NCBI GenBank assembly: GCA_030647555.1
Contig: JAUSJG010000008.1
Span: 1,467 to 65,466 of the forward strand
DNA: 64,000 bases
DNA from: a bacterium
GTDB lineage: Bacteria > Patescibacteriota > Andersenbacteria > UBA10190 > CAIZMI01
Direction of reading: 5' to 3'
Position 1 is the first letter of the stretch. Each line of letters opens with the position of its first letter. A program made the translations under genes and the position numbers. The notes under the pieces are model-generated. The model ran no database searches. It was not told the DNA's origin and saw only the letters and a program-made list of their open reading frames with translations. Positions 1 through 64,000 of this stretch are shown here, piece by piece.

Positions 1-9
1 ATTGAGAAG

Positions 10-1407
10 GTGGTTTTAGAAAATTCGCTTGGCGTACCTCTTAGGCAAGAAAAAGTGTCTGCTCGTCCAGGAATAGTTTTTGAAAATAGTGCCGTTCTCT
101 CTCCATATGGAAGCGGTGATTTTATTGGTTCTTTATATATTGGTGGAGCCGTGGTTGAAGGGTTACCTCTTTGCGTAAAAGCGACAAGGGGAATGGGAAG
201 AGCAGTCTTTATTGAGGGAAGGACGCAATTAGAAGGTCGGGACTATAACTTTATTCAGTGGAAAGGTGTTGATTCTCTTGTTGGTGGAGGAATAGAGCAA
301 AATCTCGCCGAAGCGGACGGTAGTGTCGATTATATTGTTGGTGAAAAGGTAGATTTTTCGCCGTTAATGATGATTAAGTTTCCGGGTGGCAAGGAGTCGG
401 TGAGATTTCGCGGTACATCATTTTACAAAAATCTTTTGCGTGAGGCTGAAAAGAGCAAGCAGTTCGAACAATATGGTCTGCGGATGCCCAAAATTTTAAA
501 AACAATAAAGTTTTCCCGGGAATTCTGTCAAGAACACAATTTGCCAGTGCCGGAAAATGATGAAGAAGGAGATTCGAACGGTGAGATGCTGAAGGATTTT
601 GTCGAACGTCAAGATGTTGTTATGGGTGATAAACAAAAAGAAATAATACTTTTATCTTATGAAGCGAAAAAACATAATAAAGGTTTTGTTTTAGGACAAA
701 GTATTAGGGCTTTTCGTAACGTTTGGCGCGTGGATGACGCTGAAAAGTTGCGCGGAGATAAAGAGGGGCTCGCGCAGATTATCGAAACTTCAAAAAAGAT
801 ACTATCGGAAGAATTTGGACGAGAATTGGGGGATAGGGAGTTTGTTGAAGAGTTTGCAAAATTGCTTGGTCAACAAGTTGCTATACTTCTTGAAAATCGA
901 TTAGTGCAAGGCGCAATGCGAGACCACAAACAAGACATTACATTTGCCGCGGAAATTTGTGATTTTGATGGTGCTTATAATGTGGATGAGTATTTGGCAG
1001 ATCCTAATAATGAACCGCAATGGTTAAAAGATGGTCAAGGCACGAGAGAAGATTGGATAAAAGAGCGAGAGTTGAAGTTGTACAGGCAGATTTTGCTTGT
1101 TGGTGCCCACTTAAAACCCATTATTGGGACAATGGAAGAATTGGGAAGAGGTGATTTTTCAGAAGAAGTTATTAGTCAGTTTATTGACGGAATTGCAAGT
1201 AATCTATCTGAAGAAAAAAAGAAGCAACTCGAGCAGTTTTTAGTGGAAAATCAAAATAAAATAGAGACGGAATATGATAAGAAAATGCAAAATATCGAAG
1301 ATATTGTTGGAGATTCGGAAGTGGCACGTAGAAATTTTGCGGGATATAAGTTGTATTTCGAGGATATTTGTGCTAAATTACTGCAAAGCATACAAGGTAA
1401 AAAATAA
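10..1407 (+). CDS. hypothetical protein (465 aa), no recognisable motif
   Basis: Long ORF in the six-frame track. May extend upstream of the window. No conserved catalytic motif recognised. Confidence 0.45.
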   Translation: MVLENSLGVPLRQEKVSARPGIVFENSAVLSPYGSGDFIGSLYIGGAVVEGLPLCVKATRGMGRAVFIEGRTQLEGRDYNFIQWKGVDSLVGGGIEQNLAEADGSVDYIVGEKVDFSPLMMIKFPGGKESVRFRGTSFYKNLLREAEKSKQFEQYGLRMPKILKTIKFSREFCQEHNLPVPENDEEGDSNGEMLKDFVERQDVVMGDKQKEIILLSYEAKKHNKGFVLGQSIRAFRNVWRVDDAEKLRGDKEGLAQIIETSKKILSEEFGRELGDREFVEEFAKLLGQQVAILLENRLVQGAMRDHKQDITFAAEICDFDGAYNVDEYLADPNNEPQWLKDGQGTREDWIKERELKLYRQILLVGAHLKPIIGTMEELGRGDFSEEVISQFIDGIASNLSEEKKKQLEQFLVENQNKIETEYDKKMQNIEDIVGDSEVARRNFAGYKLYFEDICAKLLQSIQGKK

Positions 1408-1540
1408 TTAATTTATTTTTAAGACATGCAATTTTATGTCAGAACGTGCTCCAAGGGTATTACCAATTGAGCCGGAAGAAACCGGGATGATAAAACGAAA
1501 CTTAGAAGATGGTGAGTTAAGAGAGAGGCCTTTTGGGGAG

Positions 1541-1805
1541 GATGTTTTGCGGGTCATACGCAATAGTGGGTCATTTAGAGCAAACGTCGTAGCGATTCCT
1601 CCCTTTTTCAAAGGGAGGTGAGGAGGGATTGTAAAAATAAGAACATCTCAACTTCTTAACTTAATCCACCCTCGCCCTTTGCTCATCAGAGTAACACCGC
1701 CGAAGCGCGTGCAACTTTGAAAAAGGAGGGGGACAACGACGTCGTTTTCTTTAATGTTGCGATAATTCTGTTTTGTTGGTATCCCACTATTGCGTATGAC
1801 CCTGT
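1541..1805. repeat. ~265-bp nested palindromic element, copy A (internally deleted relative to copy B)
   Basis: Outer arms are gggtcatacgcaatagtggg (1548-1567) and cccactattgcgtatgaccc (1784-1803). Inner arms contain aaaggagg and caccgccgaag motifs. The reverse complement of 1536-1805 aligns with 63545-63845. Confidence 0.7.
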
Positions 1806-2367
1806 TTTGCAGGCTTCACTTGGGTTGGTGGAAAAATTACAAGGTCCAGAGTTTCAGAAAGCTTATGCAGATAGTCTTGCATATGGCTGGAGATATAAAA
1901 TGAATTTTTCCACCTCTAAAAGAGATGAAAAATTTATAAAACAGATGACGTCGGGCGAATTGGATATGACAAACAGAGGATTTGGTCTGTTATATACAGT
2001 GATTGATAGGATGAAAGAGAAAATTAGTCGTGGTCTTGTTTCTCTGGATAACATGAAGGATTTGCAAAAAATGGCAACAGAGAAGCAAAGAGGAAGTGGT
2101 GAGACCTATAATGAAGGAATTATGGTAGAAACTCTTACAAATTGGCTCACTAGTTTTAAACAAGAGCAAATTGATCCAAAAAAAGTTGATGCAGAATTTT
2201 TAAGTGTTTTGTGTAGGGATATATATCAGATGATGTACAAAATTAATGAGCATGGTAACGCTAGAAAATTTGTTGATAACCCACGACAATTCAACGATGC
2301 GGCAATTGATTTAGATCGTGCCTATCAAGTAATAAAAGATGTTTCACGGAGTAATTACAAATTATAG
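1717..2367 (+). CDS. hypothetical protein; the listed TTG start lies inside the palindromic element, so the true start is probably downstream
   Basis: The first ~30 codons are part of the repeat shared with the murJ upstream region. The remainder is a clean ORF. Confidence 0.4.
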   Translation: MKKEGDNDVVFFNVAIILFCWYPTIAYDPVLQASLGLVEKLQGPEFQKAYADSLAYGWRYKMNFSTSKRDEKFIKQMTSGELDMTNRGFGLLYTVIDRMKEKISRGLVSLDNMKDLQKMATEKQRGSGETYNEGIMVETLTNWLTSFKQEQIDPKKVDAEFLSVLCRDIYQMMYKINEHGNARKFVDNPRQFNDAAIDLDRAYQVIKDVSRSNYKL

Positions 2368-2409
2368 ATATCTCAAAATATTGGTATTGTATAAATAGCG
2401 CATTCTTGT

Positions 2410-3492
2410 TTGTGTTATAATATCCGTATGAACTACAGTCAAATTTTAAGGCGTAGCTGGGAGATTCTTAAAAACAACAAGTTTTTGTGGGGATTGGGGA
2501 TCCTCGCAGGATTAGTGTCGGGTGGCGGGGGAATACCTTCTTTTAATTTTCCTTCTAGTTATCAATCTGCTCAACCTACGCCTGCTGTAATTGAAACTTT
2601 GCCGACAACTAGTCCAGTAAATCAAAACATGGATCTTTCAATGGCAAGTGCTGGGCGCATTTTGGGGGATGCTGTACAGAAAAGTAAGTGCATAACTCGC
2701 GATTTGGGTGATAAATCCTTGGGTGACAAGTGTGGTAATGGACCAGTTCTTACTTCAGCGGTGATTACAATAATCGGTTTGTGTGTATTGCTAGGTATTG
2801 TTGTCGGACTAATAATTCTGTATTTTGGTACTTCCGCCAGAGCGGGGTTGATATTGGCTGTGGATAAGTTAGAAACAACGGGTGAAAAAATGGGTTTCAA
2901 AAAAGCGCTCAATGAAGGAAAAAAGTATTTTTGGCGTATTTTTGGCGCGGGGTTGTTGTACTCGGCTTATGTCCTGTTTTTTTTGGCGATTTGCGGGGCA
3001 CTGATTGGTATCGCGATATTGCTAAATAACACGGTTTCAACCGTTGTGATTGTGCTGATTGGCGTAGTTTTGTTTATCGCATTTTTGGTGTCATGCCTAT
3101 ATTTAGGGGTACTTTATTTGTTTATCGCGCAAATCATTGTTTTGGGAAATTTTGGTCCGATTGAGGCGTTAAAGAAAGCGCATCTTTTGGTGAAGAGTCA
3201 GTGGCGTGATGTGCTAATTAGCTGGATTATTATGATTGGAATCGGTTTTGCGATGGGACTAGTGATTGTTCTTTCCTTGTTGATTGTCGGCACAATTTTG
3301 GCACTTGTCGGATTTGGTATTTATGGATTGGCGGGTGTAGTTGGCGCGGTAATTTTTGGGATTATTTTTGGAACTATTTTGTTTGTCGTTTTATTTATTA
3401 TTAGAGGTTTTGTCACCGCGTATATGTCGATTTTTACCACTTTGGTTTATCGTGCGCTATACTATATTCAAGCTCAAAAATTTATTAATTAA
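2410..3492 (+). CDS. polytopic integral membrane protein (many G/I/L/V-rich TM helices), unknown function
   Basis: ORF of 360 aa. Hydrophobic helices run from about residue 110 to the C-terminus. Confidence 0.55.
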   Translation: MCYNIRMNYSQILRRSWEILKNNKFLWGLGILAGLVSGGGGIPSFNFPSSYQSAQPTPAVIETLPTTSPVNQNMDLSMASAGRILGDAVQKSKCITRDLGDKSLGDKCGNGPVLTSAVITIIGLCVLLGIVVGLIILYFGTSARAGLILAVDKLETTGEKMGFKKALNEGKKYFWRIFGAGLLYSAYVLFFLAICGALIGIAILLNNTVSTVVIVLIGVVLFIAFLVSCLYLGVLYLFIAQIIVLGNFGPIEALKKAHLLVKSQWRDVLISWIIMIGIGFAMGLVIVLSLLIVGTILALVGFGIYGLAGVVGAVIFGIIFGTILFVVLFIIRGFVTAYMSIFTTLVYRALYYIQAQKFIN

Positions 3493-3509
3493 TTTTTAAT
3501 AACAAAACG

Positions 3510-3992
3510 ATGGAAAATAATCAAGAGCAAGTTCCGGTACAGCCACCTGTTACCGCGCAAGTGCCAGTTGGGGTTAATCCGGCAGGCGCAAGTGGTGTTG
3601 ATGGTCCAAACGGACCGTTTCCCGCGGAATTAAATCATTGGAATTGGGGAGCATTTCTTTTGAGCTGGATTTGGGCGATTGGTAACCAGGTTTGGATTGG
3701 ATTACTAGTTTTGCTTTCATTTATTCCTGTTATCGGGGGAATTATCGCTTTAGTGATGGTGATAATGTTGGGTATCAAGGGTAACGAATGGGCCTGGAAA
3801 GCGAAGAAATGGGATAGCGTTGAACATTTCAAAACAGTGCAGAAAAAGTGGGCAAAGTGGGGAGTCATTCTTGCTATTGTTGGTGTTGTTATTGCAATTT
3901 TGATGGCCGTTGCCATGATGTTTTTGGTGGCGAAAGTGGCAACGGATGAGCCAAGTCGCGTTCAGCAATACAATGTAAATATTCCGGAGTAA
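3510..3992 (+). CDS. small membrane protein (2-3 TM helices), unknown function
   Basis: ORF of 160 aa. Pro-rich N-terminus followed by TM helices. Confidence 0.5.
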   Translation: MENNQEQVPVQPPVTAQVPVGVNPAGASGVDGPNGPFPAELNHWNWGAFLLSWIWAIGNQVWIGLLVLLSFIPVIGGIIALVMVIMLGIKGNEWAWKAKKWDSVEHFKTVQKKWAKWGVILAIVGVVIAILMAVAMMFLVAKVATDEPSRVQQYNVNIPE

Positions 3993-4030
3993 TAACAGTA
4001 AAAAAGTAATTGTAATATCAGTTAAATTTA

Positions 4031-4093
4031 GACGAGTTCGGACATTAAAACAGTTCTGTCTGCGGAAGGAACAGTTTTAATGTCCGAACTCGT
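4031..4093. terminator. perfect 25-bp-stem palindrome downstream of 3510..3992 (probable intrinsic terminator or insulator)
   Basis: acgagttcggacattaaaacagttc ... gaacagttttaatgtccgaactcgt, followed by ttatttt. Confidence 0.5.
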
Positions 4094-4151
4094 TTATTTT
4101 GAGGAAATTTTAGCATTCGCCATTTTCTATATTTAGCTTTATTCTTTTTCT

Positions 4152-4850
4152 ATGACCGAAAATACATTGCAGCCAAATGAAGGCAAAAAATTGGAAAAAG
4201 TTGTGGCGGGGGTAAATTATCTTCGTTTTCCGATTAAAACTCACGTCGTAAAACCAACGGATGATATTGAAGCGGTTGTAAAACAGTATTTGGCTCACCT
4301 GCTTCAGACGGGTGACATGGTGGCGATTTCGGAAAAAGTGGTGGCGATTACCCAGGGTCGTTCATATCCAATTAAGGATATTAAGCCGTCCTGGCTGGCA
4401 AAATTGTTGGTAAAATTTGTTTTTAAACCAAAGTGGGGAATCGGATTGGGAAGTCCGTGGACAATGGAATTGGCTCTGCGTGAGGCGGGGGCACCACGTA
4501 TTCTTTTCGCCGCCCTTGCTTCGGCTATTACAAAACCGTTTGGCGTGCGCGGTGTGTTTTACCGCGTGGCCGGGAAAAATATCAACGCGATTGATGGCCC
4601 AACGCCTTACACACTTCCGCCCTACAACGAATACGCAAAATTAGCACCGAAGGATCCGGAAAATGTCGCACAAAAGTTAGCCGAATTGCTAAAAGTTGGC
4701 GTAGCGATTATCGATGCTAATGATATTGGTGTGCAAGTGTTGGGTGCTTCAGAGGGAATGAACATAGAGCTAATTCGTGAACTATTTAAAGACAATCCAC
4801 TGGGACAGACAACAGAGCAAACACCACTTTGTATAATTAGAAAGTGTTGA
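4152..4850 (+). CDS. F420-0:gamma-glutamyl ligase-like protein (CofE family homolog)
   Basis: GDMVAISEKVVAITQGR matches the CofE motif GDIVVISSKVVSKAEGR. LAPKDPENVAQKLAELLKVGVAIIDAND matches LLPKDPDESARKIREEIEKRTGVKVGVIISD of the same family. Confidence 0.65.
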   Translation: MTENTLQPNEGKKLEKVVAGVNYLRFPIKTHVVKPTDDIEAVVKQYLAHLLQTGDMVAISEKVVAITQGRSYPIKDIKPSWLAKLLVKFVFKPKWGIGLGSPWTMELALREAGAPRILFAALASAITKPFGVRGVFYRVAGKNINAIDGPTPYTLPPYNEYAKLAPKDPENVAQKLAELLKVGVAIIDANDIGVQVLGASEGMNIELIRELFKDNPLGQTTEQTPLCIIRKC

Positions 4851-4877
4851 AGTAGACAAATTAAGTAAATAACTACC

Positions 4878-4924
4878 GACCAGGGTTGAACCTTGGACAA
4901 GACTGTCCAAGGTTCAACCCTGGT
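4878..4924. terminator. perfect 21-bp-stem palindrome after the cofE-like gene
   Basis: accagggttgaaccttggaca agac tgtccaaggttcaaccctggt. Confidence 0.45.
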
Positions 4925-4944
4925 TTGCGTGGCTTTGATTACCC

Positions 4945-4970
4945 GTTCCCTTGAAAAGGGGAACTTTTTG
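4945..4970 (+). terminator. rho-independent terminator
   Basis: gttcccttgaaaaggggaac followed by tttttg. Confidence 0.6.
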
Positions 4971-5043
4971 GTGTATATTGGTTGTAGGTGGAAAAAAGTG
5001 GGGAAAAGTGGGGAAAACAGTGGATAACTTTTCAAAAGCCAAG

Positions 5044-5481
5044 ATGTTTATCGGCGAATATCACCATAGTATTGATGAAAAAGGACGTTTGGCTCTTCCA
5101 ACAAAGTTTCGGAAGGAATTGGCACAGGGAATCGTGGTAACCCGTGGATTAGACCATTGTTTGTTCGTTTACACCCAAGCGATGTGGGAAAAAATGGCCG
5201 GTAGAATTGGCAATTTGCCCATGAATCAAAAGAACAATCGTGCGTTTGCCCGTTTGATGTTGGCCGGTGCGATGGATAGCAAAATTGACGGTCAGGGCAG
5301 AGTGGTGTTGCCGGATTATTTGAGAACGTTTGGCGGGTTAACAAAGAATGTGGTGGTGGCCGGTGTGCAAGATCGTCTGGAAATTTGGGACGAAGCCGAA
5401 TGGGCCAGATACACCAAGGATGCGGAACAGCACAGCGAGGAAATTGCTGAAGCAATCGAGCTCTTTCAAAACGAAGTATAA
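5044..5481 (+). CDS. mraZ: transcriptional regulator MraZ
   Basis: MFIGEYHHSIDEKGRLALP... is a duplicated MraZ-type domain. The gene sits immediately upstream of rsmH. The start was moved to the internal ATG at 5044, which lies after the terminator at 4945-4970. Confidence 0.85.
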   Translation: MFIGEYHHSIDEKGRLALPTKFRKELAQGIVVTRGLDHCLFVYTQAMWEKMAGRIGNLPMNQKNNRAFARLMLAGAMDSKIDGQGRVVLPDYLRTFGGLTKNVVVAGVQDRLEIWDEAEWARYTKDAEQHSEEIAEAIELFQNEV

Positions 5482-5492
5482 AAATATAAACA

Positions 5493-6479
5493 ATGGCGTT
5501 AGATCTTAATACGCAAAGTTTGGGTCGCACTGACCGTATCTTGCATCAACCGATATTTTTGCAAGAAATCCTTAAGTCTTTGGTTCAACCAAAGGCGCGT
5601 TACGTTGATGGCACTTTGGGGGACGGGGGACACGCCAAAGCTCTGCTTACCGCGAGCGATGAATCATCAAAATTGATTGGTATCGACTTGGATACGGAAG
5701 GACAAGTGCGTGCCAAAAAAGAACTCGTAGCATTTGGCGACCGCGTGTTATTTGCACACAACACGTTTGCGAATGTGGACGAAGTGGTTAAGCAGGTGGG
5801 CTGGGGGTTCGCGACGGGAATTCTTTTCGACTTGGGAATGTCAACTCATCATCTCCAAGCCGAACGAGGTTTCTCTTTCAAAAATCAAGGAGCATTGGAT
5901 ATGCAGTTTGATCCCACGGGGACGATCGCGCTTCCGGAACCGACGGCGATTTATCTAAAACGAATCGCGCGAAAAATTCCAGCTTATACCGCGAAGGATT
6001 TGCTGAATAATTTGCACGAGGATGAATTGGCAGAATTGATTCAAAGCTACGGCGAAGAAGCATTCTCCGAACGGATTGCTGCGGGAATTGTGCAAGAGCG
6101 CCGTAACGGCGATATCGATTCCGTTCCGCAGTTGGTCCAAATTGTCTTGCGAGCCTATCCCGGAGGAAAGAGACACGGGCGTATCCATATTGCGACTAAA
6201 ACTTTTCAGGCATTGCGGATCGCAGTGAATAGGGAATACGAAACGTTGCAAATTGCCATCAAGAAATCATTAGCGATTTTGGCAGATGGTGGGCGATTGG
6301 CAATTATCTCTTTTCACTCCGGAGAAGATCGCATTGTAAAGCAGGTGTTTAGGCAGGCGGCACAAAGTGAAAACTTTACGCTTCTGACCAAACATCCAAT
6401 TAAGCCGACGTTTCAAGAAGTTCGCGCCAACGCCTGGAGTCGTAGCGCAAAACTAAGAATTTTAGAAAAATCCAAATAA
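5493..6479 (+). CDS. rsmH: 16S rRNA (cytosine1402-N4)-methyltransferase RsmH (MraW)
   Basis: YVDGTLGDGGHAKALL SAM-binding motif. Position in the dcw cluster. Confidence 0.9.
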   Translation: MALDLNTQSLGRTDRILHQPIFLQEILKSLVQPKARYVDGTLGDGGHAKALLTASDESSKLIGIDLDTEGQVRAKKELVAFGDRVLFAHNTFANVDEVVKQVGWGFATGILFDLGMSTHHLQAERGFSFKNQGALDMQFDPTGTIALPEPTAIYLKRIARKIPAYTAKDLLNNLHEDELAELIQSYGEEAFSERIAAGIVQERRNGDIDSVPQLVQIVLRAYPGGKRHGRIHIATKTFQALRIAVNREYETLQIAIKKSLAILADGGRLAIISFHSGEDRIVKQVFRQAAQSENFTLLTKHPIKPTFQEVRANAWSRSAKLRILEKSK

Positions 6480-6483
6480 ACAA

Positions 6484-6918
6484 ATGACAATCTATTCCAT
6501 CAATAATCACAATAAGTACGGTTCTGGAAAAGCAACACCGCGTCGCGTGTCGGCATTATTGGCGCATAATAAAAACACAAAAGACCAGTATTCTTCACAG
6601 CGAGGTTCGACTATGGGAATATTTCTCTCCGGATTGGGAATATTGTCGATAATAGTTGTCGCGGGCTTTCTCTATATTTTTCAGGTGACGAGTTCGGCGG
6701 TGGGTGGATATGATACAACATCATTGGAAAAACAAATTGTCAAATTGCAAGACGAACGACGAGATTTGGAAATGCAAGCCGCTGATTTGCAATCATTGCA
6801 ATCTATCGAGCGAGGGGCAAAAAAGTTGCAGTTGGTGGCTTCTGATAAAGTTTTATACACCAGCCCGATTTCTAATAACAATTTGGTCGCGTATTCGGGA
6901 CAAGCAAGTGGATTATAA
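6484..6918 (+). CDS. ftsL: cell division protein FtsL-like (single TM helix plus coiled coil)
   Basis: Small bitopic protein between rsmH and ftsI. TM helix GIFLSGLGILSIIVVAGFLYIF followed by a coiled-coil-like segment. Confidence 0.5.
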   Translation: MTIYSINNHNKYGSGKATPRRVSALLAHNKNTKDQYSSQRGSTMGIFLSGLGILSIIVVAGFLYIFQVTSSAVGGYDTTSLEKQIVKLQDERRDLEMQAADLQSLQSIERGAKKLQLVASDKVLYTSPISNNNLVAYSGQASGL

Positions 6919-7067
6919 ATCGTTCACAACTGCGTCTATCAGTGACCGACCCTGACGTCCCCACTTCGCTCACCCTTTGCATAAAGCTACGGCGTGACAC
7001 GGTAAAGCTACGAGGGGCAGGTCAGGGACGGTCCCTGATTTGTTGACAGTTAACTTGCTATAATAAA

Positions 7068-8972
7068 TTGATGCGTGAGACTCCCTTAAAACGCGATAAA
7101 AATATGATCAAACGAAAGGGTGATCGGTTTTTCCTTTTATTCCTATTTGTTTTTGTGGTTTTTACGGCGCTTTTTTTGCGTTTAGGGTATTTACAGATTT
7201 TACAATCGGCAAAGTATACTTCATTGGCAGAAAATCAACGAACACGAACGTCAGATCTATTACCGCGACGCGGAAGTATCCTGTTGTCGGAAAAAGACGG
7301 CGTGGAACCATTCTCTGTGGCGACCACCAGGCAAGCAGAGTCCGCGTACGTAGAACCGCGCGTGATTAAAAATTTGGATTATACCGTAGGCATATTATCA
7401 GAGATATTGATGCGTTATGATCAGCGGGAAGTGGCGAGACGCGAAAAATTATTAGACGATTCCGGTCAGAATACGTTAGGGGAAATTGAAACAAGAAATA
7501 AGGATCGGAAAATTTTAATAGGAGAGGAAAAGTTAAAACAAGATGAGCAGGCTAAGCAGGATATTCAGAACCGATTACGTAACAAATTGAGTAATCCGAA
7601 AGATCCGTACGAGCCGTTAATTGCCTCTTATCAAAGATTCGACGATCAACTGATTCAGGATTTAAAAAATTTGAATTTGCCGGAAATTCGCTTTGAAAAA
7701 TTTTACGATCGATATTATCCGGAAGAAACTTTAGCGGCGCAAGTATTGGGTTATGTGCGTCAAGAAGGAATAGGAATTAAGGGAGAATATGGAATTGAAG
7801 GGGCAATGAATGATGTTTTACAAGGTCGTTCCGGTTTTATGGCGTCGGAACGGGACGTGATTGGGCGTTTAATTTCCGTAAGCAGTATGGACCTTAAACC
7901 GGCAGAGGACGGGGCGGACATCGTGTTGACAATTGATCGAATTGTTCAAACCTACGCGGAAAGTGTCGCGAAGCAGGGGCGCGATAAATTTAGCGCGGAA
8001 AAGGCCAGTATTATTGTTGCGGATCCTTACACGGGAGAAATAAAGGCAATTGCAAATTATCCGACATTTGATCCAAATTATTTTGGGGATGTTCGTGATA
8101 TAAGTGTTATGCGCAACAATGCAATTCTTGATGTTTTTGAACCCGGGTCTATTTTTAAGCCGTTAATTATGTCGATTGCCATCGATTTGGGCTTGGTTAC
8201 CCCTAACACGACGATGAATGATGCGGGTGCCTTGAAAGTTGGAAAATATATAATTAATACTTTTAACGGTAAGCATTTGGGGGTGATAACGATGACTCAA
8301 ATTCTCGAGCAATCAAATAACGTCGGAATGGTTTGGGTGGCGCAAAAAATCGGTGCGGAAAAACTTTTTGAAGGATTGCGTCATTTCGGGATCGGCGATA
8401 AAACAGGTTTGCCGCTCACTGGAGAGGCGGCTCGCGCTTTACCACTTCCGGATACTTGGTCGGAAGTAAAACTCGATACAATCAGTTTTGGACAAGGCGT
8501 CGTGGTTACTCCGATGCAGATGTTGGTTTCGGCAATGGCGGTAATAAACGGGGGACAACTTTTGGAACCGCATATTATCAAAGAAATTCGTTACTCCAAT
8601 GGTAATGTTGATAAAACGCAAGTAAAGCTGATTCGACAGGTTGTTTCTCCTGAATCCGCAACGAAAGTTTCGGCAATGATGACTTCTGTTGTTGAAAATG
8701 GCGTGGGTGCGTTGGCAAAAGTAAAAGGATATTATGTGGGCGGTAAAACCGGGACTGCGCAAGTGGTGGAATCGGAAACGGGGCGTTATTCCGCCGATAA
8801 GAAAATTATTTCCTTTTTTGGGTTCGCGCCGGCCGATAAGCCCAAATTTGCGGTGCTAATTATTCTTGATAATCCGAAAGGTTTAAGTTTTGCTTCTGGA
8901 ACCGCAGCACCAATGTTTCATGATTTAGCGAGCAAGCTTTTGAACTACTATATGGTGCCACCGACGCGGTGA
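7068..8972 (+). CDS. ftsI: peptidoglycan D,D-transpeptidase FtsI (class B penicillin-binding protein)
   Basis: SXXK (GSIFKPL), SXN (EQSNNVG) and KTGT (GKTGTAQ) motifs. N-terminal TM anchor. The cluster ends here with no downstream mur genes. Confidence 0.85.
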   Translation: MMRETPLKRDKNMIKRKGDRFFLLFLFVFVVFTALFLRLGYLQILQSAKYTSLAENQRTRTSDLLPRRGSILLSEKDGVEPFSVATTRQAESAYVEPRVIKNLDYTVGILSEILMRYDQREVARREKLLDDSGQNTLGEIETRNKDRKILIGEEKLKQDEQAKQDIQNRLRNKLSNPKDPYEPLIASYQRFDDQLIQDLKNLNLPEIRFEKFYDRYYPEETLAAQVLGYVRQEGIGIKGEYGIEGAMNDVLQGRSGFMASERDVIGRLISVSSMDLKPAEDGADIVLTIDRIVQTYAESVAKQGRDKFSAEKASIIVADPYTGEIKAIANYPTFDPNYFGDVRDISVMRNNAILDVFEPGSIFKPLIMSIAIDLGLVTPNTTMNDAGALKVGKYIINTFNGKHLGVITMTQILEQSNNVGMVWVAQKIGAEKLFEGLRHFGIGDKTGLPLTGEAARALPLPDTWSEVKLDTISFGQGVVVTPMQMLVSAMAVINGGQLLEPHIIKEIRYSNGNVDKTQVKLIRQVVSPESATKVSAMMTSVVENGVGALAKVKGYYVGGKTGTAQVVESETGRYSADKKIISFFGFAPADKPKFAVLIILDNPKGLSFASGTAAPMFHDLASKLLNYYMVPPTR

Positions 8973-9043
8973 GGGTGTCGGGAGAAGGTGGTGTAATTTT
9001 TATGAGCACCTTTTTTAATAAGAGCTCTTTCTGAGTTCAGATT

Positions 9044-9186
9044 TGTATATGGTATTTAGTATATAGTATATGGATTTACAATGTTTGGTGGTAAGATAAT
9101 TTTTTGCGGTTGACTAATCATTGGTCGGAACTTTACAAAACAACATCGGACAATAATTCCATATACCATACACTAAATACTATACG
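9044..9186. mobile_element. MITE-like element, family 1, copy 1
   Basis: Left terminus tgtatatggtatttagtatatagtatatggattta. Right terminus aattccatataccatacactaaatactatacg (inverted). The internal sequence is homologous to copy 2. Confidence 0.7.
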
Positions 9187-9283
9187 CTTTTTCTAATTGT
9201 GCACGGTGTTTGTTTTGTTGTTTATGTTCTTGACTTTGGAAATGCCAAATAATATACTCTAAAGTCCGCTATGGTGGCGGAGT

Positions 9284-11194
9284 ATGAAGATCCTTTCACA
9301 ACTGAAAGAGAGGTGCGATATGGCAGGCACGGAGCGTGTTTTGACGCTTCCGGAGTTGCAAAAAAGGGCACTCCGGGCGTTGGACGATGCACGGCTTGTT
9401 TGTTGGGCGCGGGACGAAAGTCTTAAGCCGAGGGAGGTTTTGCGTTTGGCGCAGGGGCTTAAGGGGTTGTCTCGTCGACAACCCGAGGCAGCAAGATGCA
9501 TGGCGGTGATCCGCCGTGACTATGGCCTAGAAGCCCTGGATCTATTTATCTCAAGCATGGCGCGAGCACGGGCGGAATTATCCGCCACGGAGCAGGCCCA
9601 CCGAGGAGAAATCATGGACACTCGAGTATTGCAGAGTATTGTTGGTTTGACTGATGTTCGCAAGAAGTTTGAGCTGTTACTGAAGAACGGTTACGCGAAA
9701 GAAGCGGCCGAGTTCTTGCTTGAACTGGCTACGAATGGCACGGCTTTTTGTTGGCTTTCTGTGGGTCAAGTAAGAATTGCAAATCCGCTTGGCGATGAGT
9801 TTTGTCAAGAAAAGAGCGGTTCTGCAATTTCCAGTGTGGTGTTTGTTTTTCGGAGGGAAATTGGGAAAGGATTTTTCCCTCTTGATGACCAAGAACAAAA
9901 ATCAGAATCAGAACTTTCAATTCGGTTAGTCAGCTTGGTGCCGATGTTGGAAAAGGCCGGTTTGACTGAAACTTGTCGCGTTGTCGCAATGGAGATCGTA
10001 AAGGCTGTGTTGGAAAATACCGTCAAACACGATCCGCGCGGTGAAGAAAGTCCTGCCAACTATTGGAATGTAGTGGGAACTACTGCGACGGCGCGGGAAC
10101 TTTGGCCGGTCGGTCAGCGGAATCTGGAAAACAATTCGTTGGCTTTTCAGGTCGAAATTTGGCAAGCACGTTTTCACTTTTTTGTCGGTGATCTTGGCCC
10201 GTTAACACAGCAAGTTTTACCGTCATTGGATGATGGTTACCGTGGAACGTTGGAAACGTACCAACAGCTCGATTGGTTGGTCGATTATCTGCAGGAATGC
10301 GGATGGACCATCGAGCAAGTTTGCCAAGAGTTTATCGATTGGCTGGAACGGCACGCGGAACATAATTTGAACAATCAGGTTTTTGTGGCCGTGGCCGGTT
10401 CCGCGCGTTTGCAGTACGGACTGTCTTTGTCGAAAGCTCACTTCGCGCTTCACAAACGTCTCGAATTCTGCTGGCGACAGTTGTGCAACGAGGATCCAAG
10501 AGTACTTTCGTTAGAGATGTTTGTTCAACTGGGACGGCTTGGCTTGTTTAGTAAAGATGACGCCAGTTTTTTCCTGCGCGAACTCACGGATTTGTTGGCG
10601 CGGGGAAGAGTGGCGTTAACGGCGCAGATTGTACGCGTACTTTGTTCTCTAACCTCGGTTGGTTTATGTCAATGTTTTTCAGGGCCTTATAGCGCGTTGA
10701 AAAAAACAGTGTTGGCGGAATTGGGAGAGCTTGCTCCCGAAGCCTTCGATCTGGCAATAGAAAGGCAAGCGTTCGGCGTTGCCGCCGCGCTTGGCCAGCA
10801 CTTCAACTGTGTGGATGAGGCAGCTTTACGCCTCGAGGCCAACAGATCATTGCGAGCGAAATTGGACGAGATCATTCCCGGTCCAGAAACGATGAAAAGC
10901 GCAGATCGAGAAGAAGTGCTCCTTTACGCGCTTGATGGTACCTGTCCTTCCATCGGAGACGAAGAAGATTGCTCGGACGCCACTCCCGAACTGATTGTCA
11001 TGGGAATGCCGGGGAAGGGTTGGAATGGCACCTTGACTCACGAGCAAGCGGAAAAGTATTTCGACGTGCGTGCACAGCGCGACGAATTGCTCAAGACTTT
11101 GGTTGAGATTCGCAAAACCGTGATCAAAGGATCGGTCGAAACGGCACTCGCGCTGGAAATGCCGATCGCGTTGGAAGTCGTAACGCTTCTGTAG
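9284..11194 (+). CDS. hypothetical large alpha-helical protein (Leu/Ala/Arg-rich) encoded in a GC-rich island
   Basis: ORF of 636 aa. Local GC is about 60% against roughly 40% in flanking DNA. ORFs also appear on the opposite strand, which is typical of GC-rich DNA. No motif recognised. Confidence 0.45.
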   Translation: MKILSQLKERCDMAGTERVLTLPELQKRALRALDDARLVCWARDESLKPREVLRLAQGLKGLSRRQPEAARCMAVIRRDYGLEALDLFISSMARARAELSATEQAHRGEIMDTRVLQSIVGLTDVRKKFELLLKNGYAKEAAEFLLELATNGTAFCWLSVGQVRIANPLGDEFCQEKSGSAISSVVFVFRREIGKGFFPLDDQEQKSESELSIRLVSLVPMLEKAGLTETCRVVAMEIVKAVLENTVKHDPRGEESPANYWNVVGTTATARELWPVGQRNLENNSLAFQVEIWQARFHFFVGDLGPLTQQVLPSLDDGYRGTLETYQQLDWLVDYLQECGWTIEQVCQEFIDWLERHAEHNLNNQVFVAVAGSARLQYGLSLSKAHFALHKRLEFCWRQLCNEDPRVLSLEMFVQLGRLGLFSKDDASFFLRELTDLLARGRVALTAQIVRVLCSLTSVGLCQCFSGPYSALKKTVLAELGELAPEAFDLAIERQAFGVAAALGQHFNCVDEAALRLEANRSLRAKLDEIIPGPETMKSADREEVLLYALDGTCPSIGDEEDCSDATPELIVMGMPGKGWNGTLTHEQAEKYFDVRAQRDELLKTLVEIRKTVIKGSVETALALEMPIALEVVTLL

Positions 11195-11221
11195 TCAGTC
11201 GTAGTAGGTTAGTAGTTTGAC

Positions 11222-11254
11222 CCGCATGGTTCTTTGGAACTATGCGGTTTTTTG
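11222..11254 (+). terminator. rho-independent terminator after 9284..11194
   Basis: ccgcatggttctttggaactatgcgg followed by ttttttg. Confidence 0.6.
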
Positions 11255-11331
11255 TATTTGGCAGATGATTCGTAGGGGAGCACGTCCCCGTGCTCCCGCA
11301 ATAAAACGATATCAGTTTGTCACTCGGATAA

Positions 11332-11787
11332 TTACTTTTTGTATAATTCTAAGTAGTATTTATACATAGCACCGATATTGCTGGTAGGTATTTGTTTTAT
11401 CACAGAATAAGCTGAGAAATGATTCTTGTTCAAAACTATCGGATTTCCATCCGATACTTTTATTAGATACCCGGTTGATAAATCTTGTCTATTATTTTCC
11501 GTATTAAATTTGCCTACAAACTGACTGAGCATTATTTTATCTTTTGGATTGATATTTAAACCAACCTCTTGTTGGGCGATTCTTGTAAGTGTGGCATCTA
11601 TACTTTCTCCCTTTAACATCCGCAAACCAGGGAGTGCCCATTGATTTTTGTATGGAGCGATTTTTCGCTTTACCAAAATTACTCCTTCATCGCCGTATTC
11701 AATAATAAGATCAAAGGTGGGAATAACAGCCCATTCCAAAATTAGATCAAATATTTCATTGGGGGCAAAACCCTTGTACTCCTTCAT
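11332..11787 (-). CDS. Nudix-fold hydrolase-like protein with degenerate Nudix box
   Basis: GLRMLKGESIDATLTRIAQQEVGL compared with the consensus GX5EX7REUXEEXGU shows a one-residue shift, RE changed to RI and EE changed to QE. A 2-bp gap to the upstream gene suggests an operon. Confidence 0.5.
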   Translation of the reverse strand: MKEYKGFAPNEIFDLILEWAVIPTFDLIIEYGDEGVILVKRKIAPYKNQWALPGLRMLKGESIDATLTRIAQQEVGLNINPKDKIMLSQFVGKFNTENNRQDLSTGYLIKVSDGNPIVLNKNHFSAYSVIKQIPTSNIGAMYKYYLELYKK

Positions 11788-11789
11788 TA

Positions 11790-12062
11790 CTATTTCTGTT
11801 TTTGTATAGATTCGATAACCAAACGGACATTCGGATTTTCTGAAGGAACGATATTGATTTTTCCCTTTCCATAAGTTTCTTCCAGACCGTGAAAAAACTC
11901 ATCAGCCCACGACGGAGTAATAACGGTTACTTGGCTAAAATCAAGTTCAATTTGTTCTTTTGTATCTTTTGGGATTGTGTATGCTTGCGCGGCCAATAGC
12001 GCTTCGCGGCCAGCCGGTCGCGAAATCAAAAACTTGCCAAATTTACTCATATCGATACGCAT
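11790..12062 (-). CDS. STAS-like small protein (DUF4325-type)
   Basis: 90 aa with the pattern ...ISRPAGREALLAAQAY...IELDFSQVTVITPSWADEFFHGL. Its size and pattern are typical of DUF4325 partners of GHKL ATPases. Confidence 0.5.
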   Translation of the reverse strand: MRIDMSKFGKFLISRPAGREALLAAQAYTIPKDTKEQIELDFSQVTVITPSWADEFFHGLEETYGKGKINIVPSENPNVRLVIESIQKQK

Positions 12063-12071
12063 AATTATAGT

Positions 12072-12686
12072 TTATCTTGTATTCATTATTATTTCAACTT
12101 CGGCATAGGTGCCATATACAAATTCTTGTTTATCTTGTACAAATGAAGCCACAACGCTTTCGTTTATTGGAAAAACTGTTTCAAATTTAGCGTCGCCTGT
12201 TTGAATGAAAAAATGTGCCTCGGGAAATTCTTGATTTAGTGATTTCATGATAAATTTTAATCCTCTTCCGCGATTTTCAGGTTGGCGGCCACTTATCTGC
12301 TTGGTCAACGCAACAATTAAGGCATCATGATGGGAGGTTAGATTTTTGTCTGCTTGTTGTAGGGAACGTAAAACTCCCTGTCCGCGGTCTGCAATAATGA
12401 TCCGTAAAACATTATTTTGTACTTCAAAAGAAAACCAACAACCGGATATATCCTTCCATGAACCCAAATTATGATCAAAACAGTTGGTTGTAAGTTCGGC
12501 GGCAAGAGCCGTGAGGAGCGCTGTTTTTTCTTCAGCAAGGCCATTGGCGATTGCTTCTTGGTATAATTTTGGCAGGCGGCCGTCGGCAATATCGCGCGTT
12601 GGACAATAATATTGAGGTGGTGGTTCATTCACAAAATTTTCTTTTGCCCAAATTATTGCTTGATTTTCCATAGAGCTATTATACAT
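12072..12686 (-). CDS. GHKL-superfamily (histidine-kinase-like) ATPase
   Basis: Bergerat-fold motifs: N box ELTTNCFDH, G1 box IADRGQGV, G2 box GRGLKFI. Confidence 0.65.
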   Translation of the reverse strand: MYNSSMENQAIIWAKENFVNEPPPQYYCPTRDIADGRLPKLYQEAIANGLAEEKTALLTALAAELTTNCFDHNLGSWKDISGCWFSFEVQNNVLRIIIADRGQGVLRSLQQADKNLTSHHDALIVALTKQISGRQPENRGRGLKFIMKSLNQEFPEAHFFIQTGDAKFETVFPINESVVASFVQDKQEFVYGTYAEVEIIMNTR

Positions 12687-12789
12687 CGCTTTTACAAAAT
12701 GTGTCCGTATCCAGTAATTATTTTGTCTTTCTTGCTTCTTGTTCGAAAATTATTTATTCTATTATAGTCAAAGGAGGACGGCGTTCCGA

Positions 12790-12850
12790 CTTCCGATATC
12801 CCGCCCATCTGGGCGAGGCTCGCCCTGAGGGGCGGCTGACTTCCGATCTC
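12790..12850. repeat. GC-rich REP-like hairpin unit (family 3) flanked by 10-bp direct repeat gacttccgat
   Basis: cccgcccatctgggcgaggctcgccctgaggggcgg. Related units lie at 26497-26540 and, as two tandem inverted copies, at 50670-50770. Confidence 0.6.
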
Positions 12851-12857
12851 CTCGTAC

Positions 12858-12957
12858 GGCCTCATCGTCTAACGGCTAGGACGAAGCGTTCTCAACGCTT
12901 AAATCGGAGTTCGCCCGCCAAAACGGCGGGCGCCCGCTGAAATAGCGGGCGATTCTC
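12858..12957 (+). pseudogene. truncated duplicate of tRNA-Glu (nt 1-56) with two GC hairpins inserted in the T-arm
   Basis: 12858-12913 matches the first 56 nt of the tRNA at 13011. Then follow cccgccaaaacggcggg and cgcccgctgaaatagcgggcg, then attctc. No 3' acceptor strand is present. Confidence 0.55.
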
Positions 12958-13010
12958 TAGTATGATTTTGCAATAGACAACCGCAAGAAAACAGATAAAA
13001 CTGTAAATAC

Positions 13011-13085
13011 GGCCTCATCGTCTAACGGCTAGGACGAAGCGTTCTCAACGCTTAAATCGGAGTTCGATTCTCCGTGAGGCTACCA
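13011..13085 (+). tRNA. tRNA-Glu (anticodon CUC), CCA encoded
   Basis: Manual fold: 7-bp acceptor stem with a G1:U wobble, D-arm gtct/ggac, anticodon stem aagcg/cgctt, loop ttCTCaa, T-arm cggag-ttcgatt-ctccg, discriminator A then CCA. Confidence 0.7.
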
Positions 13086-13090
13086 ATGTT

Positions 13091-13771
13091 TTATTGCTGT
13101 TGTTTCAGCAGTTTCGAGCAATCCGCTTCCTTCATATATGTTCTGGTTGGTAGGTTATCTGACAGAAAACTGCCCATGCTTTGTACACCAGATTTTGTGC
13201 GTTCCCAAAAACTTAACTGTTTGGACGCTAGTGGGTTGGGATTTGGGGCAGGAGTGGCCGGAAAATCTTTTGGCAGAATCTCTATTTCTAATTTTTTGGC
13301 GCCGAAGGCGATTGCTTCCTTTGTTGTCGGGTGCCAGATGTCGATAATTTTTACGCCGTTGTATTTGGCGTTCATTCGATCTTCTACGGTATAAAAATCA
13401 TTGCCGATTTTCAAACGGGTGCCAATTGGAAGAAAATTGGTGGCAACTACTCCTTTGCGAACAACAGTGCCAGACGCGGTAATGCATGGCGACGCATCGT
13501 TTTGATCGACAGTGGGCGAATAGGCGACGGCAGTGACTTTAAATTTTTGACCGACTTTTGGGGAAAGGTATCCGACAGTACTCATTTGCAATTTACTGAA
13601 AGCGTCACCAATCGCGCTAAACCAGCCAACCTTTTTTTCTTCGGTTACTGTGATTCTGTAGCGCGGGGAGTTGATTTGTTGGGCAAAGGCAATAGAACTC
13701 ATGATAAGAATGAGTAATGAAGTTGCGACAACAGAGTATTTCCAGGATGATTTTTTGTGTTTCTTTGGCAC
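13091..13771 (-). CDS. secreted 3D-domain protein (MltA/RlpA-like cell-wall-associated)
   Basis: Signal peptide. C-terminal FLPIGTRLKIGNDFYTVEDRMNAKYNGVKIIDIW...LEIEIL matches the 3D-domain pattern. Confidence 0.6.
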   Translation of the reverse strand: MPKKHKKSSWKYSVVATSLLILIMSSIAFAQQINSPRYRITVTEEKKVGWFSAIGDAFSKLQMSTVGYLSPKVGQKFKVTAVAYSPTVDQNDASPCITASGTVVRKGVVATNFLPIGTRLKIGNDFYTVEDRMNAKYNGVKIIDIWHPTTKEAIAFGAKKLEIEILPKDFPATPAPNPNPLASKQLSFWERTKSGVQSMGSFLSDNLPTRTYMKEADCSKLLKQQQ

Positions 13772-13994
13772 TAATATAAGTATATAGTGAGAGAAAAAAT
13801 AAATCCAAAGCTGGAGTTTGGAAATAATTTTTCAGTCTCCAATTTGAAATTTGAAATCAATTTTTAATATCTAAATTTGAAATACGAACGCGTTTTTCAA
13901 ATTAATTTATTACGATATTTCAAATTTCAAATTAAAAATTCACAAAATAAGATTGCTTTTCTACTGATGTATTTATAACAGTATGGTCTTCTCT

Positions 13995-15806
13995 CTATCT
14001 CTTCGCTTTCGAACGTATTGTCGCGTTCAAAATCTTTTTGCGAAGACGTAGATTTTTTGGTGTGACTTCCAATAATTCGTCTTCTTCCAAGAAGTCCAAA
14101 CATTGTTCCAGGCTGAAAATTGTCGGCGGGGTAAGGATGAGAGCATCATCGGAGCCGGAAGCGCGCATGTTGGAAAGACGCTTTTCTTTGGTGACGTTAA
14201 TTTCAATATCTTCTTCACGAGAATTAAGCCCGATAATCATTCCTTCATAAACTTCCGTCTGTGGTCCGGTAAATACTGTGCCGCGTCCTTGCGCGATATT
14301 TAAGCCATACGAAAAGGTTTTGCCTGTTTCAGATGAAATCAACACACCGTTGCGGAGTTGTTGCAAAAGCGCGCCCATTTTATCGAAGCGTAGGAATTGC
14401 GAGTTCATCACCGCTGTTCCACGTGATGCTGTCATGAGGGTGCTACGCAAACCAATCAAGCCACGCGTAGTAATTTCAAAAGTCAGGTGGGTGGTGTTGT
14501 CGGAATTAACGGTGTTGCCAAGTAGTACTCCGCGACGACGACCGATTTCGCTGGTGACCGTACCGACATGTTGTGTTTCAACGTCGACTGTTAATTCTTC
14601 GATTGGTTCCATTAAAACACCATCGACCATCTTTGTGATGACGTGTGGTTTACCGACTTCCAATTCGAAGCCTTCACGACGGAGTGTTTCGATAAACACG
14701 GACAAATGTAATTCACCGCGACCACACAACACGTATTCACCGGCATCACTGCGATCAAATTTCATGGAGACGTTTGTTTCCAATTCTTTGTTGATGCGAT
14801 CCAAAATTTGGCGGGATGTGACAAACTGGCCTTCGCGACCGGCAAACGGGGAGGTGTTGGCACCGATGGACATTTTTAATGTCGGTTCTTGGATGGCAAT
14901 CGTCGGTAAAACATCAGGATGTTCCGCATCGGCCACCGTATCGCCAATTTTGACGTTTTTAAGGCCCGTGAGGGCGACAATGTCACCCGCAACGGCTTCT
15001 TGCACTTCTTCACGGCTTAATCCGCGATTTACAAACACCTTATCGATTTTGGTGTTTTCAATTTTGTTATCTTTGTCGATAATTGCAATCGCCATACCGG
15101 GTTTCGCCACGCCACGGCGCACTTTTCCAACGGCATATTTTCCGCGGTAGTCGTCCCAATCAAGAGCGGCAATCAAAATTTGAAACGGCTTTTCCGGTTC
15201 AATAAATGGCGGTGGAATGTGTTTGATAATCGCTTCAAAAATTGGTGTCAGGTCGGCAGGAGCAGTCATATCGGCCGGCATTTCGTTCCAGGCTTTTCCT
15301 TCGCGACCGATAGCGTACAGAACGGGGAATTCCAAGTGATGGTCGTGCGTGGCCAGTTCCAAAAACAGGTCGTTGGTTTCTTCCAGGGCTTCTTCGACTC
15401 TAGCGTCACGCTTGTCGATTTTGTTGATGACAACGATTGGTTTTAGTCCAAGTTCAAAGGCTTTTTTCAAAACAAATTTTGTTTGGGGCATCGGACCTTC
15501 TTGCGCGTCGATCACCAAAACAACGCCGTCCGCCATATTGAGTGTGCGTTCCACTTCACCGGAAAAATCGGCGTGACCGGGAGTGTCGACGATGTTGATT
15601 TTCGTGTCTTTGTACATGACCGCCGTGTTTTTGGCCAAAATTGTGATGCCACGTTCGCGTTCCTGGTCGTTACTATCCATAATCAACGTCTGCGACATTA
15701 CCGCTTCGTTTTCACGAAACGTATGTGCCTGTTTTAAAAGACCATCAACTAAAGTGGTCTTCCCATGATCGACGTGGGCAATAATAGCGACGTTGCGAAT
15801 TTCCAT
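13995..15806 (-). CDS. typA: translational GTPase TypA/BipA
   Basis: [23 protein letters not shown] and NKIDK GTPase motifs. Its ~600-aa length fits TypA rather than LepA or EF-G. Confidence 0.9.
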
Positions 15807-15943
15807 GACGGCAATTAGAAACTAGAACTTAGGGTTTAATAATATATTGAACGGATGAAGTATAGCTGTGGTTGTAGTTTTTGGCAAGCGTTCACGATGC
15901 TAAATTTTTGACGTCTCAATAATTTAGTAATAACATTATACAC

Positions 15944-16735
15944 ATGAATAAAACAATTAAAACAGTGATATTTATTGTGGCGATAGTTGTAATCGTGATT
16001 ATAGGTTTATTATTTTTTGTGTCTAAGAAGGGAAATACTGTAAATAATGAACAAAAGGCAGGTAATGTTTCTTCTTGGACTTGCGGGAGTCCTTTGGTTG
16101 ATACTCGGGACGCAAAAAATTACAAGACTGTGCTGATCGGAAAACAGTGTTGGATGGCGGAGAATATCAACGTGGGGATTAAAATTGCTGGTTCTGAGAA
16201 TCAAGGAACAAACTGTAGTTCGATTCAAAAATACTGCTATGATGATAATGATAATAACTGCAAATTATATGGCGGACTTTACCAGTGGAACCAGACTATG
16301 TGCGGTTCAATCACGGCCGGCACTCAAGGAATTTGTCCAATTGGCTGGCATGTTCCATCTCACGATGAATTTACTACCCTAGAAAGAGCCGTATGTATTT
16401 CTAGTACCTGCGCAACTGATTTTCCGTATGATTCTTCAAATTATATTGGTGAAAGGGGTACCAATGAGGGGCGTGTGTTAAGGGTAGGCGGAACATCAAA
16501 ATTTAATGTTATGTTTGCGGGAAGTAGGTACCCAACGGGAGAGTATAATTCCAAAACAGCCTCTGGATCATTTAACGCGATTAACGTTTGGGGTACTTTT
16601 TGGTCATCTTCAACAAGACCACCGGCCACCTGGAGTGCGTGGGATCGAACTTTTGATTCGGGAAAGTCAACAATTTACCGAATAGATAATGAAAGGGGAT
16701 ATGGTGTTTCCGTTCGTTGTCTGAAAAACAAATAG
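15944..16735 (+). CDS. secreted protein with Fibrobacter succinogenes major paralogous (FISUMP) domain
   Basis: N-terminal TM or signal peptide. DTRDAKNYKTVLIGKQCWMAENIN, YGGLYQWN, CPIGWHVPSHDEF and GYGVSVRCLKN match the TIGR02145-type domain. Confidence 0.7.
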   Translation: MNKTIKTVIFIVAIVVIVIIGLLFFVSKKGNTVNNEQKAGNVSSWTCGSPLVDTRDAKNYKTVLIGKQCWMAENINVGIKIAGSENQGTNCSSIQKYCYDDNDNNCKLYGGLYQWNQTMCGSITAGTQGICPIGWHVPSHDEFTTLERAVCISSTCATDFPYDSSNYIGERGTNEGRVLRVGGTSKFNVMFAGSRYPTGEYNSKTASGSFNAINVWGTFWSSSTRPPATWSAWDRTFDSGKSTIYRIDNERGYGVSVRCLKNK

Positions 16736-16739
16736 AATT

Positions 16740-17096
16740 TTATTCCGCTTCGTGGATTTCTTTGTTTTCCATGTTTACCAAACTCTTTTTGATTTTGAGA
16801 TGGGGGAAGGCTTGGGCAATTTTGGCTTCTAACTTTTGCATTACTTCGAAGTGGTCTTCTTTTGTTTCACTGCCACCGTGTGCCGCACAGTTCATGTGAT
16901 CGTGGATGATGACTTCGTCGAAAGCGCCCTTGATTGCCTCGAGTGAGCGCATTTCGTCAGCGAGTGTTTCAAAATATTTGAGGGCACCGACGGCGCCACC
17001 GACAAAGGATAAAACGTACGGACCTTGGGGGATACATTCTTTAAATTCGTCTTCGTACATGCGATGATCGACACATAAGACCATGAAGGATTTCAT
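16740..17096 (-). CDS. hypothetical small Cys/His-rich protein (beta-carbonic-anhydrase-like ligand pattern, weak)
   Basis: CVDHR and HDHMNCAAHGG resemble CxDxR and HxxC zinc-ligand motifs. At 118 aa the protein is too short to be a canonical beta-CA. Confidence 0.3.
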   Translation of the reverse strand: MKSFMVLCVDHRMYEDEFKECIPQGPYVLSFVGGAVGALKYFETLADEMRSLEAIKGAFDEVIIHDHMNCAAHGGSETKEDHFEVMQKLEAKIAQAFPHLKIKKSLVNMENKEIHEAE

Positions 17097-17151
17097 AAAT
17101 TGATATTATTAGGATTTAGTTGATAAATAATACTTTTGAGGGATTTAGATT

Positions 17152-17298
17152 TGTATATTGTATTTGGTATATAGTATATGGGTTTATTGACAATAAATCG
17201 TAAGATATTGTTTTGCGGCTGATTATTTCTTGGTCGGAATTTTATATTACAACTTTGGGATAATAATTCAATATACTATATACTAAATACTATATACA
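17152..17298. mobile_element. MITE-like element, family 1, copy 2
   Basis: tgtatattgtatttggtatatagtatatgggttta ... aattcaatatactatatactaaatactatataca. Internal homology to copy 1 (ttttgcggctga...ttggtcggaa). Confidence 0.7.
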
Positions 17299-17361
17299 AA
17301 GAGCTACTGGAGTTTGCCGCGCCCATGCACCACAAGGGTGCAGGGCTCGCAAAGACTGATG

Positions 17362-17811
17362 CTATACGCGGTGTTTCTTGCGACGCAACTCTGCTACCTT
17401 AAGTCTCGCCATACTCTGTTCTATCACCGACGTTGCTTCGGCAAGTGATACCTGATCCTTGGCAGTCTTTTGCATTTCCATTGCACGTTCCAGTGCTTCT
17501 TTGGCGTGCATTTCGTTGATGTCTTCGGCTCTCTCTGCTGTGTCGGCTAAAAGGCGGGCGCGTTTTCCATCGATTTCCATTAAGCCACCGGATGTTGCTA
17601 GGTGTTCGAGATTCGCATCAGGATCGCCTTCTTTTTTTCGAACGGAAATTACGCCAGGTGTCACAATATTTATTAACGGCATGTGGTGCGGGAAGATTCC
17701 TATTTGTCCATTTGGTGTTGGCACCAGGATCTCATATACATCTTCCTGTAACTTGAGTCCTTCCGGCGTAACTAATTCGAATGATATTGAAGTCATGTGA
17801 AAAATTTTCAA
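17362..17811 (-). CDS. atpC: F-type ATP synthase epsilon subunit
   Basis: Last gene of the atp operon. Epsilon-like beta-sandwich N-terminus and helical C-terminus. Confidence 0.8.
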   Translation of the reverse strand: MKIFHMTSISFELVTPEGLKLQEDVYEILVPTPNGQIGIFPHHMPLINIVTPGVISVRKKEGDPDANLEHLATSGGLMEIDGKRARLLADTAERAEDINEMHAKEALERAMEMQKTAKDQVSLAEATSVIEQSMARLKVAELRRKKHRV

Positions 17812-17929
17812 TTATCAATTGCCAATTATCAATGAATTATCAATTCTTAAATTATCAAACGACGACGTCGAAAATTGATCATTGAGCCATTTGATAATTA
17901 ATTGAAAATTGGTCATTGAAAATTGATAA

Positions 17930-17931
<2 letters not shown>
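17800..17931. mobile_element. MITE-like element, family 2 (aattatcaat palindrome), copy a, inside atp operon between atpD and atpC
   Basis: Terminal inverted repeats aattttcaattatcaat ... attgataattatt. The centre is cgacgacgtcg. Homologous copies lie at 25517-25650 and 39358-39496. Confidence 0.65.
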
Positions 17932-19345
<1,414 letters not shown>

Positions 19346-19423
19346 TTAAGATTCTACAATTTAATAGTTGCTGAGATTGCTTCGCCTCGCCCCTTGGCGA
19401 TGGCTCGCAAAGACGGACGGGTA

Positions 19424-20299
19424 TCACGCTGTCGCATCTGCTCCTGATGTTATCTCTGAAAGTTCCTGGGTAATCGCTGCTTGACGTACTGTGTTGTATG
19501 TCAATGAGAGATCATCCATAATATCGCTCGCGTTATCAGATGCATTTTTCATGGCCATCATCCGCATCGCTTGTTCAGAGGCGATTGCTTCCAGGTTGGC
19601 TTGATAAATTTGCATTTCAATAAGCCTGGGAAGAATGAATTGAAGAACAAGTTCCGGTGACGGCTCAAAAGCGGTGTCTTCATTGATGTTCATCTGGATT
19701 TTTGACGGAGCCAAAGTTGCCGGGTCGATTGGCAGGATTGTGTGCAAGGTCGCGGTCTGGCGAATGGTGGAGACATAGTCGGTGAATAAAACACCGACGC
19801 GATCGATTTGGCCTTCGGAAAAAAGATTAATTGCCGTGGAGGTAATTGGTCTCAAATCAACTGTGGTTGGTTCGCTTGGCCAATTGGTGTAAAGACCAGT
19901 AAGTTCGATACTATCTTTTATTTTACTGACAAACTGTCCGCCTTTTTGTCCAATGATAATCGTCTTAACTTTAATCGTTGGATTTTCTTCAATGTGGCTG
20001 ATTAGTTTTCGAAAGATATTACCGTTGTAGGCGCCGGCCAAGCCACGGTCGCTGGTAAACACAATCAACAGTTCACTTACGACTTCGCGCTTGGCAAAGA
20101 GCGGGTGCAGGTCGCCGGAAACAATCTTGCGTAGACGGTGCAGTGCTTCTCGCGCCGTGTAGGAGTACATTCGGGAGCGCAGAGCCGCTTCTTGGCAACG
20201 GTGCAACTTACTGGCGGCCACCATTTGCATCGTTTTAGTAATCTGGTGAATATTTTTCACCGATTTTATGCGACGGCGGATGGATTGCGCTTTGGCCAT
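19424..20299 (-). CDS. atpG: F-type ATP synthase gamma subunit
   Basis: Position between atpA and atpD. Typical length of about 290 aa. N- and C-terminal coiled-coil helices. Confidence 0.85.
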   Translation of the reverse strand: MAKAQSIRRRIKSVKNIHQITKTMQMVAASKLHRCQEAALRSRMYSYTAREALHRLRKIVSGDLHPLFAKREVVSELLIVFTSDRGLAGAYNGNIFRKLISHIEENPTIKVKTIIIGQKGGQFVSKIKDSIELTGLYTNWPSEPTTVDLRPITSTAINLFSEGQIDRVGVLFTDYVSTIRQTATLHTILPIDPATLAPSKIQMNINEDTAFEPSPELVLQFILPRLIEMQIYQANLEAIASEQAMRMMAMKNASDNASDIMDDLSLTYNTVRQAAITQELSEITSGADATA

Positions 20300-20338
20300 G
20301 ACGGGGAATTATGAATGACGAATGATGATTGATGAGAA

Positions 20339-21886
20339 TTACGCGCTGTTGGAAGTAGCTGTGAAATTTTTGGCTACTTCTTTTGCTGTTACCAATACCT
20401 TTTCCTTATCTTCGTCCGGCCAATTACCATTTTTCTCCAGATTTTCTAACACTACCTTATGGGCACTTTGAACGGCTTCGAAAATCGCTATTTCCGCTTC
20501 TTTTACTTTTTCCACCGCAACGGTATCAAATACGCCTTTTGTGGCAGAGAGTAATACAACGGCTTGTCTGCTCAAACTTTCCGGGGCATATTGTCCCTGT
20601 TTGAGAATTTCCGTTAAGCGTTTTCCCCGTTCGATACGACTAACGGTGTCCGGGTCCAAATCGGTGGAGAGTTGGGCGAAGGCCGCTAATTCACGATATT
20701 GCGCTAATTCCAAACGGAGGCTTCCGGCAACGGATTTAATCGCTTTTGTTTGCGCGGAACCACCGACACGGGAGACCGATAAACCGACGTTAATGGCCGG
20801 GCGTACGCCTTGATAAAACAAATCGCTTTCCAAATAAATCTGACCGTCCGTAATGGAGATGACGTTGGTTGGAATATAGGCCGAAACGTCATTGGCTTGT
20901 GTTTCAATGATTGGCAACGCCGTTAATGAACCGCCACCGTGTTCGGCAGAAAGTTTGGCGGCGCGTTCCAATAAGCGAGAATGGAGATAAAACACATCAC
21001 CCGGGTAGGCTTCACGTCCTGGTGGGCGACGAAGAAGTAATGAAAGTTGACGATAGGCCCAGGCGTGCTTGGAAAGATCGTCATAAATGATCAAGGCATC
21101 TTTGCCGTTATCGCGGAAATATTCACCCATGGCGGCGCCGGCATATGGAGCGATGAATTGCAGAGCGGCGGGATCAGATGCGGACGTCATAATAATAATC
21201 GTGTTTCCCAAAGCACCTTCCTTGCGGAGACGATCGACAATGCGGGCAACGGTGCTTTGTTTTTGGCCGATGGAAACGTAAATGGAAATGACGCCACTCT
21301 TTTGACGACTTTGATTAATTATCGCATCGATGGCCAAGGCAGTTTTTCCGGTTTGGCGATCACCAATAATTAATTCGCGCTGGCCGCGACCAATCGGAAT
21401 CATGGCATCGACGGCTTTGACACCGGTCATTAATGGTTGTTTCACGGATTGTCGGGCGAGTACGCCCGGAGCGATTTTTTCTACCGGGCTGGTAATGGTT
21501 GTTTTGATTGGACCTAAACCGTCCAGGGGTTTTCCAAGCGGATCAATAACACGACCGACCAATTCTGGGCCCACCGGTACTTCTAAAATTTTTCCGGTCA
21601 AGCGTACTTTTGCGCCGGCTCTAATATAACGGTCTTCACCAAGGAGCACAGCGCCGATTTGGTCTTCTTCGAGATTTAAAGCGAAAGCGTAAATTGATTC
21701 CTTTTCGTTTTCCGTCTCGATTAAGATCATTTCGTTGTAACCGCAATTCATCAAACCATAAATCCAGACAATACCATCCGAAACTTTCGTGACAATACCT
21801 GTTTCCGAAATTTCCGGCTTCGTTTTTAAGTCATTAATAGCGGATTGAAGTTCTGCGGTTAAGTCGGCGAGTGATAGATTGGTCAT
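20339..21886 (-). CDS. atpA: F-type ATP synthase alpha subunit
   Basis: [18 protein letters not shown] Walker A. Length 515 aa. Confidence 0.95.
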
Positions 21887-21890
21887 TTGG

Positions 21891-22280
21891 TTATACTAAA
21901 GCTTTTAGTTGATGAAGTGGACGCGCAAGCGACGCGTCAATTTCGATTGTTGGGGTTTCGACTTTGAAACCACCCACTAGCTGTTTGTTGATTTTATGCT
22001 TTAAGTGAACAGACTTGGCTGACGTGAGGTTTTTTAACAGATACTCGATTTCTGCGTTTAGTTTTTCCGTGAGTGGAAAGACTGTTTCCAGTATGCCAGT
22101 TAGTTGGCCGTGTTTCTGAAGCATTTGACTACCGATTTCGCGTATAATTACTTCCACTTCGTTTGTGCGTTTTTCTTTAATGATGGCTTCCGCCAAGATT
22201 GGTAAAACTTCTTTAATTGGGTGTTTTTCCAACAATGCCAAGGTCGCGACGGCTAATTGTTTGCGGGAAAAACGTTTCAT
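21891..22280 (-). CDS. atpH: F-type ATP synthase delta (OSCP) subunit, short form
   Basis: Position in the operon. C-terminal GGFKVE...IDASLA pattern. Confidence 0.6.
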
Positions 22281-22843
22281 TACGCGCGGTTTTCAGTGAT
22301 ATTCGTTTCGGCAATCGCTTCTTTGATGATGTTGTGATCAGCCGAAGAATCTAATTTGCGATTCAAAACCCTTTCGGTTGCTTGACTGATAAATAAGGCC
22401 GCTTCACTGAATAAAGATTTTCGCACCTGCTCGGCTTCGTGAACTATCTTGGCGTTGGTTGCCGTCAGGAGTTGATTATCCCGTTCGGCGGATTTTTGTT
22501 CGGCCGTCGCCAGAATTTCGACGGCCTGTTTTTTGCTTTGTTCTAAAATACCCCGGGCTTTTAGATGAGCATCTTTTAGAATCGTTTCTTTTTCTTTTTC
22601 CAACGATGTTTTAAGATGTTCGATATCCTTGGCGTTTTTTAGACTTTCTTCAATCTTTTTGTGGCGTTTTTCCAAAACATCCAAAATCGGTTTGTAGGCA
22701 AATTTCTTTAAAACCAAAAGAAGAATCGCGAAATTGATAATTTGAAAAACAAGACTGCGCAGGTCAATACCTATCGCGCCAATACCGCCGGAAGCAGCCA
22801 CTTCCGCGGCTTTTTCTGAGGCTTGGGCAATTAGTACAAACAA
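22280..22843 (-). CDS. atpF: F-type ATP synthase subunit b
   Basis: Single N-terminal TM helix plus a long charged coiled coil. Confidence 0.7.
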   Translation of the reverse strand: MFVLIAQASEKAAEVAASGGIGAIGIDLRSLVFQIINFAILLLVLKKFAYKPILDVLEKRHKKIEESLKNAKDIEHLKTSLEKEKETILKDAHLKARGILEQSKKQAVEILATAEQKSAERDNQLLTATNAKIVHEAEQVRKSLFSEAALFISQATERVLNRKLDSSADHNIIKEAIAETNITENRA

Positions 22844-22868
22844 GGAATCGTCTATTAGTGGTTAGCGA

Positions 22869-23096
22869 TCAAACGAACTTTAAGATGAGCGCGATGACCA
22901 AGGAATAGATGGCGATAGCTTCGGCGAAAGCGACGACTAAGATCAAAACTGTTTGTAATTTACCGGCGGCTTCCGGATTACGACCAATGGCGTCCATGGC
23001 GTGCGAGCCCATCAAACCAATCGCGAGGGCAGGCATCGCGCCACCCAAGAGAATAGTGAGACCCGGCATTACTACTTTCATTGTTTCTGCGTCCAT
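22869..23096 (-). CDS. atpE: F-type ATP synthase subunit c
   Basis: 75-aa hairpin proteolipid, GRNPEA...AFAEAIAIYSLV. Confidence 0.85.
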   Translation of the reverse strand: MDAETMKVVMPGLTILLGGAMPALAIGLMGSHAMDAIGRNPEAAGKLQTVLILVVAFAEAIAIYSLVIALILKFV

Positions 23097-23135
23097 TTTT
23101 TTGTACTTAATAATAAATAATTGACTCGCGTTTGT

Positions 23136-23897
23136 TCAGTGGCCAACTGACGCTTCGGCATGATTATATTCCGAATGATCGGTTGTGGCAATCGCCAGAA
23201 AAACCAAAGTGAGCATTGTGAAAACAAGTCCCTGAACCAATCCGACGAAGAGTTCTAAGCCAAAAAATGGCAACGGCGCGATCAGGGGTGACAAGAAAGC
23301 GATTACCGCCAATAAAACTTCGCCGGCGAAGATGTTGCCGAATAACCGGAAGGAGAACGAAAACATTTTAGAGAATTCACCGACTAATTCCAATATTCCC
23401 ACAAATGTCATAATCGGGTTCAAACTGAAGTATTTTTTTAGATGTTTTGCGACACCGAGTTCGCGGGCGGCATAAATTTGCGTCATTACGACCGAAATGA
23501 TTGCCAGGGCGAGAGTCGTATTTAGGTCGGCGTTGGCGCCACGAAACAGGGGGGCAAGACCTTCTTTAGTCATAACCGTGATTGAGCCTACTCCAGGTAA
23601 TAGGCCAAGCCAGTTGTTAATGACAATAAAAATAAAAATTGTCATCAAAAAAGGGAAATACTTTAGCGCTTTTTTGCGATCATGAAAAACTTCATCGACA
23701 AGGTCCAAAATCATCTCGCAAATCGCTTCAATCATGTTGGCAAACTTGCTTTTCGGATGAAGAGTGACTTTTTTGGCCGCCGAAATAAAAAGGCCAATAA
23801 TTACCGCGCTTCCAACGACACCCGTAATCAGGGAGTTATTAATAGGTAAGCCAAAAATGTGATAAAGCGGTTCGGCGGCGAGAGAAATATTAATCAT
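23136..23897 (-). CDS. atpB: F-type ATP synthase subunit a
   Basis: Polytopic. Conserved Arg-containing helix FRLFGNIFAGE. Confidence 0.85.
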   Translation of the reverse strand: MINISLAAEPLYHIFGLPINNSLITGVVGSAVIIGLFISAAKKVTLHPKSKFANMIEAICEMILDLVDEVFHDRKKALKYFPFLMTIFIFIVINNWLGLLPGVGSITVMTKEGLAPLFRGANADLNTTLALAIISVVMTQIYAARELGVAKHLKKYFSLNPIMTFVGILELVGEFSKMFSFSFRLFGNIFAGEVLLAVIAFLSPLIAPLPFFGLELFVGLVQGLVFTMLTLVFLAIATTDHSEYNHAEASVGH

Positions 23898-24169
23898 ATT
23901 CCGTTGATTTTGTTTAATTGCTTAATTTTACGGCCAATCGTGATTGTCGAAACGGTAATCGCTAATAAAATTCCCACGATCATAAACAGTGGGGTAGTGG
24001 CTAGTTTTTTATCGACCCAAATGCCGGCGACAATAGTGACAAGGAGTGGAACGGCAATAATAAAACCCAATTCGCCGACCATCCCGGCCAGTGTGGCAAA
24101 ATTAAACAAGGCTTTAGTATTTTTTTCCGATTTTTCGGTATTTCCAGGGTTCAAATCAGGCTGATTCAT
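23894..24169 (-). CDS. AtpZ/AtpI-like small membrane protein heading the atp operon
   Basis: 91 aa with two TM helices. Overlaps the atpB start by 4 bp. Confidence 0.5.
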   Translation of the reverse strand: MNQPDLNPGNTEKSEKNTKALFNFATLAGMVGELGFIIAVPLLVTIVAGIWVDKKLATTPLFMIVGILLAITVSTITIGRKIKQLNKINGI

Positions 24170-24228
24170 GGGTATTTAGGCGCCTTCAGTTTACCTGTCA
24201 GTCTCAAAATAGTCAACGAATTTTTTTT

Positions 24229-24282
24229 ACCTGGACCACATTCCAAGTGGACCAACCTTGGTCCACTTGGAATGTGGTCCAG
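24229..24282. repeat. perfect 25-bp-stem palindrome upstream of the atp operon
   Basis: cctggaccacattccaagtggacca acc ttggtccacttggaatgtggtccagg. Confidence 0.6.
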
Positions 24283-24300
24283 GTTTGGCAGTCTTGGTAC

Positions 24301-24335
24301 AAAAAACACCCTCGGACCGGTTTGGTCGGAGGGTG
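24301..24335 (-). terminator. rho-independent terminator for 24365..24787
   Basis: Minus strand reads caccctccgaccaaaccggtccgagggtg followed by tttttt. Confidence 0.65.
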
Positions 24336-24364
24336 GGGATTAGCTTGGCTTCCCCCTCGTAGTC

Positions 24365-24787
24365 TCATGTAGATTGAATTTCGATAGTCACGACTTCGAA
24401 TTGGTCTTCATCAACCTCGAACGATACAATCAAGTCCGTTGGTGTATGGGAGGGTTCAATTGGCTTCGTCAAATTCAGCTCAACGCCGTCGCGATTCCTA
24501 AACATGCGAAAGTCATGAATTTGACCGTCATAACCGATTTCCACGAGTGGCAACTTTCCTGCGGGTGCTGACAAGAGTGTGACGCTGTTTATGTGGCCAT
24601 TTATTGGGTGGTAAAGTCGAGTGTCTTGGCCTGCCGTGCAGGAGAAACTTGTTCCATCGTTCAGGATCAGTGCAAATTTGCCGCCCCACTTATCCTGTAT
24701 TTTCTCTGCGTTCCATGAACCCCAGACGAAGCAGGTGAGAACCGTGAATACACAGATAACCAAACCGATAGAAACGTAAGTCCACAT
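24365..24787 (-). CDS. hypothetical membrane-anchored protein
   Basis: Start moved to the internal ATG (MWTYVSIG...), which is preceded by an aagggg RBS. The upstream Cys-rich extension in the track is unlikely to be coding. Confidence 0.45.
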   Translation of the reverse strand: MWTYVSIGLVICVFTVLTCFVWGSWNAEKIQDKWGGKFALILNDGTSFSCTAGQDTRLYHPINGHINSVTLLSAPAGKLPLVEIGYDGQIHDFRMFRNRDGVELNLTKPIEPSHTPTDLIVSFEVDEDQFEVVTIEIQST

Positions 24788-24929
24788 AATTAGCCCCTTA
24801 TTCATTTGTTGAGCACAGAACAACCAACAACGACCGACACCACAACATAATATAGTTACCCAAAAATTGCAACCGATCAGGGTCGGACCCTGATAAGCTT
24901 CATCATTCATCAATCATTATTCATCATTC

Positions 24930-24969
24930 GCAAAAAGAAACAGCCCCTCGGGGCTGTTTTCTTTTTGCT
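24930..24969 (-). terminator. rho-independent (bidirectional-type) terminator downstream of 24977..25267
   Basis: aaacagccccgaggggctgttt, with T-runs on both sides. Confidence 0.65.
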
Positions 24970-24976
24970 TAATGAA

Positions 24977-25267
24977 TTAAGCGCGGTCTTTCTTAAAGCA
25001 GTTTAAGCAATAGACCGGGCGACCTTCCGTAGGACGGAAAGGCACCTGTGTGGCTTGGCCACAAGCGGCGCAAGTAGCGTCAAACATTTGACGATCGCCT
25101 CTTGGTGCTCCAGCTCCACCACGTTCTGGTCTGTTTCCACGTTCCTTTTTAAAGCACTCGTTGCAATAAACCGGTCTGTCGCCAGACGGTTGGAAGGGAA
25201 CTTGGGTTTGTTGTCCACAGCCTGAGCACGTTGCATCAAACATAGGACGATTTGGATCTTGGTTCAA
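24977..25267 (-). CDS. tandem zinc-ribbon protein (two CxxC-x~18-CxxC units)
   Basis: Repeated module MFDATCxxCGQxTQVPFxPxxxRPVYCxxCFKK, twice in 96 aa. Confidence 0.55.
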   Translation of the reverse strand: MNQDPNRPMFDATCSGCGQQTQVPFQPSGDRPVYCNECFKKERGNRPERGGAGAPRGDRQMFDATCAACGQATQVPFRPTEGRPVYCLNCFKKDRA

Positions 25268-25516
25268 AGAGAATTCACCTACTTTCGTTTCGTAAATATA
25301 ATCGAGGTTTTTCCTTCGCTCTAACGCTATGGACGCTCTCGACCTTATCTACGCTTTTCGAACTCTCTTTTAACCGAGATCGCTAGTACGTTTCTTTGGT
25401 CTGCTACGTCTGCTATTTGAGGAGTATTTACCCCGTGACGAAAATATAGCATAGGGGGTGGAAAAAAGCAAATTGACAATGAAAACCCTGAGACCAAGCA
25501 ATACCTATCATCCTTA

Positions 25517-25650
25517 AAATTATCAATTTTCAATGACCAATTATCAATTAATTATCAATTAATTATCAATGCTTAAATTATCAAACTTCGGCCGTTGCAT
25601 TTGAAAATTATAAAAATTGATCATTAATTGATAATTGAAAATTGACCATT
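25517..25650. mobile_element. MITE-like element, family 2, copy b
   Basis: aattttcaatgaccaattatcaat ... attgataattgaaaattgaccattgaaaatt. Confidence 0.65.
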
Positions 25651-25779
25651 GAAAATTTTACATGGTTATTTTTTGGGAGAATTTGAATATTCATATTTGT
25701 TCTATCTTCATGTAATTTGTCTTATACTTACCTTGTCCTTTTCCACAACCGAATAGGAACCGTTTGAAAGGAGCTGACG

Positions 25780-26397
25780 TTGATTTGCGACGTATTGCAT
25801 CGTCGTGATCTTTACGCACTTTCGAAACCCCCAACCAGAGAAAGGAGATCAAGAACAAATGTTCATCACATTTACGCCATATCGAGGTTTCCCCACTTAC
25901 GTCACGCGCAGTGGAATCGTGTTCGTTGTGATCCGGTAGCGCACGAGTTGTTGCATATGGTGTTTGGCAACAGAACGCCGGAGGAAAGTACGGCCCTTGT
26001 TCGTCGATATTTCAGGCTGGTTGAGGGCCGGATGGGCGAGCAGGCTATTCAACATTTGGCGCGAAAATATTGGCCATGCCTTCAACAGCACTCAAGTGAT
26101 CCGACAAGTTTGTGGATCGGCAAAAGTCAATGGCGTGACTTGCTTCGCGGGAATACTGAAAAGGAGTATTTGATCGCTGTTTTTGGAAAGAGTTTGCCAT
26201 GGAAGATTGTTCGCTGGATTGTCCGTTTGGATGAACTGGTTGGACGACGAAGCGAATCCGAGATGATTAAGCATCTCGCGCGAACTTTTTGGAACGGCAT
26301 GCAGTTGGATTGCGCGCGAAAGCCGGCAAAGAAACGTATTAAACCGCGAAAGTATCATCGGTTTCACCGGCCGTGTCGGGTGTTCGCCAGAGCTTAA
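25780..26397 (+). CDS. hypothetical Arg/His/Trp-rich protein with HNH-nuclease-like motif, in GC-rich islet; TTG start after aaaggag RBS
   Basis: VHHIYAISRFPHLRHAQWNRVRCDPVAHELLH fits the HH-x~15-N-x4-C-x4-H-x3-H core of HNH nucleases. C-terminal internal repeat xIxHLARxxW. Followed by a terminator. Confidence 0.4.
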   Translation: MICDVLHRRDLYALSKPPTRERRSRTNVHHIYAISRFPHLRHAQWNRVRCDPVAHELLHMVFGNRTPEESTALVRRYFRLVEGRMGEQAIQHLARKYWPCLQQHSSDPTSLWIGKSQWRDLLRGNTEKEYLIAVFGKSLPWKIVRWIVRLDELVGRRSESEMIKHLARTFWNGMQLDCARKPAKKRIKPRKYHRFHRPCRVFARA

Positions 26398-26424
26398 CCT
26401 TCCCTTGAGGAAGGTTTTTTTTAC
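26396..26424 (+). terminator. rho-independent terminator
   Basis: aaccttcccttgaggaaggtt followed by tttttttt. Confidence 0.65.
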
Positions 26425-26496
26425 CATCATTAATATCATTCGCGCTTGCGCGAATATAACTAATGTCGGTAACCCCTCATAGCTCCGCGCGTTTCG

Positions 26497-26540
26497 CGGA
26501 GCGACGTGGCCGCCCATCTGGGCGAGCTTCGCCCTGAAGG
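26497..26540. repeat. GC-rich REP-like hairpin unit (family 3)
   Basis: gccgcccatctgggcgagcttcgccctgaagggcgggg. Confidence 0.55.
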
Positions 26541-26547
26541 GCGGGGA

Positions 26548-27081
26548 TTATTCAATACAACAGTCGATCGCTTTTTTGACCAGTGCACCCAACTTTCCCA
26601 TAAAACCGGATTTTTCTTGGTCGTGTTTGTTGACGGCTTGGTCATCGATTTTTTTCACGTCGCCAATATTTATCACATTTAAATTGATGCCCCAGAACAG
26701 GGAATATAAATTATAAGACTTGCGGAATAAGTCATAAGCATCTTCTTTTTTGCCCATCGATTGTTGTTTGGTGCCCACCTCAAAAAGGCGCATTGAGGCA
26801 GCGAGCAAGTGTTTACTGATGCACCAAACCTCGCCTTCCGGATTTTTGACAATTTTCTTTAATAATTCTTTGCGCATTTCGCGCACTTCGCTGATCATAT
26901 CGAAATATTCTGTTTTTTCGGTTTTATTGCCCGAAAAAAGCAGATGCTCTTCGATGCTGACGAGATTCATAATCGCGATACTCAAATCTTGATCGGACGA
27001 AAGGTCCATTTTTTCCTGCTTTTTCATATTGTCGACTTTTTCGATAAACGCGTTTATTTTTTCTTGGTTATTTTGGTCCAT
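26548..27081 (-). CDS. hypothetical protein
   Basis: 177-aa ORF, charged and helical. No motif recognised. Confidence 0.45.
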   Translation of the reverse strand: MDQNNQEKINAFIEKVDNMKKQEKMDLSSDQDLSIAIMNLVSIEEHLLFSGNKTEKTEYFDMISEVREMRKELLKKIVKNPEGEVWCISKHLLAASMRLFEVGTKQQSMGKKEDAYDLFRKSYNLYSLFWGINLNVINIGDVKKIDDQAVNKHDQEKSGFMGKLGALVKKAIDCCIE

Positions 27082-27090
27082 AGTCGCGAA

Positions 27091-27597
27091 TTATTTAGTG
27101 ATAATATAAAAAACAAAACTGATAATTAGTAGTGTCGCAATCGGTGTGACTACTTTTTGAAAAGGGAAATAGGCATGTCCGTTGTTTTTGTTCTTTAGAT
27201 ATCCGTAATAAGCATTACCGAGCGTGAAGAAAATTGTGCCGATTGTCATACCGAGCAATATTTTATCAAATCCCCAAAGTTTATTGATGGGGTGTCCGAT
27301 AAAATTGCTCCAGCGAAGTGATATTAAGATTAAAATATAATACGCTAAAAAGGTGAGGATGTTTCTCGCTGGGAACTTAATATTTTTCCTTTGAAACCAA
27401 TTGATGTTCCAGATGATGATGGATAATGTTAATCCGCCGATCCAAATGCCGGTAATAGAGTCGTCGATGCCCAGCCAGCGCGAAAAACCTACGCCGGCAC
27501 CAACAGCAACGACGCACACGGGACAGACGGCGTAGACGGAAAAGGGAACGAGTGCTAAAACAAGAGACGCGGGGAGAAGTTTTGTAAAATTTTTCAC
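27091..27597 (-). CDS. polytopic membrane protein with CPVC motif in first TM (possible VKOR/DsbB-like thiol oxidase, speculative)
   Basis: VYAVCPVCVVAVGAGVG. Four or five TM helices. Adjacent to a thioredoxin-fold gene. Confidence 0.4.
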   Translation of the reverse strand: MKNFTKLLPASLVLALVPFSVYAVCPVCVVAVGAGVGFSRWLGIDDSITGIWIGGLTLSIIIWNINWFQRKNIKFPARNILTFLAYYILILISLRWSNFIGHPINKLWGFDKILLGMTIGTIFFTLGNAYYGYLKNKNNGHAYFPFQKVVTPIATLLIISFVFYIITK

Positions 27598-27599
27598 GG

Positions 27600-27983
27600 C
27601 TATTTTATTCCTGCTTTATCTTTAAAAAAGTTGATTGTTTGGTCTTGGCCCTGAATACAGGCTTTTCCGTCCCAAAGGAACGGGACGCCGATCGCGTCGG
27701 TCGCTAATCCGCAGGTTTTGGCGACTTCTGCCAATTCCTTGGCATTGGCCTGATTGTTATAAACTTCTTTTTCTTCAAAGGTCACTTTTTCCTTTATTTT
27801 ATTATCTTCGATAAACTGCGCGACAATTTTGCAATGCGGACATGTGTCGCCAAAATAGAGAACTATTCCAGTGGGAATGCTCGGTTCCGGTGTGGTCGTG
27901 TTTGGTTGGTTGGTTTTCCACCACATTGATCCGCCAATAATTACTAAGGCTACGACGATAATCCAGAGGGTTGGGTTTTTCAT
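27600..27983 (-). CDS. membrane-anchored thioredoxin-fold protein (CPHC active site)
   Basis: N-terminal TM, then YFGDTCPHCK in a thioredoxin-like context. Confidence 0.6.
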   Translation of the reverse strand: MKNPTLWIIVVALVIIGGSMWWKTNQPNTTTPEPSIPTGIVLYFGDTCPHCKIVAQFIEDNKIKEKVTFEEKEVYNNQANAKELAEVAKTCGLATDAIGVPFLWDGKACIQGQDQTINFFKDKAGIK

Positions 27984-28001
27984 AATATAATATATTTAGA
28001 A

Positions 28002-29246
28002 TTATTCATAACGCAAGGCTTCGATTGGGTCTTTTCGCGCCGCTTTACGTGCGGGGTAGATTCCAAAAACCAGTCCCACGACCCCAGCCATTCCTACACC
28101 CAGTATGATAGCAGATAATGGTAATTGGAAGGGCCAAGCGAGACCGAACCGCGCTTTTAACACAACCGAAGTAATAAACGCTAAGCTTATGCCGAGTATT
28201 GTACCAGATGCGCCACCGCTGACCGTAAGAATTACCGCTTCCAGTAAAAACTGTCTTAAGATGTCGCTGTTTGTAGCACCCAAGGCCTTGCGTAAGCCAA
28301 TTTCCCGGGTGCGTTCCGTGACCGAGACAAGCATAATATTCATAATGCCGATACCGCCTACAACCAATGAAATAGAAGCAATCATTGCGAGAAAAACCGT
28401 TAACGCCTGTGTAATTGTGCTCAAACGGTTCACAACGTCCTTTTGAGTCATAGCGTAAAAATCATCTTTTTCAGGATCAATAATGTTATGCATATCGCGC
28501 AAAGTTGTCTTGATGTCGCTGGCTGCCAGATCAACGTTTGCGCCGTCTTTGATGCTCACGAATACTGTATGAAAAAAATTAATGCCCAAAATATCTTTTT
28601 GCGCTGTTGAATAAGGTAACAGAACAAGTTCATCTACGTTAAAAACGGAAACTTGACCCAAGTTGGGCAATACACCAATTACACGTATATTTTGGTCGCG
28701 GATTTTAATAAATTTCCCCACTGCATCAGATTGACCAAAAAGTTTTTCACGGACAGTGGCACCAATTACCGCCACTTTGTTGCGCTGTAAAATATCATCG
28801 TCGGAAAAAATGGTACCTTCAGATGGAGAAATTTGAAACATTTCCGTTAATGCGCTTGATGTCCAGCCGAGAATTGTCGGACGGTAAGAGTTTTCCTGAT
28901 AAGTAACAGCACCGGTGACCAAGACGGATGGGTCAACAGAGGCGACATCAGGTACATTTATAGGATTACGCAGGGCGTCGATTTCTCGTTGTTTTATTGA
29001 ATTGGAGAGGACAGTCTCGGTGGCTTGGTTGGGGTTGGTCGGCTGGCGACCAGGATGCAACATAATGATGTTTCCGCCAAAACCTTTTACCTGGTCGAGA
29101 ATCAGGCCTTGGGCACCTTGACCAAGAGCGACGACTAAAACAATCGCCATTACGCCGATGATAATGCCGAGAATCGTAAGAAGAGAACGGGCAAGGTTCG
29201 TTCTTAAACTGTGAAATGCTGTTTTGGTGATGGTGATTATGTCCAT
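28002..29246 (-). CDS. ABC transporter permease, MacB/FtsX family
   Basis: N-terminal TM, large periplasmic domain, then a C-terminal 3-TM FtsX domain. Confidence 0.8.
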   Translation of the reverse strand: MDIITITKTAFHSLRTNLARSLLTILGIIIGVMAIVLVVALGQGAQGLILDQVKGFGGNIIMLHPGRQPTNPNQATETVLSNSIKQREIDALRNPINVPDVASVDPSVLVTGAVTYQENSYRPTILGWTSSALTEMFQISPSEGTIFSDDDILQRNKVAVIGATVREKLFGQSDAVGKFIKIRDQNIRVIGVLPNLGQVSVFNVDELVLLPYSTAQKDILGINFFHTVFVSIKDGANVDLAASDIKTTLRDMHNIIDPEKDDFYAMTQKDVVNRLSTITQALTVFLAMIASISLVVGGIGIMNIMLVSVTERTREIGLRKALGATNSDILRQFLLEAVILTVSGGASGTILGISLAFITSVVLKARFGLAWPFQLPLSAIILGVGMAGVVGLVFGIYPARKAARKDPIEALRYE

Positions 29247-29302
29247 TGTTGAAGCAAGAAGTTGATTTAAATAGTGAAACTACGCGCACAACACAGCTTT
29301 TT

Positions 29303-29451
29303 TGTATATCGTATTTGGTATATGGTATATGGATTTAGTATGTTGGGATGTGTCGTCAAGTTTTTCGATGAAATTAACTTTAAAATGTAATACTTAATTT
29401 TGACGGATATTTTTCTGAACCCCATATACTATATACTAAATACCACATACA
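29303..29451. mobile_element. MITE-like element, family 1, copy 3 (between ABC permease and ATPase genes)
   Basis: tgtatatcgtatttggtatatggtatatggattta ... ccccatatactatatactaaataccacatacaa. Confidence 0.7.
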
Positions 29452-29457
29452 AAAATA

Positions 29458-30174
29458 TTACTTTTCGTAACCGTTATGGCCGTGCATAAGACTACTTTGT
29501 TCATCAGATACAATCGTGCCATCTTGCACGCGGATCATTCTTTGGGCATAGCGTGCGGCCGGTGTTTCATGAGTGATAACCAGAATGGTGTGCCCTTGAT
29601 GGTGTAAATTGTCCAATGTTTCCATAACGCTTTTTCCGGATTGTGAGTCGAGGTTGCCGGTGGGTTCGTCCGCCATTAAAACTTTTGGATTATTAACTAA
29701 GGCACGCGCGATGGCCACCCGCTGTTTCTCGCCACCCGATAGTTGAGACGGTCGGTGCTTGAGGCGATGGAGCATATTTACTTTTTCCAACATTGCCAAA
29801 GCTCTTTTTTCGTGTTGATTTTTTGGGATTGACGAATACTGGAGAGGCAATAATACATTTTCCATTACCGTAGAGCGGGCCAGAAGATGAAAAGCCTGAA
29901 AAATAAAACCGATTTGTTCATTGCGAAAGTGCGCGGCGTAAGGTTCATCGAACTTTGTGGTGTCGTGACCGTCAAAAAAATATTTTCCTTCGGATGGTTT
30001 GTCGAGCAGACCCAGAATATGGAGAAGTGTTGATTTTCCCGAACCGGAAGGGCCCATTATAGATACAAATTCGCCTTGGTTGATTGAAAAACTCACACCA
30101 CGTAATGCGAGGGTTGCCACGCCGTCGTCTTGGTATGATTTTTTGACGTCACGAAGCTCGATGAGCGGAGCCAT
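29458..30174 (-). CDS. ABC transporter ATP-binding protein (MacB/LolD-type)
   Basis: [11 protein letters not shown] Walker [16 protein letters not shown] signature. Walker [12 protein letters not shown]. Confidence 0.9.
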
Positions 30175-31502
30175 TATTTTACTGTCGAAACAATAACTTT
30201 ATCACCGGAGTTTAGTCCGCTAACAACTTCAATTGTTCCGTTTGAGCCTAAAAGACCGGTGACAACTTCGCGCTCCGTCTCTGTGCCTTTGGTGTCAACA
30301 ATTTTGACGTATTGTTTTTCATCACGCGTGATAATTGCCCGGCGTTGAACTCCGACAACATTTTCTTTTTTTGCGGCATGTACAATCACGTTGGCCGTTA
30401 AACCCGCTTTTATTTTTTCACTCAAGTTGTCTATTTTGAGACGTATTTCAAATGTTGGCACACCGCCAATCACTTTTGCCGCCGGCGCAACGCGTGTAAC
30501 TGTCGCGGGGTATTGTTCCGTGGAGGGGAAGGCGTCGAATGTTACCGTTGCTTTTTGGTCAACTTTGATCTTCATAGCGTCGGTTTCCGGCACATTCGCC
30601 GTTACTTCCAGTACGCCGTTGCCCTGGATGCTTAAAATGGGTTTCGATGCGCTGGCCAATTCGCCTTCGTTAATATCGCGAGAAGCGATAATGCCGTCAA
30701 AGGGGGCAGTAAGCGTGCTCTTGGCGAGAGCGAGTGCGGCAAGGTTTTCACTCGCCTGAACCGCGGAAAGGCCCGGTGTGTTGAGAGACGCTTGGACGGA
30801 TGCCTGATATTGCGCGCGTGCCAATTCCGCTGTTTTTTGGGAGTCGTAAGTACTGTTTAACAGGGAATCTTTTTGTTCGGAATAAACTTTCTGGGCGTTG
30901 TGATAGGTGGTTTCGGCGCTTAGGACAGTGGAATATTTTGTTTTGGCAGTTGAAGACTCGTCACCGTATTCGTCTCTTGTGGCGTTATAAGCATCGCCTG
31001 CTTGTTCAAAAGCGGCTTTCGCATCTACGACGGCTAAACGGTATTTCAGGATTGTTTTCTCGTTCAATTTCTTCGTGTTCGTGTAGTCCTGTTCCGCTTT
31101 TTGGGAAGAAATCAGGGTTTGGTCTTGCGTGGCGACGCGTTGGGCGCGGGCTTGGGCCAATTGTAATTGAGCGGAACGAACATCTATTTGGGCTAATTTT
31201 TGACCCTTTGTTACAACATCGCCACTATCAACAAAAATATTTTTGACTGTGCCGGCCAGCTCAAACGATAAATCTGAAGAAAGAGGGGATTTTACGTTTC
31301 CAGAAAAACTGACGTCTTGCACGATATCGCCACGCTCGGCCGTGACGGTGCGGGTCACATTAATGGCGGTGCCGTTTCTTCGTCCAAATATTAGATAACC
31401 AATTATCAATAAAACAATTACGACTGTGATACTAGTGTAAATTTTCGTAGATTTTTTCATAGAATATGCGTCCAGTTTATTGTATTTTGTGGTTTTTGCC
31501 AA
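30174..31502 (-). CDS. HlyD/MacA-family periplasmic adaptor subunit
   Basis: N-terminal TM, long coiled-coil hairpin region and C-terminal beta domains. Overlaps the ATPase start. Confidence 0.75.
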   Translation of the reverse strand: MAKTTKYNKLDAYSMKKSTKIYTSITVVIVLLIIGYLIFGRRNGTAINVTRTVTAERGDIVQDVSFSGNVKSPLSSDLSFELAGTVKNIFVDSGDVVTKGQKLAQIDVRSAQLQLAQARAQRVATQDQTLISSQKAEQDYTNTKKLNEKTILKYRLAVVDAKAAFEQAGDAYNATRDEYGDESSTAKTKYSTVLSAETTYHNAQKVYSEQKDSLLNSTYDSQKTAELARAQYQASVQASLNTPGLSAVQASENLAALALAKSTLTAPFDGIIASRDINEGELASASKPILSIQGNGVLEVTANVPETDAMKIKVDQKATVTFDAFPSTEQYPATVTRVAPAAKVIGGVPTFEIRLKIDNLSEKIKAGLTANVIVHAAKKENVVGVQRRAIITRDEKQYVKIVDTKGTETEREVVTGLLGSNGTIEVVSGLNSGDKVIVSTVK

Positions 31503-31537
31503 GAAGAATTTTTTAAAGTAAAATGAGAAGGAAATAA

Positions 31538-32467
31538 ATGAAAAAGATTGTTGCTTTCTTTGTTGTTGCGCTACTCCTTAGTGTTTCTCTGGTTCTGTTT
31601 GCCGCGTCAAAAAGTAAGCCCGTACCAAAGCCGGCACTTGGAAAAATTATTGTTACAGCGAGTTTTTATCCTTTGGCTGAGTTTGCAAAAAGAATTGGTG
31701 GAGATTACATCGACGTTGTAAATATTACGCCCGCAGGTGTGGAAGCGCATGATTATGAACCAACTCCACGTGATATCGCGGCAATAAGAGTTTCGAAAGT
31801 TTTCCTTTATCAGGGTGCCGGATTTGATCCTTGGGCGGAACGAGTGGCACAAGACTTAAAAGGAACCGACGTAAAGGCGGTGAATATTACTGATCAGTTT
31901 GATTTAAAATCGGTTATCGGTGAAGGAGTCACCGCGAAAGACCCTCACGTGTGGCTGGATCCTGTTTTGGCACAAAAAGAGGTGTTGAAAATTCGTGACG
32001 CGATAATAAGTGTTTTTCCGCAATATTCCGATCGTTTTAACCAAAACGCGGACGCATTTATTGTGAAATTGGTGGCATTGGACACCTTTATTCGTAAGTC
32101 GTTAACCGGTTGCGCACTTTCCGATATAATTGTTTCTCATCAGGCTTTTAGTTATTTCTCCAGCCGTTATGGAATAAACGAGACGGCGATTTCCGGAATT
32201 TCTCCCGAAGAAGAACCGTCCGCGCAAAGACTCGGAGAAGTGGCACAGTTGGCAAAAGAAAAAAATATTAAAACAATTTTCTTTGAGACATTGGCAAGCC
32301 CCAAACTTGCCGAAACGGTTGCCAAGGAAGCGGGATTAACGACGTTGGTTCTTAATCCTTTGGAGGGATTAATTCCGGAAGAAATCAGTTCCGGCAAAGA
32401 CTACTTGTCGGTTATGGCAGATAACGTGCATAATTTACAGCAAGCGTTGCAATGTCTGAACCAATAA
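31538..32467 (+). CDS. znuA: metal (Zn/Mn) ABC transporter substrate-binding protein, ZnuA/TroA family
   Basis: Signal peptide. HDYEP and DPHVWLDP metal-site motifs. Confidence 0.8.
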   Translation: MKKIVAFFVVALLLSVSLVLFAASKSKPVPKPALGKIIVTASFYPLAEFAKRIGGDYIDVVNITPAGVEAHDYEPTPRDIAAIRVSKVFLYQGAGFDPWAERVAQDLKGTDVKAVNITDQFDLKSVIGEGVTAKDPHVWLDPVLAQKEVLKIRDAIISVFPQYSDRFNQNADAFIVKLVALDTFIRKSLTGCALSDIIVSHQAFSYFSSRYGINETAISGISPEEEPSAQRLGEVAQLAKEKNIKTIFFETLASPKLAETVAKEAGLTTLVLNPLEGLIPEEISSGKDYLSVMADNVHNLQQALQCLNQ

Positions 32468-33222
32468 TCAAAGTTCAAAAATTAAATTTCCAATATCTTG
32501 GGGAGCAGGTTTTACGTAACTTGTCGTTTTCTATTGATGCCGGTGAATATCTGGGAATTATCGGGCCAAACGGGGGTGGTAAAACAACGTTGGTAAAAAT
32601 TTTGTTGGGATTGCTTAAGCCGACTTCCGGTCAGGTGGTAATGTTCGATCAGACTTTAGAAAATTTTCATGATTTTAATCGCCTTGGGTATGTGCCCCAA
32701 AGAATTTCGCATACCGATAGTGGGTTTCCGGCAACCGTTAATGAAATTGTTTTTAGCGGGCGCACCGCCGATAAGCATCCGTTTTATCGTGTTACTGCCG
32801 AAGATAAAAGAGTTGTCGAAGAGGTAATGAAGGTAACGGAAATAAACAGCTATCGTCATCGGTTAATTGGTAACTTATCCGGCGGGGAAAGACAGCGGGT
32901 ATTTATCGCGCGTGCCTTGGCTTCAGATCCGGAAATACTGATTTTAGATGAACCGACGGTCGGTGTGGATGCGATGGCACAAAAGCAATTTTATTCGTTT
33001 CTAAAAGTGCTTAATAAAACACGGGGAATCACGATTCTGTTTATCACTCATGATTTGGAAATGATCGCAAGGGAAGCCACTAAAGTGCTTTGTTTGAATC
33101 ATAATTTGGTTTGTTATGGTGATCCGTCTGCCGCTTTGGATGACAAAGTTTTACTTGATATGTATCAGACAGACATGAAACACGTTCACGATCATTCACA
33201 CGAAAACGACCAACATGCTTGA
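32452..33222 (+). CDS. znuC: metal ABC transporter ATP-binding protein
   Basis: GPNGGGKTTL, LSGGERQRVFIARAL and ILILDEPTVGVD motifs. Confidence 0.85.
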   Translation: MSEPIIKVQKLNFQYLGEQVLRNLSFSIDAGEYLGIIGPNGGGKTTLVKILLGLLKPTSGQVVMFDQTLENFHDFNRLGYVPQRISHTDSGFPATVNEIVFSGRTADKHPFYRVTAEDKRVVEEVMKVTEINSYRHRLIGNLSGGERQRVFIARALASDPEILILDEPTVGVDAMAQKQFYSFLKVLNKTRGITILFITHDLEMIAREATKVLCLNHNLVCYGDPSAALDDKVLLDMYQTDMKHVHDHSHENDQHA

Positions 33223-34015
33223 TTTGTTCCAGTATGACTTTATGATTCGCGCTTTCATTGCCGGTATTGCCGTGGCCTTGGTGGCGCCAACGATTGGAAC
33301 ATTTCTTGTTGTGCGTCGGTATTCACTTATGGCGGACACTTTGGCGCACGTGTCTTTGGTTGGAGTGGCGATTGGTTTGGTCACGAAAACTCAACCGGTA
33401 CTGATGGCGATTGTGGCGGCAATAATCGCGGCGGTTTTTATTGAAAAATTGCGCGGTACCAAGCGGGTTTTTGGGGAATCGATTTTGGCACTGTTTCTTT
33501 CCGGTAGTTTGGCAATTGCCAGCGTGATTATCAGCGCGGCGGGCGGGTTTAATATGAGCCTGCTAAATTTTCTCTTTGGCAGTATTACTACCGTCACGCA
33601 ATTGGATGTTTACGTTATCGTCGCGATGAGTTTGGTGATTTTGTTTACCATATTTGTTTTCTTCAATAAGTTTTTCCTGGTGTCGTTTGATGAGGAGTTG
33701 GCGCGCACAGATGGAATTCGCGCAAAAGCATATAGCACGTTATTGGTGGTATTGGCCGCCGTTACCGTTGCTTTATCAATGCGGATTGTCGGAGTGTTGC
33801 TCATTGGTGCCTTGATGGTAATTCCGGTGATCACCGCGATTCAGTTTAGTCGTGGTTTCCGTGCCACAATACTGCTTAGTATCGCCACCTCATTCATGTC
33901 GGTTGTCGTTGGTTTATTAACTTCTTATTATTTCAGTCTCGCCAGTGGTGGAACGATTGTCGTGGTGGCCTTGCTTTTGTTTTTATTAAGTATTGTTTTT
34001 AATAAGAAAACATAA
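33215..34015 (+). CDS. znuB: metal ABC transporter permease
   Basis: 8-TM ABC-3 family pattern. Confidence 0.8.
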   Translation: MLDLFQYDFMIRAFIAGIAVALVAPTIGTFLVVRRYSLMADTLAHVSLVGVAIGLVTKTQPVLMAIVAAIIAAVFIEKLRGTKRVFGESILALFLSGSLAIASVIISAAGGFNMSLLNFLFGSITTVTQLDVYVIVAMSLVILFTIFVFFNKFFLVSFDEELARTDGIRAKAYSTLLVVLAAVTVALSMRIVGVLLIGALMVIPVITAIQFSRGFRATILLSIATSFMSVVVGLLTSYYFSLASGGTIVVVALLLFLLSIVFNKKT

Positions 34016-34022
34016 ATAAGTT

Positions 34023-35267
34023 ATGTGCGATTTCATGCAGTGTGTGTCGGCGAGACCAGACGTTAAAACAGTCCCAACTTTGGAATGGACAGTTTTAACG
34101 TCTGGTCTCGCTTTTTACTGCAGTGTAATTAGGGGGATCATTATTGTTTCCATTATTTTCCTTTTCCCGGCGGGGGCTTTCGCGGCCAGTCCCTTGTTGG
34201 ATCAAGTTTCTGTTGGCACGGTACAGATCAAAAAACAAATGGCGAAAAATTTCGTTTTAGACGCTGACGGTAAAAAATTCACCGTACCGGTAAAAACATT
34301 GAAAAATTTTGTTTCCATGATCGAAGCAGGTGATAATACAATGATAAAACTTAAGGCTTGGCACATTTATGATTTTTTAAATGTATATGTATCTCCAAAC
34401 GTGAATGATGAGGGCGCGAACGCGCGTTTTGTTATGAAAAACGGGACGTGGGTTTTTAGCGCGCCCGGGCGAGAAGGGAAAATTGTTGATGGGGTAAAGA
34501 CTTCATTGGCGATTCGCAGTGCATTAGCGTCAGGAAAAAGTATGGCCAAAGTTTCGATGAAAAAATACCTGCCCCCGATTACATCGGAGAAGGAGTTTAA
34601 GAAATTGGGTTTAAACACGATTATCGCGGAAGGCACCACGAATTTTGGCGGGAGTCCTGCTAATCGCGTTAAAAATATTACGGTTGGTCGGGATAAATTA
34701 CAGGGAATACTGATTGCTCCGAATGCTGAATTTTCTTTGGTAAAAACACTAGGTTCAATCACAAAAGAAACAGGTTTTTTTCCGGAACTTGTTATTAAAG
34801 AGAATGTCACAGTTCCGGAATATGGCGGGGGATTATGCCAAATCTCCACAACCCTCTTTAGAGCAATTGTTGCCGGTGGGTTCAATGTCACGGAACGTCG
34901 CAATCATGCTTATCCGGTTAAATATTACGGAACACCGGGATTCGATGCCACTATTTATTCACCGCGTCCGGATTTGCGGTTTATCAATAATACCGGTAAT
35001 TGGTTGATATTGCAGGGTTTAATCGCGGGTAATAAATTAACTTTTCAAATTTACGGCAAGCCGGATGGACGTAAGGTAAAAATCGATGGGCCGCATGTGA
35101 TAGAGAAAAAACCCGATGGTTCGCTTAAAACATTATTACGTGAGGTTGTTCTTGATAAAAATGGAAAAGAAATATTAAATAAACTTTTCCCAAGTTCATA
35201 TAAATCGCCCGACCTTTTTCCTATTACCAGGAAAGAAAATGGGGAAAGTGGTACTATTAAGCCATGA
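34023..35267 (+). CDS. VanW-family protein (true start probably downstream of the terminator hairpin, around 34120-34130)
   Basis: YGGGLCQISTTLFRAIVAGG...ERRNHAYPVKYY is the VanW core. N-terminal TM. The first ~30 listed codons coincide with the znu terminator. Confidence 0.65.
   Translation: MCDFMQCVSARPDVKTVPTLEWTVLTSGLAFYCSVIRGIIIVSIIFLFPAGAFAASPLLDQVSVGTVQIKKQMAKNFVLDADGKKFTVPVKTLKNFVSMIEAGDNTMIKLKAWHIYDFLNVYVSPNVNDEGANARFVMKNGTWVFSAPGREGKIVDGVKTSLAIRSALASGKSMAKVSMKKYLPPITSEKEFKKLGLNTIIAEGTTNFGGSPANRVKNITVGRDKLQGILIAPNAEFSLVKTLGSITKETGFFPELVIKENVTVPEYGGGLCQISTTLFRAIVAGGFNVTERRNHAYPVKYYGTPGFDATIYSPRPDLRFINNTGNWLILQGLIAGNKLTFQIYGKPDGRKVKIDGPHVIEKKPDGSLKTLLREVVLDKNGKEILNKLFPSSYKSPDLFPITRKENGESGTIKP
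34049..34116 (+). terminator. perfect 26-bp-stem hairpin plus T-run terminating the znu operon
   Basis: gcgagaccagacgttaaaacagtccc aactttggaa tgggacagttttaacgtctggtctcgc followed by ttttt. Confidence 0.65.
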
Positions 35268-36157
35268 AAAAAATACTTCTAGTAGTAATTGCGATAGTGG
35301 TCATCCTGGGGGGTGCTTTATTTCTTTATGCAAAGAGGTTTACTCCGGAGCAAAGATTGCAGGCGGCGTTTGTGAATTTGGTTAAAGCGGTGAATGGTCA
35401 TTTGCAGGCGAAGGTGGACATCAAGACTGATCCGGCAACATCAGCGACGCTTTCGGAATTTAAAATAGATACGGATGGTAATTTCCAAAAAGGAAACGGT
35501 GGTCAATTAGACCTTGATTCCAGTGTTGTTGTCGAGGGTTCGATGACAGGAGCTTCGGTGATTGGAAAAGGCGCAGTTCGTTTGGTTGGTGGAAAATTGT
35601 TTTATAAGTTAGATGAAATTCCAGTTGCCTTAGCTGACATTACTTCCATTCGTGGCAAATGGCTTCCCGGTACAACAAATATTAACCTGCTTCCGGATGC
35701 TGCACGCGCGAATATGGTAGTATTATTTCAGAAACCGCAACTTTTTACGTCTATTAAACAGATTGGTAAAGAAAAAGTTGGGACCACAAACACAACGCAT
35801 TTTCAAACAATCTTCTCGGCGAGCGGTTATGCCAGTTTTGTCGAGGAATTTTCTAAATTGTCCGGTAATGCAACACCCGTGAGTAAAGCTGATTTGGAAA
35901 ATGGTGTGAAGGCGTTAAACAATGTTCCGTTTGATGTTTGGCTCGATTCAGGAAACAAATTACGCAAAGTCGCTGTGTCTTATATAAATCCGCAAAATAA
36001 GGCGAACGTGAGTATTGAATTGTTGCTGACAAACTTTGTTGGAAAAGATAAAATCGCCGAACCGGCACAATCGGAACAAATCACACCCGCCCCGGCAACA
36101 CCAGTCGCTTCAGTGGCTCCGATTGTATCGCCTGTCGCAACACCAGCAACAAAATAA
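35264..36157 (+). CDS. hypothetical secreted or membrane-anchored protein with Pro/Ala/Thr-rich C-terminus
   Basis: N-terminal TM. The start overlaps the vanW stop. Confidence 0.5.
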   Translation: MKKILLVVIAIVVILGGALFLYAKRFTPEQRLQAAFVNLVKAVNGHLQAKVDIKTDPATSATLSEFKIDTDGNFQKGNGGQLDLDSSVVVEGSMTGASVIGKGAVRLVGGKLFYKLDEIPVALADITSIRGKWLPGTTNINLLPDAARANMVVLFQKPQLFTSIKQIGKEKVGTTNTTHFQTIFSASGYASFVEEFSKLSGNATPVSKADLENGVKALNNVPFDVWLDSGNKLRKVAVSYINPQNKANVSIELLLTNFVGKDKIAEPAQSEQITPAPATPVASVAPIVSPVATPATK

Positions 36158-36319
36158 AAATATTTAAGCAGTTGTTATTTTGGTTGATTCCTTTAATGGA
36201 TCATCCTAAATTTGGATTTGATTAAAAGTGTTTGTCAGATATTTTTAAGTAAAAAAAGGAACCCTTATCGCATTCTCGAAAGAGAAAGGGGTTCAACGGG
36301 AATCGATCCAGATTCCTGA

Positions 36320-36757
36320 CTACATTTGTCGGTAGTCGCGATGGCGGTGCGGCTGCATGCAGTGAAGGCTGTACGTCCAGCCGTCGGCGTCGGATGCATA
36401 GATGGTGAAGTCGTCCTTCGGCGGATCAAGCACCATATTTCTGACCAACGTGCTCTGGTCCGAATTCACCCTGCATTCGCACAACACCCGCTCGTACCCG
36501 CCTTGGTAAACACCGTGGATCACGAGTACTCCGTCGTCTCGGATCTCCAGGTACGGCTTTACCAAAGGAGAGACGGTGAAACTGACGTTACACCCTTCAC
36601 TTTGGAACAACAGCGGGTCGGAGTGTTCGTGAGCGATGTCCCATTGCTCAAACATTCGCTTGCGCACCATCTCCGCTTGGTTCGCGCACTGCTTGGGCGC
36701 ATAGAGGCTGAGCGACCACAATGCAACGCGGCGCGAATAAGTGTGGGTGGACTGCAT
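36320..36757 (-). CDS. hypothetical protein in GC-rich islet (strand assignment uncertain; a 159-aa ORF also exists on the + strand)
   Basis: Local GC is about 58%. The minus-strand ATG at 36757 is preceded by an aaaggaaaa RBS. Confidence 0.3.
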   Translation of the reverse strand: MQSTHTYSRRVALWSLSLYAPKQCANQAEMVRKRMFEQWDIAHEHSDPLLFQSEGCNVSFTVSPLVKPYLEIRDDGVLVIHGVYQGGYERVLCECRVNSDQSTLVRNMVLDPPKDDFTIYASDADGWTYSLHCMQPHRHRDYRQM

Positions 36758-36955
36758 GACTTTTCCTTTCAAAGAACGGGGGGGGTGGAACAATTACCTG
36801 ATTAAACAAGAGATAATTCTACTCCTTTTTTCAGTTTTTGTCAATAGTTGCTGATTTTGGTGTTAAAAATTGGCTAATGATAAGCAAAAGGTGTCAGGTA
36901 CTTTTTGTCGAACAAAAAGTACCTGACACCCTACGTTTTACGCTATACTTATCCA

Positions 36956-37966
36956 ATGGACACAAACATCATCTTTGGAATTATTATCGGCGCGTTGATC
37001 GGGGCAGTTATAATGCTGGTTTTGGCGCGCAAAAAAGGAAATGATCGCACAGCGGAACAAAATCTGATGGATCGTTTTGATAAATTTCAACGCCAGGTGG
37101 AGGCACGGCTGGATTCATCTAAGGAGTTTTTGGCCGAGCGAGTAAATGCCACAGAACGAACGGCGCGGGAACTTTCGCAGCATTTTGGACATTTACGGGA
37201 AGCATCACAGCACATATTGCGAACCAATACCGAGATTTTGGATTTTCAAAAAATGCTCGCTTCACCGTCGGCGCGCGGTGGTTTCGGCGAAATGCTTTTG
37301 GAATCTTTACTGCGAGACATTCTTCCGCAAGACCGTTATGAATTGCAATATACTTTATCATCGGGCGATCGTGCCGACGCGGTTTTGAAATTGCAAGATG
37401 GTTACATTGTTGCAGTCGACGCAAAATTTCCGCTCGCTTGGTACGAACCATTGGTGCACGCATCGGACGAGCAAGAACATTTGGAAGCGTATCGCGCCTT
37501 TTCGGCGGATGTAAAAAAACACGCCAAAGATATTGCCAATAAATATATTCACGAACAAGATCGGACGCTTTCATTCGCATTTATGTATATTCCGACCGAG
37601 GGTGTTTATTACGAAATCGTCCGCAATCCGGAACTTTGGAACGCGATTACGGCTCTCAAGGTTTATCCTGTTTCACCGAATTCTTTTGTGCCGTACATGT
37701 ACACCGTTTTGGTGGGCTTAAAGGGTATGCAAATCGAAAAAGAAGCAAAACATATTTTGGAGTTACTTGGAAAATTACAAAAAGATTTTACCCGCGTGGA
37801 TACGGAATTTGGAAAAGTGGGCGCGCACCTTGAACAGGCCTTGCATCGCCATGAAGACGCGGAAAAGATTTTTTCCCGGTTGAAGGGGAAGGTAGAAGGA
37901 TTGAGTACCGGTTCACAGGCAGAAGTTTTGGATTCCGGCGAAGAAATAAAACCGGAAGAAGTATAA
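36956..37966 (+). CDS. rmuC: DNA recombination protein RmuC
   Basis: N-terminal TM, coiled coil and the RmuC nuclease-like C-terminus FAFMYIPTEGVYYEI. Confidence 0.8.
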   Translation: MDTNIIFGIIIGALIGAVIMLVLARKKGNDRTAEQNLMDRFDKFQRQVEARLDSSKEFLAERVNATERTARELSQHFGHLREASQHILRTNTEILDFQKMLASPSARGGFGEMLLESLLRDILPQDRYELQYTLSSGDRADAVLKLQDGYIVAVDAKFPLAWYEPLVHASDEQEHLEAYRAFSADVKKHAKDIANKYIHEQDRTLSFAFMYIPTEGVYYEIVRNPELWNAITALKVYPVSPNSFVPYMYTVLVGLKGMQIEKEAKHILELLGKLQKDFTRVDTEFGKVGAHLEQALHRHEDAEKIFSRLKGKVEGLSTGSQAEVLDSGEEIKPEEV

Positions 37967-37987
37967 AAAAACCGCTCACGTGAGCGG
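37964..37987 (-). terminator. hairpin plus T-run on minus strand (terminator for 37993..38391; may also serve rmuC)
   Basis: ccgctcacgtgagcgg preceded by aaaaaaa on the + strand, which is a T-run on the minus strand. Confidence 0.5.
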
Positions 37988-37992
37988 AGACC

Positions 37993-38391
37993 CTAGGCGG
38001 CCAGAAATTTGCGATACTGACTTCGTCGATAGACCATGTACCATCTCTGATCGTAAGTTGTCAGTGCGTTGTCAGTTAGGCGGTAGGCAGTGACACGGAG
38101 GCTGGAAAACTTCTCGTGTTTCCGGCTTATGCGCTTTACATATCCAGCGACGATCAAGGAATTCAGAATCTGCTGGAGTTTATCCTTGCGAAGAAGGAAA
38201 TCAGATCGTCGAAATTCACTGATCAGTTCGCCTATTGAAAGGCATGTTCCTCGCGGGGAGAGTTTCTCGATGATATACTTTTCGATTGAAAAATAGGTTA
38301 GAAAGTTTCTTCTGATCCGGTCGAAGATCAACGTTACAACGGAAACGAGCACAAAGGTTGCGCAAAACACTTGCAGGGTTGACATGATCAA
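37993..38391 (-). CDS. hypothetical membrane-anchored winged-helix-like protein
   Basis: N-terminal TM, then LSIGELISEF...LNSLIVAGYVKRISRK, a wHTH-like segment. Confidence 0.35.
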   Translation of the reverse strand: MIMSTLQVFCATFVLVSVVTLIFDRIRRNFLTYFSIEKYIIEKLSPRGTCLSIGELISEFRRSDFLLRKDKLQQILNSLIVAGYVKRISRKHEKFSSLRVTAYRLTDNALTTYDQRWYMVYRRSQYRKFLAA

Positions 38392-38519
38392 ATCCTTCGT
38401 CAGAAATGAGGAAAGTTGGAAAGAAAGAACAAAGACCTATTTTACTCAATGTCGGGTAAAAGTCAAAATTAGGTGCTTGCCTATTGCCTTAACGAGGACT
38501 TTTCTTTACATTCAGCCTT

Positions 38520-39308
38520 ATGCAACTCCCGGAACGTGCTAGAGAAGTAATTGAGGGTTTGGATCAAACACGTGGTCTATTTTATAACGTTGGTCGGCCG
38601 ACGGCGGAGTTATTGTATGTTTTTGCTAAATTGCTTCGGCCAAAGCGTGTTGTGGAAGTGGGAACGGCTAATGGGTACTCCTCGATTATTTTGGGGTCTG
38701 CGGTTAAGGATATTGGCGGTTCAGTTATTACAATTGAGCGAAACGGTCGAATGGCGGAAAACGCGCAAAAAAATATCTTTTCTGCCGGGCTACAAGACGT
38801 AGTCACGGTTCTTCCCGGGAGCGCGTATAAGATATTGGATCGTTTATCGGGACCATTTGGTATGGTTTTTTTGGACGCGACCAAACAGGAATATCTTGGT
38901 TACTTTGAACGTGTAAAAAATAAAATTTCACCCAATGGTTTATTGATTGCCGATAATGTGGTTTCGCATGAACAAGAGTTGGGCGATTTTATGCGAGAGG
39001 TGAGTGGTGATAATAATTTTTCGTCCTCAATTTTGCCATTTGGAAGTGGGCTAATGATTGCTACGAGAAACCCTGTCAAAGAGCCTGTAGAGAAAAAACA
39101 TATTTCGGATATGGGTGAATTGGTAAAACAAATCGGACCAAGGATATTTCAAGGCACGGCACGTGACGTGCAAAACGGGAAAATCTTTCTTAAAAATTTG
39201 TACGACAAAACAAATAATGATATTCATTTAAAGCAAGAATCGGCGGACGATTTGGATGGTTACGAAGAAGCACTTTTTGAGGAAGAGAGTAAACTTCCGG
39301 AGTTGTAA
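38520..39308 (+). CDS. class I SAM-dependent O-methyltransferase (family 3, caffeoyl-CoA OMT/YrrM-like) with C-terminal extension
   Basis: VVEVGTANGYSSIILG, FGMVFLDATKQEY and GLLIADNVV motifs. Confidence 0.8.
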   Translation: MQLPERAREVIEGLDQTRGLFYNVGRPTAELLYVFAKLLRPKRVVEVGTANGYSSIILGSAVKDIGGSVITIERNGRMAENAQKNIFSAGLQDVVTVLPGSAYKILDRLSGPFGMVFLDATKQEYLGYFERVKNKISPNGLLIADNVVSHEQELGDFMREVSGDNNFSSSILPFGSGLMIATRNPVKEPVEKKHISDMGELVKQIGPRIFQGTARDVQNGKIFLKNLYDKTNNDIHLKQESADDLDGYEEALFEEESKLPEL

Positions 39309-39357
39309 TTATATTTTTGGACACTTGCACTGAATAAGAACAGACAAATTTATTCTT

Positions 39358-39496
39358 AAAAAATTTTCAATGATCAATTCCCAATTTTCAATTAATTATC
39401 AAACGACTTAATTATCAATTGACGACGTCGCCTTTTGATAATTTAAGAATTGGTCATTAATTGATAATTGACCATTGAAAATTGATAATTATCAAG
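39358..39496. mobile_element. MITE-like element, family 2, copy c
   Basis: aaaattttcaatgatcaattcccaattttcaat ... attgataattgaccattgaaaattgataatt. Centre cgacgtcg. Confidence 0.65.
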
Positions 39497-39501
39497 TTAA
39501 T

Positions 39502-40575
39502 TTATTGGCTTATGAGCGTGATTTTATTTACGATTTCCTCAAAAACCGTCTTAACATTTAAAGCAAATAATGTTTCGTCGGCGGTTTGCAGTTTTTTAAT
39601 TTCACGCAGTTTTGTAACATCATAAGTTGGTTTTGTACCTTCAGCCCGAATCACGTGTCCATAATTTCCCCACGGTGCAGTGCGCGTTTCGTCGGTTGGG
39701 CCGAACAATCCAAATGTTGAAACTTTTTGGGAGACGGCAACGTGCATTAAGCCGGAATCATTACTGACAAACAAACTACACATACTCATTAGTGCTGTCG
39801 TTTCGCGTAGCGAGAGGGTGACATTGAATGGCTCATGTCGCATGTTTTTTGCAATTTCCGTTTTTAAGTGGTCTTCATCCGCACTACCGAAAATTAAGAT
39901 TTTGGCTTTAAATTGGTCGGCCAATTGGTCGGCCAATTGTGCCCAGCGTTCAGTTGGCCAGCGCTTATAGATCATGTCCGAGTTTGTTCCAGGGTGAAGG
40001 CCAATCAAATTTGTTTCATTGATATTGTTTTGTGTAAGAAAATATTCAGCTCCTTTTTGCTCGTCAGAAGTAAGTGGAAAATCATATTCGGTATTTGTGG
40101 AACTGGTATCAATATCAAGCCCTTGAAGTAAGTTTAGATTTTGTTGAATGTCGTGTATCTGTTGCAGTGCGAATGATTTTGTAAGAAAGAGGCCACTATT
40201 TTTCAAGAAATGATAATTGTATTTATGGCCGATGCGTGTTGGTATCATGCCAAAAGAAAGGAGTGAACTGCTAGTGATCAACTGTCCAGGGTAAGCAACT
40301 ATCCCAATATCAAATTTTCCTTGCTGTATCGTTTTAATCATTCCAACGCGCTGTCTTAATGATGGTTTTGGGAATCCAACAAACAAATTTTTGATATTAT
40401 TATTGTGTAGTAATACATCTTTTGTTCCGCGTGGTGCCACCATCACCGAAATTTCTGCGGTGGAATTTGTCTCTTTTAGTTTCTTTATTAAGGGTGTTTG
40501 CATGAGTAAATTTCCGATACCGGACATTGCCATAACAAGAACGTGCGGTCGTTCGGTTGTCTTATAATTAATCAT
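39502..40575 (-). CDS. glycosyltransferase family 9 (heptosyltransferase-like)
   Basis: N-terminal LVMAMSGIGNLLMQTPLIKKLKE. C-terminal SLFVSNDSGLMHVAVS and LFGPT motifs. Confidence 0.75.
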   Translation of the reverse strand: MINYKTTERPHVLVMAMSGIGNLLMQTPLIKKLKETNSTAEISVMVAPRGTKDVLLHNNNIKNLFVGFPKPSLRQRVGMIKTIQQGKFDIGIVAYPGQLITSSSLLSFGMIPTRIGHKYNYHFLKNSGLFLTKSFALQQIHDIQQNLNLLQGLDIDTSSTNTEYDFPLTSDEQKGAEYFLTQNNINETNLIGLHPGTNSDMIYKRWPTERWAQLADQLADQFKAKILIFGSADEDHLKTEIAKNMRHEPFNVTLSLRETTALMSMCSLFVSNDSGLMHVAVSQKVSTFGLFGPTDETRTAPWGNYGHVIRAEGTKPTYDVTKLREIKKLQTADETLFALNVKTVFEEIVNKITLISQ

Positions 40576-41755
40576 GCTTCTGTTTTAACAAATCAGCATA
40601 AAGTTTTCGGAGCTTTGCCACACTTTGATCCCAGGCGAATTCCGTGTGGGCGCGTAAGCGTGCCGTTTCCGCCATTTCTTTTGCCACAATTCCGTTTGAA
40701 AGAATAGTAATTGTCTTTGAGGCTAAATCGGCAACATTTTCAGGCTCAAAAAGCAAGCCAGTTTTTTCGTTTCTTACGATGTAGGGGATGGCGCTGCCAT
40801 TTGTCGCCACAATAGGACAACCGGCCGCACCGGCTTCCAAAAGTACAATTCCAAATGCTTCGAAGCGACTAGGAAAAACAAAAGTACTGGCATTTTGATA
40901 TGCCCCGATGAGTTGGTCGCGGGTGGTTTTTCCTGTCCAGGTTATAAATTTTTCCAAACCAAGGGCCTTTGCTTGTTCTTCGCATTGTTTTCGAAAGCCA
41001 AAATCTTCGCCGATAATTACCAAATGCGTATCGGGAACTTGTTTCATAACTTGAGGTAAAGCGCTAATGAGAAGATCGACGCCCTTGGCCTTTGCGATGC
41101 GACCCGCAAAAAGTAAGATGTTTTTGGCGGTGACATTCCATGCTGGAAATGGATTATTTTTTTTTGTTGAAAACGTTTCGGCTTCAATTCCTGGCGGAAT
41201 TAATTCCACTCGGTCTAACATAAAGCCATCTTTTTTTAGCATTTCATGTTCGTAGGGAGAAATGACAACAACGGCGTCCGCCGCGGCGACGGTCGCTTTG
41301 CCATAAAGTATTCTGTAGAGTTGCCACTTCATTGAACGGCGATTGTCGGTGTTGTAGTAATAGGTGTTTAAAACGAAAGGGATGTTTCTTTTTTTGGCCA
41401 CGCGTGCGGCAATGTCCGCCGGTGCATACCAAAACGCATGGGCGTGTAAAATATCCATTTCCATTGTTTGTAAATCTTCTTTTAAGTTTATCGGAATGGG
41501 GTAACCGACAGAATCGAAAGTGTGCGCGTCGTGGCGGTGGATGTAAGGCGGATCAATTGGAGGTGGGTCCAGCAGGGTTGGTGGATGGTGCATTTTTAGA
41601 TTGGTGGTCTCAACCGAGACGTCTTCGCCTTCAGCGCGCAATCGTTCTACCAGTTCTTTCGTATAATCTTCAACACCGCCGGTGGCGGGAGGATAACGGA
41701 GGAGGGTGTGGACTATTTTCATTTTTGTTTTAGGAGTGCCAAGTATTTCCTGCAC
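40568..41755 (-). CDS. glycosyltransferase family 4 (GT-B, retaining)
   Basis: FVFPSRFEAFGIVLLEAGAAGCPIVATNGSAIPYIV, the E-x7-E region. Confidence 0.85.
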   Translation of the reverse strand: MQEILGTPKTKMKIVHTLLRYPPATGGVEDYTKELVERLRAEGEDVSVETTNLKMHHPPTLLDPPPIDPPYIHRHDAHTFDSVGYPIPINLKEDLQTMEMDILHAHAFWYAPADIAARVAKKRNIPFVLNTYYYNTDNRRSMKWQLYRILYGKATVAAADAVVVISPYEHEMLKKDGFMLDRVELIPPGIEAETFSTKKNNPFPAWNVTAKNILLFAGRIAKAKGVDLLISALPQVMKQVPDTHLVIIGEDFGFRKQCEEQAKALGLEKFITWTGKTTRDQLIGAYQNASTFVFPSRFEAFGIVLLEAGAAGCPIVATNGSAIPYIVRNEKTGLLFEPENVADLASKTITILSNGIVAKEMAETARLRAHTEFAWDQSVAKLRKLYADLLKQKHD

Positions 41756-42534
41756 ATTTTGTATTCATATTGTGCGCTGAATAAACACCAAAGCCAACCT
41801 TGCCAGCCGTCCAGGATACCGCGCTGACGAATAAATTTTCTGATGAGTTGCTTGAATGCGCGTTCGTGTAAAAAATATATTCTTGAAAACGGATTTGCCG
41901 GAGAAACAGAAACGGATTTGCCTGCACGGTCTTTGCCGATACCAAGCATCTGTTCCGCGTCGGCGCTGGAATATTTTTCTTGGCGCTCTTTGTAACCCGC
42001 AATTGTTTGATAGTGGCTGTGGTGGAGAATGAAATTATTTGATCTGCCTGAATCCGGAGCGCCAAATTGGATGCGCGTATTGTCGCTTTTGCGCACCACT
42101 TGTTCGTGCACCAAGCTGTCGTTCCAGCGCGCATGTTCACGACTGAATAATCTTAAATTATTGCCGGCCAAATGTTTTAGCGGACGGCCGAGAAAAACTG
42201 TGATAATTCTTAGCCAGTAGAAATTGAATTGTGGTGTTTCTAAAATAGCGCGCAGTTCGATGTTTAGCTCCGATGTTATTTCTTCATCCGCGTCAATTTG
42301 TAGAATAAAGTCGCAATTGGTTTTACTGACGGCAAAGTTTTTTTGCGGACCATAGCCAAGCCAATTTTGCTGAAAAACTTTATCGGTAAAACGCTTGGCG
42401 ATATTGACGGTATTGTCGGTGCTACCACTATCAACAACAATTATTTCTGTGGCTAAATTCTTAACACTGGCAAGAGCAGTTGCAAGAAATTTTTCTTCAT
42501 TTTTTACAATACAAATTACGGCCAGGGTTTTCAT
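41719..42534 (-). CDS. glycosyltransferase family 2
   Basis: VICIVKNEEKFL...IIVVDSGSTDNT, plus a DAD motif. Confidence 0.8.
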   Translation of the reverse strand: MKTLAVICIVKNEEKFLATALASVKNLATEIIVVDSGSTDNTVNIAKRFTDKVFQQNWLGYGPQKNFAVSKTNCDFILQIDADEEITSELNIELRAILETPQFNFYWLRIITVFLGRPLKHLAGNNLRLFSREHARWNDSLVHEQVVRKSDNTRIQFGAPDSGRSNNFILHHSHYQTIAGYKERQEKYSSADAEQMLGIGKDRAGKSVSVSPANPFSRIYFLHERAFKQLIRKFIRQRGILDGWQGWLWCLFSAQYEYKMCRKYLALLKQK

Positions 42535-43238
42535 TTTGTTTGATATGTTGACGCAACCTCCGCGATTGTCGCAAAACGAACTGGAAGGTGGCGGATAAAG
42601 CGTAAGTGCGACTCGAGACTATGAAGTTGTACAGAATGAAGCTCGTTTGCTTGATTAACATGATGATAAGTTTCAATTAGCCATTTATTACCCCAATAAG
42701 CTTTTAGCGCCCAAAGATTCCATTTCAAAACTGAAAAATTATTTCTTGATGCATTAAAAGTGTTTAGAGCAAAAAAATCTTTTGGTGGTAAATTTTCCCA
42801 ACCACGTTTCGTTGTGCGGGCAGCAGAAAAATATTGGGAGGAAATTTCTTTCACGCGCTTGTCGAACGCGCCACCCGGATAAATCAGTGTAGTTGCATTA
42901 GTTTTTTCTTTGCTCTCCTTTAATTCTTTTTGAATTTGCTCATCGGAAAGGGAAGGGAGTGGTACGTGGCTTAGGCCGTGCGCCGCTAATTCGTGTCCCT
43001 TTTTGGCGCAATAATCTTTCCATGTGTCTAGTGATAAAACGGATGTATTTGGAGGCACAACAACTTTTTTTGCGTTCACGGGGACGGCAACTGTTGCCCT
43101 GAAGCCATATTTTTCAAAAAGCGGCAAAGCCTCCGACATAATTTCGGAATATCCATCATCGAAGACGAAAGAAATTATACCGCGAGGTTTTAACATGTGG
43201 TCATTTGTGAATGGTCTCGTTTTTGCGGAGTGTATCAA
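42531..43238 (-). CDS. polysaccharide deacetylase (NodB-homology domain)
   Basis: ISFVFDDGY metal-binding DD motif. AAHGLSH His motif. Confidence 0.75.
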   Translation of the reverse strand: MIHSAKTRPFTNDHMLKPRGIISFVFDDGYSEIMSEALPLFEKYGFRATVAVPVNAKKVVVPPNTSVLSLDTWKDYCAKKGHELAAHGLSHVPLPSLSDEQIQKELKESKEKTNATTLIYPGGAFDKRVKEISSQYFSAARTTKRGWENLPPKDFFALNTFNASRNNFSVLKWNLWALKAYWGNKWLIETYHHVNQANELHSVQLHSLESHLRFIRHLPVRFATIAEVASTYQTK

Positions 43239-43248
43239 CCAAGGAGTA

Positions 43249-43438
43249 ATCTGTAGTTTGTATATAGTATATGGTATATAGTATATTAATTTTAGGGGCC
43301 TTCATTTTTCGTTGTGGTTAATTCAGACCGTGAATCTGGTCGTAAATTTATTTTTCACGCGCGCTACTAAATTCGATTTTAGAAGGTGGTAATTTGTAGT
43401 TAATAATTCCATATACTATATACCAAATACAATATACT
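43249..43438. mobile_element. MITE-like element, family 1, copy 4
   Basis: tgtatatagtatatggtatatagtatattaat ... taataattccatatactatataccaaatacaatatacta. Confidence 0.7.
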
Positions 43439-43440
43439 AA

Positions 43441-44466
43441 TCAGAATCCAATCCGCTTAAACACTTCGATATTCTTATTGCACCAGTCGAAAAGTTTTGT
43501 GACCCCATCAACAGGTGTAACTTTTGGTTCCCATCCCAAGACATTTTTGGCTTTATCAATGTTGCTGATATAGACAGGTTGATCACCAGGGCGCCAGTCA
43601 CTGCTTTTAAGCGGAATTTCACGGCCGAGGAATTTTTCCAACATTGGAAATATTTCCTTGATAGCCAAAGCCTTATCTGGCCCACCGCCGATATTAAATA
43701 CTTGGCCACTTACTTTACCGATATTTTCTACGCCCAGTTCATAGGCGCGGGCAAGATCTTCGACATATAATACGTCGCGGACTTGTTTGCCATCGCCATA
43801 AATGGTGATATTTTTTTGAAGCAAAGCGGCAATGGTAAACCACGCGATCCAACCCTGATCTTCCACGCCATATTGACGTGGGCCATAAATGCAGGATTGA
43901 CGGAAAACAATCGTTCGTAATCCGTAGATGCGGGCATAGTCGCGAACATACTGATCGGCCGTGCCTTTGGAACAACCGTATGGTGAGTGGAAATCTAATA
44001 GGCGGTCTTCGCGGATTCCTTCCGGCAAGTCGCGATATTTATAGCGCGTGCCATCATCAATAACCACAATATCTTCCATGCCACCGTAAACTTTATTGGT
44101 AGAGGCGTAAATTAATACCGGATTGGCCTTTGTGGTGCGGATTGCTTCCAGTAGATTCAGTGTGCCGACGACATTGATTTCAAAATCCTCGCGCGGATTG
44201 GCGACCGAAGTGGTGACGGCAACTTGTGCCGCCAAGTGAAAAACCGCGTCGTGTTTTTGCACTTCTTCCTCCAAAATTTTATTATCGGTGCGCATATCGG
44301 CTTTAATAAAACGAATTGCCGGATGTGTCTGTTGTAGCCACTTTAAATTTTCATCGGTCCCACGACGCGATAGATTATCCAGAACGGTTACTTCCCAGCC
44401 TTTCTTGGAAAAATAATCGGCAAAATTGGTGCCGATAAATCCGCACCCGCCGGTGATGAGTAGCTT
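43441..44466 (-). CDS. NAD-dependent nucleotide-sugar epimerase/dehydratase (extended SDR)
   Basis: MKLLITGGCGFIGTNF Rossmann motif and a YxxxK catalytic dyad. Start moved to the ATG at 44466. Confidence 0.85.
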   Translation of the reverse strand, partial: KLLITGGCGFIGTNFADYFSKKGWEVTVLDNLSRRGTDENLKWLQQTHPAIRFIKADMRTDNKILEEEVQKHDAVFHLAAQVAVTTSVANPREDFEINVVGTLNLLEAIRTTKANPVLIYASTNKVYGGMEDIVVIDDGTRYKYRDLPEGIREDRLLDFHSPYGCSKGTADQYVRDYARIYGLRTIVFRQSCIYGPRQYGVEDQGWIAWFTIAALLQKNITIYGDGKQVRDVLYVEDLARAYELGVENIGKVSGQVFNIGGGPDKALAIKEIFPMLEKFLGREIPLKSSDWRPGDQPVYISNIDKAKNVLGWEPKVTPVDGVTKLFDWCNKNIEVFKRIGF

Positions 44467-45269
44467 CATTTCTTTTTGGCGACGTAGAAGATTCCGGTGG
44501 CAATCATCCAAGGAGAAAGAGAATTCATTATTTTTTTAATCAAGACACCAAACCAGTTCAGGCGGTACGGTTCTTTACCGCGCAATATCGGCCAATCCAC
44601 CCATAGTCCATAATGACTGGACGGTTCCGGTAGGTCGTGTGGATCGATTTCCATTACTTCAAAGCCCATTCCTTCTAATAAGACGCGAATATCGCCCTTA
44701 CGAAAAACATGACTGGTAAATACCGCTTTTTGGCTCATGAGTTTGGCCCGAACAAAGTATTCCAGACTCTTCATTGGAAAATAGGTGTAACGACGGAGCG
44801 GGTTGCCATAAGGAACTTCCAGAAAAAGATAACCACCTGTTTTCAAAATTCTTTTTGCCTCTTCCGCAACCTGTTTTGTCTTGTCTTCCGCATATTCCCA
44901 AACCCCGATCGCCATGTAGCCGTCAAAAGAATTGTCCGCAAAGGGGAGGTGTAATACATCAGCGGTTTGTACCGGTAAATCAGGATATGCTTGTTTGGCT
45001 AAGGCGATGGCCTTTTTGGAATTATCCACGCCTTCCACGTCAAAACCGCGTGCCCGCATAAAAGCAATCCAGGCCGCGAGGCCACAACCGGCATCCAAAT
45101 AATGTTTCCCCTTTTCTAAGTACTTTGTGACCAATGGGTAGAAGAGTTGTTTGCGGTACTCTTCCGGGTCGTCTTTCTGTAATCCATCCGCCTCATATTC
45201 GCGGTCCCAGTTTTCGGTTGGCTGCACTCCGTCTTGATAAAACTTGCGTAATTTATAGTAGCTGTACAT
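44466..45269 (-). CDS. class I SAM-dependent methyltransferase (paralog of 48788..49579)
   Basis: LDAGCGLAAWIAFMRARGFDVEGVD. Conserved C-terminus PHDLPEPSSHYGLWVDWPILRGKEPYRLN. Start moved to MYSYYKLRKF by alignment with the paralog. Confidence 0.7.
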   Translation of the reverse strand: MYSYYKLRKFYQDGVQPTENWDREYEADGLQKDDPEEYRKQLFYPLVTKYLEKGKHYLDAGCGLAAWIAFMRARGFDVEGVDNSKKAIALAKQAYPDLPVQTADVLHLPFADNSFDGYMAIGVWEYAEDKTKQVAEEAKRILKTGGYLFLEVPYGNPLRRYTYFPMKSLEYFVRAKLMSQKAVFTSHVFRKGDIRVLLEGMGFEVMEIDPHDLPEPSSHYGLWVDWPILRGKEPYRLNWFGVLIKKIMNSLSPWMIATGIFYVAKKK

Positions 45270-45329
45270 AAGTGATGATAATAGGATACAGGTAAAACAC
45301 CTCGTTCGACAAGGCTTTTTTACTTTAGG

Positions 45330-45381
45330 GACTGTCCCTAAAGTAGCGCATACTGCATACAAAATACTGTATACTGCATAC
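45330..45381. repeat. degenerate family-1 terminus-like sequence immediately upstream of GT4 start
   Basis: gcgcatactgcatacaaaatactgtatactgcatac resembles the right terminus catatactatataccaaatacaatatac. Preceded by the hairpin tagggactgtcccta. Confidence 0.35.
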
Positions 45382-46530
45382 ATGACTAAAATTGCCTATA
45401 TTACAAACGCGCCGCCACAAGCAGGGATGGGGAAACCGGCACGAGAGATTTATAGCAGAATTAACCCCCCCCTTAGTCCCCCCTTGAATAATGGGGGATA
45501 CGTGGCGGATTTCTTTTATCTCGATGCCAGTAAAAGAGAACTATTAAAAAATGATGTAAAAATCGCGGAAGTGAGCAATCTGCCAAAACCTTTACAGTTG
45601 AAACCGATTCAGTGGTGGCGTCTGGCGCGTCAATTACCCACAGAAGGTTATGACCTTTGGCACATTACAAATCAGACGTTGTCGTTTATTCCACGGCAAG
45701 ATTTTCTATTGACTGTTTATGATTTGATTGAACTATTGGAACCGCAAGAAAAATTTGGGAAATACGTTGCGCAATATCTATACAAAGGAATTCCTAAGGC
45801 GAAACACATTATTTGTATCTCGGAATATACCAAAAAGATGTTACAGCAAGCCTACGCCGTACCTGATGAAAAAATCACCATTATCCCGTTGGGGGTTGGG
45901 GAACATTTCAAACCAATCGAAGGGGTACGAGAAAGTATCGCCTATCATGAACTGCTGGCGCAAAATAATTTACCGAAAGACGCGAAAATCATTTTGTATG
46001 TCGGGTCGGATCATCCGCGTAAAAACTTGAATTTGCTGGCCGGGGTTTTGACGAAAGTTAAAGCGCGGGTGCCAAACGCGTATTTGGTGAAAGTGGGTGA
46101 CCCTGGTCTAATGGCGGGTCGTATCGATTTTCAAGATAAATTAGCCGAACTGGGGCTAACTGATGCTGTGCGCTTCATTAGCAATGTCGGTGATGAAAAA
46201 TTACGTTTATTGTATGCATCAGCGGATGTCTTCGTTTTTCCGTCTTTCTATGAAGGTTTTGGGATCCCACCATTAGAAGCGATGGCGTGCGGAACGCCGG
46301 TTGTTTGCTCCAATGCCACTAGTTTGCCGGAAGTAGTTGGGGACGCGGGGTTGTTGCATGATCCGACGGACGTTGAGGGTTTTGCCACGTCAATTACTAG
46401 GATTTTAACGGACACGAATTATTCTGCGGAGTTGAGTCGCAAAGGATTGGAAAGAAGCAAGATGTTTTCGTGGGAGGGGATTGCGCAAAAGACGGCGGAA
46501 GTGTATCGGAGAATGACGGCGAGTATTTAG
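45382..46530 (+). CDS. glycosyltransferase family 4
   Basis: [41 protein letters not shown]. Confidence 0.85.
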
Positions 46531-46535
46531 TATTT

Positions 46536-46666
46536 TGTATATAGTATATGGATTTATCAATAACAAACGTCGAGTGTTGTGTAGATGATATATATAGTTA
46601 AGGTTAAAAACAATTTACGAATGTTGTTGCTACTTCCATATACTATATACCAAATACAATATACAA
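46536..46666. mobile_element. MITE-like element, family 1, copy 5
   Basis: tgtatatagtatatggatttatc ... cttccatatactatataccaaatacaatataca. Confidence 0.7.
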
Positions 46667-46708
46667 AAATCTTGACGATAACGATGTAATATAATATGAT
46701 TAAACACG

Positions 46709-48589
46709 ATGAGTGAAAGAAAGTTATCGATTGGAGATCGTGTCATCGGTTCGGGCGAGCCCTGTTTTATCATCGCCGAAGCTGGTGTGAATCATAATGG
46801 TAGTTTGGCGCGTGCCAAACAATTGATTGACGCGGCGAAGGCTTCCGGTGCGGACGCGGTGAAATTTCAAAAACGCGACCTGGAAGAAATTTATCAGAAA
46901 AAGGTGTTAGACAATCCAAACGATTCCGAGCAAAAATATCAATTTTTGATTCCTATGCTAAAGGAATTTGAGTTGAGCGATGATCAATTTAAGGAACTGG
47001 AAAAATATGCCAAAGAAATTGGTATTATGTTTTTGGTTAATCCTTGGGACATCAAGAGCGCGGATAAGTTAGAAGAATTGTTTGATATTCCGTTTTATAA
47101 AATAGGGTCACCGGATTTAACTAATTCGGAATTGCTGTCGCACGTGGCGAATTTTGGTAAACCGATGGTTTTGTCGACTGGAATGAGTACGACCGATGAA
47201 ATTAAGGAAACGGTAAAACTATTGGAAGAAAAGAAAGTGAATTTCGCGTTACTGCATTGTAATAGTACGTATCCGGCACCGTTCGATAAAATAAATTTGA
47301 AGTTTATGGAAAAGCTGCGTGAATTTGGAGTGCCGGTTGGTTATTCCGGGCACGAGCGTGGCATTACAGTGGCGATGGGCGCAGTGGCGATGGGGGCGTC
47401 AATTATTGAGCGTCATCTTACTACCGATAAAACGTTGGAAGGAACGGATCATAAGGCCAGCTTGTTGCCGGAAGAATTTAAGCAAATGGTGCAAGGAATT
47501 CGTGAAGTTGAAATGTCGCTGGGCAAAGCGGAACGCGTTTTGTCACAAGGCGAGATGATGAACCGCGAGATTCTTGGAAAAAGTATTATCGTCGGAAAAT
47601 TTATTCCCGATGGCACTGTGATTACTCGTGAGATGTTGGAAATAAAAAGTCCGGCCAAAGGTTTATCACCACAGCGCCTAAAAGATGTTGTGGGTATTGT
47701 CGCCCAGCGCGATATTTTTGCCGGTGAATTTATTACGGAAGATGATTTGAAAGACGATAATTTGATGCGTGATTTTAAGAGTACGGATATTAAATGGCGC
47801 TGGGGCATTGTCGTGCGGTTTCATGATTTCCAAAAATACTTGCCATACGAGCCAAAATTGTTTGAATTTCATTTGAGTGACAAGGATTTGGAGATGAACT
47901 TGCCTGAAGGTAATTTCAAACAAGAGCTAGTTGTTCACGCGCCGGAGTATAGCTATCGTACTTACTTAAATTTGGTTTCCGTTAACAAAGAAGAACGGGA
48001 ACTGGCACTGAAGAATTTGCAAAAGAGTCTGGATTTAACGAAAAAACTGGCGGAAAAATTCACAGGTAAACCCAAATTTGTGTTTCACTCCGGTGGTGTT
48101 ACTTTGGCGCCATATGAAAAACCGCAAGAATTGGTGCAAATCCTTATCGATATGATAGGCCGATTAAAAGGAGATGGAGTGGAAATTCTGCCGGAAAATT
48201 TACCGGCGCGGAATTGGATCTTTGGTGGTGAATATGTAACGAATATATTTATGTTTGCCGATGAAATCAAAAAGATTTTGGATCAAACCGGTCTCAAGAT
48301 GTGCTTTGATACCTCGCATTCAATGTTGGCTTGTAACATGCATAATATTGATATTTACGAAGAAATTAAAAAGTTGCGACCATATATTAGTCACATGCAT
48401 ATTTCAGACGGCGCGGGCGTAGGAGAAGAGGGTCTTCAGGTTGGTAAGGGAGAAATTGATTGGGCGAAATTGATGGGTGTGATGGATGGCTATCAAAATA
48501 CAATGGTGCCCGAAATTTGGCAGGGTCATTTACACAATGGACGTGGATTCTTTCAGGCACTAACACACTTGAAGGGATATATGCGATGA
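46709..48589 (+). CDS. NeuB-family nonulosonic acid (sialic/legionaminic/pseudaminic-type) synthase fused to a C-terminal xylose-isomerase-like TIM-barrel (sugar phosphate isomerase/epimerase) domain
   Basis: N-terminal CFIIAEAGVNHNGSLARAKQLIDAAKASGADAVKFQKR NeuB motif plus a SAF-like segment around residues 290-340. The C-terminal ~290 aa has the AP_endonuc_2/TIM pattern FHSGG...CFDTSHS...HISDG. Confidence 0.7.
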   Translation: MSERKLSIGDRVIGSGEPCFIIAEAGVNHNGSLARAKQLIDAAKASGADAVKFQKRDLEEIYQKKVLDNPNDSEQKYQFLIPMLKEFELSDDQFKELEKYAKEIGIMFLVNPWDIKSADKLEELFDIPFYKIGSPDLTNSELLSHVANFGKPMVLSTGMSTTDEIKETVKLLEEKKVNFALLHCNSTYPAPFDKINLKFMEKLREFGVPVGYSGHERGITVAMGAVAMGASIIERHLTTDKTLEGTDHKASLLPEEFKQMVQGIREVEMSLGKAERVLSQGEMMNREILGKSIIVGKFIPDGTVITREMLEIKSPAKGLSPQRLKDVVGIVAQRDIFAGEFITEDDLKDDNLMRDFKSTDIKWRWGIVVRFHDFQKYLPYEPKLFEFHLSDKDLEMNLPEGNFKQELVVHAPEYSYRTYLNLVSVNKEERELALKNLQKSLDLTKKLAEKFTGKPKFVFHSGGVTLAPYEKPQELVQILIDMIGRLKGDGVEILPENLPARNWIFGGEYVTNIFMFADEIKKILDQTGLKMCFDTSHSMLACNMHNIDIYEEIKKLRPYISHMHISDGAGVGEEGLQVGKGEIDWAKLMGVMDGYQNTMVPEIWQGHLHNGRGFFQALTHLKGYMR

Positions 48590-48646
48590 TTAAGACGTAT
48601 GTCTTTGCGAGGGGTATCAACCCCGAAGCAATCTCTAGAAATTCTT

Positions 48647-48784
48647 TGTATATAGTATTTGGTATATTGTATATGGAATTATTTTGTGAGATTGGCTTTC
48701 TACTGTTTCGGGAATATAAAACACTAGTGTCGCCTTACGTGGTTAAAGTTTGATAAATCAATATACTAAATACTATATACTAAA
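48647..48784. mobile_element. MITE-like element, family 1, copy 6 (ends 3 bp before MT start codon)
   Basis: tgtatatagtatttggtatattgtatatggaatta ... aatcaatatactaaatactatatactaaaac. Confidence 0.7.
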
Positions 48785-48787
48785 ACT

Positions 48788-49579
48788 ATGTACGCACTTG
48801 AAAAGTTCTATCCCAAAGGTTTTGACCCGGCACGTTACTGGGAGGATCGCTATGCGCAAGAACATGCGGCGGGAAAAAGTAGTGAAGAATACGCCAAACA
48901 AGAATTTTGGCCACTAATGGAAAAATATCTTTCTAAAGAAAAACTCTACTTGGATGCCGGCTGTGGAATTGGTGGCTGGATAATTTTCCTCAAAGAACAG
49001 GGCTACAACGTAGAGGGTATTGATATTGCAGCACGTACGCTTCGGGCGCTTATGGAATATGATCCTGATTTAAAACTTAAAATGGCGACGATGACTGGGA
49101 TTCCGTACACCGATAGTTCGCTGGATGGGCTACTGTCTATCGGAACATTGGAATATGTGAAAGACAAAGTCCCGGTTGCTTTAAAAGAAGTGAGTCGTGT
49201 CCTAAAGAAAGATGCTGTATTTTTTATGGAAGTGCCGATTGCAAATATATTGAGAAAAATAATTTATATTCCACTCAAAAAAATAGAGCGAATGATCAAG
49301 ATGTGGCAGGGGCTGACGCCAACGTTTAGTAATTATCTTTTTGATAAGGAAAACTTTCTTAATCTGCTCAGCGAAAATGGTTTTGAAGTATTAGAAGTAA
49401 AACCACATGAATTGCCAGACAGAGATAGTCATTATTGTTTGTATGTGGATTATCCTTTTCTGCGAGGTAAAGAGCCGTATAAATTGAATGTTCTAGGTAA
49501 GTTAATGAAAAAAGTAGCAAATGCCATCTCGCCATGGATCGCGTCGACTGGTATGGTGGTAGTGGCAAAAAAACTTTAG
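48788..49579 (+). CDS. class I SAM-dependent methyltransferase (paralog of 44466..45269)
   Basis: LDAGCGIGGWIIFLKEQGYNVEGID. Shares the C-terminal PHELPDRDSHYCLYVDYPFLRGKEPYKLN block with its paralog. Confidence 0.75.
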   Translation: MYALEKFYPKGFDPARYWEDRYAQEHAAGKSSEEYAKQEFWPLMEKYLSKEKLYLDAGCGIGGWIIFLKEQGYNVEGIDIAARTLRALMEYDPDLKLKMATMTGIPYTDSSLDGLLSIGTLEYVKDKVPVALKEVSRVLKKDAVFFMEVPIANILRKIIYIPLKKIERMIKMWQGLTPTFSNYLFDKENFLNLLSENGFEVLEVKPHELPDRDSHYCLYVDYPFLRGKEPYKLNVLGKLMKKVANAISPWIASTGMVVVAKKL

Positions 49580-49657
49580 GGTGTATCTTTAAAGTATCAA
49601 CTTTAAGGATACACCCTAAAGTTCCAGATCCTCATCCATTATTCATAAATCACTATC

Positions 49658-50464
49658 ATGAACGATTTTGAAAAATTCGCGCTTAAGGGGAAAACGGTAT
49701 TAATTACAGGCGGAGCCGGTTTTTTGGGAAAAATATTTGGCAAGGCCGTTGCTCACGCTGGTGGCAATGTGGTTTTGGCCGGTTTAATATTGGAAGATGC
49801 TGAAAAGGCGGCGCAAGCGATAGCGACTGAAACCGGTGGGCAAGCGATGGGCGTAATGATGGATGTGACCAGTAAGGCGGGAATTACAGCAGCCATTGAG
49901 GCAGTAACCGCCAAATTTGGGAGCTTAGATGTGGTGGTAAATAATGCCGGGCTGGATCCCAAATTTGATGCCTTGTCCCTCTCAAATGAAACGATGTTCG
50001 AAAATTATCCGGAAGAGTTTATCCGGAAGAGTCTGGAAGTAAACTTGCTTGGCGCAACATTGGTGGCACAAGCTTCTGTCAAATACATGATGGGTCAAGG
50101 AAGTGGAAACATTATTAATATTTCCTCGCTCTATGGTATCAACGGCCCGGATCAAAAAATCTATCCGGAAGGAAAACAAAAGCCAGTTGATTATTCAATT
50201 TCAAAAGGTGGGTTAGTGATGCTGACAAAATGGCTGGCTACAACCTATGCAATAAAGGGTATTCGCACGAATACGTTAACCTTGGGTGGAGTATTTCGTG
50301 ATAATACCGAAGACTTTATGAAAAAATATGGAGCCAAAGTACCAAACGGAAAAATGGTAGGTCAAGACGAGGTTGGTGCGCCACTGGTTTTCTTGGCGTC
50401 GGATGCGTCTACTGGTGTGAACGGGTGTAATCTGATCGTAGACCACGGTTTCTCGGCGTACTAA
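49658..50464 (+). CDS. SDR-family oxidoreductase
   Basis: KTVLITGGAGFLGK Rossmann motif. NNAG. YxxxK (YSISKGG). Confidence 0.85.
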   Translation: MNDFEKFALKGKTVLITGGAGFLGKIFGKAVAHAGGNVVLAGLILEDAEKAAQAIATETGGQAMGVMMDVTSKAGITAAIEAVTAKFGSLDVVVNNAGLDPKFDALSLSNETMFENYPEEFIRKSLEVNLLGATLVAQASVKYMMGQGSGNIINISSLYGINGPDQKIYPEGKQKPVDYSISKGGLVMLTKWLATTYAIKGIRTNTLTLGGVFRDNTEDFMKKYGAKVPNGKMVGQDEVGAPLVFLASDASTGVNGCNLIVDHGFSAY

Positions 50465-50620
50465 TAATAGTCGTCGTGTACGTTCAATTCCAGCCGTCGC
50501 TAAAGCTATGGCCGGCGGGCATGAATTGCCCAAAATAAATACGACTGACTTAAATAAAAAAATGAGCTTTATTTTGAAGCTCATTTTTGGAAGTTTTGTT
50601 TGCGAAAACGGATTAACCGC

Positions 50621-50662
50621 GACCGTTCACGGAACGGAGCAACCCTGCTCCGTTCCGTGAAC
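50621..50662. repeat. 19-bp-stem hairpin, member of a 2-copy hairpin family (other copy 56928-56967)
   Basis: ccgttcacggaacggagca accc tgctccgttccgtgaacgg. Confidence 0.55.
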
Positions 50663-50669
50663 GGTGCAG

Positions 50670-50770
50670 AGTTCCGACGTCCCGCCCTTTAGGGCGAGGC
50701 TCGCCCCGATGGGCGGCCGATTCCCGATTTCCCGCCCTTCAGGGCGAGGCTCGCCCCGATGGGCGGCTGA
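50670..50770. repeat. two tandem GC-rich REP-like units (family 3, inverted relative to 12802-12836)
   Basis: cccgccctttagggcgaggctcgccccgatgggcgg, then cccgcccttcagggcgaggctcgccccgatgggcgg. Confidence 0.6.
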
Positions 50771-50772
50771 CC

Positions 50773-51717
50773 TCAGACTTTTGGCCACTTGGCCGGATCT
50801 ACTTGCATTGGGTCTTCGATTGCTAGTTCTCGGAGTTTAACTAAAACATCATCTGGTAATGGTCCTGCGGAAACCGCGGCAACCATTCCGGCAATACGTT
50901 CCGGTTTTGTTGTGCCCATCAAGGCCGTGGAAACGGCGGGGTTACTAATTACAAAGCGCATCGCAAGCGTTGGTAAATCCATTCCCAACTCCGTCGCAAT
51001 TTTTTCGGCTTGACGAGAATTTTCTTTTAATACCGAAAGTTGCTCCGGCAGTTGTTCTCGGCGCGTTGGTGTAAGTGAGCCTTTCAGCAAAACAGATCGG
51101 TTGATAATCCCCACATCGTTTTTCATCGCTTCTGTCATCACGTTGGCCACCATACGCTGATCCACAACACTGTGGGCCAGTTGCAGAGTCTCAAAAAAAT
51201 TAGTTTTAATGGCTACGAGGGGTGCTTCTTCACCGCGCGTGGAAATGCCGACGTGTTGAACTTTTCCAGAATTAATTAATTCGCGGAGGATGTCAGCGAT
51301 TTCACCGCGTTCGATTTGTTCGGCCGTAGCGTAATGTAGTTGTAGTAATTGCAGGGAATCGGTTTGCAGTTTTCTCAAACTTTCTTCGACATCGCCGACA
51401 ATTAGTTGTTTCAATTCGTCACCATGTGGATCGATGCCTTTTTCTAACGGCATGCCACACTTTGTGCCGATCACAATATCTGGAATTTTTCCAATACCGG
51501 ATTTGCCAATGCGTTCTTCAGATAGTCCATAACCGCGCGCGGTATCAATATAATTTATTCCCGCATCGATGGCTGTCTTCAGGATTGTAATAGCCGTTTG
51601 TTCGGATGGTACCTCTTTTTTGCCGATACCATACTCAAGACCAAGTTCGACTGTGCCTAAGCCAAGCACAGTGACTTCGAGTTCGGAACTTCCTAATTTC
51701 TTTTTTAATAGTGTCAT
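50773..51717 (-). CDS. aldo/keto reductase
   Basis: LGLGTVELG...IDTARGYG, the AKR catalytic tetrad region. Confidence 0.85.
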   Translation of the reverse strand: MTLLKKKLGSSELEVTVLGLGTVELGLEYGIGKKEVPSEQTAITILKTAIDAGINYIDTARGYGLSEERIGKSGIGKIPDIVIGTKCGMPLEKGIDPHGDELKQLIVGDVEESLRKLQTDSLQLLQLHYATAEQIERGEIADILRELINSGKVQHVGISTRGEEAPLVAIKTNFFETLQLAHSVVDQRMVANVMTEAMKNDVGIINRSVLLKGSLTPTRREQLPEQLSVLKENSRQAEKIATELGMDLPTLAMRFVISNPAVSTALMGTTKPERIAGMVAAVSAGPLPDDVLVKLRELAIEDPMQVDPAKWPKV

Positions 51718-51770
51718 ATGGATTTTATGTTACGAGGAGTGAGGGAATAGTCAAATTGATAGGGTATGTT

Positions 51771-52268
51771 TTAGTCACAACGGATGTCGCCGTCTGCTGG
51801 AGTGTTATCGTTAGACGCCCAAACAAAATATATGTTTTCGCTTTCTTTCGGTTTATAGTTTTTCAAATATTTTTCTCTCAATTCATACCACGGACTGTCA
51901 AGACGTTCATTGCCATCAGGAAAATAAACTCCTGCTGTAAAAAAATCATATGGATAGAATTTTTCTAATTCTTCTTTTGCTATTGGGCTTGAGCGGAACT
52001 CGCCTGCAATAAATTCACAATAAGTGCCATCTGCCCAATTTCCCACTTCCGCCACTTCTGTTATCAGGTTTGATTGAGTTGGATGAAACGATTCTATTTG
52101 CTGGCGAAAATTATTCTGAAAAACCTTTAAGTGATAATTATTAAATGGAATTTTGTATGTCATATATATAGCAAATAAAGTAGCGAGCAGTAAAAATACT
52201 GAAATGATGGTGGCACCTGATATAATTGTTATTTTGTAAAATAATTTCATTTGTTTTATTTTAACCAA
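51771..52268 (-). CDS. hypothetical membrane-anchored protein
   Basis: N-terminal TM helix. 165 aa. Confidence 0.4.
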   Translation of the reverse strand: MVKIKQMKLFYKITIISGATIISVFLLLATLFAIYMTYKIPFNNYHLKVFQNNFRQQIESFHPTQSNLITEVAEVGNWADGTYCEFIAGEFRSSPIAKEELEKFYPYDFFTAGVYFPDGNERLDSPWYELREKYLKNYKPKESENIYFVWASNDNTPADGDIRCD

Positions 52269-52447
52269 TCTTGGGCTAATTTATAAAATTCGTTGACTAT
52301 TTGTAAGCCACGATCGTTCGGTTGCGGACTGTTATGTGGGTCTTTGTGTTTTAAAGAATAAATTTTTAAGTTTTCATCAATAAAAACCAGGCTTCTCTTT
52401 TTAGTATCAGTGGCAATTAAAATTATTTTAATAACATTCTTATTCAT
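52256..52447 (-). CDS. hypothetical small protein
   Basis: 63-aa ORF overlapping the next gene by 13 bp. Weak. Confidence 0.25.
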   Translation of the reverse strand: MNKNVIKIILIATDTKKRSLVFIDENLKIYSLKHKDPHNSPQPNDRGLQIVNEFYKLAQDWLK

Positions 52448-52539
52448 AAGTTTTTATATTAACATATGTTAACATTACTTAATTATAGGTCTTAATTTCT
52501 TTAGGTCAATATCTCGTTATAGCTAATAAATAGTGTTAC

Positions 52540-52775
52540 CGAAACCGTCTACATGAGGAGTTACGTGACGGTAACCGCTCACAGGTTAAGGAAATAGCCG
52601 TAGCGGTCACATTGAAGGTGGTGCACGCTTGCACTTCCTCCGATGTGGACGACGGTTCGCGTTGACGCAAACCTTCTACCACTTCCGATGAAGGCCAAGC
52701 GTGGCCCACATCGGAAGTGAGTGCGACGATTCTTCGTTTTCCTTAACCTGTGAGGGGTTACCTAATCGGACATTT
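52540..52775 (+). ncRNA. candidate structured RNA (unknown class) in 660-bp ORF-free region upstream of CMP-sugar synthetase gene; strand uncertain
   Basis: Long-range complementarity between cgctcacaggttaaggaaa (52577-52595) and ttccttaacctgtgagggg (52740-52758). Nested hairpins include cacttccgatg...catcggaagtg. No protein-coding potential. Confidence 0.3.
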
Positions 52776-53153
52776 TGATTTTTTGGCTGATTTGGCATAA
52801 ATTGTTTATATGGCACAGTAGCAAATTGTTCAAAGCAACTCGGTTTATATTTATTCCTCAAAAAACAACATATCGCAGGAATTAAGGACGGGAGGAAACG
52901 GGTATTACGATGTATTGGGAATTACGGCTGATATTTGGGGGCGAGATCTTAAATACCGTTCTAAATAAAAAGCCGTCCTCCGCGAGGAGGACGACCCTTG
53001 GATGTGATACCCTTTCAGTTACGACTAACTGAAAGACACAAGAATACTAGCAGGCAGGTAGTGGTTTGTCAAGGGCAATGGGTGGAATTATGAAGGACAA
53101 CAGGTAGAAAAATGAATTATTTATCACTAACATCAGGAGAATACACCAATAAT

Positions 53154-53972
53154 ATGAAGATCGTGAATTCAAACCCTAAACGTAACCCAGTAAATGTAAT
53201 CGCGCTGATTCCAGCGCGTGGTGGGCAACAAAGTATCAAGTACAAGAATCTCTCCAGGCTTGGTAAAAAATCCTTATTACAATGGGCGATTGAAACGGCC
53301 ATGACCTCTAAAATGATTGATGCGGTGGTAGTGTCTACGGAGGATAAAAAAATTGCCAGAGAAGCAAAGAAGTTTGGTGCTTTAGTTGCACCGCGTCCGG
53401 CTGAATACGCACAGGCAACAAGCGGTGACGCCGGTTTTTATACGCACGCTGTTCAATGGTTGGAGCAGGAATTTGGATGGAAACCGGAATATATCGTTAA
53501 TCTGCGACCAACTACACCGTTGCGTTTTTCGGAAGATGTTGATGCAATGATTGAATACGTTCAGAAGAGTGGTGCGGACGGTATAAAAAGTGTGATGCAA
53601 ACTCCTGTTCATACTTATAAAATGTGGACATTCGCGGGAAACGCGAATAAAAAAATTGGTGAAGCCGGACAGATGAGTCCGATTTTAAACGACGAATACC
53701 GAAAACTGCATGGTCCCGATCAGCCGCGTCAGCGGGTTTTTGAAATGTATCCGCAATATTGGCAGGATGGCCAGGTGGATATTACCCGTCGAAAATTTAT
53801 ATTACGTCCGGAGTGTCTGAAATATGAAAATGTTTTTGGGCCGAACTTGCACGGCTATGTTTTGGATGGACGCTTGATTGCCGATATCGACAGTGAGAAA
53901 GATCTTATCCGGGCAGAAAAGTTGTACAAACAGTACCTTTTAGAAAAGAAGCAGAATTTGTCGAACTACTGA
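53154..53972 (+). CDS. acylneuraminate (CMP-nonulosonic acid) cytidylyltransferase family
   Basis: VIALIPARGGQQSIKYKNL...LLQWAI is the CMP-NeuAc/CMP-Kdo synthetase N-terminal motif. Start moved to MKIVNS after an aggaga RBS. Confidence 0.75.
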   Translation: MKIVNSNPKRNPVNVIALIPARGGQQSIKYKNLSRLGKKSLLQWAIETAMTSKMIDAVVVSTEDKKIAREAKKFGALVAPRPAEYAQATSGDAGFYTHAVQWLEQEFGWKPEYIVNLRPTTPLRFSEDVDAMIEYVQKSGADGIKSVMQTPVHTYKMWTFAGNANKKIGEAGQMSPILNDEYRKLHGPDQPRQRVFEMYPQYWQDGQVDITRRKFILRPECLKYENVFGPNLHGYVLDGRLIADIDSEKDLIRAEKLYKQYLLEKKQNLSNY

Positions 53973-54066
53973 TATTTTCACATTAGCTTAATGTTTATTG
54001 CCCCCAATTATGGCTAATATAAGCTCGTAATAGGCACAAAAAAGTTAAGTTAATGTGAAAATATCA
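53969..54066. repeat. palindrome with 23-bp arms overlapping the stop codon of 53154..53972
   Basis: ctgatattttcacattagcttaa ... ttaagttaatgtgaaaatatcag. Confidence 0.5.
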
Positions 54067-54094
54067 GTAGATTAATATAAGCGAAAGCAATATT

Positions 54095-54237
54095 TGTATA
54101 TTGTATTTGGTATATAGTATATGGAATTATCGACTGTTGCGAAAATAAATTGGCAGATTGGGGCTATCTCTACCATCTGTGCTACATGAACGCTCGGATT
54201 AAATAAACCCATATACTAAATACTATATACAATATAC
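54095..54237. mobile_element. MITE-like element, family 1, copy 7
   Basis: tgtatattgtatttggtatatagtatatggaatta ... aacccatatactaaatactatatacaatatact. Confidence 0.7.
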
Positions 54238-54257
54238 TGGTAAAAGACTTCAGTCTT

Positions 54258-55463
54258 TTACACTAGTTTCTGAATTTCTTCCATCGTCCTCTGACAAGAA
54301 GAGCCATCAAGGAAAGTGATGATATTCTTACAGCTCTGCACTCGACCATCACGGTCTTTTTCAGGGTGCTCCAAGTAGTCATTAATTGCGGGAATTAAAT
54401 CTGGTCGTTTTTTAATGACACGTACCCCGCCACCGGAAACTATGTCGCGATAATGTTCCTTAAAGTCCTTAACCACCATCGACTTTCTCCAGTTCCACCA
54501 ATCGAGTGGTTTGCCATAGAGTACGCAAATGGTCGGGCGATCGCCAAGCATTGATTCCACGGCGGCAGATGAAGAAAAATTAACCATCACGTCGGTGTAT
54601 TTCCAGAGTGCCACGAGCATATACATTTCGCGCATCGTGGGGTTGAAGTTGAAATCTTTGTGTGGGGAATTGTCACGGCGTCCGAAAGAATAACGCAGGG
54701 TGTAATTATATTTATCGGCCCAATGTTGGTGCATCGCCGGCTTGCCACTTCCTGGGTGCATGGAAGCATAAAGTTGTAAATCGGCAGGAAGGCTTCCGTC
54801 TTGTTTCGCGATACCGATTTGTTCGGCGACATTCGACATGTCATACAGTTCGACGGTGGCGACATGCAAAAGTCGCTTGTTTGGATCTAAGCCGATGTAT
54901 TCAAAAAGTTCTTCACGTGAAGGGATTCTATTTGTGTGAGAGAAAAGATCGAGGCGTGGCGCACCGGTCACCGCAACCTGTTCTTCTTTGATGTCCGTAA
55001 ACTCGCGAAGTAAATGGTCTTTCATTATTTGATTCCAGACGATAATTTTATCGGGAATAACTTGCTCCGACCGTAGTCGTGCCATTTTCCAAATATTGTC
55101 CCAGGATTCAATGAAAGTGCAGGTTTTTAAACCCAGTTTTTTAGCAACGCGAAGAATTGGGCGATCAACGACATCGCGCCCCGTTGTTGTGGTTAATACC
55201 AAATCTGGTTGATATTTTTTGTAGATCGTTTCTAGTTTGGTTTCCGTTTCCGGTTTATCCCAGGCTTCTGATTTTATGTCTTCAAAGGTAAAACGGTGGC
55301 GCGGATACTCCGAAGCAGGGAAAAATTCATCTGCCCATGGCGCGCCGGGAGAAACGATAACGTAATTCCAAGTATATTTATTAATCAAAAGCTCACGCAT
55401 TGGCTGGAGCAGGGCGCGGTGATGAGAGCCGGAAGGGACGGAGATAACAATGGTGGCATTCAT
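54258..55463 (-). CDS. putative GT-B-fold glycosyl-/glycerophospho-transferase (TagF/capsule-synthesis-like), uncertain family
   Basis: ~400 aa. Lies beside the CMP-sugar synthetase gene, suggesting a CMP-sugar-using transferase. No signature confidently matched. Confidence 0.35.
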   Translation of the reverse strand: MNATIVISVPSGSHHRALLQPMRELLINKYTWNYVIVSPGAPWADEFFPASEYPRHRFTFEDIKSEAWDKPETETKLETIYKKYQPDLVLTTTTGRDVVDRPILRVAKKLGLKTCTFIESWDNIWKMARLRSEQVIPDKIIVWNQIMKDHLLREFTDIKEEQVAVTGAPRLDLFSHTNRIPSREELFEYIGLDPNKRLLHVATVELYDMSNVAEQIGIAKQDGSLPADLQLYASMHPGSGKPAMHQHWADKYNYTLRYSFGRRDNSPHKDFNFNPTMREMYMLVALWKYTDVMVNFSSSAAVESMLGDRPTICVLYGKPLDWWNWRKSMVVKDFKEHYRDIVSGGGVRVIKKRPDLIPAINDYLEHPEKDRDGRVQSCKNIITFLDGSSCQRTMEEIQKLV

Positions 55464-55655
55464 ATGATTAAAGTATCAGATAAATTTATAAGAACCAAAT
55501 GGATTTGAATTGTTTAGGGATGATTCTGTAAAAGGATTATTCCTAAATAGCGTTACGACGTATTGACGCAAACTATAACTTATAGTATGCTACCTTATTC
55601 CCTGAAAGCGTTTCGGGGTTTGTGTTCTGTGAATAATTTGCGAAGGGTATGAAAG

Positions 55656-56840
55656 ATGCCAAGTAAAAAAGCGAAAAAACGATTTCTAGTGGTCGCCGCC
55701 CATACAGGTAGCTTCCTCAATGGTCCTCTGCCGGTGGCGCGTTTACTTCGAGAGATGGGGCACGATGTTTCGGTATGCTTGCAGACTGGGCAATCGGCTT
55801 ACGATTCGTGGAAGTCGAGTGGCAAGGTTTGGCAGGAGCTCAAATGGTTCGATGTCGCCGGAAAGAGCGGTGCATGGCCGCAGCTCAAGTCAACGTTTGA
55901 TGCAGTGCTTCTGGCAATGTCGCCGGTCATTGGAGCCAATTCTGAGATCGGTGCGTTGATGATGGCACATGAAGACGGGGTTCCGGCTTTTGGGGTATCG
56001 GATTTTCCGGGGAGTTTGCGGAATCCGGGCTGGCGTGATTATGTTCGTCACTTGACCACGCTTTTCTCCCCGATGCCCGAACCGAATTTTCCTGGAAAGT
56101 GTGTCGTCTCCGGCTGGGGTGCGTTGGAAAAATGGCGCAACAAAGATGTTGGCGCCATGGCTTATGCTACACGTCTCAAGCTCGGTATCGGTCATGAACC
56201 GGTGCTGTACGTTTTCTTTTCTCCGGAGCGCGAATCGCCATTGGCCTTGGAACACTTGGCGATTTTAATTCGAGAAGTGGATATCGACGGCATTACGATA
56301 GTGGTCAATCGTCACGGGCGTGAAAAAAGTACGCCCGTTGATGGGAACGCTCGAAGATTCCGAGTGGCGCTTTGCTTGCTTGGTGAAAATAATCGTGTTT
56401 TCGATAACAGCCCGGAGTATTCCGAATTTCTCAGTTTGGATGAACGTTCGATTTTGCCACAGTTTCGACCGGATGAGTTTCTTGAATATCAGGAGGCCTT
56501 AACTTTGGCCAGAGGAAATGGGGTTGCCCTAACGATGTTCGGGACGGATGGTTTACTCGCACCGTATCTGGCTTCGAGTGGGATTCTTTCGGTGTGCTGG
56601 CTTGATCCTGTTTATGGTGGTGCCGTTCTAAAACGTGAGAAGCAAGTTGAGCGGCTCGATTTGCCTATCCTTTGGCAGCCGACGAATGATCTGGATTTGC
56701 TCACATGCATCGACAGTGGGTTGCGTGGACGTTCCGATGCACGTGAGAAGCAGATTGAATTGTTAGAACAACAGTATCCGTTTCCGAAATCGTCTGCACC
56801 GCAGATCATCGTCGACGAGATCTTGCGACAACTGGGTTAG
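55656..56840 (+). CDS. hypothetical protein (possible GT-B-like fold) encoded in GC-rich island
   Basis: Local GC is about 55-58%. N-terminal FLVVAAHTGSFLNGPLPVARLL resembles a GT-B N-terminal Rossmann strand. Followed by a terminator. Confidence 0.35.
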   Translation: MPSKKAKKRFLVVAAHTGSFLNGPLPVARLLREMGHDVSVCLQTGQSAYDSWKSSGKVWQELKWFDVAGKSGAWPQLKSTFDAVLLAMSPVIGANSEIGALMMAHEDGVPAFGVSDFPGSLRNPGWRDYVRHLTTLFSPMPEPNFPGKCVVSGWGALEKWRNKDVGAMAYATRLKLGIGHEPVLYVFFSPERESPLALEHLAILIREVDIDGITIVVNRHGREKSTPVDGNARRFRVALCLLGENNRVFDNSPEYSEFLSLDERSILPQFRPDEFLEYQEALTLARGNGVALTMFGTDGLLAPYLASSGILSVCWLDPVYGGAVLKREKQVERLDLPILWQPTNDLDLLTCIDSGLRGRSDAREKQIELLEQQYPFPKSSAPQIIVDEILRQLG

Positions 56841-56877
56841 TTTGTAAGATGTCTGACACCTTCAACTCGTTCTTTAT

Positions 56878-56906
56878 CCCGACACATGCGTGTCGGGATT
56901 TTTTTG
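56878..56906 (+). terminator. rho-independent terminator
   Basis: cccgacacatgcgtgtcggg followed by atttttttg. Confidence 0.65.
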
Positions 56907-56927
56907 TTAAGTTTTGCGAACCTGTGT

Positions 56928-56967
56928 CCGATCACGGAACGGAGCAATCTTGCTCCGTTCCATGATC
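56928..56967. repeat. hairpin repeat (second copy of 50621-50662 family)
   Basis: ccgatcacggaacggagca atct tgctccgttccatgatcgg. Confidence 0.55.
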
Positions 56968-57017
56968 GGTGTTGGTTCGTTGCTGGCAGAAAAAGAAATA
57001 AAGAGTATAACTAAGAA

Positions 57018-58335
57018 CATGACTAACAAAATTTCTCCTCTAGAATCGTTTCGAACAACTCTAAGAGAAGTCGGTGGCAAAATGAATTTGCGCAAAGATG
57101 TAATCGAAATATTAAGTTATCCGCAACGGGTGATAGACGCGTATATTCCAGTTGAAATGGATAACGGGTCGATGCGAATTTTTCACGGGTATCGCGCGCA
57201 GCACCAAAATGCGCGTGGGCCATATAAGGGAGGCATTCGTTTCCACCCGGATGTAGATGAACAAGAAGTGCAGGCATTGGCGGCTTGGATGACCATGAAA
57301 ACAGCAGTTGTAGATATTCCGTTCGGCGGTGCAAAAGGTGGTGTGGCTTTGAACCCGATGGAGTTGTCGGACAGGGAATTACAACGTCTTACTCGGGCCT
57401 TTGTGCAAACATTAGGTGAAGCCATTGGTCCAAACGTTGATGTGCCGGCGCCGGATGTAAATACGAATGGGCAAATTATGGCGTGGGCGGCGGACGAGTA
57501 CAGTCGTCTGCATCAAGGGGCACCGCACGTTGAAGCAACTTTCACGGGTAAGCCTATTTCGGTGGGTGGTAGCTTGGGCAGAGAAGAAGCAACCGGTTAC
57601 GGCGGAATCTTGGTTTTGCAAAACTTCCTGACGCGCAAAAATATCGCCAAGGACGGTCTAAAAGTGGCAGTACAGGGTTTCGGCAATGTGGGTTCCTATT
57701 TCGCGCGGTTTGCCCATAATAACGGCATGCACGTGGTGGCGGTTTCCGACTCGCGTGGTGGAATCTATAATTCCGATGGCCATGATGTTGATGCGGTGGT
57801 GGCCGGTCAAAAACGCGCCGGTCATTTGGAAAAGAATGTTTGTTATCCGCGGATTGGTGTTGCTGAAGCGGGTCAAAAAGCCAGCGAGTGTTCTCCGATT
57901 ACCAACGCGCAATTGTTGGAATTGCCAGTAGACATTTTGGTGCCGGCGGCATTGGAAAATCAAATTACCGCCGAAAATGTCGAAAAAATTCAAGCAAAGA
58001 TAATTATCGAGATGGCCAACGGACCAATTACGCCGGAAGCGGATGTGATTTTAGCGCGTCGTGGCATTATTGTTATTCCCGATATTTTAGCAAATGCCGG
58101 CGGCGTCACAGTCAGTTACTTTGAATGGGTACAAAATTTGCAGAATCTTTATTGGACCAAGGAAGAAGTGAATTCTCGGTTGGAACAAAAAATGGCCACT
58201 TCATCAAATGATGTTTTTGATATTGCCGATAAAGAAAAAGTTACAAACCGCGAAGCGGCATACCGAATTGCTCTGGCACGCGTTCAAGAAGCGATGGTGC
58301 TTAAGGGTTGGGTACCGGCGCAGGTGAAGGGGTAA
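57018..58335 (+). CDS. gdhA: NAD(P)-dependent glutamate dehydrogenase
   Basis: KGGIRFHPDVDEQEVQALAAWMTMKTAVVDIPFGGAKGG is the GDH signature. Start moved downstream of the hairpin repeat. Confidence 0.9.
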
Positions 58336-58398
58336 GGATAGAAGATTTTTTGGGTTTATTAACCTTTGGTTTCTTTGGGGTTGTTACGCTTACCTCTT

Positions 58399-58857
58399 TG
58401 TATATGGTATTTAGTATATAGTATATGGATTTATTGACTCTGTTCTGGTTTTGAGTTTGAACTCCTTATTAGGCCGTTTATTAGTTTTGACACATCAACG
58501 GTTTTCTTTGCGATGGTGTTAAAATCATCCTTTGTTATATAACCCAAATCTCGACAAATGATGTATTGGTTTTGAAGTTCTGTTAGGGATCCTTTTGCAA
58601 TCGCATAAAACTGTTGTTTGTCTCGTTTTGTGTTTCGACTAAATCCTTCGGCAATGTTAGAAGAAACAGATACCGCGGCTCTTCTCATTTGACTAGTTAG
58701 TCCAAATATTTCTTCTTTTGGAAATGATTTGGATATTTTGTAGGTCATTAGCACTAATGCGTGGCTTTCTCTCCAAGCATCTAAATGCGTAAAAGATGTG
58801 ATTTTGTTTGTGTTTGATAAATCCATATACTATATACCAAATACCATATACAAAAAA
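58399..58857. mobile_element. family-1 element carrying a gene: termini of the MITE family flanking a four-helix-bundle protein gene
   Basis: Left terminus tgtatatggtatttagtatatagtatatggattta at 58399-58433. Right terminus aaatccatatactatataccaaataccatatacaa at 58820-58855. The gene's ATG GAT TTA start lies within the terminus. Confidence 0.65.
58431..58826 (-). CDS. four-helix-bundle protein (23S rRNA intervening-sequence protein family, TIGR02436-like)
   Basis: WRESHALVLMTYKISKSFPKEEIFGLTSQMRRAAVSVSSNIAEGFSR...AKGSLTELQNQ matches the family pattern ...FPKEE.YGLTSQLRRAAVSIPSNIAEG...ARGSL.EL. Confidence 0.75.
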   Translation of the reverse strand: MDLSNTNKITSFTHLDAWRESHALVLMTYKISKSFPKEEIFGLTSQMRRAAVSVSSNIAEGFSRNTKRDKQQFYAIAKGSLTELQNQYIICRDLGYITKDDFNTIAKKTVDVSKLINGLIRSSNSKPEQSQ

Positions 58858-58880
58858 TTTTATTGAGCAGTGGATGCTGT

Positions 58881-59594
58881 TTATTTTAGGTGGTGTCTAT
58901 TGAACCGAATCGCCCACACCAACCACAGAGCCTCCCAAATTATTGACTTACTGATTTTTGATTTGCCTACTCTTCTATCAATAAACACGATTGGCATTTC
59001 GGAAATTTTTGCTTTGAGGGCGGATGCACGGGAATTCATTTCAATTTGAAAACCATAACCATCGGCATGAACGGTAGCAAGATTCATTTTCTTCAACAAC
59101 TCTGTTCTCCAGCACTTAAAACCGCCTGTGAGATCCGAAATTGGAACGCCAGTTACTAGGCGTGCATAGATATTGGCCCACTGGCTTAAAAGCCTGCGAT
59201 TGGTTTTCCAGTCGGAGACTTTTCCACCTTGCATATAACGTGAACCAATAACTAAATCGGTGGTTTTAATTTTATTTACAAATCGCAGGATATCGTTTGG
59301 GTCGTGCGAAAAATCCGCGTCCATCTGGATAATTGTATCGGCACCACGATTGATCGCCTCTTGAAAACCGGCCAAGTATGCACGCCCGAGACCCTCTTTT
59401 TTCGCGCGATTAAACAATGAAACTGGAGGAAATTTTTGTGAATAAGATTGAACGATTTGGCCGGTACCATCGGGTGAAGAATCATCAACCACGAGAATTG
59501 ATAGGTCCGGAATCTGTAATCCAATAATTGTCTCAATTAAATTACCGATATTTTCCTTTTCATTATATGTCGGTATTACAACTGTAGTTTTCAT
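58881..59594 (-). CDS. GT2 polyprenol-phosphate mannosyltransferase (Dpm1/PpmS-like)
   Basis: VVIPTYNEKENI...VVDDSSPDGT, DAD and QGGK motifs. ~237 aa. Confidence 0.8.
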   Translation of the reverse strand: MKTTVVIPTYNEKENIGNLIETIIGLQIPDLSILVVDDSSPDGTGQIVQSYSQKFPPVSLFNRAKKEGLGRAYLAGFQEAINRGADTIIQMDADFSHDPNDILRFVNKIKTTDLVIGSRYMQGGKVSDWKTNRRLLSQWANIYARLVTGVPISDLTGGFKCWRTELLKKMNLATVHADGYGFQIEMNSRASALKAKISEMPIVFIDRRVGKSKISKSIIWEALWLVWAIRFNRHHLK

Positions 59595-59597
59595 TTG

Positions 59598-59638
59598 AGA
59601 GAAAAGGTTAATAATTCCATATACTATATACTAAATAC
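59598..59638. repeat. solo family-1 right-terminus copy
   Basis: aataattccatatactatatactaaatactatatacaaata, in the same orientation as the terminus at 58820-58855. The two flank the GT2 gene. Confidence 0.6.
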
Positions 59639-59654
59639 TATATACAAATATTGA

Positions 59655-60734
59655 TTAAATCAAACTTCTTGTTTTTAACGCGCTGACTAATTCCGCAAAA
59701 ACCGTATCGACAGGTATCGTGGCAACGCAACTTTTGTCGGATTGTCGGCCTGGTTCTTGCCAGGATCGAAATTTGGCAGATTTGGCTTCAGTAGAAGAAA
59801 GATTCTTGCAAGGTTTTTCGCGTTTAAGAAAACATGGTTCATTGCATGTCGGTCCTCCGATTGTAACATGGTATTTCTTGGGGTCAGATATATGCGGATT
59901 CAGGAAGAAACTTGGCGCGGCACGATGTAATGGTTGCCCACCGTAGAGACAAATTGTCTGCAGTCTTGCTGAAGCGGCAAAATGCAACGGGGCGCTCATA
60001 ACACCAATACCGATATCGCAAGAGCCGGCGAATGCGATATTTTCGCGTAGCGTTAATCCTCGGTCATCATATGTTTTAGGATATTTCGCACCAAACCAAA
60101 TTGGTGTAATTCCTAATTCGTTTTTAATTTTATTCTCCAGTTGAGCTGTTTTTTCCGGATCCCAACCGCGCATTGTTTGGCCGTTGATGCTTTCCAGAAA
60201 AACAATCCGGGGTCCGGGAAATTGTTCCGCGACTCTTTTGCCGACTTTCCAATCTTCTTCCGACCCGTAAAATGGGTAATTTCCGTAAGAAATATTTTTA
60301 AGTCCAAGGTGTTCAAAAACTTTTTCTACCGGATTATCAAAAATTCCTAAACCGAAATCCAGTTCGGCGACCAAATCGTAATTTTTTTTTACGGACTCAT
60401 AATGTTTGGGACTCCATGTTGGGTAAGATTTTCCGCCTTCAACGCAAATGGCGCCTTCAAGGGACAATTTTTTATCGTGCCAATGAATCAGATGATCGAT
60501 ATGTGGATTTTCTTGCATCAGGGCGATACAGAAACCGTCTTGATTTCTCTCGCCCCAACGCCCTTTTTTGTCTTTATAACCCCAGGCGGTGACTAGAGTG
60601 ATTTCCGCCTCCGGATATTGTTGTGCTAAAACTTCCAAGGCCGGACCAACTAAAAAAAGGTGGTCGCCCATATTGCCAACGTGTTTAAGTAAAATTTTCC
60701 GCGGTGAATTTTCCAGCATATTATTTTTCCACAA
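59655..60734 (-). CDS. glycosyltransferase family 9-like
   Basis: N-terminal ILLKHVGNMGDHLFLVGPALEVLAQQYPEAEITLV. C-terminal GSCDIGIGVMSAPLHFAA...LYGG. Confidence 0.55.
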   Translation of the reverse strand: MWKNNMLENSPRKILLKHVGNMGDHLFLVGPALEVLAQQYPEAEITLVTAWGYKDKKGRWGERNQDGFCIALMQENPHIDHLIHWHDKKLSLEGAICVEGGKSYPTWSPKHYESVKKNYDLVAELDFGLGIFDNPVEKVFEHLGLKNISYGNYPFYGSEEDWKVGKRVAEQFPGPRIVFLESINGQTMRGWDPEKTAQLENKIKNELGITPIWFGAKYPKTYDDRGLTLRENIAFAGSCDIGIGVMSAPLHFAASARLQTICLYGGQPLHRAAPSFFLNPHISDPKKYHVTIGGPTCNEPCFLKREKPCKNLSSTEAKSAKFRSWQEPGRQSDKSCVATIPVDTVFAELVSALKTRSLI

Positions 60735-61884
60735 GTACGTTATTCACCCAATGAAATTCGGGGAAGTTTTGAACTTCATCTTTCTTGATTAAATCGACGA
60801 GTTTTGTAAAACGCGTCACGGTGTTTTCAAAATTGTAAGAAAGAATACGGTGTCGGGCGCGTTCGGTTGTCTCGCTGTAAAAAGAATTATCACCCAATAG
60901 GTGCGTACCAAGCTTGATTGCTGTGTGAAAATCTTCTACGTCACGCACCATAAGTTCCGGAAAAAGTTCCGTTTGCGCGTCGCTGGGGCCACCAATTGAA
61001 GCCGTGCCCACCGCGGCGCAGTCTGCTTGCACCCGTCCGCGTGTCCACCACGTATCCATATTTAACACAATTTTTACTCCGGCCAAATATGGCAGATATT
61101 GGCGCCACGGACGGAAGGGAACGATCTCGTGGATGGTGCCTTTGAGTAGTTGGGTGTTTAACGGCGAATCGGGCGTGGCAGTAACGTGAATAATACTGTC
61201 GCGGAATTGGCGTTGAATTTCTTTGGCCGCCAGATGGCCGGCTAAAATATCCGGACGGGAAGTTTCCCCGGCGATAAAAATAATCGATTCTTTGTCTGCC
61301 GGTTCGCGCCAAGATTTTTGGGCATATTCGGCCGGGTAGGGTTGGGGAATATAAACGACAGGTGTTTTCGTAAGTGATTGTTGGTAGGGAACTGTCGCTC
61401 GCACAATCGAAAGAACGGCATGGCAGGAGTTGTAAAATTCAATTAAAGAAGAAAGATGTTCCGCGCCTGAACGCCACTGATCGCGCAATTGTCCGAATGG
61501 TTGCGTTGGTACGCCGACAATCACCATTGCCGGATATGTTGCACGCAAGCGTTTCACGAACTTCGCGAGCTCGTTGCCGCGTTTCCAGTCGTACACAACT
61601 AACAATGTGTCAAAATTTTTGAAATAACCAAGAGAATAATTTCCCCAGGTGGCGAGTAGTCGCCAATGCAAACGTTGGTACAAACCTTGCAAAACATTTC
61701 CATCCAGTTGTCCTAAAATTGCACCAGTGAGGGGAACATGTTGTCCATTAAAGGCTGTTGTGTAAGAACCAAAAGAAGTGGGATCGATTTCGGAAAGCGG
61801 ATCGCCAAGATAGTTAGGATGTTCTTCGGAAGGAATCCAAATTTTATGGCTTTTAGTGGTGTATTCTACGCAGGCAAATTTCAT
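60721..61884 (-). CDS. hypothetical protein, possible GT-B-fold glycosyltransferase
   Basis: 387 aa in the glycan locus. Overlaps the downstream gene by 14 bp. No signature confirmed. Confidence 0.35.
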   Translation of the reverse strand: MKFACVEYTTKSHKIWIPSEEHPNYLGDPLSEIDPTSFGSYTTAFNGQHVPLTGAILGQLDGNVLQGLYQRLHWRLLATWGNYSLGYFKNFDTLLVVYDWKRGNELAKFVKRLRATYPAMVIVGVPTQPFGQLRDQWRSGAEHLSSLIEFYNSCHAVLSIVRATVPYQQSLTKTPVVYIPQPYPAEYAQKSWREPADKESIIFIAGETSRPDILAGHLAAKEIQRQFRDSIIHVTATPDSPLNTQLLKGTIHEIVPFRPWRQYLPYLAGVKIVLNMDTWWTRGRVQADCAAVGTASIGGPSDAQTELFPELMVRDVEDFHTAIKLGTHLLGDNSFYSETTERARHRILSYNFENTVTRFTKLVDLIKKDEVQNFPEFHWVNNVLVEK

Positions 61885-61899
61885 AGGATTGAGTTAAAA

Positions 61900-63486
61900 T
61901 TATTTTCGCTTAATTGCATAATACATTATTTCGCGAATTGTGCTGAATTCCGGCACGCGCAGCACATAGGCGGTAACTAAATAGGCCGTTAAGCCGAAAG
62001 TCGCACTACCCAGAATTGTCACGATATCGTTGGTAATGCCTGAAGTGAGTCCGCTGAAAATATGGCGACCCAGATAGGTGCCGGCAAACAGAACCGCACC
62101 GCTGATTAGTATTTTAAATAAACTGGTATCGGCAAAAATTGTCCAAAGATGCGGGACGCGTTTTGAAAGCCAGATCGCGTAAAGCGACGTTAAGATAAAC
62201 GGCGAAATCGCGGAACCTAATGCCAGTCCTTTTACACCTAACCGCGGAGCAAACACGTAAAAAAGTACCATGGTTAAACATTGCGTAATTATTGTGACAA
62301 CAACAGAAACGCGCGTCACTTTCATCGCGAGCGCAAGGTGACCGAGCAGTGAACTTAAGCCGTTTGCTAGAAGACCGAGTAAAAGAATTCCCAAAACGGC
62401 GGAGGTCATGCCCGTATCGATGGTGGTGAAAGAACCGCGTTCGTAAAGTAAACGAATGACGTTGGTGCGAAGAAGAACGATACCAATTGTAAGCGGAATG
62501 CCGAAGAAAACCATAAAACGAAACGCTTGTTTTGTTGTTTTTACAATCTCACTTTCCAAACCCGTGGCGACCGCGCGCGAGAAAGCGGGGAACGAAACAA
62601 CAACAATGTTGGCAAGAAAAAGACTGTTGGTCATCTGAGCAATTTTGTCACCAAACTTAAGCGCCGAAAGGGATCCCTCCGGAAAATGGGAAACCAAAAT
62701 GCGATAAACAATTCCCGCGCCTTGCGCGGCGATGATGCTTAAAATAAACGGAGAAACCAAAAGCAGTACTCGAATTAGGTCTGGATCGGTGAAAGAAAGA
62801 GTTGGGCGATAGGGCACGCCTTCACGATAAAGTGCCCAAAGAATTAATGATAATTGTAAGAGCCCGCCGATGAGCGCGCCAAACGCCAAAACGATAATGC
62901 CGTAGCGATCGGTCAAAAAGACGACGAAGAAAAAAGAAAGAAGTGGAGAAATGAGGCGCGCTGCCGCCGGCAAACCGAAAATGTGCAACGAATTAAGCAT
63001 TGATGCGCCTAAGTCTAAAAGCATCGTAAAAAAGAAGGCGGGCAACATGACGCGTAAAATTTCCACCGTGACGTGGTGTACCTCCGGCGAAAAACCGGGA
63101 GCAATAAATGAAACAATCGGATTGATAAACAATTCCAAGATAATCAAGGCGACCGTAAAAATAATCGCCGAGACATTAAATAAATTATTCGCCAGTTTCC
63201 AGGCGCGGTCCTGCTGGCCACCGGTTAAATATTCGACAAAAATGGGCAAAAAAACGGAAGTGATAGATCCACCGAGTAAAATTTTCGCCAAAAGTTCGGA
63301 AGTTCCCTGCGCCATAAAATAGGCGTCCGTACTACCGGAAGCGCCGAATTTATAGGCAATGGAAAGTTGCAGCAAAAAGCCCGCCAAAAGCGCTCCAACA
63401 GTAGAGATGCCGATGGCACCGCCCGCCCGCGCCGCCTTGAAAAGCGGGGGCGGTTTTATGACTGATTCCGTTGTGCGTGAATCCAT
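61900..63486 (-). CDS. murJ: lipid II flippase MurJ (MviN)
   Basis: GASGSTDAYFMAQGTSELLAKILLGGSITSVFLPIF is the MurJ N-terminal signature. 14 TM helices. Start moved to MDSRTTES because the upstream codons lie in the palindromic repeat. Confidence 0.8.
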   Translation of the reverse strand: MDSRTTESVIKPPPLFKAARAGGAIGISTVGALLAGFLLQLSIAYKFGASGSTDAYFMAQGTSELLAKILLGGSITSVFLPIFVEYLTGGQQDRAWKLANNLFNVSAIIFTVALIILELFINPIVSFIAPGFSPEVHHVTVEILRVMLPAFFFTMLLDLGASMLNSLHIFGLPAAARLISPLLSFFFVVFLTDRYGIIVLAFGALIGGLLQLSLILWALYREGVPYRPTLSFTDPDLIRVLLLVSPFILSIIAAQGAGIVYRILVSHFPEGSLSALKFGDKIAQMTNSLFLANIVVVSFPAFSRAVATGLESEIVKTTKQAFRFMVFFGIPLTIGIVLLRTNVIRLLYERGSFTTIDTGMTSAVLGILLLGLLANGLSSLLGHLALAMKVTRVSVVVTIITQCLTMVLFYVFAPRLGVKGLALGSAISPFILTSLYAIWLSKRVPHLWTIFADTSLFKILISGAVLFAGTYLGRHIFSGLTSGITNDIVTILGSATFGLTAYLVTAYVLRVPEFSTIREIMYYAIKRK

Positions 63487-63559
63487 GAGTAACTGTTGAA
63501 TAGAATAGCCCAAAAAGGCCCAAAAGTCTATTGAATTAAGGCTTGTTTTGAGTGTTTTT

Positions 63560-63843
63560 TGGGTCACACGCAATAGTGGGATACTGGAATAAACAGAATT
63601 AGCGTCAAACCACAGAAGACGGCGTCGTTACCCTCCTTTTTCAAATTGCACACGCTTTGGCGGTGTTTCGCCGATGCTCAAAGGGCGAGGGTGGATTAAG
63701 TTAAAAAACTGCGATGTTCTTATTGTCACAATCCCTCCCCGCCTTTAGTCCATCAGGGCAACACCGCCGAAGTGTGTGCAACCTTTAAATAAAGGGAGGA
63801 ATTGCTGTGTTTACCTCAAATGACCCACTATTGCGTGTGATCC
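63560..63843. repeat. ~280-bp nested palindromic element, copy B (full length), inverted relative to copy A at 1541-1805
   Basis: Outer arms gggtcacacgcaatagtggga (63562-63582) and atgacccactattgcgtgtgatcc (63820-63843). The inner ~60-bp arms are cctcctttttcaaattgcacacgctttggcggtgtttcgccgatgctcaaagggcgagg and its inverted copy. Confidence 0.7.
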
Positions 63844-63866
63844 TGTTTTTTTGGTAAAAAATGTTC

Positions 63867-64000
63867 TCATTCTTTTTTGTTGGCAGGATTGGAAATTTCG
63901 ATGATCTTATTATTTTCCGGCATGTATTTGAAAAGGTAGGTTTTTTCATCAATGTCTTTTGGAATAATATCCGTATAGGCGACGCGAATCGAAGCATCGC
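63867..64000 (-). CDS. 3' end of an unidentified gene running off the window (…DASIRVAYTDIIPKDIDEKTYLFKYMPENNKIIEISNPANKKE*)
   Basis: Open frame on the minus strand from the window edge to the TGA stop at 63867-63869. Confidence 0.3.
   Translation of the reverse strand, partial: DASIRVAYTDIIPKDIDEKTYLFKYMPENNKIIEISNPANKKE

Follow-up and report, generated by a model that had tools for sequence, protein, structure and literature searches.

What is a protein-coding gene doing between the same ends that elsewhere bound short, gene-less intergenic repeats? The question is raised by a unit of ~457 bp in the 64-kb stretch of bacterial DNA analysed here (the window), which carries a 131-aa four-helix-bundle (4HB) gene next to a GT2 polyprenol-phosphate glycosyltransferase gene. 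A preliminary description had taken the short repeats for MITEs and the unit for a gene-carrying version of them. We find, with moderate confidence, that the unit is instead a hairpin cassette of the type known from S23p-encoding 23S rRNA intervening sequences (IVSs), living between protein-coding genes.

Anatomy of the cassette

The 131-aa PF05635 gene is enclosed, at 58397-58857, by two inverted arms of about five tandem heptamers (GTATWTN) apiece (Table 1). That the unit shares its termini with the short copies is confirmed by the terminus pattern, which occurs 13 times in the 64-kb window and never in 100 shuffles. These termini had been regarded as ordinary terminal inverted repeats. They are indeed inverted, TTTGTATATGGTATTTAGTATATAGTATATGGATTTAT (58397-58433) being the inverted complement of 58818-58857, but they consist of arrays of a tandem 7-nt unit; the window contains 22 arrays with a period of 7, as against 0-5 with periods of 5, 6 and 8-11. 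Besides GTATWTN, three more heptamer families occur in the window: TTATCAA, AATTTGA and GAATGAT. The start codon lies within the right arm, as the preliminary description had noted, and we add that the stop codon TAA (58433-58431, minus strand) lies within the left, 3′ arm. When folded, the sense RNA of the cassette forms an uninterrupted terminal stem of 41 bp in both the MFE and the centroid structures (z -9.8), in which the AUG of the 131-aa gene is buried.

Table 1. Coordinates of the cassette, its neighbour and the related copies in the window.
Feature	Position	Strand	Remarks
3′ arm (gene sense)	58397..58433	.	TTT GTATATG GTATTTA GTATATA GTATATG GATTTAT; pairs with 58818-58857 in 41-bp stem
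131-aa 4HB gene, PF05635/TIGR02436, S23p family	58431..58826	-	profile matches, PDB match, AF2 model, dN/dS
5′ arm	58818..58857	.	inverted heptamer array; holds ATG 58826-58824 (- strand)
GT2 polyprenol-phosphate glycosyltransferase	58881..59594	-	between two insertion sites; outside element
Solo arm	59606..59650	.	heptamer array with stop-end motif GGAATTATTAAC (- strand reading); 11 nt upstream of GT2 ATG
Hairpin c1, gene-less, family-1	9042..9186	+	start-type end at left; interior common to c1 and c2
Hairpin c2, gene-less, family-1	17150..17300	+	directly downstream of atpC
Hairpin c3, gene-less, family-1	29301..29455	+	ABC-transporter ATPase and permease genes on either side
Hairpin c4, gene-less, family-1	43250..43440	+	interior longer, left end degenerate
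Hairpin c5, gene-less, family-1	46520..46670	+	left end retains ~20 nt of 4HB 5′ coding sequence
Hairpin c6, gene-less, family-1	48645..48790	-	L106 has a 7-nt spacer at the orthologous site
Hairpin c7, gene-less, family-1	54093..54240	-	convergent genes on both sides

A scan of the whole window against Rfam at gathering thresholds returned one tRNA (tRNA-Glu) only, and no known RNA family for the element. We also considered the arms as promoters or terminators. The consensus scan gave no promoter-like site within the arms and nothing resembling a terminator at the element; the counts of both kinds of site were at or below shuffle expectation, and the stems lead into runs of A rather than of T. 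A weak promoter-like site 128 nt upstream of the 4HB gene, within GT2, was likewise not above shuffle expectation. Since the 4HB gene follows GT2 directly in the same orientation and lacks a significant promoter-like site ahead of it, it is probably transcribed by read-through from the GT2 side. By analogy with the IVSs of Coxiella, Leptospira and Salmonella, RNase III would cut the 41-bp stem, which would free the cassette RNA from the GT2 message much as an IVS is removed from pre-23S rRNA; such excision is proven for rRNA IVSs, whereas for the cassette it is predicted from the stem.

The four-helix-bundle protein

The assignment of the protein to the four-helix-bundle family of 23S rRNA IVS proteins holds. 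It matches PF05635 with an E value of 3.3e-38 (130.6 bits, cut-off 33.8), TIGR02436 with 7e-36 (122.7 bits, cut-off 24) and PDB entry 2GSC with 3.6e-24. The AF2 model (pLDDT 92) has the expected four helices and superimposes on 2GSC with TM scores of 0.84/0.94 and an rmsd of 0.9 Å, the next hit being 2RLD. Residues R49-S53-N57-E60, invariant or nearly so in our alignment, fit R..S...N..E, the conserved motif of the family (PMC3936711). A member of the S23p family is described as a pentamer (Lin 2006, as cited in PMC4990558), and both 2GSC and 2RLD contain five chains; by analogy, the window protein would be a homopentameric toroid. Judged from a dN/dS of 0.08 against the orthologue in the relative L001, the gene is under purifying selection. 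The protein has no domain other than PF05635 and does not qualify as a HUH/Y1 (RAYT) transposase, and a look-up of its exact sequence found no record.

A homologous four-helix-bundle fold is found in Avd, the accessory factor of diversity-generating retroelements (DGRs), which is also a pentamer and part of a ribonucleoprotein. The protein does match the Avd profiles PF22296 (bAvd, 26 bits) and NF033474 (24 bits) weakly, and its fold resembles that of Avd (4DWL), yet these scores fall far under the cut-offs of 40 and 80 bits, respectively. In addition, its neighbours are GT2 and a glutamate dehydrogenase gene, with no reverse transcriptase, and the repeat search gave no TR/VR pair. It is therefore very improbable that the protein is the Avd factor of a DGR.

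Gene-less hairpins in the window

Seven gene-less hairpins and one solo arm in the window have the arms of the cassette in common (Table 1). The hairpins (145-190 bp) occupy intercistronic spacers, including those of the atp operon and of an ABC-transporter operon, in no consistent orientation to transcription, and fold as long hairpins with z of -5 to -7, except for c4 on the plus strand (z -2.6). It had been proposed that they arose from the gene-carrying unit by internal deletion, every one of them retaining ATGGATTTA. The ends agree with this in part: the copies retain both the start-proximal and the stop-proximal end of the 4HB cassette, alignable over the terminal ~45-55 nt, and ATGGATTTA is exact in three of the seven, while the others are 1-3 positions off. 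The interiors do not agree with it, as they lack similarity to the 4HB coding sequence; no coding remnant above shuffle level was found within the gene-less copies save 16 nt beside one arm of c5. Five of the seven interiors are unrelated, and those of c1 and c2 are alike.

Terminal inverted repeats, multiple intergenic copies, the interior common to c1 and c2, and presence/absence polymorphism at orthologous sites (in L106 the c5 site is a 56-nt spacer without arrays and the c7 site holds an unrelated 142-nt palindrome) would all suit classical non-autonomous transposons served by a transposase in trans, with the 4HB gene the passenger of one enlarged copy. We nevertheless regard this as unlikely. 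Because target-site duplications are absent (no direct repeat of at least 4 bp flanks any of the eight copies, boundary shifts allowed), these are not classical MITEs. Homology among the copies does not run over their whole length, as it would in MITEs, but is confined to the terminal ~45 nt outside the c1/c2 pair. What would be the terminal inverted repeats are tandem heptamers, wholly different in sequence between lineages and always found with the same gene family across phyla; a constant gene with changing arms does not look like a passenger. An autonomous transposase-coding element with the same ends was found neither in the window nor in 80 CPR and 16 plasmid loci, where the gene-bearing copies encode PF05635. 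No transposase was seen in Pfam scans covering 24 of the 91 window ORFs of at least 100 aa, roughly a quarter, and no annotated or called gene beside the cassettes in the compared loci bears these ends. The name MITE, in its transposon sense, thus has to be given up.

As neither target-site duplications nor a transposase was seen, spread of the cassette arms would not be by cut-and-paste transposition. It may depend on recombination between arrays, on conversion between them or on an array-directed process, with the S23p pentamer possibly acting as an array-binding factor.

Among known intergenic repeats, Correia/NEMIS, ERIC/IRU, BOX and RUP elements are similar, being imperfect palindromes of 100-200 bp in transcribed intergenic regions, variable in presence among relatives, and some of them are known substrates of RNase III or RNase E. 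Uniform interiors and target duplications, TA or other, set Correia elements and true MITEs apart from the window copies, which lack both and whose arms are internally periodic. A parallel in organization is REPIN-RAYT, where a single gene is flanked by repeats that are also dispersed as gene-less intergenic hairpin doublets, the genome-specific flavour of the repeat tracks the gene, and target duplications are absent. The same arrangement, a gene flanked by flavour-matched dispersed hairpin repeats, is seen in the window, in the relative L002 and in the flavours of paralogues. RAYT, though, is a HUH/Y1 transposase associated with single REP hairpins, whereas the cassette combines a protein of the four-helix-bundle pentamer family, with no known catalysis, and arrays of tandem heptamers. 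For annotation, this means that such CPR 'MITEs' are no transposon derivatives, and that a 4HB gene wedged into a cas, atp, nrd or other operon has been inserted there and is not an operon member.

The glycosyltransferase gene and related genomes

The two direct termini on either side of GT2 had suggested capture or rearrangement of this gene, that is, a composite element. The second terminus exists as a solo arm, although at 59606-59650 and not at 59598-59638, and the arrays on both sides of GT2 do have the same orientation. The ends differ in type, however: the one on the cassette is the start-codon end, and the solo arm is of the stop-codon type (TAATAATTCC). Moreover, five relatives (L103-L107) keep GT2 in the same MurJ-387aa-35xaa-GT2(-GDH) synteny without arrays and without the 4HB gene, its junctions there being 21-25 nt or overlapping. 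The divergence of GT2 is like that of its neighbours (84-86% aa), while identity falls to 64% for the 4HB gene of a sixth relative, L002. Both sites flanking GT2 are likewise occupied there, each with that genome's own heptamer flavour, and the gene-bearing copy lies on the opposite side of GT2. By this synteny and divergence, GT2 is a resident, vertically inherited gene and no part of the element, and its capture is extremely unlikely.

Where the window has the solo arm, L002 has a complete 4HB cassette, and L103, L105 and L106 have an empty site. Relatives without the 4HB gene have no arrays in ~70 kb, a small sample of 10-20 kb per genome. Because orthologous sites are empty in the relatives, whose intergenic DNA is too diverged for a base-exact alignment of empty sites, this comparison of loci shows that the family was gained in the present lineage, with turnover.

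The cassette layout in other bacteria

Array-flanked 4HB genes are common elsewhere. In a set of 80 Patescibacteria 4HB loci, 79% have flanking inverted repeats that score above the 99th percentile for random spans, and every arm pair among the best 41 of these 80 has heptamers of the type G(T/A)ATnnn; the modal arm length is 5 units. The heptamer-flanked layout is also present at 14 of 16 plasmid loci of cyanobacteria, Bacteroidota and Azospirillum. As in the window, CPR 4HB genes are mostly co-oriented with their upstream neighbour (74 of 85). None of the 85 lies inside rRNA, and each has long ORFs no more than a few tens of nt away.

Across the 80 elements arm complementarity is only 83%, and the mismatches show no excess of G.U over A.C on the sense strand (64 vs 78), so that there is no signature of RNA-level selection on pairing outside rRNA. 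Agreement between the arms in the order of their heptamer variants is weak (0.784 vs 0.754, p 0.017). The 5′ and 3′ arms of one gene share their heptamer to within one difference in 57 of 75 cases, as compared with 20% between genes. Paralogues within one genome have differing heptamers, and similarity of the heptamers goes along with identity of the proteins (rho -0.33, permutation p 0.003).

Kinship with rRNA intervening sequences

The link to rRNA IVSs drawn in the preliminary description is borne out by the presence of the same gene with heptamer-array stems in two of them. In Coxiella the IVS has a 28-bp stem of terminal inverted repeats, cut by RNase III, and two to three GACAGAT heptamers plus a degenerate one right before the S23p ATG (PMC4990558). 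In Azospirillum lipoferum 4B we found a 4HB ORF inside the 23S rRNA gene (RF02541, 1713 bits), between inverted arms of five heptamers. In addition, 23S_rRNA_IVP ORFs have been reported in CPR rRNA insertions (PMC11270868).

The S23p-encoding IVSs of Coxiella burnetii (helix 45), Leptospira and Azospirillum thus share with the cassette both PF05635 and an inverted-repeat stem of tandem heptamers. In IVSs and cassette alike, the last heptamer contains or immediately precedes the start of the ORF, the length is ~430-460 nt, and short ORF-less versions exist. The cassette has the terminal inverted repeats that form a long stem, as well as the 5′ tandem heptamers right before the S23p start that characterize the Coxiella IVS. 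It is not inserted in a 23S rRNA gene (at helix 25 or 45), however; its neighbours are GT2 and a glutamate dehydrogenase gene, and its gene-less relatives are in mRNA intercistronic spacers. Further differences are that the ORF of the Coxiella IVS is regarded as decaying and untranslated, whereas the window gene is under selection, and that the arm mismatches of the Azospirillum rRNA IVS are mostly G.U, unlike those of the intergenic cassettes. These comparisons suggest that a PF05635 gene with inverted heptamer arrays forms a unit that is seen in rRNA as an IVS and, far more often, between protein-coding genes, where it leaves gene-less hairpins.

Our literature search found no link between PF05635 and heptamer arrays beyond the Coxiella description, in a coverage that excluded most subscription journals, so that an earlier description is possible.

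Heptamer arrays and a candidate binder

One tentative reading, which overlaps with that of an IVS-type cassette and does not exclude it, is that the arrays are operator-like sites and the S23p homopentamer their predicted cognate binder, reading them in a TRAP-like manner with one subunit per heptamer and about five heptamers per array. The cassette would then be an autoregulated regulator gene, the gene-less hairpins and the solo arrays at start codons would be its regulon or selfish decoys, and the pair would persist as RAYTs and REPINs do.

The peak of arm length at 5 units is what pentamers such as those in the 2GSC and 2RLD crystals would favour, although arrays in Xanthomonas mostly have 4 units and those of Coxiella 3-4. 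The homologue Avd is a pentamer within an RNA-protein complex (8UBE etc.). The arms are conserved far past neutral expectation, with ~94% identity between the window and L001 against a difference of 62% at the synonymous sites of the gene that they enclose; together with the missing wobble signature, this favours recognition of sequence over mere pairing. One RNA strand, however, carries the sense heptamer in one arm only. The sharing of heptamers by the two arms of a gene, the paralogue-specific heptamers and the tracking of heptamer by protein identity also fit a binder, but such co-divergence would arise just as well from inheritance of gene and arms as one unit. Similarly, the relatives that lack the gene lack the arrays too, within the limits of the small sample given above. 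Finally, arrays overlap start codons in the window, at XCC0516 of Xanthomonas and generally in Beggiatoaceae and Nostoc, and a heptamer-binding protein has been explicitly postulated by the Nostoc workers (bioRxiv 2022.06.06.494920).

At XCC0516 the overlapping array consists of GGGAATC x4. XCC0516 is the crystallised pentameric member of the S23p family, and the array is #15 among those of Rehm (2015).

Heptamer arrays have been described as GGGAATC in Xanthomonas (Rehm 2015), as TAACTGA in Beggiatoaceae (MacGregor 2015) and at recF/recO in Nostoc (bioRxiv 2022.06.06.494920). Like the cassette arms, these arrays and the cyanobacterial STRR and GGGGA(C/T)T have a 7-nt unit, ~4 units and an intergenic position; they often form convergent pairs, are often at or over a start codon, and vary in unit number among relatives. 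They were reported without a link to PF05635, whereas arrays in the window serve as the two arms of a PF05635 cassette; the repeat papers of Rehm and MacGregor contain no mention of S23p, a four-helix bundle or an IVS. It is conceivable, if still speculative, that PF05635 (S23p) proteins are the cognate partners of the heptamer arrays over-represented in many bacteria, including cyanobacterial STRR/GGGGAYT, Xanthomonas GGGAATC, Patescibacteria GTAT/GAAT and the stems of ORF-bearing rRNA IVSs. Such a pairing would resemble REPIN-RAYT: a pentameric ring would read about five 7-nt units, in flavours specific to lineage and paralogue, and the protein would control or propagate the arrays at start codons and between cistrons.

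Three old puzzles have so far been treated apart: the rRNA IVSs with their conserved ORF, open since ~1990; the excess of heptamers, as exemplified by STRR (1990), the G-rich heptamers of Xanthomonas and Nostoc (2015) and TAACTGA (2015); and which protein, if any, binds the repeats. Our results suggest that IVSs, heptamer arrays and their putative binder are one phenomenon, and the pairing of gene and repeat across phyla may explain the excess of 7-base tandem repeats in bacteria. These questions are testable with existing material, as purification and crystals of XCC0516 have already been achieved and both Nostoc and Xanthomonas can be manipulated genetically.

A metagenome scan with the exact family-1 arm returned 16 contigs, mostly with solo GTATATN arrays in unrelated contexts and one with a 4HB gene; the family-1 arm motif is not unique to this lineage.

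A four-helix-bundle gene enclosed by heptamer arrays

The window belongs to a Patescibacteria (CPR)-type MAG, has a G+C content of 43%, and its nearest relatives by protein matches are Microgenomates or Moranbacteria-like. The element studied here (the cassette) consists of two inverted arms around a 131-aa four-helix-bundle (4HB) ORF. Each arm reads TTT GTATATG GTATTTA GTATATA GTATATG G, that is, 4-5 tandem 7-nt units that share a conserved GTAT core. We counted 13 occurrences of the arm motif in the window versus 0 in 100 shuffles, and arrays of period 7 number 22, as compared to 5, 2, 0, 0, 1 and 1 for periods 5, 6, 8, 9, 10 and 11, respectively. The preliminary description, from which this analysis started, was right that termini bound the gene and that one of them holds its start codon: the ATG sits in the right arm, and the TAA stop lies inside the left one.

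Profile searches confirmed the proposed four-helix-bundle membership (PF05635, S23p, E 3e-38; TIGR02436, E 7e-36), and the product also matched Xanthomonas XCC0516 (PDB 2GSC; E 3.6e-24). The structure prediction that had been proposed as a check gave four helices (pLDDT 92) superposing on 2GSC at 0.9 Å; with this model as query, the next matches were 2RLD and then the DGR protein Avd. Compared with its orthologue in L001, a related genome, the gene has a dN/dS of 0.08, indicating purifying selection. Arms of the two genomes are ~94% identical, and synonymous sites of the gene differ at 62%.

Repeat elements and associated features of the window
Feature	Position	Strand or orientation	Remarks
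Cassette arms	58397-58857	inverted pair	TTTGTATATGGTATTTAGTATATAGTATATGGATTTAT and its inverted complement; ORF between
4HB ORF, 131 aa	58431..58826	-	PF05635/TIGR02436 profile match
Gene-less elements with cassette arms, n=7, 145-190 bp	9042, 17150, 29301, 43250, 46520, 48645, 54093		
Solo arm	59606-59650		same arm type
TTATCAA hairpin family	17800-17935, 25510-25660, 39358-39490		
Solo GAATGAT-type arrays	20305-20336, 24897-24930	inverted relative to each other	4.5 kb apart
Fourth heptamer hairpin	13823-13946		
tRNA-Glu(CUC), duplicated 5' part	12855-12913, 13008-13066		59 nt, identical
tRNA-Glu(CUC), intact gene	13011-13085		partial copy 153 nt upstream
CCGCCC/GGGCGG family	12783-12851, 26510-26544, 50664-50782		last is a tandem doubling
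44-nt palindrome	50623-50666, 56928-56971		near-perfect
~108-nt repeat	1616-1733, 63637-63800	inverted	83%; 62 kb apart, near window ends

Gene-less hairpins and other heptamer arrays

The gene-less elements (c1-c7) occupy intercistronic spacers; c2 follows atpC and c3 lies between two ABC transporter genes. They fold as long hairpins (z -5 to -7, with the exception of the c4 + strand, z -2.6), and all seven align after c6 and c7 are reverse-complemented. The two ends of every copy differ, one being of start type (ATGGATTTAT[C/T]) and one of stop type (TAATAATTCC); the stop type resembles the 3' terminus of the orthologue in L001, CAATAATCCC. None of the seven interiors resembled 4HB coding sequence, and only those of c1 and c2 resembled each other. 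No flanking direct repeats of at least 4 bp were found at any copy. The elements had been taken for MITEs derived from the gene-carrying unit. We rejected MITE identity, because target-site duplications (TSDs) are absent, no transposase with these ends was seen in profile scans of 24 window ORFs or beside the cassettes of the fetched loci, and the interiors are non-homologous; the first two absences also disfavour DDE-type transposition. The proposed derivation fared better in part: the conserved start- and stop-type ends speak for it, and the interiors, unlike 4HB coding sequence, against it.

Further heptamer arrays are present in the window. A second hairpin family has arms of TTTTCAA TTATCAA TTGCCAA TTATCAA ... 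and their inverse, with a short GC-rich segment (ACGACGACGTCG) in the middle, and one copy occupies the atpD-atpC spacer. No cognate 4HB gene for it was found within the window; a divergent 4HB clade at another fetched locus (L020) has CCAAT-type arms similar to this family. Of the two solo GAATGAT-type arrays, one separates atpA from atpG and one is found at the operon's upstream end. Among 4HB cassettes of other Patescibacteria, arms of the GAATnnn type are the most frequent. The fourth hairpin (AATTTGA AATTTGA ... / ATTTCAA ATTTCAA) is situated between an unknown ORF and a BipA/TypA gene.

Gain, loss and relocation in related genomes

L001 (4HB protein 81% and glycosyltransferase GT2 84% identical to the window's) has the window's layout, with a solo arm upstream of the GT2 gene, the cassette downstream and the same heptamers. 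A second relative, L002 (GT2 86% identical), keeps the synteny MurJ-385aa-364aa-GT2-GDH (GDH, glutamate dehydrogenase), but its cassette is upstream of GT2, at the window's solo-arm site, and a gene-less hairpin is downstream, at the window's cassette site. Both L002 elements have GTATGCN/GTATGTT units in place of GTATATN, and the 4HB protein is 64% identical to the window's, versus 86-92% for flanking proteins. Spread by recombination or conversion between arrays would explain why the window and L002 share both occupied sites but differ in flavour and in which site holds the gene.

Another five relatives (L103-L107; GT2 78-83% identical) retain the synteny, and neither a 4HB gene nor a period-7 array was found in ~70 kb from them. 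At both of their GT2-flanking sites, genes overlap or are separated by 21-25 nt or by a plain terminator. L106, colinear with 45-64 kb of the window, has spacers of 56 nt and 7 nt at the c5 and c6 sites and an unrelated palindrome at the c7 site. In the sampled regions, gene and arrays thus occur together in three genomes, and the five array-free relatives lack the gene. On these comparisons, the heptamer-cassette family is a lineage-specific gain, with turnover, and GT2 is a resident gene with an insertion site on either side, which refutes the earlier idea that the termini had captured it.

Unrelated palindromic insertions were seen at the same orthologous intergenic sites in L001 (613-779), L002 (479-681) and L106 (13375-13518); the MurJ site has only 15 nt in the window versus palindromic insertions in relatives. 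Several kinds of intergenic hairpin elements turn over rapidly in this clade.

Heptamer arms around 4HB genes in Patescibacteria and beyond

Relatives were searched for terminus-flanked 4HB genes, as had been proposed. A contig scan with a 4HB alignment gave 80 Patescibacteria loci, picked by similarity to the window protein (55-68% identity), and each gene was scored for the best inverted repeat between its 130-nt flanks. The median score was 17.25 versus 8.0 for 311 random 400-bp spans, and 79% of loci exceeded the control 99th percentile. All arm pairs of the 41 highest-scoring loci were tandem heptamers (GAATTAT, GTATTTA, CGTATAC, CGAATAC and others), usually overlapping start and stop codons; units per arm peaked at five. 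In 1.2 Mb we counted 366 period-7 arrays, versus 7-76 for other periods; 143 of 388 arrays lay at 4HB gene ends, and gene-less pairs also occur in other genomes. When the two arms (5' and 3') of a gene were compared, their heptamers were within one difference in 57/75 cases, as compared to 20% for arms of different genes. Paralogues within one genome have different heptamers, and larger heptamer distance went with lower protein identity (rho -0.33, permutation p 0.003). None of 85 Patescibacteria 4HB genes lies in rRNA, and 74 are co-oriented with the upstream gene.

Outside CPR, generality is drawn from 16 plasmid loci, a single row of a Xanthomonas table and a Coxiella paper. Fourteen of the 16 plasmid-borne genes (hosts Nostoc, Calothrix, Trichormus, Aulosira, Anabaena, Stanieria, Geminocystis, Picosynechococcus, Riemerella and Azospirillum) are framed on both sides by inverted heptamer arrays, and cassettes are wedged in cas10/cmr3, cas6/cas4, nrdB/nrdA and similar pairs. 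For XCC0516, the crystallised pentameric S23p, Rehm et al. 2015 list array #15 (GGGAATCGGGAGTGGAGAATCGGGAATC) in a supplementary table with the remark 'overlaps the start codon, -17'. Neither that paper nor MacGregor 2015, both of which report enigmatic heptamer arrays by the hundred, mentions this gene family. We did not find the wider PF05635-heptamer-array association in the literature searchable to us, which mostly excluded subscription journals, and a prior description is possible.

In L111 (Pseudanabaena galeata pPg_01 46268-46627), a 4HB gene between cas6 and cas4 has direct, not inverted, arrays (AAAGCTA x14 upstream, AAAGCCA x9 downstream), an exception to the hairpin layout. In L064 (8035-12437; Patescibacteria, JAQUPS010000019.1), four 4HB genes and type IV pilin-like genes occur in alternation, and CGTATTT/GAAATAC arrays extend into the pilins' 5' coding region (MKIRNTKYEIRNT...), so that unit gain or loss would shift the pilin reading frame; a phase-variation switch is possible.

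Relation to 23S rRNA intervening sequences and possible processing

The suspected link to 23S rRNA intervening sequences (IVSs) held up, since heptamer arms surround S23p ORFs there too. In the Coxiella IVS, RNase III cuts a terminal stem of 28 bp, and the S23p ATG is immediately preceded by 2-3 GACAGAT heptamers plus one degenerate, in strain-variable number (PMC4990558). On Azospirillum lipoferum replicon AZO_p2, we found an unannotated 4HB ORF within a 23S rRNA gene (RF02541, 1713 bits), with arms of five heptamers (CAGAGGA CGGATGA CAGAGGA CGGAGGA CAGAAAG) and their inverse. 23S_rRNA_IVP ORFs are also present in CPR rRNA insertions (PMC11270868). Judged from sequence, the cassette-IVS link is real and general. 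The window element is homologous in design to S23p-encoding IVSs and probably works like them, but lacks the class-defining location in rRNA; we class it as a family of IVS-type cassettes that resides in the intergenic regions of mRNAs and has gene-less derivatives. Membership of RAYT systems or DGRs was rejected.

The folded sense RNA of the cassette has an uninterrupted 41-bp terminal stem holding the AUG and stop region (z -9.8). Because the 4HB gene is co-oriented with GT2 and no promoter-like site was found in either arm or the 23-nt spacer, the cassette is probably transcribed by read-through from GT2. By analogy with rRNA IVSs, RNase III would cut the stem, releasing cassette RNA from the GT2 transcript and perhaps exposing the AUG; gene-less hairpins may be processed likewise within operon transcripts. 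Across 80 elements, however, arm complementarity is only 83%, G.U is not in excess among sense-strand arm mismatches (64 against 78), and unit order is weakly matched between arms. What selection preserves outside rRNA therefore seems to be heptamer sequence, not pairing. These three features would also fit a more doubtful explanation, in which an S23p pentamer binds the arrays, and protein and arrays are partners in the manner of REPINs and RAYTs; the arm length of five units, the pentameric state of relatives and the distinct flavours of paralogues point the same way.

Other repeats in the window

The partial tRNA-Glu(CUC) copy, separated from the intact gene by GC-rich hairpins, looks either like a scar left by insertion into the tRNA gene or like an att-type duplication. 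A GC-rich family, CCGCCC-N4-GGGCGAGGCTCGCCC-N4-GGGCGG, has TTCCGAN heptamers at its flanks, and one copy adjoins the partial tRNA-Glu. One copy of the 44-nt palindrome (CCGTTCACGGAACGGAGCAA..TTGCTCCGTTCCGTGAACGG) is directly upstream of the glutamate dehydrogenase coding region. The ~108-nt repeats, upstream of genes 1717..2367 and MurJ-like 61900..63573, end in a Shine-Dalgarno-like AAAGGAGG and may represent a leader common to both genes or one more palindromic element.
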